From Fimbriosthenelais zetlandica (lineage: Eukaryota), in contig OZ365113.1 in NCBI GenBank assembly GCA_977030845.1, forward strand, positions 27,528,001 through 27,592,000: a DNA stretch of 64,000 bases, read 5' to 3'. A program made the position numbers and the translations under genes. The notes beneath the pieces were generated by a model. That model worked only from the letters and a program-made list of their open reading frames with translations. It searched no databases and was not told the origin of the DNA. Numbering within the stretch: the stretch's first letter is position 1; each line of letters starts with the position of its first letter. Below, piece by piece: positions 1 to 64,000 of the stretch.

Positions 1-2456
1 GTTGACTTTCCTTCATACGAACACTCCAAAGTCATATGGTGGAAGTAATCATTTCACTTTTATGAACTCATGTAGGAGGGAAGAGCGTGCTAGAGGAGAG
101 AGATGAAGAGGAAACATCAGTAAAAAACTGATATTTGGCTGCTTGACACAGATGGATTGAACTATTACATAATCTAATGATGCCTGATTAAGGCTATTTT
201 TCCTTATACTACTCGCTACAAACACATAAAAAGAAGACATCATCCACATTTGATTGACTATTTTCTCTACACTTGAATCATACTTTAACCAAATTAAAGC
301 CTTGCATCTCAGTTTTGACAAGGTACCCTGGCCTTTTTCGGAATCGACAAAGTTCTCTTACATTTTCACGGCTCATACCTTCACACGAAATATCTACAGA
401 ATGGCTCATGAGGAAGCAAACTGGAAAGCTAAACATAACATTTTTTAATGAGAAAAAAAACTTGGATTTCACAGTCTCAGTCGAGAAAGACACTGTTTGA
501 ATGAGTCCCTTTCATGGCGACTGTTTTGCAATGTGTCAAATGTTTTCTAATGTGTGAACAACCTTTATGATATTGCGTCCTACCGCAATTTGTGTTAAAT
601 CTAGCCGAGGGTTCGAGTCACACTTGTAAAACGATGGGAGACCTCACCTTCCTAAATACAATGTCTATGCTTCACTCCTCCCCTATGCATTCTCCGAAAA
701 TCATTTTCATTTTTGTTATCTGCCAACTTTCCTTATGGAATCCTAGTAAAACCTAGTTGCAGTGACCTTGCTTCACTCCTGTTTGTTTACGACGCAGTTA
801 AACTTGAAGCTGAATGGAATTTGAAAGACCTCTATATTGCCTATTTTCAAGCAATATATAATTTCCATTTTCTTTCTTTTCACCCAATATTAGCCTACTT
901 GAGAGCAATTCACCTGTGGAGGGGGAATTCTTTAAACGTATTGGTTGCTGGGTTTGCCCCCAGCTGACCCCAGTTTTTCATAGGCTGCCACCTATGGAGC
1001 ACCCTCAACATTAACAGAGGATTAGTACTTTATTTAGCACCTTTAATACTCCCTCTGTCGGTAGGCTCGGGAGACAGGTGTATCCCTCTGGTCCCATGCT
1101 TGGTCACAACTTGTATACAAAGCTTTCTCTAGATTCAATCTCACCCCGTCTTTTTACACACGGGGGAGCGGCACAGATGGGCGATAATATATCACTTTTA
1201 AAGTCACACTTGGGGCGGTTTAACTTTGATTAAGTGTCTATAAGGAGGCGTTGTTAAGTGGCTTGTATTGTTAATTCACACGTGATGACCGATCAGGAGT
1301 GGGGAAAAGTGGCAACCAAACTCCCACTGCCTTAGACTTACACCAAAGAACCTTCTCATAATTGTCTACCCTGTTTTTCTCTGGAGAAATGTTGAAACAG
1401 GAAGGAATGCTGATTGTTCTTTGATCAATTATAGCTGAAGAGAAAAATGGATTAATTGCTTTAAAAACTTAAAGATTACAGGTAGCCTATTCCAATAGAG
1501 ACCAGTAGATAACGACAAGGAACATCAGGTTTAGGTTTGGTTTATAATCGTGTGGACCTGTTCCAAAATGTTGCAATAGGGTTGAACCATCTTTTCCTTA
1601 TAGACCACCATAATGGCTTGAATTCTTCACACTTTGAAAGCAGGTGAAAGACTGCAACACGTCTACATTCCCCCCACAGCTGGGGTCCAAGGAGAAAGCT
1701 TTCATTCTCATTCACGTATTCATCCTTTCACTTGGTTCTATTGCTGCATCCAGCACAGAGGGAGCGCTTTACAAATCATGGCCACTGTAAGATCATTAGA
1801 TCAACCTCCATTGTAAACAAGGACATTTACTGAGGACACAGGGCCTTAGAAGACCGCCACAAATCGCTTTCACGACACCTGCTGGCCAGAAAGGCGATGT
1901 GTCAAGGACTTGACGGTAGATGTTGGTGAAATAACTAGCCTTGTATTTGTTGAGACCCAACTCTGCCACAGTCAAAATGAAGCCACATTTCCCCCTTGAC
2001 AGATCTCATGTTTAAATGATGTATGAAAGGAGTTAAAATGCAGATTTGATGCGAGTATTTATGGAGTTGTAAATGGGAAGGTTCCTGTTAGCACATTATT
2101 TCACAAGGGAACACCACTTGGTGTTTCCTTATCCACCTCCTTCAGAGGTCCCTTTTAATGAATGCATCAAGCCATTTTGCATCAAGCCATATACAATTCA
2201 AGAGATAAAATAATTCAATTTTAAATAATGTCCTGGAGTATTCTTACCTGAATAAGAATTCGCTTTAGAGTTTATCCAGAATTATTATTGTTTAGTGGTT
2301 TAAAACTACACCAGAAATACACTGCTAACGCCTCTCGTGTCCAAAAAGACGATCCTTATGAACTATTTGCACCAGACTTGAAACTCAATGTTCCAGTGCC
2401 TTTTTCAATACATCATTGCTTTTCTATTTCGTTTCATATTTTCATTTCTTCCGCAG

Positions 2457-2713
2457 GAATCTTGGTATGCGAGGTTTCGATGTATGGCGCAATCCACAGT
2501 TGTACATAATTGGAGCACAGCCCATCTGTAACCAAGTGAAGGGGCTGTCCCCAGGACAGACCAAGTTATGTCAACTCTACCAGGATCACATGCCTCATGT
2601 CTCACGAGGTGCTGAGATGGGCATCCATGAATGTCAATGGCAGTTCAAAAACCGACGGTGGAATTGTTCTACTGTGGACGAGCCTTCTGTCTTCGGTCCT
2701 GTCTTAGAAATAG
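2457..2713 (+). CDS. Wnt5: Wnt5, internal coding exon (first Wnt-domain exon in window)
   Basis: Pyrimidine tract plus ccgcAG acceptor ending at 2456; donor ATAG|gtaggt at 2714. Reads (W)[45 protein letters not shown]...[28 protein letters not shown]. The [13 protein letters not shown] and [17 protein letters not shown] blocks are diagnostic of Wnt5. The phase-2 start matches the conserved W-W-S/N-L intron. Confidence 0.97.
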
Positions 2714-5700
2714 GTAGGTGTGATTTGTGTTTCTGACCTCCCCTTTGATACCCAGAAGCGTCATTTATCTGTCTTTATACATTTTGCTTTTTCAGGAGGT
2801 TATTTAATTTTTGAGGTTATTCAATTTAAAGCAATGTCAATGAATTTGCATAACAGAATTAACATGATTGATGCATCAACTAAAACTCCTGCTGAAAATA
2901 TTGCCTTGCAATTGAAAAAATGGCCTTTACCTAAAAAGATAAGACTGAGTTCTCCGATCATATCTGGTGCATTCTTGCTAACCAGTTGGGCAGAAAATTC
3001 ACCGTCAAACCGTAAGCCCTCTCTGCAGACATGGCTTCATTCATGTGTAAATTCCAAAGTCAATAAAGGGCAATGAGAGGAAAAGATAATTGGCTTGTGA
3101 CAGGTGGTTGAAGTTTTATGTATCTTACTGATTTTAACAACAAAGCGGATTGGTCAGAAGGAGCTTGTTTCAAAGGTCCGAGAAATAACTCAAAAGTTTA
3201 TTTTACCTGTGGCAAGAATAAAGTGAAAGGGAACTTTATTCTACTTCCTTGATAATATAAACTTGTAGCGAAGGGATACTGTATTAGGGAGGGTGACATA
3301 TGTAATTCCTTTTATCCACACATCTGTCATTTTCACATTCTTATCCCTGCATAGTTTACCTTTCAAGTACATATGAGCTGTGTTGCTAAAGTTTCATCTG
3401 TTATGATATGAAAAAAGGGCGTTGAACAGAGTGAAAGAAGTATTGGTAGACAGTCGACCTTATGTACCTTCTCCATCGCCATCTTTGGGGGAGTAATAAT
3501 GGATCCTTTGTCCTCTGTTCCGCCGTTTGGTGCCCCTTCCAAACACCTATCTTGACAAGGCATCTTAGCCACAATAATCATTAGTATTTGCTTGGCCCCC
3601 AGGCCTCGACAAACATATTATCATTATTTAGTTTGTTTATAACAAGATGAATACAAGCTCCAGAAGGAGCAGTCTAACGATAGGGGGCGATAAAATCGGC
3701 CCTGTGTCAAAGGGTTGACGTGTACTAAGAAACGGAAATGTTCAAATGGAAACTGAGTATATAAGCTTGGATTTTAACAATCGTTAACTTTGTTTGGATT
3801 TGGTTAGCTTTGGTTAGTGTTATCTTAAACCAAATCAGAATGGGAGAAAGCATTGGGCTGTAAGAGATATTGCTAAAAGGTAAACTATAGATAGCTACTG
3901 TACTGTACATGTATAGCTCACGATTTTAAAATATGCACGAAAATAATTTTCACATAATATAGTCTAGATATTCATTTGAAACTGTCTACAATGACTTAAT
4001 ATATGCAAGCTGCATAATAGACAGTTCTTAAATTATTGTTAAACGCGCCATGCAATGACAGAAGTGGGACCAAGAAGTCATCTTTCCGTGTAGAAGGCAT
4101 GCATTCAGACTTAGATCAAACACTCTCGCCCTACGTCATCGGAAGTGACCGAAACACGTCTCACGTCGCCTATGGCGACATTTCGCGTCGTCCTCTCTAA
4201 TCAAATAGTGTGAGGCCTTATCTACACAAAGCGTCGTTCTACAATGTAGCCATAGCAACTGCTTCAGGCCATGTGACGTCACACACTGATTTGTGGCGTT
4301 CCCTAATTACAGGCCCGCACAAAATATCAGCCCCACCCCACATAGAAAAAAGAGCTCATGGGCCGCTTACGTATCTTATAAAATACCTCCTGCATTGCTA
4401 TACATTTCCAAAACCAAACGGAATCCGTTGCGTAACATTAGTTAAGCTCTCATCCAGAAGAGTGCTTTCTCGATTTGACCCTTATTCATACACTAATGAT
4501 ATAGGGCACAATTCTGCCCTTTGGTCATGTGCTAATTCTAATTTTGTCCATAATTAAGCACATGCAAATAAGCAGGATGGGCCTTAAGGCAATGAGGCCA
4601 CCCAATATGAAGACACTCGAAGACAATTGCCACAGTGTGAAAGGTGTTTAAACGCTATGTACTAACAATGGGTTGCCTTGGTAACCTAGAATAGAGCAGA
4701 AGTGTCATTATTCATTGTATGTAGCAGACATATACGCGGCAAAGGGCAGATATACATGTATGTCCTCTGTCTGCAGCAACTTTAAGTCCAGTTCCCTTTG
4801 GAAAATCCTTACAACTAATGCATATATGTTAAAAACTAACAAAAGCCGTTATAATTTAGCATGCATGGATGTGTGGCGAGAGACAGAAAGACGCGCAAAT
4901 TGGCACTTGTTGGCGTATTAATCTGCGGGCATATGGCACTACTTTTCTGTCCATGATTACTATTACTACACGTGAATAATAGTACAATAAAGTATATTAA
5001 TTTAAGATTACCTTTCCACATGTTGTGGTCAGCTGGACCAGATTCATGCAGGGTTGCTTCAAAAAAGTGCTGTCAGTGTTATCTTATAGGTGAGGTCCCT
5101 TATTCTGTTCTAACACCTATTTTCAAAGACAAAATCCTGATTTATCTCACAGACTCCTTCAGAGATAAAAACTTGAATTTTACAATATAAAATTATCCAT
5201 AAAAATCCTTGTTAGAGCAAAGCAAGCTTTCAACATTATCACAAGAGAGAGCCGGCACACAAAGAACTGACTGAAACCTCAACTCGGCTTTAATAAAACC
5301 AATCTTCCAAGCATGCGGGTGGATCTTTTTCGCTAGAAATTAAAAAAAAAATCAATTAGCCCCTTAACAAATGGTCCTGTAGCCAATATAGCGAGTAAAA
5401 AGCTGAGATCAAAGATTATGAGTTATGTTAACATGGACATGACCGGGCCCCATGGCCCTGGAACATGTGTAGTGTAATAGTGATTGATCATACAGTGTTG
5501 AGGGGCCGAATTCCTGGCCTGTAATTATGTTAATACATCTCCCAGGATAATACATGCCTGAAGGTAATTGTGGACCGTATCAAAACATCAATTTACCGTG
5601 AATGCAGGTTACGGTGGTGGAAACCATTACTCATATTGTGTTTGTGGATTTAGTTTATCATCTATCCGAGGGCTACACTTTATCATTCCATACAACGAGT

Positions 5701-8700
5701 CGTAGGTTTATTATTATATACATTTTATGTATGATGCGCGTGACAGCACTATTAGTTTTTCATGATTGGAGTCAGTTATAAAGTTACACTGATTTTCTTT
5801 GGTAAAATTCACATTTAAAAGCGTGGCTGATTTGTCTTGAAGTCCGTATAAGTATTACTCAATTAGAGACGTCTTTGAATGTCAATGCCGCCTAGAATGT
5901 CTAGATCCACCGTGCATGGTTCCCATGTCCAAGAGCATAATAAGGAATAAACGCGCATGAATCTTTCTTTATTCGATGCCTAAGACGCATAGTACACCTT
6001 TCTTTATGTCCATGTCCTGTTACATTGTTCCAACCAGCTAAGAACCATCTTAGCACCAGAGACCAATTGAATCAAATTTCCAACCAAATCCTTCCCTCTG
6101 TACTTCAGAATGAATACTTCTTTTACTTTCAACTAGTCAAGTGGACTAAGTATCCCAGGTGGGAGTAACGTCCCTTGGTAGGGAACCTCACAAAGCTGAA
6201 TGCTCGGTGAGGTGGATTCATATCCCAGGTGATCACTTCATGAAGGAAACTGATCAAGCTCAAACTTCAAAGACTCACCTCCTCAATGTTGATTGCATCA
6301 TTCAAGCCTGCTTCATTTAACTGAGAAGCTTTGAGGAGATTAATCCAAGAGAAGTTCAAGCTGAGTTTTATTGCTTGAATCATTGTTGAGAGATGGAATT
6401 CAGTGGTAGGTATTATAGTGTTCAGTTGATGCTTGTAGTGGAGTTTGTGATCAGATTTTAAAGTATTAGTGTTGCAGTATTAACGCAGTGTCTGATTAAG
6501 AAGCTTTCACGGAGCATTTGACTAGACATATTTAACAACTACAGTTATAAACATGAATGTATGACCTCGGCCACTGCTGACTTATATCAGGAATTTGCAT
6601 TTCTTGCACTAAAAATGAACGACTTTAAGAATAGAGATCTAAAGAGAGATATTCCTGGCTTCTTGTATGCTGTATGCATGATTCTAAGATGTCATTTGTC
6701 CAATTGATTACCGTTCCTAATCAAGATGGAATGCAAGAGAGATCCTTGAATTTAATTCCAAATTAAATTGTGATCGGTCAATATAGGTAATTGGTGAATT
6801 TAAAAGCTTGGTGGACAAATCTAGGCGGGAGGAGGAATGAGCCATCATGTCCTTGATCCGTGGGGTTCACTATGGGTGTGATTAGAGAGATGACATGGAT
6901 TAAACATTAGTGTTAGATGGCTACCACAGCTTAGCCTTATCACTTCACTGTCTTCATCCATCACCCTTATAACATCCCCCTCTCTCTGTCCACCTCGTTT
7001 GGGGACGAGGATCAGGGCCTTTTGCTGAACACAATTAGGCACCAACCTATATCTGGCCCTGTGCAAGAGGCCCCTGTCCCTGCTCTTAAACATTTGCCGC
7101 AGTTCCGCAGTGTCACCCAAGACTGTTAAATCGTTTGTAGATGTCAATTCTTGCCTTTGAAATAATAAAAATTCAGCTGTTCATGTTGTCCTTACAACAG
7201 AGTCTTGGCATCTTGACAAATGGAGTTTATCAATGGAGTTCTGATACAATTAGTTAACAAGCTGGTCTCTGGTAGTTTAACTCGGGCCATTTAAGATAAG
7301 ATCAGGATCCAGTGCTGGGGGGATCTGGTCTTGGTATTGAGGCAGGGTTGTAGGGTGTCTGGCACAGCACAGGCATGCATATTAAGGCTCTAGCATATGG
7401 TACTATATTGATAGTATTGAACCAACGCAATCAAAACACAGGCTGTGACAATAAATTGGCCCTTCAGATCGTTTACTGTCACTGCAATCATATCACTTGG
7501 AAAACTTAAAATCACTAAATATTGGTCTCAGTATATGAGAGTTACAGCTCAGCTGAAAATGGTTCATTCAGATTTTTAATGATCAGAAGCTCTGTAATGA
7601 TTCCCATAACAAAAATATCAAGTAGCAGATGTATGCGTAGTTCGTTACCCTGTTACATAGAGGATAGAATTTGAGAAATACCGACATTATTTTCTATACA
7701 AACCTCAGATTCAAATCCATTTTAAGAGAAACAGCGTGCTGTAACTTTTTTCCAAGTAGAACTTCCAACTTTATTTTTGTAAGAATTCCTATCGGCTACG
7801 CCAGAAACCATACACTTTGAAGGAGGACTAAAAATCTGACAAGGGCTGACTTACATTGATAAATCTATTCCCATGTAAGTCTACCTGTCTTCCCCTTGTC
7901 AGTATCTATGCCACTCTCGGTGCTGAGCTCTAATTTACCATCCTCTTTCTGAGTGAAACCCTAAACCCAGGCCCATACCTCGGATCCCATACCAGCCTGA
8001 GAATAAAGTAGTAACGTTAACAGTTTTCCCAGTTTTAGATCCTGGACTTCCTTCAGACTGAAGCCTGAATCTTTAGCTGACGGGTTTGAGAGACAAGAGT
8101 TTTAAACGTTACAAGTGTACCGTTGTGTTATCTGATGGCAATATTGAGAGGACATAAGTCGATATGTTTTTATTCAGTTTACCGAAGGAAAAGTGTGCTC
8201 TTTGGAAAGAAATATCAAAAATAGTATTGTCAGAAGAAAGACTAAAATGTTGACTGCATGGACCACTTCAGTGTAATGAGAGAACTATATGTACGTGTTT
8301 CATTTCTTTTCCATTGGATGCCATTGTATTTAAACGACAGTCTAATGTTCTATATGTATTCCCATGTTCATGTTTGCTGTAGTGAAGTTCCTTTCATTTT
8401 GACACATGGAGATTTCTCTTGTTTGAAGTGTTGTCTGTCTGTGCTGTACCCCCCTGGCCGGCCAGAAAAAGTAGCAGGCCCCCATGGACTGTTGTAAGTA
8501 ATGTTAGCTCACTGAACTTTGCTTCCCATGTGGAGATGGAAATTAAATGCCAAACCTGATGCCTGAGTTATTCTCCTGTTTTACGCTCCTTCCGTCATCA
8601 CTTACTCCAGGTGTAGTGGGGAGTAGTGGGTTCAGATCACCAAAAACCCAAGAGGCGGACAGCACTATATACCTGCCCTATTAGCTTTCTCCCAAGGGTG

Positions 8701-9623
8701 CCCTTCACTTGAACAGAACAATTAGGCTGAGATACCCTCAGACCATATGACAGAACAGACGCAAGGAAAACCAATAAACCGATCCGTGAGCTTAAAGTAA
8801 CCAACTTGGCTCTTAAGTCTGACTCCCCTTTATGCTTCTCGATAGCACGTATGAAGGGTTATATAGCTAAGGTGTTCCTATACCAGGTGATCACTCTTTG
8901 CCCCAAGGGTACCTCATCCTATTCCCCTTACCTGCCTGGGGCTGGGGTATCATTAGCATGCCCCGATATCCTATCTCTTACCAGGTACCAGGGTGCCCCC
9001 TGCTTCAGTATGGAAGATACCGGCATAATTTAATGGCTGATAACTATATCCAACTATATCTATTGATATTTTACTAGTTGATGTCATGACATGTATGTGC
9101 CCTCACTTCCTATAACATTCTATGCATTACCTGTCTATCTCAGACCATGCTGGTTATATATATATTTAGTGTCTCGTTCAGGTAAATATATTGCATATCT
9201 TCAGAAGAATTTGACCGCTTCTGATATCTTTATTGAACGATGATAGGATATGTAACTTGTATCCTAATATTAGACTATATTTCCATATATTATCCATATC
9301 TGGATAACTTGCTGTCAAATATATACATGATTTGGACTGGGTGGTCAGTGAAAAAGGTGCTAAATTGCATTGCATTTTCTTCCATTATCGCCCATAACCT
9401 TCAGGTAGTTAAACTTTAAAAAATCAATGACAAACATTTCTTATGAATATAGAAACTTTGAAATGACGTTAACAAAAACCTTTAAAATGAGCTTTTAGGT
9501 ATGTATAAAAATTACATGTTTCCGTCGGTGAATTGCTCGGTTTGTAAAATCTTGTAAAACTATTGGAGGGTTAGCTGTATAAAACCCATTCCAGATCTGC
9601 TGTTCTCGCCATTCACTTTCTAA

Positions 9624-9904
9624 TTAAAGGAGATTCCTTTCAAACCAAACTTACACATGATTTACCTTGGTCCTGGGGATATGTGATTTACCTTGTTTCC
9701 AGGGGGCACGTTTCAATTCCACTAGTTCTAAGAGCGCCCGCCATGAACCGGAAGTGCTCACACAGACTTCCTGTAAACTAAATCGTGAATGCTGAGGCTG
9801 GCGTTAAAGAGCCATGCCTGCAGGAAAATGGCTAGAAAAAATGGTTGGCATTTATGTAATGGAGAAGGGTTTGTTTAGTGGAGCAATAACTGAATACTCT
9901 TTAA
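9624..9904. mobile_element. Possible non-autonomous DNA transposon relic (TTAA-flanked, Kolobok-like)
   Basis: TTAA|AGGAGATTC ... GAATACTCT|TTAA, 273 bp between the TTAA copies. The termini are imperfect inverted repeats (6/9). Internal ACCGGAAGTG and ACTTCCTG motifs. Confidence 0.3.
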
Positions 9905-12900
9905 ACCTCTTCTCACGGGGAAATGACTGCTCCGGGGTATCAAATTAAAGGAAAACTGAAAAACTCCACCGAGTAAAACGGTATTGATTTAAATCATCGT
10001 ATACCCTTAATTTTATCCTAACTCGCAGGTAGGCCCTATAGGTCACAACAAGTACGAAATGTTTCCCATAAAAATATGTTGCCTGCAAAATGCCCGAGGC
10101 TATAATATTATGAAATGCCTTGTTAAGCATGGTTTTCATGCCACTTTATTTCAGATATCCCTGCCAACTAGTATCATATAGAACGCTAATTGAGTAATGC
10201 ATGTGGGCCAGATATGGCACCTGACACCTTGCTACATGAAGGTATATTTGCTGGGACCAGATGTACATGATTTACCAAGGTCAAACAGGTCACCAGGCTA
10301 TGTTTGAAATCTGTTTGGTATTAGTAGCTGAAGCTTGCAAGTGTATAGCCAAGAAGGTTATTGAGACAAAGTAACAGATAGGAAGACATGTATATTTGTG
10401 ACTTCCTGCCCCTTTCACCAATATTAAGGACCAGAAACATCACTAACCGGGCATCTTTGATAGAATACTAATACATTTACCTACCGTGGAATTGATGATA
10501 GACACCTATCTATATACAGTTTCTATACCTGGAGGACCCTAGAACAGACACTTGGCCATCCAAACATACAAGTAGTCCATGATATTCTATTCTGCTAGGC
10601 CTAGATTAAGGGTAGAGAATGAAGGACCACAGGTACTCGTTCTCGGTGCATATCAAGGGGTCATACATTGAGGTTAGGTAGAGCATCCCTCATAGTTCAG
10701 TTTATAGTAAGATGGCCAAATTAAACATTGACCAATCTTAGGCCACACCGAACTAATGTTTCTTACAGGTGTACTTCCTCTATATGACAAATGATACATT
10801 TGAAATGACAGAACCAAACTGGAATACAATTTACTGACTACATCTGGACCTAGGTTAGAGCAATCACTCATCAACCTTGAGTTCTGTTTTATCATATTCC
10901 TGCATACATTTGATGGATTGAGATGAAGAAAGTGTTTAATATGATGAAGAAACTGACTGTTGCTTGATGCTGGCCTGACGGTATAGATGTAGTGCTCGTG
11001 GTCCTGCCTCACCTCCTGGTGCTGGTACAGCCTACCATCTAGTGTCCATGCCCTGAGGGCCTGGAGGAGACTAGTAAACTCCTACACAGGATCAGATGCT
11101 TCCCCTCAGGCTGTTTGCTCAACTTGATTCTTCTTCTCCTTCTCCGTATCCACCTCCTCCTCCCCATCCTTTTTTCCCCACAGGATAAGCCCCTGGTCAA
11201 CCAGCCTCTGGCATCTTCAATGTCTGTACTGTCTATGGGACCAAAGATTTTCATAGAAAACAACACATTTATATTATATTGATCTTGATATCATTTTAAC
11301 CACCTTCGTCTATTTATATGGTTCTTGAACGTTTACCAGTAGGCTGATCTGTGTGTTCAGTTGAAATCCACAGTCGACACTGAATCACCACAGACATTCT
11401 CCAGTGTCAAGTCAGTCTGGAAATTTCTTGTAATATTTGTAATATTTCTTGTCACCCAGGAACAGTCAGCTTATATAGAATCCTGAGCAGGTCAGCTATA
11501 GTATGTGGCAATTGAGTAAGAAAGAAGAAAGTAAGGTTTTTCATTTTGCCAAGTTAAGAAGTGTAGACGACCTGTGTATCAATAAACTGTGCCAAATTGT
11601 TTTCGGAGCAGTACATCAAAGGTTTGACGGATGGTGAAGGCATTATCTGACCTGTCGTCAGTTTTCTGGCTCAGCAAGTATACCACCTCCTCACCTTCCT
11701 AACTACTCCTGACACTCAGCCTAATTTGCTCGATACAGACTAGTGATAAGGAGTTAGGTGTAGAGGGGCTGTGTTTTATGGAAAAGTACTCGGACCTGGT
11801 CTGACTTCAAACCCGAGATGACTGATTCTAATGTATTTGATGTACCTGAAAATTTTACGTCAAAAATACTCACAGCATTAGTATGAAAAATGAATGGGAA
11901 TTCCGCTTGAGGCTATTATAATGCCATTTTAACGTTTGAAGATGTTACATTACATTTGCAAGTTATATTGTGAGTTGTAGAGACGAGGTGGGGAGGTCTG
12001 TGTGCTGGAGGGGGTGGCTGTAAATAGGAAGGTGTGATGTCTGGCTATCTGTAAATAGTGGGTGGGGGTTATCACTCTCGACCTTCCATGATAACCCATG
12101 AAGCCCATCACTCATTTAATATCTTCTTTCAGTCTAATGTCATATGAATAATAGTCATAACAATTTTTTTTTAGTGAATTGGAATCCACTGTTTGGTAGA
12201 CAAACTTAAATGTGCATAACATATCTTGTGTCTATGTTCATATTAAGAATGATTAATTTCAGGCTATGAATAATAGCAAATAAGAATACCATTGATGTGA
12301 TGAGCTTCATATTATATAATCATCAGCCCATAGAGCACAATAAAGCAATGTTGAGCAGTTCCCCTGATGCTGACCCAGTCAGAGCGAGCAGATCGTGAGC
12401 GCCTCCCTCTGGTCGGACGGAGTACGGGGGAACACTGTCCAGATGCCGGCAGCAGGCCTGGCAATAAGCCGGGACATGAAGCAGCAGGCCCCGGTAACCG
12501 TGGACGGCCTCTGGCCGCCTGACAGTGGGCATGATGTATGGATGGATGGTGTTGGGGTGTTAGGGAGGAGTTGTGAATGTGTAGCTGGTTGGAGAGAAAC
12601 CAGAAGAGTTTAGTGGCAGGACGGGGATAGATGCAGATGCACAGGGCCGGGAAAGAGTGGAAATGCAGTGGTATGGATGTAAAGGCCATGGGTTCGAGGG
12701 CAATTGTGAGATCTATTGAGAGACGAACATATTTTTGAAGAAGCTTACAAGAGGAGTGTTAAATTCTGTCCAGAATCTAAGCTATCTTCCAAAAATCTAA
12801 GCAGACTTTATATAACATAATTATCAACAACCCAACATGCAGATACTGTCCTGGTATTAATTATGCCTTATTTATTGTGCATCTGGCAAAGCAGCAACCG

Positions 12901-15300
12901 AAAAATAATTTTAAAAGGGAATTCCCTCACTTTCTATTGGTTGCCTCATATGCCTGGAATTGCTATAAATAATAATGCATCCCTGGTTCAGTCACAATAA
13001 GCAGAAGATAAAACAATGATATGAACCTTGGATAGTCCTTCCTCTCCCCAAAACAACTTATGAGGACGATCTCTAAACTGCTAGAAGTGATAGCCTGACC
13101 ACTAAATGGGAGTATGTGAGGGGGTGAAGGGGTGAGATAGCCTCTGTCAACACCAGCAGATAGACTGGTGTAAAGCTAAAAGCCTCAGGATTCCATGTGT
13201 CCACACCCCTCTCTATAGACAAAGAATCCTTCAGGGGGGCTCAAGGGTCAAGACACTCCTTGGGCAGCAACATAATATACTTGGAACTCCGATTAATTCC
13301 TTGATAACACTGTAAAGTATCTTCTAGGATAGATTTCCATAGGATCAAATCGATTCTATTATTTGAATCATATATGATACAGCTATAGGATGGATTAGGT
13401 TTCTTCTTCTTGCCAACGAGTTGGGATTTCAGTTGAAGGAGAACTTCTTTAAGACACTTATAATATTACAGTTTTAATTTCTAAGACCCCCTCTACCTTT
13501 CCCGCTAAGAGGATGTTTAGACCAGAATGCCTCTCTCACCCGCTGTTGAGTGTGGTGAAATGATTTATGAACGTGTTGCCCCCTCAGATTTGCCACTTTT
13601 TCTTACAGTCCGAGTGGGAGCCAAGTCTGTGAAGAGGTGTGAAGTGTTGCTCAGTCTCTCCCCCTTTCTCTCTGTCTCTATTAGAGTTGGTGTCAGAGCC
13701 TGGCTTGATAAACGATAGATAAACCATGCTCCCGACTTCTGTGGTCCTCACCCAAGCACCAAACTCTTGTACTGTTTCTCTCTGACTGTCAAAAAAGTCG
13801 CCAGAAGCTGTCCATTATCCTGCTCGCACTCTTCCCACCCTTCCCGACTGGCAACAATTTAGAACGCATCATAGCCTACCCTTCTTCATCTGTCGTCTAC
13901 TGTCTGAACGCCTCGACATAATATTTGGATGACGACTGAAAAAATGATCATAAAGATGGAGCATGCATCTAGGTTTTTTGTAAGATTATGACGTTCAGGG
14001 ATGCTAAAGCTTATTTTACAGTGTCACCTTAATGCTCGAATTGAGTGACGATCATGGACCAGAAAATGCATTAAAAAACATAGAAAACAGGTCAGAATCC
14101 ACCTGTTAGTCGGCTGTCCCAAAACTCTCTGAAACATAAAAACAAAGTTCAGAAACTGAGTGACAAGACTACAATATTTTGTCTTGTTCCTCTACTTTGG
14201 TACCAGTTGGAAGCATCTTGTCAAGTTTAGGGAACATTTCTGCATGTGGGGCCTCGGCCCGTCATGTCCCTCCTGTCCCTAAATGGAGACTCCTTTGAAA
14301 ACTATTATAGCCTTCCCTGAGTGACATAGTTACGTACATAGATTTCTGTTTCTGAAATTGGGAATGCTGAGTGTCGCAAGGACTCCAAAATGGAGCTGTT
14401 GGACTGCGTCAAGACACTCCAAATCGATAGACAGATGCGTCAAAAAGAATTTGGTGATAATCTCTCATGCACCTCCCTTACCAAGACCCTGAAACTAGTA
14501 TCATTCGGTCCATTCTCAGAGGAATGACTAAAAGAAATATAGAATCAACTGGTTAGCCCATCGTACTGCACCGAGGTGAATTTTACAAATACTTTTGAAA
14601 AATTTGAAGAAGACTCTAGCATAACGAACCACACACCTGAGAATGTCATTTCTATAGCAAATGACATTGATGGTTCTCATATATCATTATATAGCCTAGT
14701 GGGTCTTGTGGAGAATATCTGACCATCGGGCATGGAGCCATGGGTTTGTTACATTCAGGAGTCAGGCTAGACCAGCCATGCACCCCCACCTTGTATACCA
14801 TCACCTCTATAAGATCTACCCAGAGGAACACCTACTGTGAGGGGGCTATATAACTGATTCTACCCAGAGCCCAGGTGAGAAGTTAAAACCCATCCATTGC
14901 TCTGTACCTGGATGCCAGGGATGCCATGGGCTGGAGGTAGGGGACAGGTGGGCTGGATCTTGACACCATAGAGGACAGGCCCCTCTCTGTAGGAGGCAGA
15001 GGTCAAAAGCTGGAGGAGAGAAGTATTAAGTTGGGAGATGTATAGTAGAGCACACGTGTGTGTTTACATAGGGAGAAGACACATAAACAACTGGAGGTCA
15101 TTTAACATGCATCACGATCTTTGTGTGTCTGTACTTCACCTTACATCAACATCTAATCTTCTCTTATACCCCCTCACACATCTCCTAGACGCTATATGGA
15201 CTCAAGAAGTGTCCTTAAAGTCTCCATTGAATTAAAACCTTCATTAACCCATCTTCCTTAAACTTCCTTAATCATCCCCAATTTCCGTCCCTATTCTTTT

Positions 15301-15517
15301 GATCAGGCTTTTTCAGGGCCTGATCCCTGAAACTAGATTTTTCTAAGAATTAGTTTACGCATGCGCCACTGCGCATGACCGGAAATCCGTTGCGCGCATT
15401 GCACTCTGGGTGATCAGAGTTTTTCTTCGGGGCCTGGGGCTTATTTCATAACGATGCTTTAGCATATGGTTATGAAACAGGCCCCAAATCGCTGAAACTA
15501 GATTTTTCTAAGAATTA
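15301..15517. mobile_element. MITE-like composite: 26-bp exact direct repeats flanking an inverted-repeat module
   Basis: ctgaaactagatttttctaagaatta occurs at 15327-15352 and 15492-15517. Internal inverted pairs are ggggcctg/caggcccc and tttcataac/gttatgaaa, with a GCGCATGCGC-like cluster. Confidence 0.55.
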
Positions 15518-17327
15518 TTTTCTCAACCCATACTAAACACTGTAGATAAGTTGTTCATGAGTGTTTCATGGTCCTTGGGGTACATGTAAGTGGAGTTAGT
15601 CCTGTATGTTATGAGCAGACTACCTGGACATGTAGGTATGTGTGTGTATGTATAGACATCACTTGCCAATATCATAACATGATGATACTTTACACGCACT
15701 CTTAGATACCCAGCGTGAAGGTAGGTCTCTACAAGTTTGGTACTCCGATCAACACATGTTATACCATTTACAAATATATACCTGCTGGTATATGCTACTG
15801 GGGTGAAATTGAATGGAATAATACTAGAATGTTACATTTTTCCTTACAGTATTAGCGAGCCCCACTACTTTTATCTATATAACCAATGCAGGTGTTGCAA
15901 TGAGAACTGTAGCAGTGGAGGACCACCTTAAGGCCTTAGACATTTCAAATGAAATTTATTAATTTTGTCGCATCACATTAGCATCACATTTGTCGCTGTA
16001 TAAGCACAGCAGTGGAATCCCACCTTTAGAGGCTAGAAGCAATACAATAAATATCCCAATTTGAAAACCGAGCTTTCAGTTGGAGAGGTCATCATTTTAT
16101 AACCTGGGAAGTAATGCAGATGAACTGTCAGATGTTTCAGCCAGGGTTCCAGCTAGTGATGGGACTGACCTTACCAGGCTTGGGTAGTAATGAGGAATAG
16201 GAGTGTTGAGTGAAATGCTGACAGCTCGTGAGACTTGATCTTTGATATTAACCAGTACACAGCAATGATGCAAAGTCTCACGAGACCTCCGCTACCCTTC
16301 ACACGGCTGGCGGCTGGCGAGGGTCGGCTGCATGCTGGCAAATGGTGAACTAAATAGCTGCTGAATGCACAGCAAGATGCCTCGCTATCCTCTCAAAATG
16401 CCTGCATGATAGCAGTCCGAAACTATATTTCTATTCACACCAAATGCTTGTAATTTGAACAGATCTTTACACCTAGGTAAGGCTAACCACTGAAAAAATT
16501 GCAATCTTTAGATGTCATTGGAAATAGGGGTTCGGATGGCTATGGATAAGATAATCTGATTAGCGTGTTGAAGGCTTATAAAGGCTTCTCAATAAGTCCA
16601 AGAAGCATGGCGACCCATGCATGCTTGACTGTCGCTGATTCACCACTTATCATTATGAAGTGTGACTGTACAGTGTCACACACAAATCAAACTGACTCAA
16701 AGTGTCAATGGCATGTTGAATTTCCACGATCCACAGAACATGGAGAGATGCTGTCACAAGTGGACATAACCTCGAAGAAATGACCGAGCCAATTTTTCCC
16801 AAAGAATCCAAGAGCTAGGAAATCTGCACACATCAAGTGTATTGTGGGATTGGTAGAGTTTTGCTGGATCTGGTCCAGTTAGTGTATGTTTACATTCCAG
16901 GTCTGCTCTGTCAGGCCATTAGAAGGGTGTGAAGAGACAGGTCGCGAATTGTGCTACGCTGGAGGTCCCTCTATACCCACGAATCTCAATATAGCTGCAG
17001 AAAGTGTTACCAAATTTCTGTCCACATCAAAGTTCCAAGCTTCGGATCCATGTCAAAGTACATGCGACTTTCTTACTTTGTGGAAATGTTTGGCTTCTTA
17101 TATTCAGAGATTTCTCCTCCAACTGCCTTCAAGATATTGCCCTTAAGTAGTATATGTAAAAAACACTTTTTTCCAGGCTACATATAATCATATGAAATTT
17201 GAAAACACATTCTGTACCCTTTTGTCTCAACATGAACTACTATACTGTTGTGTCAAGCATTCAGCATTTTTTAAACTAAAATTAAACATACACAATGCTT
17301 TAAATACACTTTCTTATTTTTTTACAG

Positions 17328-17623
17328 CGGCCAGTCGGGAGGCAGCCTTTACTCATGCAGTCTCGGCGGCAGGCGTTGTTCACGCGATATCACGAGCCTG
17401 TCGCGAGGGTGACCTCAACACATGCGGATGTTCTCGTCGCCCTCGGCCAAAGGGCCTTCATCGAGACTGGATCTGGGGTGGATGTGGCGACAACACTCAA
17501 TACGGCTACAGGTTTGCCCAAGGTTTCGTCGATGTTCGTGAACGGGAGAAGAATCATCCAAGACACTCGCGAGGTTTAGCGAGAACCCTCATGAACCTTC
17601 ATAACAACGAGGCAGGCAGAAGG
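17328..17623 (+). CDS. Wnt5: Wnt5, penultimate coding exon
   Basis: tttttttacAG acceptor ending at 17327 (phase 1, matching the upstream donor); AGAAGG|gtaagt donor at 17624 (phase 0). Encodes [34 protein letters not shown]...[10 protein letters not shown]...[12 protein letters not shown], the canonical Wnt motifs. Confidence 0.97.
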
Positions 17624-20600
17624 GTAAGTTATCCACTATATTATTGATCCTTCTATTTTGCTGAGATTAGGTTGCAATGGTTTACTTATAACTACTATCC
17701 CTTCACTCGGCACATATATATACTTAGATCCAGTTTAACTGACCTGCCCTCCCACTGAGTGGGTAAGGATAAGATTCACACCTCTATCATTGATTCTGGA
17801 TAGCATGGTTTCACTATCAATTACACCAATACCAATGAAACCACCTATCTGACATATCCACTAATATGCCAATTAGCCTTGGTAACTGGAAAGTGATAAG
17901 GAGAGCTCATCACATTTGCTCTGGTTACCCCATTGATCAGCACATAGTTATGCTCGCACCGTTGGTTTTGATTCTTTTCGGTCATATTCCCTTCAAGTTT
18001 TGCTGTTCAAGTTTGCTCCTTTAAATTTTAACCCAATTTTTCTGAACGAAAGTTGAAGCAATGCTCGCAAGCCAGCGACTATCTTCCAGTCAGATGCCGC
18101 CACCCCTTTCCTCCTTGCCTCCTTTCCTGCCTTGGATCTTTCCCCCTATCTCAATTCATGTATCCAATTTATCAAAATCTTGCCCTGGAGGACCCCTAGT
18201 GTTGATTTCTCCCACCAGGGTGCGGGTCATATCGTCTCCAGCCTGAGTGGCTCCAGGTGGCAGTGATCAGAGGCACGCTTCGCTAAAATCATTCCACAAA
18301 ATATGGCACCAAAATATTTACTTTTGACTTAGGTAGATTATAGGGTGCTTTCGATTGTTCAAAGTGGCTTACTTCCTGGAATATGTCTGGAGAGCTTTAG
18401 AAAAAAAATCAATAATTATCAAGTGCAGTGTGTGCTCGGAGTAAAAACTTCTGCACATTAATAAACTGACTTTTACTGTTACAATGATATATAATTATTC
18501 CAAGTATTTTGCCCACCCCACCCCCCTCCTCCCTACCTAAAAAAATAAGTGGATTGGTGAAATGTGTCTGGCCTGGTTGATGTATCGTTTTGCTCAGGTC
18601 ACCTGTTAACAGGAGCAGGGCTGAGTGTGTGTGTTTATATATGTGTGTATATCTACACGTTCTCACCTGAGTGCCTCCAGGTGTCACACATCAGCTGGAG
18701 GAGCATGCAGGAGGCGGTAGGCACCGCTCGCCCTGATACAAATAGATTGAAGACTCAATACTGAGAAAGGGAAACTGAGGTGGAAAAGCAAAAGGAAGGA
18801 AGCGAAACTTTCCCTCCATTCTGGAGGCTAATTTAATGGGGGTTGGAGAGAAGATGGAAGGGAAGGTCAAGCAGACTGAAAACAAAGGTTAGGAGGCTAA
18901 AGACAAGAGAGACTTAAGAAAGATATCTCTCTTGCAAACCTTGACAACACTTGGTGTGAAGTTTTCCTAGGTAGTCCTGACCTTATAAAGATAGTTGTCT
19001 CAGTAGAGAGAAATCAATCACAACAAAATCTAAATCAAATATTTTTCCTCGAGAATATGACACACACGTCCTAGTCTGAGTAGCAGTTATCATTGTCAAA
19101 AGCAGACAATAAAAACGTTCAGATTAGTGATGTTGACTTAGCTTTTGTTCTTGGCGTCTCACCAGCTTGACCTTCGACCTCTGCCTGAAGGTGGGTGTCA
19201 AACTTGGCTTGTAGATGGCGCTCCATAATGTCCCCCGCTTGCTATAGTTCGCTGAATGAATATATTTGTACAACGCCCTTTAAGTTATCATACATATCAC
19301 AATCCAGATGTCTAGCATTTTAGCAATTCAAATTTGATTACCGACTGAAGACTTTTCCAAGTGCTGGATACAAATTGAACTTTTCACCAACCCTTTAATT
19401 ATTATTCCATGGACTAGAGATCAGTAAAATCACAGTCAGGTATGATTTATTGTTAGAACGAGTAAATTGTGCCGATATTTACATATATAATTGATTGATA
19501 GTCATCTGTAAGGGAGATAACTCCTGGGTTGCTGCCTCAAGATACTGCAGCTGACCAGAGGGCGTGTTGGCTGGTTCAGCAGCCAAGGCCTCTCCGCCCT
19601 CCAGGCATTGTACTCGCCATCTGATTTGACCGACAGAGCCAAGAAACTAATTGTTTTCCCAAATTTATGATTTAACAATTTTGAGGATTTCCTTTCAAGA
19701 TTTTATTTTCAAATTGGATGGACAGATGCATATTGATGGGTGGATTGAGGGAGGGATAGTTAAGGATGGCTAAATGGATCAATACTTGATGGATCGTGAA
19801 TAACCCATACATGAGTGTAGATTATTGAATAGCAGCAAGCTGATGGATATATAGTGATTATTTCAAGTAAAAAGATGGGACAATTGTAAGGGAGTTTAGT
19901 CGGAAGAGAAGGAGCAGCGAGGCCGGGGAGAGCGATATGAGATTACTTGGCACCTCCTTGTCCAGGTCACCTCTCTGTGTATATATTTGTTTGTTCTCGT
20001 GATGGACGTGGCTTGAGGCGGTCCCCTGTCACCAATCGCCTGGTCCCCGGGCTGCGACCATCCCTCTTCTAACCGGGAACAAGGAGAGCGAATAATGAAC
20101 GCTTTGTAGCCAAGCGACCCAACGTCATGCCAAATATGTCACGTGATGTACTACAAGTAATAGCCTCAGTTTCAATCTGGCTTCCGGCTATTAAGAGCTT
20201 CCTTTCATTTCTTACTATGGAGCTGCCTTTTAGAAAATGCTTTGGAATGAATATCCTAGGCTTACATTAAAATAATCCTCATCGTTATTTTGGTTTGGAA
20301 AGTGGGCAAGTGAGTGGGAAGCTGGCAGGGTCGATGGGTGGCCTGTTGGAGGGTAGGTCAGGGTTGAAGCCATCTTCTTTTAACATAAGATTTGCTCTTG
20401 TACGGTTTTGATATTCGCATGAAAATAACCTATATTTCCTACGTGTACAGTATTTTGTTTTCTTGCCGGTATAAGAAACAAGCAAAAGTTCATCTTCATT
20501 CTGTCACTTTGTTACTAATAATTCATGTCATTCATTTTCTTTCTGATGTCCATATTTTCCCCATCTCATTATCGAGGCTGTCCTATCTTGGTTACCAAGG

Positions 20601-23261
20601 TTACAGAATGACATAAATCACTGCCCAATTATCAGTAATGGCTTGTTCCATATCCATGGCAACGTGAGGTCCCACTAGGGCCTGACCAATGAGAATTCAG
20701 GTCCCTTTATAAACTGGGAGGAGGGGTCCTTGAATGCCTCAATCCGACCATGAAACATTCCCAAAGCGAAGCACGCAGAACAAATCAGGCATCGGTGGAC
20801 ACGGACTATTTGCTATTCTCTCCGGACAGTTTCAATTAAGTCACTCAAATAGAGTTTAATTAGTCATGTGACAGTTGGCTGGAGATATGGGGCTGGGTGG
20901 GCGTGGCCAAGGTGATTTATCCAGTACGAAATAAAGCAGGGTGGGAAGTGAATTGAGGGCTTCTGTAATTGAGATGTGGCGGGAAAGGTTGGGTTTACTA
21001 AAGAAAGGGTGTAAATCTTCCTTTGAAGAAAATAAATTATAGTGAAAGGTGAAAATCGTTTCACATATTTGAGGTCTGATCTTTTTACGTTGCGGTAAAT
21101 GCATTTAGTTGTTGAAGACTAGGTTTTCCTAACAGAAATTTATGCCAGCTAGTTGTGCGACAAATGGGAGAGGTTAGATTTGGAAAGAGACTCCTTTAAG
21201 AATAAACAGACAACATACGGTTCATAATATATTCCATAATTGGGAATTAATGAGACTTTGGTTGCACCCAGAACCGCCTGTGTGACCTCAAAGCAAATTT
21301 CAATAAATTACTGGAAATGTCCATGAATTGCTGGCCTCCTAACCATAAATAAAAATCTCTGACATTTCATAGAAACGTAAGTGAATGGTGTCCTCTTCTA
21401 TGTCCTTCAAAACTGCAGCAGTTTGTCATTAAATCAGGAAACCCCTTGACACTAATACCTCACTTCACAATGTTTCCTGCCCTCCAAACTTCCCTCAAAT
21501 TATAGGTTACAATTTCATCCCTTCTCCTATTATCGCTCATGTTTCGGGTAGGCCTATATAGCCTCATAAGTATCTACTTTTATATTGGACTTCACATTTT
21601 TGGTGTGCTGAATCTAAATCTGCCGGATGCCAATCATTTCATCATAACTCCAGTTCTAATTGGGTTAGAATTATGATTTCAACCTCGATCTGATTTTGAC
21701 CATGAGGAATCTGATGAAGGTGACAACAAAATGATCCAGTCCCTCCAGCCCATGCATGGTGCAGCAAAGTTCAATATGCTATGTGTAAAACTATATGATA
21801 CGCAAAACATCATATTGAAAGAATAACAAAATGCCGCGATAAATTGTTATGAGAATGATTTACGTAAAGTGATATGATTTAGGTCAGAGTCTATGGTTCA
21901 TATATACAATATATAGTAACTTGAAGTGCGGAATGCTGAAGAATGTCAGCTGATTAACAAGGGGGAGCGATACATGTATGCTCTTTTGTCTCATTCGGGC
22001 TTTCTCACTTTGACTTCTAATTGGACCTGTATAAATAGGATGAATTACTGCCGGTATATGATAAAATAAAATATGAATGACTTGAAAACCATGGACATGG
22101 AGCCCTATATGCATGCCAAAACCAGAGATCTGTTCCTTGTAAAACCTTGCACTCAGAACGTCATTGTAGTCAGAGGTGATGCTCCAGCCTTCGATATATA
22201 AATTATATGTAGTCACCATTGTCACCTATACCTACGCTCCAAATTACATGACCTTCAAAGCTGACAGGTGTCACATTATCACACTTAATTCTATACTTTA
22301 CCTTCCACATTTTTTACAACTTAGCCGCCATTGCAAAGAATAAGACCTGAACATAAATGACACAAGATTTCTTTCAGTGCCTCAGTTTAATCACCATTGC
22401 ATAGAAAGAAATCCAATAGTTCAAACTTTATTTAAGAAAATCTTGAAATTACACGTTAGCAGGTTTGAAGACATCAGCTTTGATGTCACGCAGACAGAGT
22501 TTAGATGACTTTATATGTGGATATCCAATCAAATCTTCGCCATATTACTCGATTGTCTGTCAGGTTCTTATATAGGGACTATGCTATCACTTACCATCCA
22601 TTCATGTAAATGGAGTTAATCAAAGAAATTCAGAGAGGGAAATGTAATCAATTTAGGCAGCTCCTTCCGCTGTGGATTCTATGCCAACAATGACACATAA
22701 GGGTTCAGGTAATCTCTGATACCTATAGAAGAAAATATTTTCCCTAAAAACACCATGCAGTGTTAGGTGGAGGCAGTGAAAGTTGTGAGCCTGTGTGGCA
22801 GAAGACATAAGATGATAAGTTGACTAAGATATCCCTAGGCCTTTCTCCCCTCCTATAGCTGGCTGACCCTCGGGTTTGTTATTTGTGTACGTGAAACTTA
22901 AATATTTGTGACAAAACTTCAAAGAGAGACCGCGCCGACAGTACTGAGATGCCGTGAAAACAGTGTGGCTACTGTCCTCCTCTGGAAGTGTGTATGACTC
23001 AGGCTGAAGTGACACTGAACGGGGGTACTCCAGTTTTTTAGTGATTAAATTAACTATTTCATTTTTCAATTTAAAAGGTTGCCCCTCTGTTGTGCCACTT
23101 ATAAGCATGGAAACTAATGCCATAATTATAATTATGTCCATCGGTGGCATCAACCTTTTCCTTTTTAAAAGAACTCCAAATGAAATAGAACACAAAGAAA
23201 TCCGCTTTTAATAGTAGATTGTTGAACGGGTTCTCTACAATTTTATATGGTGTGCCCTCAG

Positions 23262-23308
23262 CCCCCCTCCCTTTGCCCCTCCCCCCCCCCCCCCCTCCCC
23301 AACCCTCC
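23262..23308. repeat. Poly-C / C-rich tract (G-quadruplex-prone on the minus strand)
   Basis: C15 run at 23281-23295 with flanking C runs. Confidence 0.85.
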
Positions 23309-24077
23309 AGGTGAACAGACGTTTGTGGATAGGACGGGCATATATTAGGATGGGTAGAAAGGGTGCTCGTGTCTGTGTGGAGGGGTTTCCTGCCTTCATA
23401 TGAAGTGTCCTTGACTAGGAAGGGGAGGACTGGTGATTGGGGGTCAATGTTTGAGCAGTGAAAGTGATCCTCTACCGACAGAGGGTGCTTGACCCTGAAG
23501 ATGACACATATATAGGGCTCTCCCTCTCCCTCTCATAGAGCCTCTGTCTTCAGCAGAATGGAAATATCTCACTCTTTGTGTTTGTTACTATAATATTGAC
23601 TGAAAATGTACTCTCTATGGCAGGGTGGAAGGGAGATGGTAGGTATTTCTACATTAGGTGAGGGCATGCCCAAATAGCTTTGACATTTTGATGTAGATAG
23701 GCCCTAATTAAGACACTATAACAAGATTGGAATCCAATACAAATTATAAGGCTAGGATCTCATGAGGTACGTCCGCTCGGATTGACCCATGGATTGGATC
23801 CACTTCTGTCCAGTCTAATCCTTTTAGACCATTGGGCCACTTTAGCTGGTAAATCCCCCATCCCGCTCCCTTGATCTCTCCCGGAAATCCACTGATCCAA
23901 GAAGGTGGTCCCTCCGGGCCATTATAGACAACTGCTTTATTCTGATTTACTACCGGAGTACCACTCTCAAAATCATGATTCACACTTGGAAATCAATCCC
24001 CGACCATGAAGGAGGTGGGGAATATAACAGACAAGCGACGATTGTGCACGCTTCGACGATCAGATGCGCGACAGGGC

Positions 24078-24135
24078 ATCACGTGATCACCGGAAGTGAG
24101 ACTCGGGGATAGATCACGTGACGTACGGAAGTGAG
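24078..24135. promoter_or_regulatory. Duplicated E-box/ETS composite element in the Wnt5 last intron
   Basis: ATCACGTGA-N4-CGGAAGTGAG occurs twice at a 35-bp period (E-boxes at 24079 and 24114) in a CpG-rich patch. Confidence 0.55.
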
Positions 24136-25565
24136 GCTGGTTTAACGCGCGTGTTTTGATCGTCTGCTGTGAATGGCCGAGGGCAGAGGAGTCTTTTGAT
24201 GACCAAACGCAGCTTTCAGATCTTTTTAGCAGCGAGCTCTGGTCCCCAACCCCCCTTTGGTCATCTACCTCTATCCTCGTTGACGGTCACACCTCGCCCA
24301 TAGATACCGCTGTTAAGGCGGCACATAAATCCTGAGGGCACAATGTCCGCCCATGTACGTCCGCGTCAGCAGAGCCATCCAACATCAAGACCAAATCACC
24401 CTCACCACAAAAGAGGCTTTTTACCCTAGTGTTACCCGGCTTTTACCCCCTTCTCTGACCTTGTTCCTCTGACCGTGGGTATTGCATGTGCAACTTTATT
24501 GTGCCGTGTCACATGGTGATGGAGAAAAAATAGTCCCTTGCTTTTATCCATTCGCACACTGCAGTGTTGTGTGTGCATCTTGCCTTGTGAGAAAGCTTAT
24601 ATTTCTGTGAAGCACAGTCCCTATACTGACTTTTTCTAAAGCCAAGGGCGATCCGGAGGACTTCTACTATTGTATGCTCGGTACCCTTTCCACCCCAAAC
24701 CTCCGCTAAAAGGGAAGGAGCCTGGCAGCAGTGAGGGCCGTCTTTTGATGGCTTTTAAGCTCTCGACTACTTGCTTTGTGTCTGAGCTGGTCTGATCGGG
24801 TTTGATCACTTGTGATAAATAGGTTTATCCAGCTGTGAATTGCTGCACAGCAGACAGGCCAATCAGGGAACTGCTTACGGGTCACATGTAACATCAAATC
24901 CCCAAGAAGAATGCCAGGACAGGTGCTGTACGATTTTAGATACGTCTATAAATACATGTAGTAAATATGCCTGAATGGGTGACATTTTTTTTTATAATAT
25001 TAGCCAGTGACTTTCATTTCATGCCCAGAAAATATTCAGTTGGCCTGTAGGCTACATCTATATTGATTACTATATTTTCAGTGTTTCATCCAGAAGGTTC
25101 TTTAAATGTCAGAACTTTGTCCTCCATGGTGCAAACGGCTATATACAATCCGAGAAATACATATATATCATAGAACCAAACCGTTACCCCCTTTCCTCCT
25201 GATTCCTCTCCCTCCAGTCTCCCAGACCCCCCTCCCAGCCCCATCGTTGCATGTGGTTCTTGGCGGGCCTGGCAGCCGATCCTGCCCGCCGCCCATCACA
25301 CCGCCTCCGGGCGTAAACCGAGCCCCCAGAACCGGGATCATACCACCTGAAGGCGTCCGTCTCTTACCCTCTCTGTAACTACTTATACCAGGCCACCCCC
25401 ATACAGACACACACACTGTCATACACAGACCAGACATATTATATTCTATAACTTCATTCACTGACCAAAAAAACCCTGGTGTGACTGTGAAAAAGTATTT
25501 TTGGATCCTTGGGAGGGATGCTCCAGAGTTGGTGAAGATAAAACAAGATATCATACACAGTTGCA

Positions 25566-25700
25566 TGGAGAAAAAAAAGAGAGAAAGAAAGACAGGGAGA
25601 GAGAGAGAAAGAAGGGAGAGGTATAGCTATATATAACAGGCATACAAAGTGACAAAGTGAGGGAAGAAGAAAAGAGGAAGGAGAAGATGGAGAGAATATG
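25566..25700. repeat. GA/purine-rich low-complexity tract
   Basis: Runs of gaga/gaaa/ggag; it produces spurious F/S/L-rich antisense ORFs. Confidence 0.75.
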
Positions 25701-26542
25701 CTACTGACAGGCCTTGCCCATCTCCTGTCATCCCCACTCACCCACACCACCCCATGATACCTCCCAGCCTCCCACACCAATCAGACACCGTAATTATTCT
25801 AATTAACATGGACCATAGCTCACTAGTGCCACCTGGCCACGCTCGTCCCAACCAGCATGACACTGACGGCCCGTGATAACAGATTGGATCCCTTCTATTC
25901 TATACACCCCATTCCTTCTCTGTGGTTACAGCCTTTTGATCTCCATCTTTTTAAGTGCATTTTTACATTCACAGAAAGAGCCTGAGGTGGGATTTGTATT
26001 AAACATCGCTGTCACTGATACCATATTGATTTTTTTTCTCAATGTGGGAGGTATATGTCCTTTGAAATATAAAAAGCACTTAACCTTGCACATCAATCTG
26101 ATGGCCCACACTTAAATGATGCAGACATGGATCATGAAACATGGGTCATGGGTTTTCTTCTGGTAGAGATTGTTCCCAACTTAGAACTACATATATACGT
26201 GTGCTATAATGCCAAGATGCTCTTGCAAGCTGGGACAACAGATATCTATAATTATGCTTGGAATGAACTTGCATTTCTCATAGTGAAAGGGACATAATTA
26301 TGTAGAGTGGATCCTTCATGATATTGTGAAAAGGAACAAGCAAACATGTATTCTACTTCATAATTATGTTTATCCATATTTATTTGTTATTTGTATCCCA
26401 TTATAGTATATATATTGTAGGGTTGTTGCCTTCATATAACTGAAGATTGCATGCCAAGGAAATCCTGAATTGGATAATCTCATGATACACTTAGCAATCA
26501 CGCAACAATGAGATTTGAAAGGCCCTTTTACGATGATGGCTT

Positions 26543-26578
26543 TTCTCGCCTAGATTGTAATTACAATCTAGGCGAGAA
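26543..26578. repeat. Perfect 36-bp palindrome
   Basis: ttctcgcctagattgtaa|ttacaatctaggcgagaa; the second half is the exact reverse complement of the first, with no spacer. Confidence 0.95.
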
Positions 26579-29500
26579 TTAGGCAGATTCTCCCTTCAGA
26601 TTTATGAGATGCAAGGTGTGAAAAGAGTGTACAAAGGATCCATGGTCCTTTAATATGGGGAAGAACACACGCCGAATAATCGAAGTGTGGCCGATGGACA
26701 AATACCTGTCAAGATTTCAAACTTGTGTGAGGGACACTCTAAGCCTTGATCTTTTACATCCATTCTTCCCTCCAATTGCAACTAAAAAAACAGGCAGTAG
26801 TATTAGTACAATGTAGAATTGCTTTTATGACAAGACAGCTAAGTGCAAGGGGTGCCTATAAGTGAATATCTCTCTATGGTGAAAAGTAGGGATCTGAGGT
26901 ATAGAAGCTAGAGTATAGAAGGTGTTAAATGTTAACTCATCATGGTGGTACGGTCATTAATCTGTCACTCACACATTCTCCTGCCTTCAAACTGTCAACC
27001 ATTGGACGACAGATATCGGTCACTCCGGTGTAAACAATTACAATTCCAGGTGTTGACGAGTTTGGTGGTATAGCATTGGCTGATAACACAGAGAGTTGAT
27101 AGCCGCTCTATTGATACTGTAAAGCATGATAATCCTATCATAGACATCCTTCAACCAGTTCTCATATAGGTCTTGAATGGGTTACAAAATGAATCTGTTA
27201 TCAGCTATGCATCATGTATTTTTGGAACCAGAGCTATATATATATAAGAGGTCAATTTCTGGGAATACTTCTGTTATGGCCTATATTTTAAATTATCTAG
27301 CTGGGGAGACTAAACTAACTACACTTGGTATGGTGGCCAAAAGTTACTAGACTAAACTATTGACATTTACTTTTACAAATACATTCATAACAGTATCTAC
27401 ATGTAACAATGTATTATGGCTTTAGAATTGGGTCTGTTATATTAAAACTAATACAAACACGAGAACGAACAACAAAAATTATCCTATAGTGCTGTCATCA
27501 TGAATAATGTCGATTCATATACATCACATGACAGGTGATGATGTTTCCACTCGGTAGGGGGCGTGTGGGCCACCATTTACATATGTCTCAGTCTGTTTTC
27601 TAATCACCAATGACAGCCCATGAACGTTTGGTGGTGAACTTTTCTGTCATATTTCATCTTCCAACTTATGAGGGTCCATTCTTTTACATACAGTCAGTCC
27701 TCTTTCCTGGCTTGGGTTCTGATGGTTGGAATACCAGTCTGGATTCGTTATTGGTGTTGAAGGTTGCTTTCAGCACAAAGAGGAGTACCGGTGCATTCGC
27801 TTGGACATGGGTAATATATTTTTGTGCCACAGTTTTCCCGCTGCAACTTACTTTACTTGGTTTGCTCGAGATTATCGCGATGAAACTTCCTGAATGCATT
27901 CACATCTATAAGAATCTATACCTCCCATGAATAGTTTCCTCACCCCTTTCGGAGTTACCCAACTCTCTTTCAATTTAATCACCTTTCTTTGGTAGGGAGG
28001 CAGACTTTCGCCCAAAACCCCATGTGTATTTTCAATTAGGTCGGTAACCCTGCTTTCTTCTGCCTTAATGATTCAGTGATTTGGGTTTAATGACTGTTGG
28101 AACACTGCCTGAACGTACTATTCTCACAAGATAGGGACCAGCTGATCGTTTTTGCATCTGCGCATGCCCAACATGTGTACCTCGTTCATCACGTGATCTA
28201 GCGCGAGTCTTCACGGGTCGCGAGAGTTGAGCTCAGACGTCCGGACATATTAGCTTTTTCTCTGATACACAACTATTTCTCTTTGATATATGTCGAATCT
28301 CCAGGACTAAGAATGGTTTTTGCATCGCAATGGGAAGGGCAGGTTGTGGGTGGGTCCCACATGACGGCCGCCAGTGTGGGCCTGCTTTTCAGTGTTCCAC
28401 TGCCCAGAGTCAATATCCATGTTTACAGTATATTTGTCCTTATCTAATACTTTGTTAGCAACAGGTTTTAAAACACTTAGTTGCACATGAATGAAGAAAA
28501 ATGTGTCCAAAGAGACTAACACCCATAGTGTGCTTTTGACGTAAATGATCTCAATGAATTGAAGGAGATTCCTTTTGGTGGCACTGGGGTAACACTTTGA
28601 ATGAACATTTTTCACAATTTTCGAATGACGTTCGGTCCCTTTCAAGTGACATATATATATGGTATCAACCAATGAGAAGCATTTTCTTATCTGAGAATCT
28701 CCACGTGAACCCAATGACCTCCTTCCTGATTGGATGTGATGTCTCCCGGCTGTTGTGCTCAAAAACCTCACTGGAATCTCTGTAAGCATTGCATTGTGGG
28801 ATTTTGAAGATTCTGAAGCACCCATGTAATCAAGGCCATGTGTTAGCGGTTACAGTTGGTCATGATGCCGTTCATGACTTGTTGTACACCAATCAAGGTT
28901 GACTGATGCAGGAAATGGAGAGATGATACTCTGGCCTTATTTTGAGCTGTGGTCGGTGACTCCTGTATCTATATGTATGTCCAAAATAATAAGCATGGAC
29001 CTTGATCCATTTTCTTATTTATTTCTCACATTTTTCATGTTCTGTTAGATGATATTGGATGTCTTCCTTCTGGACCTTTCCCTGCCTATATCTTCTGGTT
29101 TCGGATCCGGTTAACATTGGATCTTCTGATCCTGGTTAGGCCTACCCTTAATTGGATCTTCATATTCGCCACTACTCTCGTACAATATTTGGACTCATTT
29201 GAATTTTACAACTTGAGTTAAACCAACGATTCTCTATACTAGTTGGTTAAACACAGTTGAGAATGAGAAGTATACCGTTGGCATTCCCTATACCAACGGG
29301 ACGGACATAATATATAAATATGTCAGTAGATCAATTTACAGATTATTATAGTGCACATGATCAGACGAATGAAGGGGTGGGAGGCCGCAGGATCGATATC
29401 AGTCGGGGAAATAAGCTACATCCTATCTTATTATAGTGATGCAAGGTCAAAAAGGTCATTGCCAATCACAGGGATTCAGTCGTTCCAGGAATGGTAACAC

Positions 29501-29813
29501 CAATAAGGCCCATTCAATAATTACAGTCTCATATTTCACCCGAGGCCATACATAACGTGTTAATTCTACTCTAACTTTGCCTGTATAAAACTTATATAAG
29601 GCTGAAGAACTCCGTATTATTTTAATAAGATGAGATCTTCACTCCAGTTCAACCTAAAATGAATTGGGACTGTAAGAACGATTTTGGCATCATTTGAGTC
29701 TGATCTGGCGTTCATTTGTGATCTATATCAAACTAATATATTCACTGCCACATGCCCCAGAATGTAGTAAATTTAATTTTTATATTAAAATGTCATATCT
29801 TTATGTTTTTCAG

Positions 29814-30275
29814 GCGGTATACAGTTATTCGAAGGTCGCATGCAAGTGTCATGGTGTCTCGGGGTCATGCAGCCTGAAGACATGCTGGAACCAACTGCCA
29901 CAGTTCCGTGAGACCGGGGCCCGTCTCAAAGACAGATACGACGGAGCTACAGAGGTGAAATTCAACAAGCAAGGAACACGATTAATCAGGGCTGACCGAA
30001 GATATAATAAACCTACAAAAGAAGATCTGATCTACTTGGATCAGAGTCCAGATTATTGTTTACCCAACAAGGAGACTGGGTCCATGGGGACTGCTGGTCG
30101 GAGGTGCAACAGAACGTCAGCAGGAATGGATGGATGTAACTTGATGTGCTGCGGCAGAGGTTATAACACATTTAAAGCCACAGTTACAGAAAGATGCCAC
30201 TGCAAATTTCACTGGTGTTGCTATGTTAAATGTAAAACATGTAAAAGAGTCTTAGACATTCACACATGCAAATAG
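29814..30275 (+). CDS. Wnt5: Wnt5, last coding exon
   Basis: gtttttcAG acceptor ending at 29813 (phase 0); stop TAG at 30273-30275. Contains [16 protein letters not shown] (the lipidated Ser motif), [22 protein letters not shown] and [16 protein letters not shown]. Confidence 0.98.
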
Positions 30276-33066
30276 ACTTTTGGTTTTTGCAGTGATACAG
30301 ACGCTCATTTACATGTATAATTTACTTACAACTGCACATCATAATACACCAAAGACACACAGTGACATATATGTATGGACTTTAGCATTCATCTGACATA
30401 ATGAACTTACACATTGTTTTACACTATCAACCTACTCTCATGCAGGTTCGGAACATACACACACACTCATAATTTCATAGGAATCTACAGGACCTGCAGG
30501 ATATAATCTAATTTTCCTTCTTCTAATCCTCATGGATTTCACCTTTTGTTGAAAAATATTAAGCCAAGCACTGCTTCATATTGTTTTGAGTCATTAACTT
30601 TTGGGTAACGTTGGTTCGTTTTCATTTTCGTTACCGAAGTTTCAACACACTTTTTAACAACCGAAAGAATGTATTTATTGTAAATTTATCCTCCAACTAC
30701 AATGATATTACTTTCCGACCAGTGGATTCTCTATCACTTAGCTTCTTACCAATGGTTTGCAAATGATAACCAAAATCATTGCTCACTTTGGGACTGATAT
30801 CCAGAACTTTCTGTGTTGTATTGGTGCTCCTGTATTCTAGCTCCAGAAAGGCTAGGCTAGAAGACTCTCATTCAGTGGACTTAAAACTTCAGAAGAAAGC
30901 TAGAAAAGAGCTGGAGAAAGACTGGAGATGGTGAGTGGAACACATCCAACTGAAGGATGGACTCGTTGGAGAATTGAATAATAATTATAGAGGGAGAATC
31001 TCACTTAACCCTGCTCAATGCACAGGGTAACCTCAATCTTTAAATTACATTTGGAAAGCCAAACATGCCACAGCGACAGATGTAAGGCAAGTTTCTGTGT
31101 TCTCCTCTGGGTGGCAGCACTGAGTAGCTCAGAGCAGCACCATGATGGACATCTGCTATCTGTGAGGTGTTTCTAAACTGCTCTTACTTAAAAATAGACT
31201 GCCTAGGAACATCATCATAAGAGGAAATACTGTCAAAGGAAATTGAACCAAGAAGCCTCGGCACTGATTTAGATGACATTAGAGTCCGTGTTTCTATTGG
31301 CCAAAGGAATACAGTGGATTTGGATACAATCTTGTAGGTCTAAAGCATCCAGGCATCGATCTGAAAGCATTTTGTTGAATACACTTGCAAGGAGCACAAA
31401 TGATACATTGTGATAGTCAGTTTAGGAAACGAAGGCATTATTAAATACTGTCTATTCAGAGAAATTCTGATGTTGTATTTATCTATCTGTATGGAATAAT
31501 CCACCTTTCAAAACCGCGTAGAAGAGGAAAATGATTTTCTTTCTACATGTGCATGTGGCGGCACCTAGTGAGGGTGTTTTCCCGTGGAAATTTAGAAAAT
31601 AGTGTTCAGCACCAAATTCATGAGGGACAAAAAGAACATGGAGATTTTCGTTTACGCTCTAAGAAGGTCAGGATGCGGGAAAAATGAATCACGGCTCTGA
31701 AACTGAAGGATAAATTACATTCATGGTAAACTCACCGTTCCCATGGATACCAAGGCTTTGTTACTTGTAATTATGGACATGGAAGTGCAAAGAAGAAGCG
31801 ATGTACAGTAGAACAGCTTCTACCTCTCTGTGTTAATTGAACGTGTAATATAATAATAATGTCGGTATGATATTGATAATTATCATAGTTAATATTAACT
31901 GTTGTTTAGAGGCACACTCCTGGGGACGATGTCAATACATTGAGTTAGCTTACTGATGGTATTCGACTCATGTACTGCTTGGAGAAATCTAGGAACAGAA
32001 GTCCTTTTTTCCTGTATGGTGTATATACAGTAGATTATATTTTGAGTAATATATAAGTATTATATTTATTTTGTAGGATATACGAAAGTGTATTTTGATA
32101 CGTACGTCGTATTCAGTATAGAAAATCAAAGAAACTTTTGGTCTTGATGCGGAATAAGCTACTTTTTTCCAGAACTGCTAATTATAAACGAAATTATACA
32201 TAAAACATTTTATTCACATTAATATTTCATCTGTTACATTACTCTGAATGATTTATACGTATCTGGCAAAGATCCTGATCAAACTACAATTGAATTATTA
32301 ATCAAAAATTTTACTCGGAACTGCTATCAATTCAAATTATTCTTGTCTGTCTTGTGCAATACATTGAGATTTTAGATTTAAAGTTGGATCACTGAGATTA
32401 TTGAGAAATAAATGCTCACACCTGACTCCACAAACAACCAAGGGTCACTGACACCCAAAGGTAGAAAGCTCTTAATCATAATATTATTATTCTGCATTGT
32501 TTTCATTTTGTAAATAGGAATATAAATGTAGATGCAGATGTTTCAGATATGAAGATGTTGTGATAGAGTTGAGACATTAGTTAAAGGAAGAGAATTATAT
32601 CTTTGGTCCCAATATGAGCAATCATCTGTGTAGTTGTAAACTTTTATCATTGATATACTTTGACGATGTAATGATAATGTCTCTCTATATATGATATATC
32701 TATCTACACATTATACAGTGATATTAAGTATCGTCCCACTGTCTTATCTAGTTCTACACTTCTAGCCTTTTAACCAAATAAGATTTCTAGACAATATTCT
32801 TATTTATAGTCTGCAGTGCGGTAATTTATAAGAAGTGAGTTTCAGCGAGTTACCGAACTGTAATTTCAAATTCATCATAATGTCTATTTTAAGTTGTTTA
32901 ATTAAGAAAATCATACAAATTATGTCACTTTTCTTTTTACTGGAAGGTAATCTAAGGACTACTTTATGTGTAGTTGTTAGTGTCACTCATCAACGTATTC
33001 TGTCATAAGGGAATCCAACAGAGGTGTACACGTTTGACGATGTACGTACTTGTAAATAGAAATAAA
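30276..33066 (+). other. Wnt5: Probable long Wnt5 3'UTR (true end uncertain)
   Basis: AT-rich non-coding sequence after the stop, with ATTTA motifs. Candidate AATAAA signals at 32407-32412 and 33061-33066. The end cannot be fixed without transcripts. Confidence 0.45.
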
Positions 33067-34624
33067 CCTGTTTTATACATTCCTAAATTTTTTGTCTGTT
33101 TTGTAAGATATCTATACACCTACCTGAGACCTCTAGCCAGTCTTACTTTTGAGATATACAAGTAATGCATGGGTTATACATTATGCTCTAAGGGGCCATG
33201 CACTCTAACGCTTATGTAATTGAAAATAGATTCAACAGCAGAGGTCAACTAAATGGGGTTGCAGTAACTGGTCTTCTCAGCTAAAGAATTAAAAGAAAAG
33301 AAAAGACAATTATAAGGAACAAAGCATTGAAGAATGCAGTAAATATTTTCAGTTTATTTATTCCTAATTTGGTCCTGTGTACAAACTTTGGTACATTTTT
33401 TGTGACACATTGTAATTAGCTTTAGTCAAATAGACATCACACAATCACTCCTTCACTAAGGTGACAAAATGAACCAAAAATATCTTTAAACCAGCTTTAT
33501 GTACAGTACTATTGCAATCACACGAAGACAAAATTTTTTGCATACAAGTCTATAAGGGTTGCATCTACTTATTTTGCACATGATTTACAGAATAAATTTA
33601 ACATCTAGTGTGTACATAATGACGATAAACCAATGTTCTAACGACTGCCTGCTGTGTATAAGTGCCATGAGTGTAAGTGAGATCGATTTCCAGTTATCAT
33701 TGATGTGCAGTTACCTGGTGTTAGCTGAGTCAGGTTCTCTACGACTGGGGACCGCCTGGTGGAGAGTCATTGCACTAACACACGGCTATCTGCGGTCACA
33801 CCCTTCAAGCATGGCCGTCACTCTGTTCCCATGACCTTCTGAGACAACTGGCTACAATTTAATGTCCACAACAGTGCCTGGGATCACAAATCAACCTCTA
33901 AATCAACCAAGAGATGCTCACAGGTCTGCTTTAAACCAACGAAGGTATGGTTCAACAAAAAACAAACTTTATACCTGCAATACGGTCATTGTTTTGGGTT
34001 CTAAGATGTACAAATCCGAACTCCTATGACCAAAGACTTAAACAATGGATCTATCCGTTTGTGACCAATTAAATTCAAGAACGAATGGGCCTGTAGTTCT
34101 GTGACCAAATACACTGAAGAACAGAGGATGATTTCAAGGTAAGCCTAGATTATTCTGACCTGTTTTCGGGCGTGTCTCCCTACAATAGCTTTGGATATGT
34201 CTCTGAAGATCTGGAGTGGTTGCTGCCTCTAAGTCTTGTATTTCATTTCTCTAAGTTTGCCTCATGTCGTTTTCAGGCAACATAGTACCGTCAACTCAAT
34301 CATATAAGAGTCGGCCTAGGCCAATTATAAAGGGATCGTGGTATGGTCCTATAGTTATCGAAAAGTACTCAAATCTTAATTTTAAGCATATTGAAACCTG
34401 GGTACACTATATATACTGCAGAGTAGCGTGAATACTGATTACATGTATGTGTAATAGGCAATTCAGGTTATTGTGAAATTAACATGTAGCCTATTTCGTA
34501 GCCTATCAACTGGGAATATGAGATTCGTTTTAATAGATACGTGTATGAGAACTTGGCTAGATATATGCATTTAGACAGGCCTGTTTAATTATACCACTAT
34601 CCCTTTAAAATGCCTCATATTTAA

Positions 34625-34630
34625 TTTATT
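34625..34630 (-). terminator. Candidate poly(A) signal AATAAA of the minus-strand gene
   Basis: TTTATT on + about 520 nt downstream of the stop codon at 35148. Confidence 0.45.
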
Positions 34631-35147
34631 CCTTTGTAGATTTCATAGGGCTTTTGTTGCTTCCTTTGATAACCGTCATGTTCATGAATGTTATTAAAAC
34701 CGTCTTTGAAACATTTCTCAACTTTAAATTATACTAGTTATGGGTATTAATATGGCTTCCTAATTCGAAAGGATTAGAAAGATCAGACCCCAGGCACATA
34801 GTATAAACTAAAACCCTTAATCATTTAGACAGCTACTGATTATTGCCATAAGATTCCATCTTATAAACTACGATAGAGTCTAAAAGCTTGACAATTGAGA
34901 AACATCCATACACACTTTTGTTTCAAAAATCATTTTAAGTTGAGCTTGGAAAATAATGATCTCGTCCTTCGATTGTGCCGATCCTGGCATCAGTGTTGAT
35001 CGTTGGGGGTTGGAATGGTCCATGGTAGAAACTGGTAGGACATTTTCGTTCTCGTTTCCCTCACCAGAGAGGCTTGATGTGCTGGCCATGTTTGGAGAGT
35101 GTGCTGGTAGATGTCAGGTTCACCACCCTGCCACCTGCCAGCAAGGA

Positions 35148-35280
35148 CTAGTACCAACAGTAGGCCTCTATCTCAGAGACCTGGAGCCAATTGATGTACA
35201 TTTCATTGTGCTTGAAAGGAGGTGGGTATGGGCAATGGTAGAGCAGCTTGTCCATACATGGTTTGGCTTGTTTGTAAGCA
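35148..35280 (-). CDS. Small secreted cysteine-rich protein, last coding exon
   Basis: On the minus strand, ttattttcAG|T then GCT TAC AAA... gives AYKQAKPCMDKLLYHCPYPPPFKHNEMYINWLQVSEIEAYCWY*, with stop TAG at 35150-35148. The phase-2 start matches the donor of the 41607-41731 exon (AG+T = Ser). Confidence 0.85.
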
Positions 35281-37022
35281 CTGAAAATAAGACAAACAGT
35301 TGTTGAAAGATTGAGTTAAGATTGTCTTGACATTTAAACGGAATCGCATCAAATCTGAAAGTCGTGTCTTCCACTGACATGAAAGGAACCAATTAAAACT
35401 TAGTAATCAAAGTAACCTCTATGGCTTTTCCGAAACACTTGGTATTTGATCATTTATCGTCATTAGATCTTCATTAATCAGTACTTCTTTGGAAATCGTG
35501 GTTGGGTGGATCGGTATAGATCATAGCTATATATATTTTGTGATCTTAGGATCCTATAAAGCATGTACTGGCCTCACTTATAATATTATAGCAAGCTTTG
35601 GCATCATCGAAGATCTAATAAGAAAAATAAATTTGAAGTTTAGCATGAACCAGGATACGGTAATAGGAAATTCAATTAACAAGAGTGATATCATCCATTC
35701 CATACGATCTGATAAAAGTCAGACTGTAAAAAAAATCCATTGCGCTATTTCATATATAAGAAATCATCGATGCTCGTTGAGAAAGCATCGTCTGGCAGGC
35801 ATGGGTGGGTGAATGTCCCAGATAAGGGACAGCTTTGGCCGTATCAACTTCCCTAAATGGGTATTACCTCACAGCAATGGAATGGAAATGTTATCAGTGC
35901 AATATTGTGGAAATATTGGACACAGAGGCATTGACTATGGGCGTTGACTTTAAGGTTAGAACCATTGGCTTGCACTAGAACACGAACCGGCATTGTTAGA
36001 GTATTCTGCCATGAGCAAGAGGCGAGCAATAAAAGCCAATAATAGGCTAGTACGAGGAGAATGGAGGCTGTGTGTGTGGAAGAGATAAAGGCTATGACAC
36101 GTGGGGATCCTTATCCATACAGACAGGCTGGAAGGAATTTACCACCAGATTAATCTTTAACATCCATTAAAGAAGGTTGACACTGTATTCATTGACAAAA
36201 CTGTACTCTCACTTCTTAAATGTAGACACGGGATAGCCTATGGATTATTATGTAAATGACCACCACTTGTAATTCAGGACAGTTTATCCTGTGCCTTAAA
36301 GTGTCAGTTCCCCTTGAAGATTTCAAATTTGAATTTATTCAGAAACGAGACTAGAATTACTTCATTTTATTCTCGTTGATCCTAACCACTGACCCCAAGC
36401 ATTTCTCAGTAACCAAGACAACTGTGACAACGGTCGCCTCCTCAAAACACACTATAAATGTAACTTTATACAAAGAGTAGCGCTTATACATGTAGAACCT
36501 ATAAAATAGTATTTCCCTTTTAATCAAAAAAGATCACAAGGATTATGTGAATCCGATTACCAAGTTCTGTATGTCTTCAGAAATTGAAGGAGGGCTTATG
36601 CACCCAGACAGAACCAATATCAATAAATCTCATCAATTGTCCCACGCTGGAGGCTAGAAATGGCATCAACGAGGGCATGGACAATGAAGGCTCATACCAG
36701 AACAAGACCAGCCAACAATAGGGGCCAAGGGCCTCCTTGGTAAATTGTGCAATAAAAATCCTCATCCCTGTTGTCATTACTGGGAGTCACACAAACAGAG
36801 GCGATGACTTTTGGTTCAAATTACAGGGGAGTGAGTGTAGGAATGATGGCTATAGCTGACGTATTGTGTCTCCACAATGCTACCTCCTCCCCTCCCCTCA
36901 TACCATCCCCCATGTACCCACCCATTAGGACCACCCTACATGATGCCCCCATCCTCTTGTCAACACATCAATCTTTACATCACTCAGCCCCATGTACTCC
37001 ATGACAGAAGTCACCATTAAGA

Positions 37023-37210
37023 CAATGTCAAAATTTATATCATGGTTCCAGCCAGGTTAATTTGAGTTACAAAATATTTATGTAAAATCATTAATTCATT
37101 TTGTCATATATTGAATTAGTTCTCTTGGCAATGCCAAATTTGATTATGGTTCCAACCAGTTTAATTTGATTTACAGTTACAAAATATGTCTAAAATCATT
37201 TTGTTATTAT
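37023..37210. repeat. Degenerate tandem duplication, period about 106 bp
   Basis: caatgtcaaaattt...atggttccagccaggttaatttga...gttacaaaatat...taaaatcatt recurs from 37129 as caatgccaaattt...atggttccaaccagtttaatttga...gttacaaaatat...taaaatcatt. Confidence 0.8.
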
Positions 37211-39098
37211 GCCATATGGGCCTCCTGTTTCTGTCTTATACATAGACTGAGCAATTTGACATTCCATTATTTTAAATTTAACCTTATATAATCCACAATT
37301 TCACTGTCCATACCAAACTATCAATACCTTATATCTATATATAGGCGCCTGCCTAAAAGTAGTACTTAATCATTAGAATACATAGACAATAGACAGCTGA
37401 TGATAGCCTTTGTCTGGGGTCACATTCAATGATAAAGCTCTGAGACTAATAAGCATTTCGTGTACTACTTGCAACTACCACAACAGCCAGGCTAAGTAGC
37501 AGATGGAAATGGAGAATTGAAACAACCCAATGTTCCATTGCAATTAAGTTTAGGGACATATACAACTCCTCAGTATGTGTGAATAGGCTGACTAATGCAT
37601 CTCAAGTGGGAATTCCGATCCAGAGTTGAAACATAAGCATTGAGCACAGATCAGAGTAATCAGTCAAAAGTGGAAGGTACTGATGCAAATTGGTCTGATT
37701 AATATTCACATCCTTGGTGAAATTTCCTTTATAAGTGCCCTACAATGTCATGCGAGTTAGGACCCTTTCATTTCGTGCGGAGGTCAGCGCCAGAACTGCA
37801 GTCGTAAATTTTACTGCAGGATGACCTACTTCCGGTAATAAGTCAACGTCATCGTATTTGTACTAGATAACCCCTATTCAGTATATTGATGACCAGAAGG
37901 ATAATCCATGATGGGTTTTTAAACGTTAAAATCCAAGCCATGCCCATTTATGCTTTATAAGATGTGTCCTCTTTGATATTTCACTTCCTTTATGCGTCCG
38001 GCTATTATTTACCCTGACACCGCCTCAACAACGTCCATGCTCCAAACCAATCAAGTAAAACGCTGGCACACCAATCGGAGAAAATGGTGAACTAAGGCAA
38101 TGTCAGTGTTGACAGTAGATGTGTAGGGGTAAAAGGAAGTGGTGGATGTGACATGCAAAGACTAATTATATGCCAGGTCGTACCTCATTTCCGGTACCTG
38201 GGTCACAGAGATTAAATGGGATTGTTGTCAGATGCGTGACCCTCAGGATTCCTCCCCTCCTATACACACAATAAGAAACCATCACAACCTTTAGCTAGGG
38301 CTTTGGGATATATTTATATAATGTTTGATAATATTAAAGGTCCTTTTGACATTTAAATCTTCAGTCTTTTGAGAAGTTGGCACTGCACACTGAAAACATA
38401 CTCTCTAAAATGAGAACATGAATTGCAAGGAGAAACCCACATTGGTCTTTCCCTCTCCCTGCGCACTTCATTTCAAACTAATCATTGGACAGTTATAGTC
38501 TTGAAACTCACACGAAATAGATGGATGGTTTGAAAACTCAGGATAGGAACCACTTTGAATAGTCTTTGTGCATTATCCTGAATATGAGTCGTCAGCGTAT
38601 GATGAAGCTGTAGATATTGGATATCAAGGACAGGGATTATAATGAAGGCCCTTTAATAACAACATCAGATGATCAATCATAAGAAGCCAGCCTCCCGAAC
38701 AAAGCTCTGTGCTAGCATATTCCCCATTAGTCATATTTGATGAAGGGAACCTCCCTGATACTCTGTCATCAACTTCATGAAACAGACTCAAATGCCATTT
38801 TCCTATGTGCCAGACAAACATAATTATTTTAAAAGTCTGTCCTTTTGTCATTTCGCCTATTTAGTCCTATAGAGAGTTCTACTACTATATATATATAGCC
38901 CTTATCCATGCATGTTTGCCCAATAATTAACTTTTTGCATAATTAGAAAACACTTCTTTGTCGGTTTATGCCTGCTAAACAACCGATCAAAATATCTCTT
39001 CAAGAAATTAAATATTTTCGTTTATACTCATGACAAGTTGCTCCTTAGATATTAGCATTGCCTACTCAGAAATATGCCGTCAGAACGTTCATCAGCTA

Positions 39099-39171
39099 GC
39101 CCGGTTAGCTCAGTCGGTAGAGCATCAGACTTTTAATCTGAGGGTCGTGGGTTCGAGTCCCACATTGGGCG
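39099..39171 (+). tRNA. tRNA-Lys-TTT: tRNA-Lys, anticodon TTT, intronless
   Basis: 73-nt cloverleaf: acceptor GCCCGGT/ATTGGGC; D arm TAGCTCAGTCGGTAGAGC (A box); anticodon stem TCAGA/TCTGA with loop CT-TTT-AA (anticodon 39132-39134); T arm GTGGG-TTCGAGT-CCCAC (B box); discriminator G. Confidence 0.97.
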
Positions 39172-39176
39172 TCTCC

Positions 39177-39180
39177 TTTT
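39177..39180 (+). terminator. Pol III terminator (T4) of the tRNA gene
   Basis: TTTT run 5 nt after the tRNA 3' end. Confidence 0.7.
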
Positions 39181-40011
39181 ACGATTAATATCGTTGAAGT
39201 ATAGGGTTTAAACATACATCTGGCCTGTTTTCAAGGAGACATGAACTACAGCTAGTAACCCAGTTAGACATTGCAATTGCATATTCGTTGTTATGAAACA
39301 GGTCCATGAATGATGTCCCTCGGAGGACATTTCTTCCTATGGGTCCTTCCATAAGTCATTTATGGTCAGTCGTGACTCAGTGGTCAATGGCCGGTATTTC
39401 ACCAGATGACCCTGTGACCCATGTCAGGACATGTGAGTGACCAGCTTCTATGAGATTACGGGTCAGCGATGTCCAATTGACAAGTCACGTCCTGTATTAA
39501 ACCGGACTGTTCATCCTGCTCAAGTGACTGATACTATAGAATCACATACATTGTATTTATAAATGAAGATAAGCCGGAGTTTCCATTATCGTATGTAAGT
39601 GGCAGTCATACATGTGTAGGCCTACATGCATATGCACAGGCATTATAAATAGATTTAACATTAATTGCCTTGCATGCTAAAACCCTTCCTCGTGCCAGTC
39701 TGATTACATGCACTACTTTAGTAATGCAAATAATTGAATCAGTCAAATAACTCCGGGCCATGTACTTTCAAGATAAGCAGATCATGATTGGTGATCGATT
39801 CTGACCGAATACCCTAATCATAACCTCAAATGTAATAAGGTAGTCATAATCTAATCCATAATTAATCCCTTGCTACACATCTTACCTATATGTATACATA
39901 TACAACTCCATGCAGATATAGGATATTCCCTCATTCATCACCAGAGTGTTAGAAACTTAAGAGAGTTGGACAGCACTGGGCTTTTTGCATGCAGGGCTAC
40001 AACTAGGATGC

Positions 40012-40244
40012 ACCAGGGCTGAACCAGGGCTGAACCAGGGCTGATCATGGACTGACTGGATTTTTCTGGGCTACAATTTTGATCCAACAGGGCACATAGC
40101 CCAGTATAAGTGATAATGGGTCGAGACTGGGCTTAGCCCAGATCGTGATCATGGACCGAGACTGGGATTTTATCTGGGCTACAACAGCATCCAACAGGGC
40201 ATAGCCCAGTAAGTAATTATGGGCCGAGACTGGGCTGAGCCCAG
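40012..40244. repeat. 3 x 11-bp repeat followed by 2 x ~104-bp dyad-rich repeat
   Basis: accagggctga x3 at 40012-40044. Longer units start at 40043 and 40147, each containing ctgggcta...tagcccag and ctgggct-N-agcccag inverted repeats. Confidence 0.88.
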
Positions 40245-41606
40245 TAAATGAACCTTGGATCCAAAAGCCCTCCCTTGCCTCCCTCCCCCGCCTCACTCCC
40301 TCCCCACCAACCAAATTGCTTCAGTCAAAGTTCACTTTTACAAATAAAAGAGTTATATATATATAGACAGTCACTCCCACCCCGCACACACACCCCTTCC
40401 AATAAAGATACTTAAGATATAAAAACTTTCGTTACATCCCCATACGTTAAGTCTGGTCAGTTTTGGAGCGAATACCTCTGTCTACCCATTACTCAGAAGA
40501 AGCCGGGATTGAAGATATGGCTTTTAGCAGCACATGGTGTAATCCAAGCTGGCAGTTTTTGGTAGATGGACAAGACAAGTACATGACTCCCATCTTAAAG
40601 CCTGTGTCTCACGGTCTTGTTCTCCTTAGAGTGGGGACTACCTTAGCCTGTCATTCTATCTGTGAACCACTCTCACTCTGGCTTCTTGAGTCTCAGAGAC
40701 ACAATAAAGTCAATAAGCTAATGGTGAGTGATTGAACCATACAGTCAACACCGAGGTTCACCCCTCTATCTGCTTAGCCCATTTATAGATGACATGCATG
40801 CTTGGCTATAGAGCATTTCGGGTAATTTCTGCATGACCTTTTGGCTCAGAGAACTGCAGGAAAGCTTGTCATTCACTCCGAAATACATTCATTTTCAAGG
40901 CTCAAAGTGAGAGAACACTTGTTATTATAAAGAATGGCATATCGTCAAATTGAAAAATTAAAATATCCATGCCCAGTTCCTTGCTTCAGAAATTGTTTAG
41001 TAGCAGGCTTTTTCAGTGTTTAAACCACATGCGAACCCCTCCGACAATAACAGCTTGGTCATAATTATTTAATGCCTCATTTTTTTTCTAGGAAAGATCC
41101 CTCACCTTAATTGTCACATCAATTAATGCATCACCTATTGCTAACGGTAATAAACCATCTCTCATTTATTCTGCAACAACTCCACACCTTCCTAATGGAT
41201 CCCTTTACTTTATGGGAATAAATTTGAGATGAAATGACTCAGAATTGCTTGTTTTGATTTAAACATGCTAGATTCTGTGAATTATTGAAGGGCGTTCGAA
41301 ATATAATGAGACCATGTAACGCCTGAACCAGCAGACACAATATATAGAAACCAGAGCAATCATTCCTAATGTAAACCTTGTATCTATAAACAGATATATC
41401 ATGTAGGTAATTATCCATTAGCCTCACATCCAGCTGTTATTTATTAATTGCTCGCCATATGCTCAGAGAGGCACTCAACGTGTGTACTGCAATGACACAC
41501 GTTTTATACCCAGACACGTGCAACGAGTTCTTAGCCATTTCATATTTCAAATTATTTACACATTTACTATACAATTTATATAGTAATAATGATTTTCATA
41601 CATTAC

Positions 41607-41731
41607 CTGCATATTTGCTTTAACGTGGGTGTTTGGTAGGCAAAATCGGCGAAGAGTTTACAGCATTTGACCGCTTCATATACAAACTTTTCTTCCCTCG
41701 GGCATGTCTTATCTGTTGGTCTTGCAGAGAT
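41607..41731 (-). CDS. Small secreted cysteine-rich protein, middle coding exon
   Basis: Strong acceptor gttctgtttttcttttcAG| and donor TGCAG|gtaatg. The exon is 125 nt, phase 0 to phase 2, and open as ISARPTDKTCPREEKFVYEAVKCCKLFADFAYQTPTLKQIC. Confidence 0.88.
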
Positions 41732-44700
41732 CTGAAAAGAAAAACAGAACTGTCAGTGAATATTCCTGTCTACCCAGAGACATTGAAGGCCAATCAACCC
41801 TGATTACACTGTCTACAAGCCATAATCATGAGGTAAATTGCCCAGAGTAATGCTATATGAAATGGAAATTGACATCGCCCTAATGATATTTAAAATAATT
41901 ATAGGGATGTCATAGGAGAAATGCATTTGCTGTTTTTCATGCTGATGGTGAGGTACTTTAAAAAAATGAAATATGAGAAGGGAACAAGATTTGTGTGAAC
42001 TGGATACTCGAGCATATACCACATAATATTATATAGGCCCTATATGTACAGTATAATATAAAAAGATAATTAAAAATGACTGGAAAGCCCATACAGTAGC
42101 CCATACATTTATGACTTTTGAAAGCACTTCCTCATGGTCATTCAAACCTGAGATAATTGCGCTTTCTTAACGTGCTTTCTAAACTCCCTACATAGAACAC
42201 TTTACAAGTCGAATGTTTATAAGTGGAAAGTTTACAATTCTACCAATATATAAAAATGAAATATGGGCCTGGCAGAGTTGTGAAGATGAATGTCTCGAAT
42301 TCATAACAAAATAATGAGGGGTGAATGTCCACATTCACTCAGCCATGTGATCGCTTGGCTGGTGCTCCCAGCCTCCACCACCCCCACACTGCTGCTCCCA
42401 TAAAATTAATATTTACACTCTATTATCTTCTATTTATGTCTTGCCATGGACATAAAGTGCAGCGAGGTGGAACAGAGCTAAATGAAATGGGAGACTTACA
42501 ATGAAAATGGTAATTCATTTCCCTGCGATTCTAAAAGCAATGTTATTGATTGTACGTGAAACAGTGTGTGTTGAAGAGTCTGGACTGTGTAGTTTAACAA
42601 TGAATCATGATGGATAATTAATAACGCTTTCAAAGTGAGAGCACTTTTATGTATACCGAATAATGATGTAAATATTGGCATTTGCAGGCCTCTATAGTTA
42701 TTGGCATTATTAGACTAATTTCTAGAGGACTGGTAATATCCACTGGGATTATATAATACAGACTCAATTGACTCTGTCTACATTGTTCATCCGATGGTCA
42801 GTGTATATGAAAATTATGACTTCATATAACATTTCAAAATTTATATCCAAAGTAAACATTATCTTTTGACTTCGTTGCAGGGTAAAAAGTCCTGAATTTT
42901 AGTGCTTTGTTTTTTGGAGTCAATGATATCAATTTCAATGAGACAGAGGCAAACAGACGTCCATAGCTTGGATGATTTTTTCTGGGATAAAAAGAATCTG
43001 CATGATCATTAAGAGACAGTCTGGCAATCATGACAATTCGTGGCTGGCTGAAATCAAGCACGGCACGTTTCCTCTCACAAAATGTTTGTCATCCACTCAT
43101 TGTGATCCGATCTGCCATGTGAAGCTTGTTACATGGTCAAGAATAGCCCATCTACAATAATCTATCGGTTCTTGACATCTGTTCACCAAATCCGTGAGCT
43201 GACCAAAAAGTGATCACCTGCTGAACCGGTGTTTGCAATTTGTACTTACCTACGTTATTGTGTATCGAAAGGTAAACATGACATTTTCAATGAATTATTT
43301 AAGCAGGTCGCTACAATGATGCATGTATCGGATGTAGCTAGTATTCTAGTCCAGATATAGACAAGGGGATTATGTTAGATTCTGAATCACTCTAACTTAA
43401 ACTCTACCAACACCTTATAGACGTCTCCTTGGAGATAAACCAGTGGTCTGGCCCTTCTTCCCATAAAACAAATCCTTACAGTTGCCTTAACTAATCCTAT
43501 AGATAATTAGTTTGCCTAAAGGGGTAAGAACAAATAGAGAAACTGCCATTTATCCGCCTTCCAAAAGCTGTCTTATGGGATTCTTTCTCACGAAGCGAGT
43601 GAATCTCATATAGATAGGTGTGTACACACCATTACAAGCTGGGAGCTACTCCTTTCCCCGAAGGCATTGCTTAAGATAACAATAAAAACCGCAGTTGTAG
43701 ACACATTTCTGAAAGGCATTGTCTTTGTAGGTCAGCACTGCATACAGGGTTCTTTCTCAATCATAATCAAAGCTTTGGGCTTATTTGCTAGGATTACATC
43801 AAAAGGATAACGACGATAAGAAGGCTTGTACTGGCTACATCAGCAGTGTTCTATCAATGGGTTTGTTGAAAGACCACAATGATATAGAATCATCGACTTG
43901 GACAGTGATGGAAATTAATGTGATTTTTTCCTCCCTCCCCAATCTCAGGGGTGAGATTCATCACTAAACAGTTCAATTTTAAAGCTGAAGTAAAGGAATC
44001 GTATACGGAGTCCAATTTTGGACCCTTATATATCTAGTTTACCGCTTCGATGTGGGTGCCTGTTGCATGATTGATCTAGAGGACTTTCCACATTTCTTTC
44101 CGGACATTACAAACTATAGCCCCAAAATCATTGACAGAAGGAATCAAGAGACAATAACGTGAACCAGCAAAAACTTCGTTTATTCAGCAATAACCATACA
44201 GCCATATAGTGCAACATGTGTTGGTGATGCCTGTAGAATTTCAAGATGTGTAGATGAGTAGCTCAATGCATGCCACCAATTTCTGCCAATTATTTTTTCC
44301 CTGATAGTCATGTCACCTCCAGAAGCTCCCTACGAAAGCATTATTAGTGGAGAATGTTAATATTATCTTGAAATCTGATCCCAAGTAATGGTATCTTTAT
44401 ATTTCATGTCGGAAAGGCAGTCTACATGCGTAGAACAAGTGACAAAGTCTATGTAAGTTGGGGAAGGGATCCCAAGGTGGGTCTACTTCCATATGGCATT
44501 TACAGCGGAATCTTGCACAGCCCCTTTAAGAGATTCTGGTTGGAATATAACTAGCTGCGTTCATTGTCCAATATCATTTGTTTGTCTGGAGCTTCAAGCA
44601 TCCAAGTCTTGGCAGGAAATTCAATTATGAAAAGGGACGCTGGTTGCGATTACAAGATGAAACAGCAGCAGCTAGATAATCAGGTTCATTGGAACAGAAC

Positions 44701-47700
44701 ATGGTCAAGCAAATTAATCGACAGTCTGCATTTATTATCATATCATTGCCTTAACGTTTTGCAAACTGCTTCCTAAATTAGTATAGAATGGGGAAGACGT
44801 GCAAGAGGAACAATATGAAGCCAATCCCCCCATTCGTTAATGCGTTATTGGATAAGAGGGAATCCAATCATCATGTTCCCATCAAAACTATTTCGAACAG
44901 TTATTCTAATAGAGGATTCCCATTAGTAGATTTTAAATGTGCTCCTTTAGAAACTGTTCCTCTGGGAACCAAGTGTGCTTTTACGTCGCTGGCCCAGGCT
45001 TTTTGCTCTTCATTGTCTTCTTATACTCTCGTGTGTCAACAATATCAAGGAGATCATGCATCGCACAAAATCACGAACGCTGCTCAAGTGCTTGTTGCAG
45101 TCTGCACGTGACCGGAAGTGTCACCTTTCAAGCTGGATTTTAGCCTCAAGGCTTCTCAAAAGCGCCTTTGCGAAACTGTTCACATTTGAAGCTTTTTGCT
45201 TTATTTAAGGCATACAAAACAAATGTTGCATAATTATTTATCTCCATCTTCAGTTCTTGTGCAGGGAGAGAGCCAGCTATAGGAGACCTGGACTCTATCT
45301 GGATGATGACCGTGACCTGTAAGCTGAACCTAGATTCATGCATCATCCTGGTTGTACAGAATCCATCCATAAACAACACTAGGACTAGAGGTCCCTCCAG
45401 CAGAACACTTAACCCGAGTAGTCCATCCCTGACTGCGTAACCTCTCCTGTCAACTCTAAGATACAGGAGACAATAATGTTCTTTGACATTGCCTCACTTT
45501 CCTTGGCTGTCATATTTTTAACACTCTACTCTGAGCTTTCCTTTTGGGGCTGGTCCACTCAAAAGTGAACAAATTCGTTCATAAGAAAAACGTTCATAAA
45601 TTATGCATTTAAGAAGAAACGACACAGAAATAGAGTAGAAAAATGTCTCAGTGTGCAAGCAAGAGAGCATCTATAGCTGCCATCTGCTTGAAATGAGCAC
45701 AAATGCAAAATATTCTCTTAATAAATCTGAAATGGCTCTTAATTCTCTGCATCATACGACGTACCAGGTCCATATCTAACCCCAAAGCGTTATCAGTCAC
45801 AAGCTCTGACAAGTCATGGCATCTCCCCCTGCTGGTTCCCAGACCACCAATCGCCTGCTGTCAACTAACTGAAATATGAGTTTACAATCCCATTTGGCCA
45901 AATCTTAATTACGAATCACGTCTGATCAATTAGTCGTGCTCGGAGATCACAAAAGCCTATAGATAACATTGGCAACCATCCACTTGGAAGCAACTGCTGT
46001 GTGGCTCATTGCAAATCCCAGTATTTCATTCCATTGCTGGCCACCTGAACCCTAAAAAAACCAGAAGAGTATGGTGATATAGTGATGTCCTTCTACCAGG
46101 GTAGAGGGCTGCTAAAAGAGGATAAACTTTAAACACTGGCTTTTCTTCTTCATGCTTCTGTTTCCCTGCACATTTGTGTAATGGGAACAGCTGCAGCACA
46201 CATAAGAAATCCTTGAGTGAGTGTGGAACAATATCAATAATCACAAGGGTTGGGTGAGGATCAATCGGTCAGAAGAGAACAGAATGAGCCGGGTGCCCGC
46301 ATGACCGCACTTGTGATTAATGACCTATTATTTGTAAATGACGAAACTGGAACGTGTAAAATTTGGTGCAGTTTAAAACTACATACAGACTTACAACTAA
46401 AACCCAGCACATATCCAGAATTTGGGACGGTGGGTGGGGGTGAGGTTGCATTTTCGGTGCTGAGGGCAATTGCTGGTATTCAGGCCTAAAGCGCGTTCTA
46501 CACTATACCGATTTATGATCTGATCAGATTAAAATCTGACATGCAAGATGTGTCCCCAAACCGCATCAGATCTGACATGCACAGATCTATGAGAGAAACA
46601 TCCCGATCATGATCTTATCTTCATACACATTATGCCTATTTTTAATCTTACTTCAATTTGATCTGATGAGACCGTTAACGGTAAAGATCATGAAATCGCA
46701 CCCCAGATTGTATAGAGCTATAATGTATATTCAATACATATTGAATGCAGCATTTGAAATTTCCGGAACTGAGCTTGGAAACTTGGGCTTTAGCTTGACA
46801 GTAGGGCTCAAGCTTTACGCTATTCAATGACATTGTAAGATCACATATATACTATAGGTTTATCCTCTTGGAGCCAATCACAAGCAGCAGTGAGTAAGCT
46901 CAAATGTCAGTGGGAAACAACAGGCTAGTGACACGGTCCGCTTGTAATTGAATCAAAAACCCATCAGTTGCCATTGAAGGATGGGAGCAATATAATAGAA
47001 CAAGCCTTGATCTACTGAGGCCAAGCAAGCAGACCAACCACACAGAAAACAGTAGAGAGCTGAACTAATGATGATTTGTGGACAATTGGATTAAAAGGAC
47101 CTCTGCTTTGGTACAAGTTTTATCTGTCACAATACGACCATGATCAAATCATGTTTGTATAAAGTACCAGTCACACCTTGCTGGACAAAAAAATACTTCA
47201 GCTACAGTGTCTATAGAACGGCTGTCTGGCGTATATTCAGCCAGTATAAAATAATGCTACAAATAAGTGTTAAAGACCATGGGTATCCATAATAGACAGA
47301 GGATGTCACTACTGTGTAGATTATCTTGCAATAAAAGCTGCGATCCAATCTGCAGAGCAATTATTTGAATGATTGCGGGATATTCTAGGCCATTTGTACG
47401 TGTTCATTATCCATTAACATTATATTATATTAAGCCTCTGTATCTTTGTGGTCATCATGCATAAAATACATATAAATCAGCTATAACCCTGTCATGCAAT
47501 CAATTTGGTGGTGAATAATGGCATTGTTTCCCACGCATACTCATCAAAATTAACTTGTGCATGCCAACAAACTCACACCACTGTACTGTAAAGAGCATGA
47601 CTATACTGTATACAAAAAGGCTTTGTGATTTTTAGTAGATCAGATGACATTTTATCTAAGGAGTCAAAGGACCGAAAAATCTATGATATTTTAGCTTTTC

Positions 47701-50700
47701 CTATAGCCTTCAGATAAGATCACGTTCAAATTTTACTAAGTTCTATAGAGCTTCTATAATATTATGTTGCTTTTCACCTTACACAAAAGGAAAAACTTTA
47801 GAAGGAGTAGGTTTTACCGAATACATGTCACTGATACCTCAGCTGGGACCCTGGACATCAAAGTTCTGCACTCATTGAATCCTTTCTCCAAATTAAAAAT
47901 TCATCTCATCCAAAGAGCAAAAAATCAAAATACACACCGGACAACCCAACTTCTGTTTGAGCTCCAATTTGCCTCTCCGATCGCCCACAGAGCAAACTCC
48001 GTTCGAAGCCATTTTGAATGCAATTGTCCAATAGCAGAAGTGATTATTTATTTGAGCTTTGGTGGAAAAACAACTCCAGTCAAGCTAATCCATCACTGCC
48101 ATAGGCCTTTCAAATAATCAAATGAGTCCTAAGTTGCACATTAACCGTTATGGTAATCCCTTAAAGTCAATTAACTGAATGATGGTTTCCCTTGAATATT
48201 TTAATTTGATTAGCTCAGTCCTTGGAACCCAAATAAGCATCTCGTCTGTTGGACCAAACAACTGTGATATTTCATGACCTTCAAGTTGTTTAATATGCTG
48301 AACTGAGTCATAGTGGGATGTAGCAAAACTGTCAACACGACAGCAGTGAACTTATAATTCACGAAGCTGGCAGTCTCTTAGGACTCATTGCTACAATACA
48401 TGTACATGTATATTTACCATTGGGACTGTAATAGAGAAGATATGGCTTCCTAGAGGCTATTGGAAAATGATTACAATTTACATTAAATTTTACAGTCTTC
48501 ATACAAATTTAAGTGCGGACCACCTGGGTTAATTACATGGCGTACCCTATACATTTAAAAAACATGAGCGAGCTCCGGAATCCTTATACATCTGGCTCTT
48601 CATCTGTCACCTGTCATGCCTGTTTGCTCCTGACTATGTCCATCTGTCAGTCACAGGTCTTGTTTTTCTGTGTTTGTTACAATTCGTTCTAATATTAGAG
48701 CTTCCCTCTGGTGAATCAAGGCTAATAAGAGATGTCAAGTTTCTTGCGTCTCCTCTGAGTCACATTTCTTGACCAGGTTCCTATCTCTGATCTCGGTATG
48801 TTCATAAATGGAAAGACAACAGGAACCTCAGCAGGAAGCTATCTCTATTAGCCTAATGACTGCTGCTTCCATCTCTAATTGCTTGAGGTATGAGATGACT
48901 AATTTTAAACCTGAAGAAATATAGAAGCAAACGCCTCTCCGCAGATAACATCCGAGGCGAATGGGCTTTTTCCTGGCTATAGTGCACTAACCAACCTTCA
49001 ACAACAATACTTGAAAAACTACATGGCTGCGGAAAAGAAAAGTTTTTGATGTGTATAGGCCCTATTATGAAGTTATTATGTGTTGAGGTTTTGCCCTAAA
49101 GACATTGGAGAACGTGACTTTAAATGACAAGTGGACCTATCCAAATATCCTGGAGTTTCCAAACGAATATTAGCCATAGACTTAGCATGCTCAATATATT
49201 CCTTTTGAAACAAGCCCCAGATCACTTACATTTATGCAAAAGGAAAAACATAACTAAAGTGAAGATGAAATAGAAGTTATCCTGAACATTGACGAATTCT
49301 GAACTGAATATGATATAGATACATGCTAGATCTATCTGCATGTCGAGGACCAAACGGAGCGAGCTGGCTTATGTGCTTTACGGTGGGGAACACGGACAAA
49401 ATTCCTACTCTGCACCTTATCTTAAACCCACAGGAATCATGAAAGATGGAATTATGGGAGGAATTCATATTGGATGGTTTAAATAATGGTTTAAATAATA
49501 CCAGATTGATATCCGAGAGTGCGTTCTTATCTGCCTGCGTGGAAATTTCCCAGTTGATCTAAATTAAATCCTAATCAGGTAAATTACCCCCATTGCCTCT
49601 CAACTACCTCTTACATGAGGCTGGAAAAAATAACGATACTTGAAATCCATACTGGAAAATCTCTCCCTGCGGGGGAAACTTCCAAATATAATTTCTCAAG
49701 GGAGAAAGAGTTGTCATGTTTCTAACTCTAAAAAAAATACTACATCAAATATAGACAGTTGCCGGACACTCTGTCTAAAAAGGGGATATGCTTAGGAAGC
49801 TGTAAATGAAAGTTGTCAAGCAGAGGAAGCTGCATGCAGCCGAAACTCATCACCTACTATATACTGTCACGTCTGACTAAATAAAAATGAAAAAGTGTGA
49901 AATCACGTATAATGACCTTTTATGCACTTGGCACCAATCACAGAATAGAGAACCCGTGTGACTTATATTAGAGAGATATACATGTATATGAGGGATTATC
50001 TCTCATGAGTTTTTCCCTGAGGTGCAACTTATGAATTCAACTGACCAGGCTTTATAAATATGTAATGTGTAGTACAGAAAATACATTGGTATATTGGCTT
50101 TTCTTCAGATTTTTTGCAATTAGTATATAGTGGAGGAACCTCAGTAGAATGTCCGCAGATAATGAATTAAATATAGGACCACCTGTTTCCCCGATACATT
50201 ATTGACCAGGGGATTTTCAGTGAATTATGCATAATTGGGTAACTATGACTCGCTTGATAGAATGACTCTCTCAACAATATTTTGAATAATTTAGATCAGA
50301 TTTCAGTCGATATTGTGTATATAACTAAACTTCAAACTGCATAGGATCAATTTCTGTTGACTCCTGTGGAAATAAGAATTGACGTCGATGCCCATAGCAT
50401 CTTCGATCCAGCATGAGCCTTGTGAGAGTTGCTTAGATGCAGAAATTGAGGCTCGGAATTTAAAGTTAATAAGTATTACCAATGCATCTACGATAGATTT
50501 GTCATCAGCATACCATTCATTAACCAATTTACAGATTTTAAAAGTTTACAGATTTAAAAGTTAAAAGTTTTTCTTGCATAATTTTAAGTAACTGTTAAAA
50601 TCTTGTTTTGGGTGAGAAACAAGGAAATGGGATTATTGAACAAATCTCTGCTCTCTGAGTGGAAAAGCTCATTAATTTTCCTTTAAAAATCCGGCCTCCA

Positions 50701-51908
50701 AATAAAATCTGCTTTCCTTCCGTCCGAAGGGACCATGAAATTACTAATCTATCAAATGGCTTGTAAAATTTAATTTGTCCAATTTAATCTGTAATTGTCA
50801 CAGAAAATGTCACGATTTGTCCAAAGTTCCATGCTGAATTATACAGGGATCATTTGTTGCTCTCCGGCTACTATGAACTGGAAATTGGTCAATTTGAGTA
50901 GAGTTTGTCCCGTTTAAATTGAAGAGGGTCTGAAACACTGTTTCGAATTAGAAATTAAATGATTTTCTTTTCGATGTATGGAAACAATTTTTTATCCTCA
51001 AGTATATCACTGAGATGATCTATTGTATATATAATCCACTTTTCAGGCAGGAAGATATAAAGCATATTAAGTATGCTCTTTCTATTAACGTTCTCTGTAT
51101 CATAATGATAGCCAGGGATACAAAGCCTTATGAAGCTCCTTGGTTCTTGTCAGAAGTCACTGTTCCTCTTTAAAAGACTTCCACTGATCTAGGGGCTGGG
51201 TATAGACTGGCATTAGATGATATTTGATGATCCAGCCTTAAAACTCTTATCTCTAATAGGATGAAAGAGCCTGGGGAAATAAGAAAGCTCACCAATCTCC
51301 ATCAATATAGTTATGTGGAATCTTCCCAGAGCCGAGTTAACCCAGGCTGGAGTGGCCCACTATTTAGTGGGGTCTGATCCCACATAGGCCAGACCTATTA
51401 GACTATACCATCACTCTATTGGCCTGCTTTCAGATATAATATACTCACCCTATCTTTTGTATGCAGAAGCAATACAGTGCTTAAAATTTTGTTATCTATC
51501 AGATTTGTGCATTTGTAAAGGGGAACAGTACGGACCCCATGGACATGGTGGTCTTCAGTGATGGGAATCCACACATGAAATGAACAGTGGATTCGCTGCA
51601 TGCAGGAGGGGGCTATGTCTTATCTCATGACTGGAACTGTTCATTCATTCTATCTGACTCTGAGCACTGGACCAGTCTGTTGTCTGACAACAGTAATCAC
51701 ACACATCTATCTAGCTAACTTACTATAGAATAACTTACTTTATACCCATCCCTTTCCTACCATAGGCCTATATCTATGAGTTTAACTCAATATATAAGGT
51801 TATAAAGTAAAAGAAAATGACCGTGTTAACGAATTCCATATAGGCCAGTGATCAGCATGAGCAATTTCTATGGGACTTTCAGGAAATATATATCATAGAT
51901 ATACTTAC

Positions 51909-51959
51909 ATGTACCACAGCTACTCCCAATAATAATAATATCCGTATTAATGATTCCAT
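51909..51959 (-). CDS. Small secreted cysteine-rich protein, signal-peptide exon
   Basis: Acceptor ttttttcttcttccAG|GCA ATG G (exon starts at 51962) and donor CAT|gtaagt, phase 0. Encodes MESLIRILLLLGVAVVH, which joined to ISA-RPT gives a classic n/h/c signal peptide. Confidence 0.85.
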
Positions 51960-52336
51960 TGCCTGGAAGAAGAAAAAATCATTATGATCAGAGTGCAATA
52001 AAAAGAAGTAATTATCGAAATAAAAGTATTCCCTGTGTTCCTAAATATGTTGGTTTTCTGTCAGAAAGTGTACAACATAACATTGGATAATTTGCCCCCT
52101 TTTCCCTCTGGTCAATTGAGCTGTTTCCATTAAGTACAATTGATGTATCTATTATCCTGTCTGCTATATGGCGGATAGGTACAAAGTTATTACCATGATG
52201 GAAAAGATAATTTCCATGAGTATTGCTCCATTATCGAGGTTTACAGTACTAAACCAAAAGTGTTACTATGTTTCCCCATACTTCTACTCACTCTTTGTAT
52301 TTAACTAAGTGTTTTCCCTCCTCAGTCCCTACTTAC

Positions 52337-52520
52337 CTCAGGGTCCTGGTATAAAATGGCTGGTCTCCTCGACTGTCCACATCCGCGCGCGTCCCTGCCA
52401 AGATATACACATGCAATTCCGTCCTCCTCCCCCTCATCCTACTCCTCTCCCCCCTCCTCCCCCTAACGGCGCACCGAGGAACTCTCCTCTCACCCACACA
52501 CGCCATGGCTGACTCACAAT
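52337..52520 (-). other. Probable first (5'UTR) exon of the small secreted protein gene; 5' end approximate
   Basis: Strong donor CTGAG|gtaagt (intron starts at 52336), 374 nt upstream of the signal-peptide exon acceptor. CpG/GC-rich and adjacent to a promoter-like motif cluster. Confidence 0.6.
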
Positions 52521-52625
52521 GCAACGCTCTTGCCGGCTGCGCATGCGCGCGCTCAGGATTGCGACATGGGGTTCGACGTCACAAAAGTGTGAAGAACGTC
52601 AGAAAGTGTGAAGAACGTCACACGC
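52500..52625 (-). promoter_or_regulatory. CpG-rich promoter-like region of the minus-strand gene
   Basis: TGACTCA (AP-1-type) at 52510-52516, TGCGCATGCGC (NRF1-type) at 52538-52548, and three ACGTCA half-CRE sites at 52576, 52596 and 52615, directly upstream of the first exon. Confidence 0.6.
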
Positions 52626-55600
52626 GAGAACTTTCCCAGCAATCGATGATGCATATCTAATCAGGGGGCATACGATTCATTTCATGATTAATTCAAAATA
52701 TTTCTTTTGAATTATAAAGACATTATTCGGATTGATAGGCTAAGGGAATATTCGGGGTCAATTTTATGCCAATACAATTGCTATTTTCTGAGATTGTTAT
52801 TTGTGGTAGGCCTAATAAGAACATAAAATATCTAGGCCTCGTCCATGCAAATGGTTCATTTTAACGAAGAAACCGCATTCTAAATCTTACAAAATGTTAT
52901 AGACTATTTGAGGCTATCGTATATCGAGCTTCATGAGGAATATGTGTTTATAGGCTACATGAAGCGAAGCGATTCATTATCCATATCATCTGTTAAAAGC
53001 TTTATTTGTGTTGGCAGAAGCCTAGGCGAGGAAAAAGGCATTCCAGGGAAAGGAATTTAGGCTTATAATGGCATCCAGTGTTGCCTTGTCCCATTGACAT
53101 TGGTTATAGGCTACATTGGCTACCCATGATCAACGGGGTTTCACACATGATAGGCCTATTCAGATACAACAGGCTTTTAATAAAGGCTTGATATAGCGCC
53201 TTAAAACCCTGTTACTATTGCAAGGCTGATTGGCCTCAGTCCTGATATCTGAACTACATCAAAGGACCACATTAACATTTGACATCCTAACGTTTCATCT
53301 TTTGGTTTTTACCAGGGAAGACAGGGATTAGAGACTTCTCAAATTAACTTGTCACCAACACAGTCAAAGTGGAAACACGCTGGGGAAAAAGCTGCTTTTC
53401 GGAAAAGAACGACTCGTACAAAGGAACACTAGCTTTGTCATGCTCTCACTGCATGTCAGCCTTGGTTCCGTTTTCCAAAAATCAAGCTAATCCCTTAAAT
53501 ATGCAGGACAATTTTTATGACTGCTTAGCGTGGATTGTGTTCGCCATTTGCACCGTAATAGGACGACCCTGATTAATAAAGGCTTATCGTTTGAAATATA
53601 GATAGACTAGTGTTACGCTATTAGTTGCAATAAAGGCATAGAAAGAATAGGCCTATTAGATAGACTCTTAGATACAATTTTGTGGCATAATTCTTAATAA
53701 TAAAAGCAAAGGAAGAGCAAAAATATAAATGTATATGACTCTTGGGGAACCAAGGATGTAAGGAATTAAGAGGCGTGGAAGTAGTCAACTCAAGGAAAGA
53801 ATTAAATATGGGAAGAAGCTCCACCCCTCAATCATTATTCACTCCTCCCAAGTCCAAGGGAATTCCCCGCTAGAGCTATGACGTCAGAGGTGACTGCTGA
53901 CGCGCGCACAATATTCAGTACAGTGTCTCCTGGCGAGGAAAATCCCCTTCTACTATTGCGAAATGATGGGTTTCGCCCCATCAGCGATTGTTTACAAGGT
54001 GCAGAGGGTGGGACATCCTTCATCTTGGTTAAAAATAGCTCACATGAGCTATTTTGGGAACTCCTCATGGTTAATTTTAGATAAGCGACAAGAGGAGGTG
54101 GGCGGCAGCTCGAGATCATGTGAAGGCATCTCCATACCTTCCAGGAAAATAGATCTGCAAATATTTTGAAGCATGGGTGAAGTTGATAATGTTGGGAGGG
54201 GATTTAGTTGTCTTCTCCAGGCGGAAACTTGAGTAAGTAGTATATAGAAAGAGCGTATTTATGCTGGGTCTCTTTCATAAATGAAAGATGCGCTACATTG
54301 TAGCTAATGATCAAGATTAATGACAAGCATGGCTCTTTTTTCACATGAGGACTACAGTATAACGTTAGGCCTATAACCATGTCTATGGTTTTATGAAGGT
54401 TACCGCGAAGATCTCTTTTTCAAAATGTCATTACAGTACACATTTCTGAACTGACTTTATGCTAAAAACTACGCAGGAATATGGTTTATAACAAACTGAG
54501 CACTCCATGGCTAGCTCAACAAAAGAGAGCCACACAGGAAGAGAATCCCGGAAGTAGCCCCGCAGAGGGCGCGAGCATTGCAGTCCTAAAACATCAGCCA
54601 TCCTTTGTGAACGATAATGGGGGAATCTAGTTTGCCAATTTGGGTAAAACACGCATTGGCACAAAGCTCAGGAGGCCAAGGGAATCTATAGATTCCGGGC
54701 CCATCATTGGTCATATTGATAGGACCTACCCAATACATTTGACCACATGGATGCTGTGTCGCCAAACATTTCATATATTCAAAATTGCGTGCATCAGACA
54801 TATAGGCATAAACTGAGGGAATATGCAAGGAATTTTTTGAAAGAATATTGGCAATGTGTTGGACCATAATTAAGCAAGGCGTGGACAATGCGATGCATTT
54901 AAGCAATTCCAACTTGTGTTTCTTCAACATTTCTTCTATTGACGACAGCTCTGCAATTCTCTTAATTTAATTACAAATGAAGCAAATTTTCTTGGGGGAT
55001 TCTACTTCTATTTGTCTAGGTGGGTGACAGGAAACAAGCCACTGTCCCCGGCCTAATAGGTTGTGTCATAACCCCTATCTGTGAAAGTGGCTAGATGAGT
55101 GACAGGGTCTAGGCCAAAAGGGAATAAAAAGCTTCCGCCGGAAGGGGGGCCGTAAGGGGCCAGAATAACGATCCATCAACCCCTTATCTCTCAGCCACGC
55201 GCCACACACACCCCGCCCTGTACCAACCCTCACACTACCCGCACTTCAGGGAATATCCAAAATATTTATTATTATGTTTTATTGAGACTGGATGAATGGT
55301 GGCCATTGACAGAAATCTGAGACATTGTCAAGTTGGGAGGTTGGGATGACATGGAGCGTGTGAGCACCAACTCAACTCATTGAAAGCGAATAAATTGATC
55401 TGCAGCTATGGGGAAAATATTAATCGCTTGCTAGATCCGATTTTTTACTTTTCCGTTTGCAGGTATAATGCTCTACCATCAATTTAGGCGAGGTCTCCTG
55501 CGAATTGTTCACCATGAAAAACTGCTGTATACTCTTGTGCAGTAGATATAAATAAATAACAAATAAAAGTATTTATGGAAATCTGTACACAGTTCTTCCA

Positions 55601-56327
55601 TTTTAGGGAAGGTTTTCAACTATGTAATAGGAATTCTGTGATATTAAGTACGCCTACTTTGGGTATACGTTAGTCAGTATCTATAGTTATAATTATGGCA
55701 TAATCATAAAAGTGATAACTGATCATAAGGCGTTGATCACATTTTGTGACAAATTCATTATCTGTATGTAAGTAACACATGGAGAGATAACATCTCCAGC
55801 TGATTATATGCGACCATTATTTAACACAATATCGTGCCAAATTACATTATTTATTGTTATCAACTCCCATAATGCATGACCGTTCAAAGGCTTGGCGCTA
55901 TTAGTGGTAATTACAGATAACCAACAACGTTTGCTCTGCCACCTAGTGTATAAAGAAGAACATCCCACTTCCGTCGACATGACTACTTCCTGTTTATGTG
56001 TATTGCCATAGATCCATAGGTTGGAAGTGAGAAAATCTCAAACGGTTTACAGCATACCTTTACAAAAAGATTTATAAATTATATGTCCCGTTTCCGCTTT
56101 GTGTTGAATGGGATGCCATTTTCATCCAGTCATTCTCACAATACTTTCACAAGGAAGTCATTTTAATCAGCCATGTTTTCACTTCACTGTCCTTGGCTAC
56201 CCAACCTATGGCGCAGCCACACACTGTGACTGAGAAGCTGACACAGGGCTGATGGTCGCGCCTGACAATGACTGCAAATTGCCTCTATTAACGTTAATTA
56301 ACATTCCCATTAATAACAATGATGGCT

Positions 56328-56346
56328 TATATATATATATATATAT
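56328..56346. repeat. (TA)n microsatellite
   Basis: About 9 uninterrupted TA units. Confidence 0.9.
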
Positions 56347-59300
56347 GAATAACAAGAGTCTTATCCCGATTGAGGACTTTGTAATGAATATGGAAATGTC
56401 TTAATATTTTTGAAGCATACTGGATGGCGTACAAACTCTCATCTATCAGCATTGCAATATTATCGGTCAATGTGCACCAGCTACCAGTTGAGAACTGAAA
56501 TGTACAGCAATGTGATCAAGGTTCCATGAGAATTTGACCTTGAATTGACCTTTGTATGTCCAACTCCCACCACCACAACAAGTGGACAGACATCTTGAGT
56601 GGCAGCGTTCGCGGGACCAATTAGTGTTTGCGTGAAATGTTTGTTCCCCCCAATATCTCGTGCTACAGCAGCGGAAGTTGTTCCATGAAATTAATGTGCT
56701 ATGTAAAGAGTTACAGTTGGGTATACATAGATGAGAGACATAGAATTTACCACTCAGCTAGGTGATGGGCTCTCTTTCCTGTATGATGCTAAGGTTTGAC
56801 TTGTTTTTTATACACTGTCTGTGGAACCTTCAACAATGGCGGATCTACAGATGACTTCCGGTGGTCTTAGAACTTATATTTGTATACTTCCACCGGGGGG
56901 TTTAGCTCCTGGCTGACATAGTGAACCAAATGGTCCAAACATATTCAACTTTAATATGTCATTCTTCTATGGCGACTCTATAGTATAGTATAGTCTATAC
57001 CTTTCATTGTCGCATTGCCTTCCCATGCGTTGGTTGATCCATCTTTGAAACAGTATAGATCTGGAAAGTTTCCAAGATATTGGTGCCAAACTTCCCGCCA
57101 TTTCAGGAAAGGCGGTAAAATATCGCCATAATTTCCCGCCGTTTGGTAAAAGTTGGCAAGATGTCTGCTGGCCAGGATTATTTTACTACCATCGTCATTT
57201 CAGGAAGCGGCCATATCTTTGACATAAACTACCTATCATGACATGTATCCCGCCTTTGTTGTGTCTCAAGTCATACATTAACCCCAGCATGAAGGACTCG
57301 GACTTTCCCTGGCTTCTTCCCTTCAAGTCCCTGTTCCTACACATGATTGATGTTGAGGCAGGGGAAAATCCTTATAAGGACATAACGTCTGTGTAGGTGT
57401 GTGTGTGGCCTGTGAGCCTCATTATCGCCCAATGCCCTGTCTGCCTGCTTCAGATCAGTGGGTGGAATCACGTGATAAAGGGAACCGCCAATCAGGTTGA
57501 TTCTTTTGGACACTACGTGTGTAGAGAATTGTAATTAAGCGACCAAGGTCTTGTTATCGGTATTTGTTGTTTCCCAAGTGCCAGACTCTACTTAAAGATC
57601 ATGATTATACAAATGGAAAAAACAGCAATTACTGCTCATGAACATTCTGAATACACTTTGAAATGGATGAAAAACGTGTTTGTGTGCTTATAGAGCCTGG
57701 AACACACTATAATCCGATTGTCCAATCCGTCGCCATCCGAACTACCATTTCTAATGGCATCCAATGATTGAAATTTTGGCAGCCTTTGCCTAGTTGTAAA
57801 GCCTATTGAAATTACAAGCATTTAGGGAAGTTTTTTCGTACAGCTATCGGATGGAGCCGGATAGAGAATCTGATTAGTGTGCTCCAGGCTTAAAGTTCCT
57901 TGTGATCTTTAAAATGTTTTTGGTAAAACGTTTCCCCAGAATCTTTTTACATTTTCACAGACATGCCAGTCATGACATGAAATCTCGTGTATCAATGTAA
58001 AGATCGTAATATACATGTGTTTCGTTGTTTAATAACTTTTAATTAGTAAGGAGTTGTCGCTATATATTCAGTTGAAATTCCCCTAAGGGTTAGTATTGGG
58101 ATGGCGCCTAATAAAGATGGATGGGTGAGGTAGCAGGTAATGATGAGGGCAGACCTCTGATGTTGCACTCTTCTCGCTAGGAGGAGCTTCTTATTCCATA
58201 CCAATTACAGAGGTCAGGCATGGACAAAGGGGACCTATCAAATACTAACACAGGGTCTGGGTAAAAAATAAAAAAGGCCTGGTGCTGTTTCATCTTATTT
58301 ATGGTCGTGATAAAAGCACCTTCATCTTTTACTATATAGGCTTTCTTTCTAAGCTTTCATGTGTCTCGTTTGAAATGTGATATAGATTTCATCGAGGTTC
58401 TAGTTTGCGTAGGTGTGGAAATCATACACATGTTATATGATCAAATTTGAAATATATAAATTTTTTGCTGTATTTTAATACAGTCATTGTCTTTGTTAAC
58501 TTTTGTGTTGAATGCAGCATGTTATACTGAAACCGGCCATGGGCTGATGGTTGCGCTGCTGGGAGGAACACCTTGGCTTTTGAATATTGTAAACATGAGT
58601 TGATAGCCTATCCTGGGATCTTCTAATGTTTCTGAGGCTCACATTATTCGCCTTTCACATAGCATGACTTTTGAGGGTATGAGGGTTTCCCGTGTATTTA
58701 GCCAGCACAAAAGCGGACCCAAAAGCTTTGACTGAAAGGATTTTGCAGGAAGTTCCGCTGAACCGAGGTGGCGGCAGCAGCATCGTGCCGCAACATTATA
58801 GGATGCTGGTATTTGAGAAGAAATCCAGTAGGGGGCATTCAAGGATGGAGCGTCCATCCATACCCACTTTATACATGCTAAGCTTGGAATACAAAAGTTC
58901 CGGTAGTGGAATACCTTGCAAAGACATCTTTGACAACACACCTTCCAAGAGCTAGAATGCAAAACCTCGTGGATAAACCTAATTGAAGGGAAAAGTCTGT
59001 TGACAGAACTCTCCGTATCAAATTAATATAATCTGGACCATAATTTCCATGGACTATAACAGAATCTTATATGCCAGGCTTTATGCGATTCCAATGAAAT
59101 TTATAAAAGCAAAATGACAAGATACGGACATTGAACTTACAACATGCTCTCTATGCCTTTCAGCATCGGATCGAACTCTGCAATAAATAAAGGTTCGAGT
59201 TACATCTCAGATTGACTACACGTGACACATTGCGGATTGGATTGCAGGGTTGCTGGAACGTGAATTTACTCTTCTGCTTTTATATCCACTAAAATCTAAT

Positions 59301-62300
59301 TGGACAAGTTAGACATGATTAAAAGTTTGATATTATAGATAGGGGAGAGGCTTGGTAATATGGCACCATTCCACTGTTGAGTGTTTCCAGGCAGCCTTGG
59401 GTGATAGTATGAGGAATGAGCAGGAGGCTGACAAGTGGTTGTGATTTATGCCCACCCTGGAGCTGTCCCCTCCAGTGTTTGTACTGTGCTGCCCCCTACT
59501 GCCATGGACCCTTATCACCGTTGACAATCTCCGACCAACCAAACATAGGCACACGACCTGCGTCTGGTCACATGACACGTCTTATCACGTGGAAACAATG
59601 GCAAGTTTCACAAAAGAGGTCATAACAAGCCGACCTACATCCACAGTGGTGTACTGTGTTACCATGAGAATGACTGTACTCGATCCAGACCTCCGGATCA
59701 GCTGATTATGACTTTGTCTTAAAATGAATTTGATATCTGCATGGTGATCATCACATGGACATGAATAATGTAAATCTTTGGAAAAAAACATGTCCAAACT
59801 GGTCCATATTTGAGTTTTATGGTGACGCAATGTTTAATGTTTTCTAAAGATTGTGGGGCTGGGGGTGGGGAGATTTCAGGCTGGGATTTTAATTCGTTGA
59901 TCCCAGCTAAACAATGAAGTCATCTATATAAGTTTGTTCGGGCCCTGGCTGAGATCCCTCGTGATCGACATGGTTGTGGCTGGCCATGCCACATATTAAA
60001 ACATATCCTGATAGAGATAACAACACAATGAGGTCCAGACCTTGGTGAATCGGTCCCTGCCATTCATTCAGTTTTAGTCCCTCCCCTAACAGGCGGGTGA
60101 CAAGGGGACGGAGCAGCGTCCTGCTGAGCTACGCCACCTATATGTGAACCACAGGATCAAGACAGGAGGAGGAGGTGGTGGACTGAAAGGTTGGGGGAGA
60201 AAGTCCAAAGGCTGAAGTCGGACGGTCACCTTCCGTCCGCCGCGCTCTCTCCTACACTCCGTGAGTTCCTGAAATTTGACCCTTGGGATCTCCCGGTGGA
60301 CTTTGGGGGCATCGCGCCTCCTCTTCATGAGGGTCCAGAGTTCAGAGTTCGTTCGAGGAATCCCCCCAACAACTGTGGGTGGTTGCTATGGATGGAACGC
60401 AACCACGTAACGAACAGGTCCAACTACCACTGCCACCTCCCACACCACTGGCAGTCTCTGTCAAACTTGGTGAGTGCATGGACCTTTCCATCTTCTATAC
60501 CTCGTCTTACCTTTGGCTTTTTAACACATGCTCGCCATTTGGAGGTTGTCTTTGATCTTTAATGATCAAGAAAGCTCGCCATGGGAATAACTACTAAACA
60601 TATCGCAAGGGGAACTTATTTCTCACACGTTTCTTTATATGAGCTTCAATTAGTTAATCTGACTACTTTGAAAAGGTCTGCCAAAAGTTCTTTAATTGTA
60701 TTCTTTCAAGCAGTCCTGCAGGTCTTCTGATCGAAGTTCGTCTCATGGGCTCATTAAAAATCGATTTTCAACTGAAAACAATTTTCATGATTTTGAATCA
60801 ATTTTCAGGATCTATAGACTCTTAATTTGAATTTTCTGTATCTATCCTTTCCCTTCTGTTTATCCCTACGCCCCCCTTTGTTCTAGTTTATAGGAGACTT
60901 TTCTTGGGATAAGCGTCCTGGTCAGATATTTGATAAAGAGAAACTGCATGGCAACTGACACCGAAAACTGAAAGTGATACATGCACGTCTCACCTCGCGA
61001 CTTTTCTCGCTCCACTGGATCTGAAAACAGTATACTATAGCAGTCTTGTGCTCATGCATACATTTTTCAACTCAGCAATTCTAGAGTGCCATGTATTAGT
61101 GATACAATCCTTTCTAACGTAGATAACAAAAAAAGAAGTTGAACAAGAATATAGGCCAGTAGTACTTTTGACTTGTAACCTAGTTCCCCTGGGGGACATT
61201 GTTTCTTCGTCTGTTCCCACTATTAAATCTTGTTCTTGGATGATATAGAAAATGTCAGTTGATGGAATGTATACTATATATTGGTGAGAATGATGGAGTG
61301 TTTGGTATTAGAACACAGCTGTATTCCTCAATGATTTATGTCCTAGAAATGTGAGCTGCTCTTGTACATAAGGAGCTCTATCGAACATCATTGAACCACT
61401 GCATGGCTTCTATATAACGTTCCAAACACGGCATTTCGTCTCAACCATTTTTATCGGGGAAGACTGTTCACCACTCCTTTTCCTCCTGATTATTTTTTTC
61501 AAATTATTTTGCTTTCGTATGTATCTTGTTCCTGTTTTGCTCTGAGCTACTTCCTGTAGTTTCTTCCTTACTGGAACTAATTTCTTAGAATGACGATGTA
61601 ACTTTCACTTTAAACTTCTTCTTCCAAGTTTATAACATTTTCTTCCACCAGTCAGGGTTTGTTCCTGTAAGGGATCGGCCATGACAAAACTCAGCTTTAC
61701 CAGTTAATGGTAATAAAAAACTATATTCCATTGCTGTGATTAGTTGCACGTGTGGTGTACTATATGTGTGGATTTAGGTCAATCCATGGTTTATAACCCT
61801 TCCCGTCCTCAAACATGTCAAATCTTTACACAATACGCATTCTTTCTTCTAGCATTAGGAACCAGTCGTGCAAAAATGTAAAAATAGATGCTTGAGAAAG
61901 AAAGTCGATGAAACAGGATTTAAAATGTTCAGAATTGTAACAAATAAAAAAATAAATTAAATATCGAAAAAAGTAATATCTCTCAAAAAACTTGTAGTCT
62001 GTACTTTATGCATAATGAGAATAATTGCAGTGTCAACAGATGTGTGGAGGTGCGCTTATCGGTTCATAGCCATAATGAATTTGTGTTATCAGCTAGGAGA
62101 CCATACAACTAATCTTGGTGACTGACAGACCAGTGGTGCAATGACCTTAATCTGCTCTATAAGAATAAATTCTCCATCCTTATAGACTCATAATGTCTTG
62201 CTACATTCAGTAACCAAAAATGGGTATAAAAAGAATCGCTCGTTGACCATACCATGCATAACATGCGTCTCGATCCTCGTCTATGGCCTGTTCTCAATTG

Positions 62301-62544
62301 CCTATTTGCCTAAAAAATGCCTTGATGAATACGAATTAACATATGTCAGTTACTTGGCTATTTTCAAAATTGCCTTGAACATTTTTAAGGGTCTGTGTGG
62401 GTTGTGGAGGGGGCGGGTACCCCCGCTGGATCTGCCACTGACCAGGTCAGATGCCCTTCCCTCTGGACTCCTTCAATTGATCCATTGAGGCTTCTTCCTC
62501 AAGGGGTTTTCTCTTTTCCCTTTTCAATTAAACCTCCATGCACT

Positions 62545-63005
62545 TCCTCCTCCCTTCCCTCTTACTCGTCGCTCGGCTTCTGCCTACGTCCCTTCTTCCC
62601 TTCCCTCTTCCTCCCTTTCATTTGTCTATACCCCCTTTCTTTCCCCTACTCTTGCCTTATAAATACACGTCGCTTGGCCTCTATATATACGTACCTGCGT
62701 CCCCTCTTCCCTTCCCTTTTCCTCCCTTTCATTTGTCTATACCACCTCTTCTTTCCCCTACTCTTCCCTTATAAATAGACGTCGCTTGGCCTCTACCTGC
62801 GTCCCCTCTTCCCTTCCCTCTTCCTCCCTTTCATTTGTCTTACCCCCCCCCCCTTCTTTCCCCCTACTCTACCCTTATAAATACACGTCGCTTGGCCTCT
62901 GCCTGCCTCCCCTTTTCCCTTCCCTCTTCCTCCCTTTCATTTGCCTATACCCCCTTCTTTCCCCCTACTCTTCCCTTATACTCGTTCTCGGCCTTTGCCT
63001 GCCTC
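62545..63005. repeat. Pyrimidine-rich minisatellite, about 4 copies of a 101-112 bp unit
   Basis: Units anchored by cgtcgct at 62567, 62668, 62780 and 62886. Shared core cccttccct(c/t)ttcctccctttcatttg...ttctttcccc(c)tactct...ccttata(aata). Confidence 0.93.
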
Positions 63006-63902
63006 ATTTATAGCCTAACCAGTCCACATTGACATGTTTTACAATCTGTCCTCAAGTCTGGCCCTCGGTTTACTTAACACTTCTTTTGTACAATTTGCCT
63101 GCCTCTTTTCGGCGGACAGTTCTCTCACGGCCGCTCGTCCAGTGTTTACTTGATAAGCTCGTCTGTTTGTCACCAAGGCCCGCCTTGATAATCCTAACCA
63201 GCCGCAGGTTGCCACGGGATACAGCACACACAAAATGGAATGTAACATTTCACACAATATCCAACCCTTATCTTAACCCAGATAAAGCCATATTACTATA
63301 TTATTATCAACCACAACTTTGCTCCTTCCTGGAAAAGGATTAGATGTGAAAAAACGGGTAAGGGTGGGGGGGGGGGTCCATGTAGCCTTAAGGCCCCCAA
63401 AAAATATTATTCGAGCGACCAAAAAAACCTCGCAATTGTGTGGGTGGGTGTTGTGTATGGGTTGGCGCGGGTTATTGATAACCCATGCAGACACCTCCTA
63501 CAGGTTCTGTTAGTTACCTCTCTTGGTCACCTACATTTGCAACGATAAACTTACTTAACACTAGATGTCCTTCACTTCTGGGCTTTTATCTACCCTGGCC
63601 CGTTGCCCACTAAAGAAAATTCGGCTCTGGCTGCTGATATTTAATTTCACTGTACACAAGATTTTACATTCGTAAGCTGACGAAGCATACTATAGGTAGA
63701 TAGACCCATCCTGCAAAAATCACATTTCATCATACTAGCTCTCTGTATCCGATTTTGAATTGATATGAATTAATAATTCTAGGGAAACACTATCTCAGTT
63801 CAAGAATGTGTAGGCGACAGTGCCACGTGGAATCATTGCAACCACATGGTTAATGGTCGTATGACTGGTTAATGATCCATCTTCCTGTTCGTTATCTTTA
63901 AC

Positions 63903-63947
63903 TTGTTTTTTTTTTTGTTTTTTTGTTGTTTTTTTTGGGGGGGGGAT
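63903..63947. repeat. Poly-T / poly-G low-complexity tract
   Basis: T runs interrupted by single G, followed by a G run. Confidence 0.85.
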
Positions 63948-64000
63948 TATAATCTATTTTCTGCACTAGTATCCCACCAGAATAAAGTTGGTCAGTGATC

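What the first reader, a model, noticed from the sequence alone, without database searches (positions are those of the whole stretch)
35148..52520. Hidden 4-exon gene for a 102-aa secreted 7-Cys protein with a neuritin/RGM-N-like core, tail-to-tail with Wnt5
Seen in sequence: three short exons absent from the ORF track have canonical GT-AG sites and matching phases (0, then 2). They give MESLIRILLLLGVAVVHISA-RPTDKTCPREEKFVYEAVKCCKLFADFAYQTPTLKQICSAYKQAKPCMDKLLYHCPYPPPFKHNEMYINWLQVSEIEAYCWY*, with a likely UTR exon, promoter and poly(A) signal. Established knowledge: the C-x8-C-x7-C helix motif (QICSAYKQAKPCMDKLLYHC) has the same spacing as neuritin/CPG15 ([20 protein letters not shown]) and the BMP-binding N-terminal domain of RGM proteins. 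Inference: unlike those GPI-anchored proteins it ends at CWY with no hydrophobic tail, so it would be a soluble ligand-like factor. The odd seventh Cys (CC at 40-41) could allow covalent dimerisation or lipidation. I do not recognise it as a named gene. It may be an undescribed secreted signalling molecule or modulator linked to Wnt5.
Basis: partly seen in the sequence, partly recalled or inferred. Interest (0 to 1): 0.8.

Follow-up and report, generated by a model that had tools for sequence, protein, structure and literature searches.

The report
Unannotated small secreted three-helix protein gene
The three short coding exons almost certainly form a real gene for a small secreted, disulfide-locked helical protein with two older sister genes on the same chromosome, but its likeness to neuritin/RGM is weak, any tie to Wnt5 is unsupported, and no expression data could be obtained.

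Summary
On the minus strand, exons 51909-51962, 41607-41731 and 35148-35280 have strong GT-AG sites and phases 0 and 2.

The gene looks real. The same genome holds two diverged paralogues on the same chromosome, about 245 kb and 11.5 Mb away. Both have the same layout: a signal-peptide exon, identical intron positions and phases, and six aligned cysteines. Synonymous sites are saturated while protein similarity survives.

No homologue turned up outside this genome, and no Pfam or PDB sequence match was found for the window protein. No sequencing runs were listed, so there is no RNA evidence.

AlphaFold2 without an alignment predicts a three-helix bundle at low to moderate confidence. Foldseek ranks neuritin-like proteins and the RGM N-terminal domain first, but not significantly (E about 1-6). 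Geometry-only searches return generic helical bundles. Paralogue B gives sub-threshold Pfam hits to DUF19 (E 0.0018) and RGM_N (E 0.063).

The neuritin/RGM-like cysteine framework is therefore a fair lead, not a shown membership. The odd seventh Cys is not conserved. The paralogues are not next to Wnt genes. The one relative with 10 kb of readable DNA downstream of Wnt5 shows no copy. This is a lineage-restricted orphan secreted family of moderate interest.

The parts
52510..52620 (-). Promoter-like motif cluster: three TGACGT (CRE half-sites, two inside a roughly 20-bp tandem duplication), one GCGCATGCGC palindrome (NRF1-like) and one TGAGTCA (AP-1-like)
   Evidence: Three of the window's 21 TGACGT sites lie within 45 bp. 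This is the only GCGCATGCGC in the window. GC is 0.585 at 52400-52599 against about 0.35 in the flanks. Function was not tested.
52337..52420 (-). Putative non-coding first exon (5' UTR). The donor GAG|GTAAGT lies after 52337. The start site is unknown.
   Evidence: sequence only. One search gives the donor and the matching acceptor at 51962. No RNA evidence.
51909..51962 (-). Coding exon 1: ATG at 51959 and 17 codons of signal peptide. Phase-0 donor GTAAGT.
   Evidence: Paralogues have a signal-peptide exon of 18 and 15 codons with the same phase.
41607..41731 (-). Coding exon 2: end of the signal peptide, predicted helix 1 and the start of helix 2. It carries C27, C40, the non-conserved C41, and C58. 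It ends 2 nt after the C58 codon (phase 2).
   Evidence: Paralogue exons match at E 6.9e-16 to 2.8e-21 with the profile (circular, since the profile contains them). The intron position is identical.
35148..35280 (-). Coding exon 3: rest of helix 2 (KPCM motif), the conserved PPF loop and helix 3 (NW motif). It carries C67, C75 and C100. Stop TAG at 35148-35150.
   Evidence: Paralogue B exon 3 matches at E 4.6e-11 with the window protein alone.
34625..35147 (-). Probable 3' UTR up to the first AATAAA (34630-34625)
   Evidence: Sequence only, untested.
29811..30275 (+). Context: last coding exon of the convergent neighbour, a Wnt5 orthologue. Its stop lies 4.9 kb from the stop of the new gene.
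   Evidence: PF00110, 221 bits; best named hits are Wnt-5a/Wnt-5b.

Best explanation
This is a real, unannotated protein-coding gene with three coding exons and probably one 5' non-coding exon.

Its product is a pre-protein of 102 aa. After the signal peptide is cut (probably after ...HISA), an 82-aa basic protein of about 9.9 kDa remains. It is predicted to fold into an up-down-up three-helix bundle locked by three disulfides, formed by the six family-invariant cysteines C27, C40, C58, C67, C75 and C100. It has no membrane anchor, so it should be released from the cell.

The gene is one of three old paralogues on one chromosome of this invertebrate genome. No relatives were detected elsewhere.

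The most conserved surface is helix 2 (KPCM), the helix 2-3 loop (PPFxK) and the start of helix 3 (NW). This is inferred to be the contact site for an extracellular partner, so the protein most likely acts as a soluble ligand or ligand-binding factor.

Shown: the exon structure, paralogue conservation, the cysteine framework and the absence of a tail. Inferred: secretion, the disulfide-locked bundle and the binding role. Unknown: the partner, expression, and any relation to Wnt5.
For: - Exons, splice sites and ORF.
- Paralogue B (L003: 794-847, 1160-1269, 1515-1641) and paralogue C (L004: 1089-1133, 1254-1390, 1503-1635) have the same three-exon plan and phases 0 and 2. The second intron falls 2 nt after the third conserved Cys codon in all three.
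- Six Cys, P-P-F and N-W are invariant.
- Synonymous differences are saturated (pS 0.76-0.79) while pN is 0.40-0.46. Protein similarity has therefore been held by selection long after neutral similarity was lost.
- Only three loci exist in 447 Mb, so this is not a repeat.
- AF2 predicts helices at 31-49, 54-74 and 85-101, with pLDDT 59.6 for the full protein and 67.0 for the mature protein.
- No hydrophobic C-terminus and pI 8.2-8.9 in all three.
- The extra Cys pair of paralogue C lies on helices 2 and 3, 6 and 7 residues from C58 and C100. That fits an antiparallel helix 2/3 packing (inference).
- Exon 1 is the only strong signal-peptide exon candidate upstream.
- A motif cluster sits at the proposed promoter.
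Against: - No RNA evidence of any kind. No runs were listed.
- No homologue in 5.8 billion clustered proteins (word search), in 1.84 billion representatives (exhaustive search; the single hit is a spurious 15-fold tandem-repeat ORF) or in JGI metagenomes.
- No copy near Wnt5 in four related contigs.
- The structure models were made without an alignment and have low to moderate confidence. Disulfide pairing was not computed.
- The introns of the window gene (10.2 kb and 6.3 kb) are about 30 times longer than those of its paralogues, so this copy could be poorly expressed or silent.
Confidence: 0.75

Rival explanations
1. It is a free-standing, soluble homologue of the RGM N-terminal domain and neuritin module. 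It works like RGM_ND, binding the finger region of BMP/GDF ligands through the helix 2-3 loop and helix 3, as a diffusible BMP modulator.
For: - RGMB_ND is a three-helix bundle with three disulfides. Its helix 2-3 linker is essential for BMP/GDF5 binding (PMC7354924).
- The family here has the same element count, and its most conserved stretch is the helix 2-3 loop.
- Foldseek's top Swiss-Prot hits are NRN1L, neuritins and DRAG-1 for the full model, and DRAG-1 residues 17-86 for the mature model (TM 0.49, probability 0.51).
- RGMB chains 6z3m, 4uhz and 6z3j align over 65 of about 71 residues at rmsd 3.2-3.9 A.
- Paralogue B scores 14 bits (E 0.063) on Pfam RGM_N across the C2-C5 region.
Against: - All structural E-values are above 1.
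- A geometry-only search of 48,161 chains gives 111 chains at Z of 5 or more, and RGMB is not in the top 50.
- The window protein has no Pfam hit at E up to 10.
- The NRN1 and RGM_N HMMs do not pick up any of the three loci in the genome, although RGM_N finds the true RGM at 45.8 bits.
- BLASTP and hhalign against that RGM_N give nothing.
- C1-C2 spacing differs: x12 here and x4 in this genome's RGM.
- Co-folding with this genome's BMP2/4 could not be run.
Confidence: 0.12
2. It belongs to a fast-evolving, lineage-specific family of secreted effector proteins, for example antimicrobial or immune, reproductive, or matrix or mucus components, rather than a developmental signalling factor.
For: - It is small, basic (pI 8.2-8.9) and Cys-rich, with a signal peptide.
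- The paralogues are highly diverged: 28-54% identity per exon and pN 0.40-0.46.
- No detectable homologues outside the genome.
- Orphan secreted Cys-rich families were also noted elsewhere in this genome by the scan (untested notes).
Against: - There is no tandem expansion, only three dispersed copies.
- A conserved loop and helix-face motif across old paralogues suggests one specific conserved partner.
- There is no expression or tissue information either way.
Confidence: 0.2
3. The window copy is not a working gene. It is either a silent or decaying paralogue whose exons are still recognisable, or the proposed exon joining is wrong.
For: - No RNA evidence.
- The introns are about 30 times longer than in the paralogues.
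- The gene is absent from every protein collection searched.
Against: - The ORF is intact over 102 codons, all six family cysteines are kept, and every coding-exon splice site has a strong consensus, despite synonymous saturation relative to both paralogues. A neutrally decaying copy of that age would have lost these features.
- Paralogue B is also absent from the protein collections. Absence there reflects missing annotation, not pseudogene status.
Confidence: 0.08

Closest known systems
Neuritin / CPG15 and neuritin-like protein (Pfam NRN1, PF15056)
   Same: Both are small secreted-pathway proteins with a signal peptide and a helical core. NRN1L and neuritins are Foldseek's top Swiss-Prot matches for the full model (ranks 1, 2, 6, 14, 17, 23, 28).
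   Different: There is no NRN1 HMM match for the window protein or at any of the three loci. Foldseek E-values are 1.9-6.6. There is no C-terminal hydrophobic GPI signal. Neuritin's own cysteine spacing was not checked with a tool here.
RGM N-terminal domain (Pfam RGM_N, PF06535; RGMB_ND in PDB 4uhz, 6z3j, 6z3m)
   Same: Both have three helices and six cysteines (three disulfides in RGMB_ND, PMC7354924). The C-x8-C-x(6-7)-C spacing on helix 2 is shared. The helix 2-3 loop is conserved here and is functionally important in RGM. The DRAG-1 N-domain is the top Foldseek hit for the mature model. Paralogue B scores 14 bits on RGM_N.
   Different: All scores are below the Pfam cut-off (24.2 bits), and the window protein scores nothing. 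There is no RGD/RGN loop, no von Willebrand-type C-terminal domain with its autocleavage site, and no GPI anchor. C1-C2 spacing is x12 rather than x4. There is no detectable similarity to this genome's own RGM_N.
DUF19 (PF01579), a cysteine-rich domain of unknown function
   Same: This is the best Pfam score of the family. Paralogue B residues 31-74 (C2 to C5) match profile positions 91-137 at E 0.0018 and 18.6 bits.
   Different: The score is below the 23.2-bit cut-off. Only about a third of the 157-position model is covered. The window protein and the exons of paralogue C give no hit. No DUF19 gene above the cut-off exists in this genome.
Generic three-helix bundles (MIT domains, ribosomal bS20, RAMP ectodomain, Legionella lpg2328)
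   Same: These give equal or better geometric fits: Z 5-8 at rmsd 3-4.5 A.
   Different: Apart from the RAMP ectodomain, a receptor part outside the cell, they are cytosolic or bacterial proteins that are not stapled by cysteines. The resemblance is one of shape only.

Membership tests
Neuritin (Pfam NRN1, PF15056) | Match to the family HMM at or above the gathering score (27 bits) | tested here: not met
   hmmscan of the window protein finds no family at E up to 10. PF15056 searched over the whole genome gives a best hit of 19 bits elsewhere and none at the three loci.
Neuritin (Pfam NRN1, PF15056) | C-terminal GPI-anchor signal (hydrophobic tail) | tested here: not met
   The proteins end at ...YCWY...AYC and ...ICPK, with no hydrophobic tail.
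Neuritin (Pfam NRN1, PF15056) | Shared fold with neuritin models | tested here: inconclusive
   NRN1L and neuritins rank first in Foldseek against Swiss-Prot models, but at E 1.9-6.6 and TM 0.33-0.37. Without the signal peptide, only NRN1L remains, at rank 19.
RGM N-terminal domain (Pfam RGM_N, PF06535) | Match to the family HMM at or above the gathering score (24.2 bits) | tested here: not met
   The window protein has no hit. Paralogue B scores 14.0 bits, E 0.063. The control, this genome's true RGM_N, scores 47 bits and 45.8 bits.
RGM N-terminal domain (Pfam RGM_N, PF06535) | Three-helix bundle held by three disulfides | tested here: inconclusive
   Three helices are predicted (pLDDT 59.6 and 67.0), and six cysteines are invariant in the family. 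Disulfide pairing was not computed. RGMB_ND aligns at Z 5.0 and rmsd 3.2-3.4 A over 65 residues, tied with unrelated bundles.
RGM N-terminal domain (Pfam RGM_N, PF06535) | Part of a larger RGM protein (C-terminal domain, GPI anchor) | tested here: not met
   The ORF ends right after helix 3 in all three paralogues.
RGM N-terminal domain (Pfam RGM_N, PF06535) | Binds BMP/GDF ligands | not testable with these tools
DUF19 (PF01579) | Match to the family HMM at or above the gathering score (23.2 bits) | tested here: not met
   Paralogue B scores 18.6 bits, E 0.0018, covering profile positions 91-137 of 157. The window protein has no hit.

The most novel reading that the evidence does not exclude
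The three genes encode a new family of diffusible, stand-alone RGM_ND/neuritin-type modules: the BMP-binding three-helix unit of RGM without its anchor and Neogenin-binding domain. They would act as soluble modulators of BMP/GDF (or possibly Wnt5) signalling in a spiralian. The window copy would be driven by a CRE/AP-1-type, activity-responsive promoter, as CPG15/neuritin is in vertebrates.
Probability: 0.1. Interest if true: 0.7.

Novelty: new variant of a known kind. Interest (0 to 1): 0.4.

Why it matters
The finding shows that short-exon genes for secreted proteins, spread over 17 kb, are missed by ORF-based views. They can still be validated without RNA data, through diverged in-genome paralogues that keep intron positions and cysteine frameworks.

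If the weak RGM_ND/neuritin likeness is real, this would be a soluble version of a BMP-binding module that is otherwise known only in membrane-anchored proteins. It would give a new handle on extracellular control of BMP signalling in spiralians. If the likeness is not real, this is one more lineage-restricted orphan secreted family whose partner is still to be found.

Tried and rejected
- RNA evidence. Both sequencing-run searches listed no run, so read laying could not be used.
- External homologues. None came from word-based searches with the window protein and paralogue B. The exhaustive phmmer search gave one hit, P0001, rejected as a 15-fold tandem-repeat ORF whose score is summed over repeats. 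None came from JGI metagenomes. None came from the ESM Atlas feature search with exon 3. The Atlas fold search failed twice with a remote error.
- Sequence matches for the window protein. The PDB sequence search found none at E up to 10. Pfam found none.
- Microsynteny. DNA around the Wnt5 last exon was fetched for four related species. L032 and L033 give about 2.3 kb downstream, L034 gives 10 kb and L035 gives 1.9 kb. tblastn and hmmsearch with the exon profiles find no family member. The two closest relatives (79-81% Wnt5 identity) had no retrievable DNA. The result is inconclusive.
- More paralogues. The weak hits L014, L015, L016, L023 and L006-L010 were inspected and rejected as chance. 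L014 may be a cysteine-less relic.
- Alignment-based structure prediction. An alignment mixing the full protein with paralogue exon pieces was misaligned by MAFFT and was not used. Typing three full sequences was left out because of the rule on long strings.
Neither was retried by another route, and there is no verdict on binding.
- A DUF19 search of this genome found only a junk hit.
- Literature searches for a neuritin-RGM-DUF19 relationship or for invertebrate neuritins gave nothing usable.

Full report
**Observation.** The minus-strand sequence at the stated coordinates shows three short coding exons with strong consensus splice sites. When joined (51909-51959, 41607-41731, 35148-35280), they give a 309-nt ORF. 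The window has no N and is 40% GC. The neighbour on the plus strand is a Wnt gene. Its last exon ends at 30275, 4.9 kb from the stop of the new gene, so the two genes are tail to tail. Its closest named relatives are Wnt-5a and Wnt-5b.

**Is it a gene?** No sequencing run, RNA or DNA, was listed for this DNA, so expression could not be tested. The decisive evidence came from the genome itself.
- A six-frame search of the 447-Mb assembly with the 102-aa protein found a second exon-3-like frame at C19:27836920-27837057 (50% identity, E 4.6e-11). An exon-2-like frame lies 230 bp upstream of it. A third exon-3-like frame lies at C19:39044646.
- Reading these loci gives two complete genes. Paralogue B is at L003 794-847, 1160-1269 and 1515-1641 (96 aa). 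Paralogue C is at L004 1089-1133, 1254-1390 and 1503-1635 (104 aa).
- Both genes start with a short hydrophobic signal-peptide exon that ends in phase 0. Both have the second intron exactly 2 nt after the codon of the third conserved cysteine, as in the window gene.
- Six cysteines align: window C27, C40, C58, C67, C75 and C100. Other invariant positions include a Pro after C27, P-C-M on helix 2, P-P-F in the loop and N-W on helix 3.
- Synonymous sites between all pairs are saturated (pS 0.76-0.79), while pN is 0.40-0.46. The duplications are old, and protein similarity has been kept by selection. A chance ORF or a long-dead pseudogene would not keep an open frame, six cysteines and intact, strong-consensus splice sites at every coding exon.
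- Profile searches find no further members. One cysteine-less fragment on C27 may be a relic.

The non-coding first exon and the poly(A) site remain sequence-level proposals. Immediately upstream of the proposed first exon lies a GC-rich 110-bp block. It holds three of the window's 21 TGACGT sites, the window's only GCGCATGCGC, and a TGAGTCA. This looks like a promoter but was not tested.

**What is the protein?** Outside this genome nothing related was found.
- Two word-based searches of 5.8 billion clusters found nothing.
- An exhaustive phmmer search of 1.84 billion representatives gave one hit. It is an artefact, a 1341-aa tandem-repeat ORF with 15 weak stretches.
- JGI metagenomes and PDB sequences gave nothing. 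Pfam gave nothing for the window protein at E up to 10.

AlphaFold2 without an alignment predicts three helices at residues 31-49, 54-74 and 85-101. Mean pLDDT is 59.6 for the full protein and 67.0 for the mature protein, with pTM 0.53 for the latter. All three proteins are basic (pI 8.2-8.9), about 9-10 kDa when mature, and end within two residues of the last cysteine with no hydrophobic tail. They should therefore be soluble secreted proteins. The two extra cysteines of paralogue C lie on helices 2 and 3, at +6 and -7 residues from C58 and C100. That geometry is expected for a second disulfide between antiparallel helices, which fits the predicted bundle. This is an inference, not a computed result.

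**Test of the neuritin/RGM idea.** For the idea:
- With the full model, Foldseek against Swiss-Prot AlphaFold models ranks human and mouse neuritin-like protein first and second. Five neuritins and C. elegans DRAG-1 (an RGM) also fall in the top 30. The E-values are only 1.9-6.6.
- With the signal peptide removed, the top hit is the N-terminal domain of DRAG-1 (residues 17-86, TM 0.49, probability 0.51, E 1.4). NRN1L drops to rank 19.
- Against solved structures, RGMB N-domain chains appear at ranks 23-35. They have some of the lowest rmsd values (3.5-3.9 A) and the highest target-normalised TM-scores (0.51-0.53) in the list. Realignment gives Z 5.0 over 65 of about 71 residues.
- RGMB_ND is described as a three-helix bundle with three disulfides whose helix 2-3 linker is central to BMP/GDF5 binding (PMC7354924). 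In the new family, that loop is the most conserved stretch.
- Paralogue B gives sub-threshold Pfam hits over the C2-C5 region: DUF19 (18.6 bits, E 0.0018) and RGM_N (14.0 bits, E 0.063). This genome's true RGM_N scores 47 bits in the same run.

Against the idea:
- Nothing reaches significance.
- Geometry-only searches of 48,161 chains give over a hundred generic bundles at Z of 5 or more, and RGMB is not in the top 50.
- The NRN1, RGM_N and DUF19 HMMs do not find the three loci in the genome.
- BLASTP and hhalign against this genome's RGM_N find nothing.
- The spacing of the first two cysteines differs from RGM.

My reading is that the family shares a cysteine-stapled three-helix design with RGM_ND and neuritin, and may be a very remote relative. 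Membership is not shown, and several defining features of both families are absent: the HMM match, the GPI anchor and the C-terminal RGM domain.

- The seventh cysteine (C41) is not conserved. Paralogue B has Leu there and carries a different odd cysteine next to the signal-peptide cleavage region. Paralogue C has an extra pair. A conserved role in dimerisation or lipidation is therefore unsupported.
- Nothing ties the gene to Wnt5 beyond adjacency. Paralogues B and C are not beside any of the genome's Wnt loci.
- In the one related species for which 10 kb downstream of Wnt5 could be read (L034, 76% identical Wnt5 exon), no family member is present. Three other contigs were too short to tell.
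Binding stays untested.

**Verdict.** The protein is a soluble, secreted three-helix, six-cysteine module from a three-member family that appears lineage-restricted. The neuritin/RGM-N likeness is a reasonable but unproven lead. The Wnt5 and odd-cysteine ideas are unsupported.

Earlier notes of this scan describe the genome as an invertebrate, probably a worm. I did not test that. The Wnt5 exon's best named relatives are molluscan. Novelty is a new, orphan variant of the known kind of small disulfide-stapled helical secreted proteins. Interest is moderate.

Noticed in passing
window 52510-52620 (minus strand): A tandem duplication of a roughly 20-bp unit (TGACGTTCTTCACACTTT) gives two CRE half-sites, followed by a third in TGACGTCG. 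About 30-70 bp further on come a GCGCATGCGC palindrome and a TGAGTCA site. This is a compact CRE/NRF1/AP-1-like block of the kind seen at activity-regulated promoters.
   Followed up: partly
G000:C1:52063879-52064109 (L028:1501-1731, minus): This is the genome's true RGM orthologue. Its N-terminal domain exon scores 45.8-47 bits on Pfam RGM_N. Its cysteine spacing is C-x4-C...C-x8-C-x6-C-x21-C, and it has KGD in place of the vertebrate RGD/RGN loop.
   Followed up: partly
G000:C29:5244743-5309832: Matches to Wnt-domain exons on both strands lie within 65 kb, probably four or more Wnt genes, which resembles the conserved Wnt9-Wnt1-Wnt6-Wnt10 type cluster. Chromosome C19 carries four separate Wnt loci at 11.06, 16.24, 16.55 and 27.53 Mb.
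   Followed up: no
G000:C27:7666655-7666744 (L014, minus): A short open frame carries the family motifs PCM, PPFKK and NW but lacks the second and last cysteines and ends early. It may be a decayed fourth family member, or it may be chance (E 0.022).
   Followed up: partly
P0001 (protein from the exhaustive search): This is a 1341-aa ORF made of about 15 near-identical 84-aa repeats. It scored E 8.6e-12 against a 102-aa query only because weak matches add up over the repeats. It is a useful warning about summed scores on tandem-repeat translations.
   Followed up: yes
G000:C11:17922046-17922351 (L038) and C13:19439556-19439861 (L039): These are single-exon mature domains of a BMP2/4 orthologue (192 bits to human BMP2) and of a second BMP whose best PDB matches are BMP6, BMP3 and BMP2. 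At least a dozen TGF-beta family loci exist in the genome.
   Followed up: partly
L004:1246-1262: Exon 2 of paralogue C has two possible in-frame acceptors, TTTTCAAG|GCC and GGCAAAG|GGA. They would differ by four residues at the signal-peptide cleavage region.
   Followed up: no
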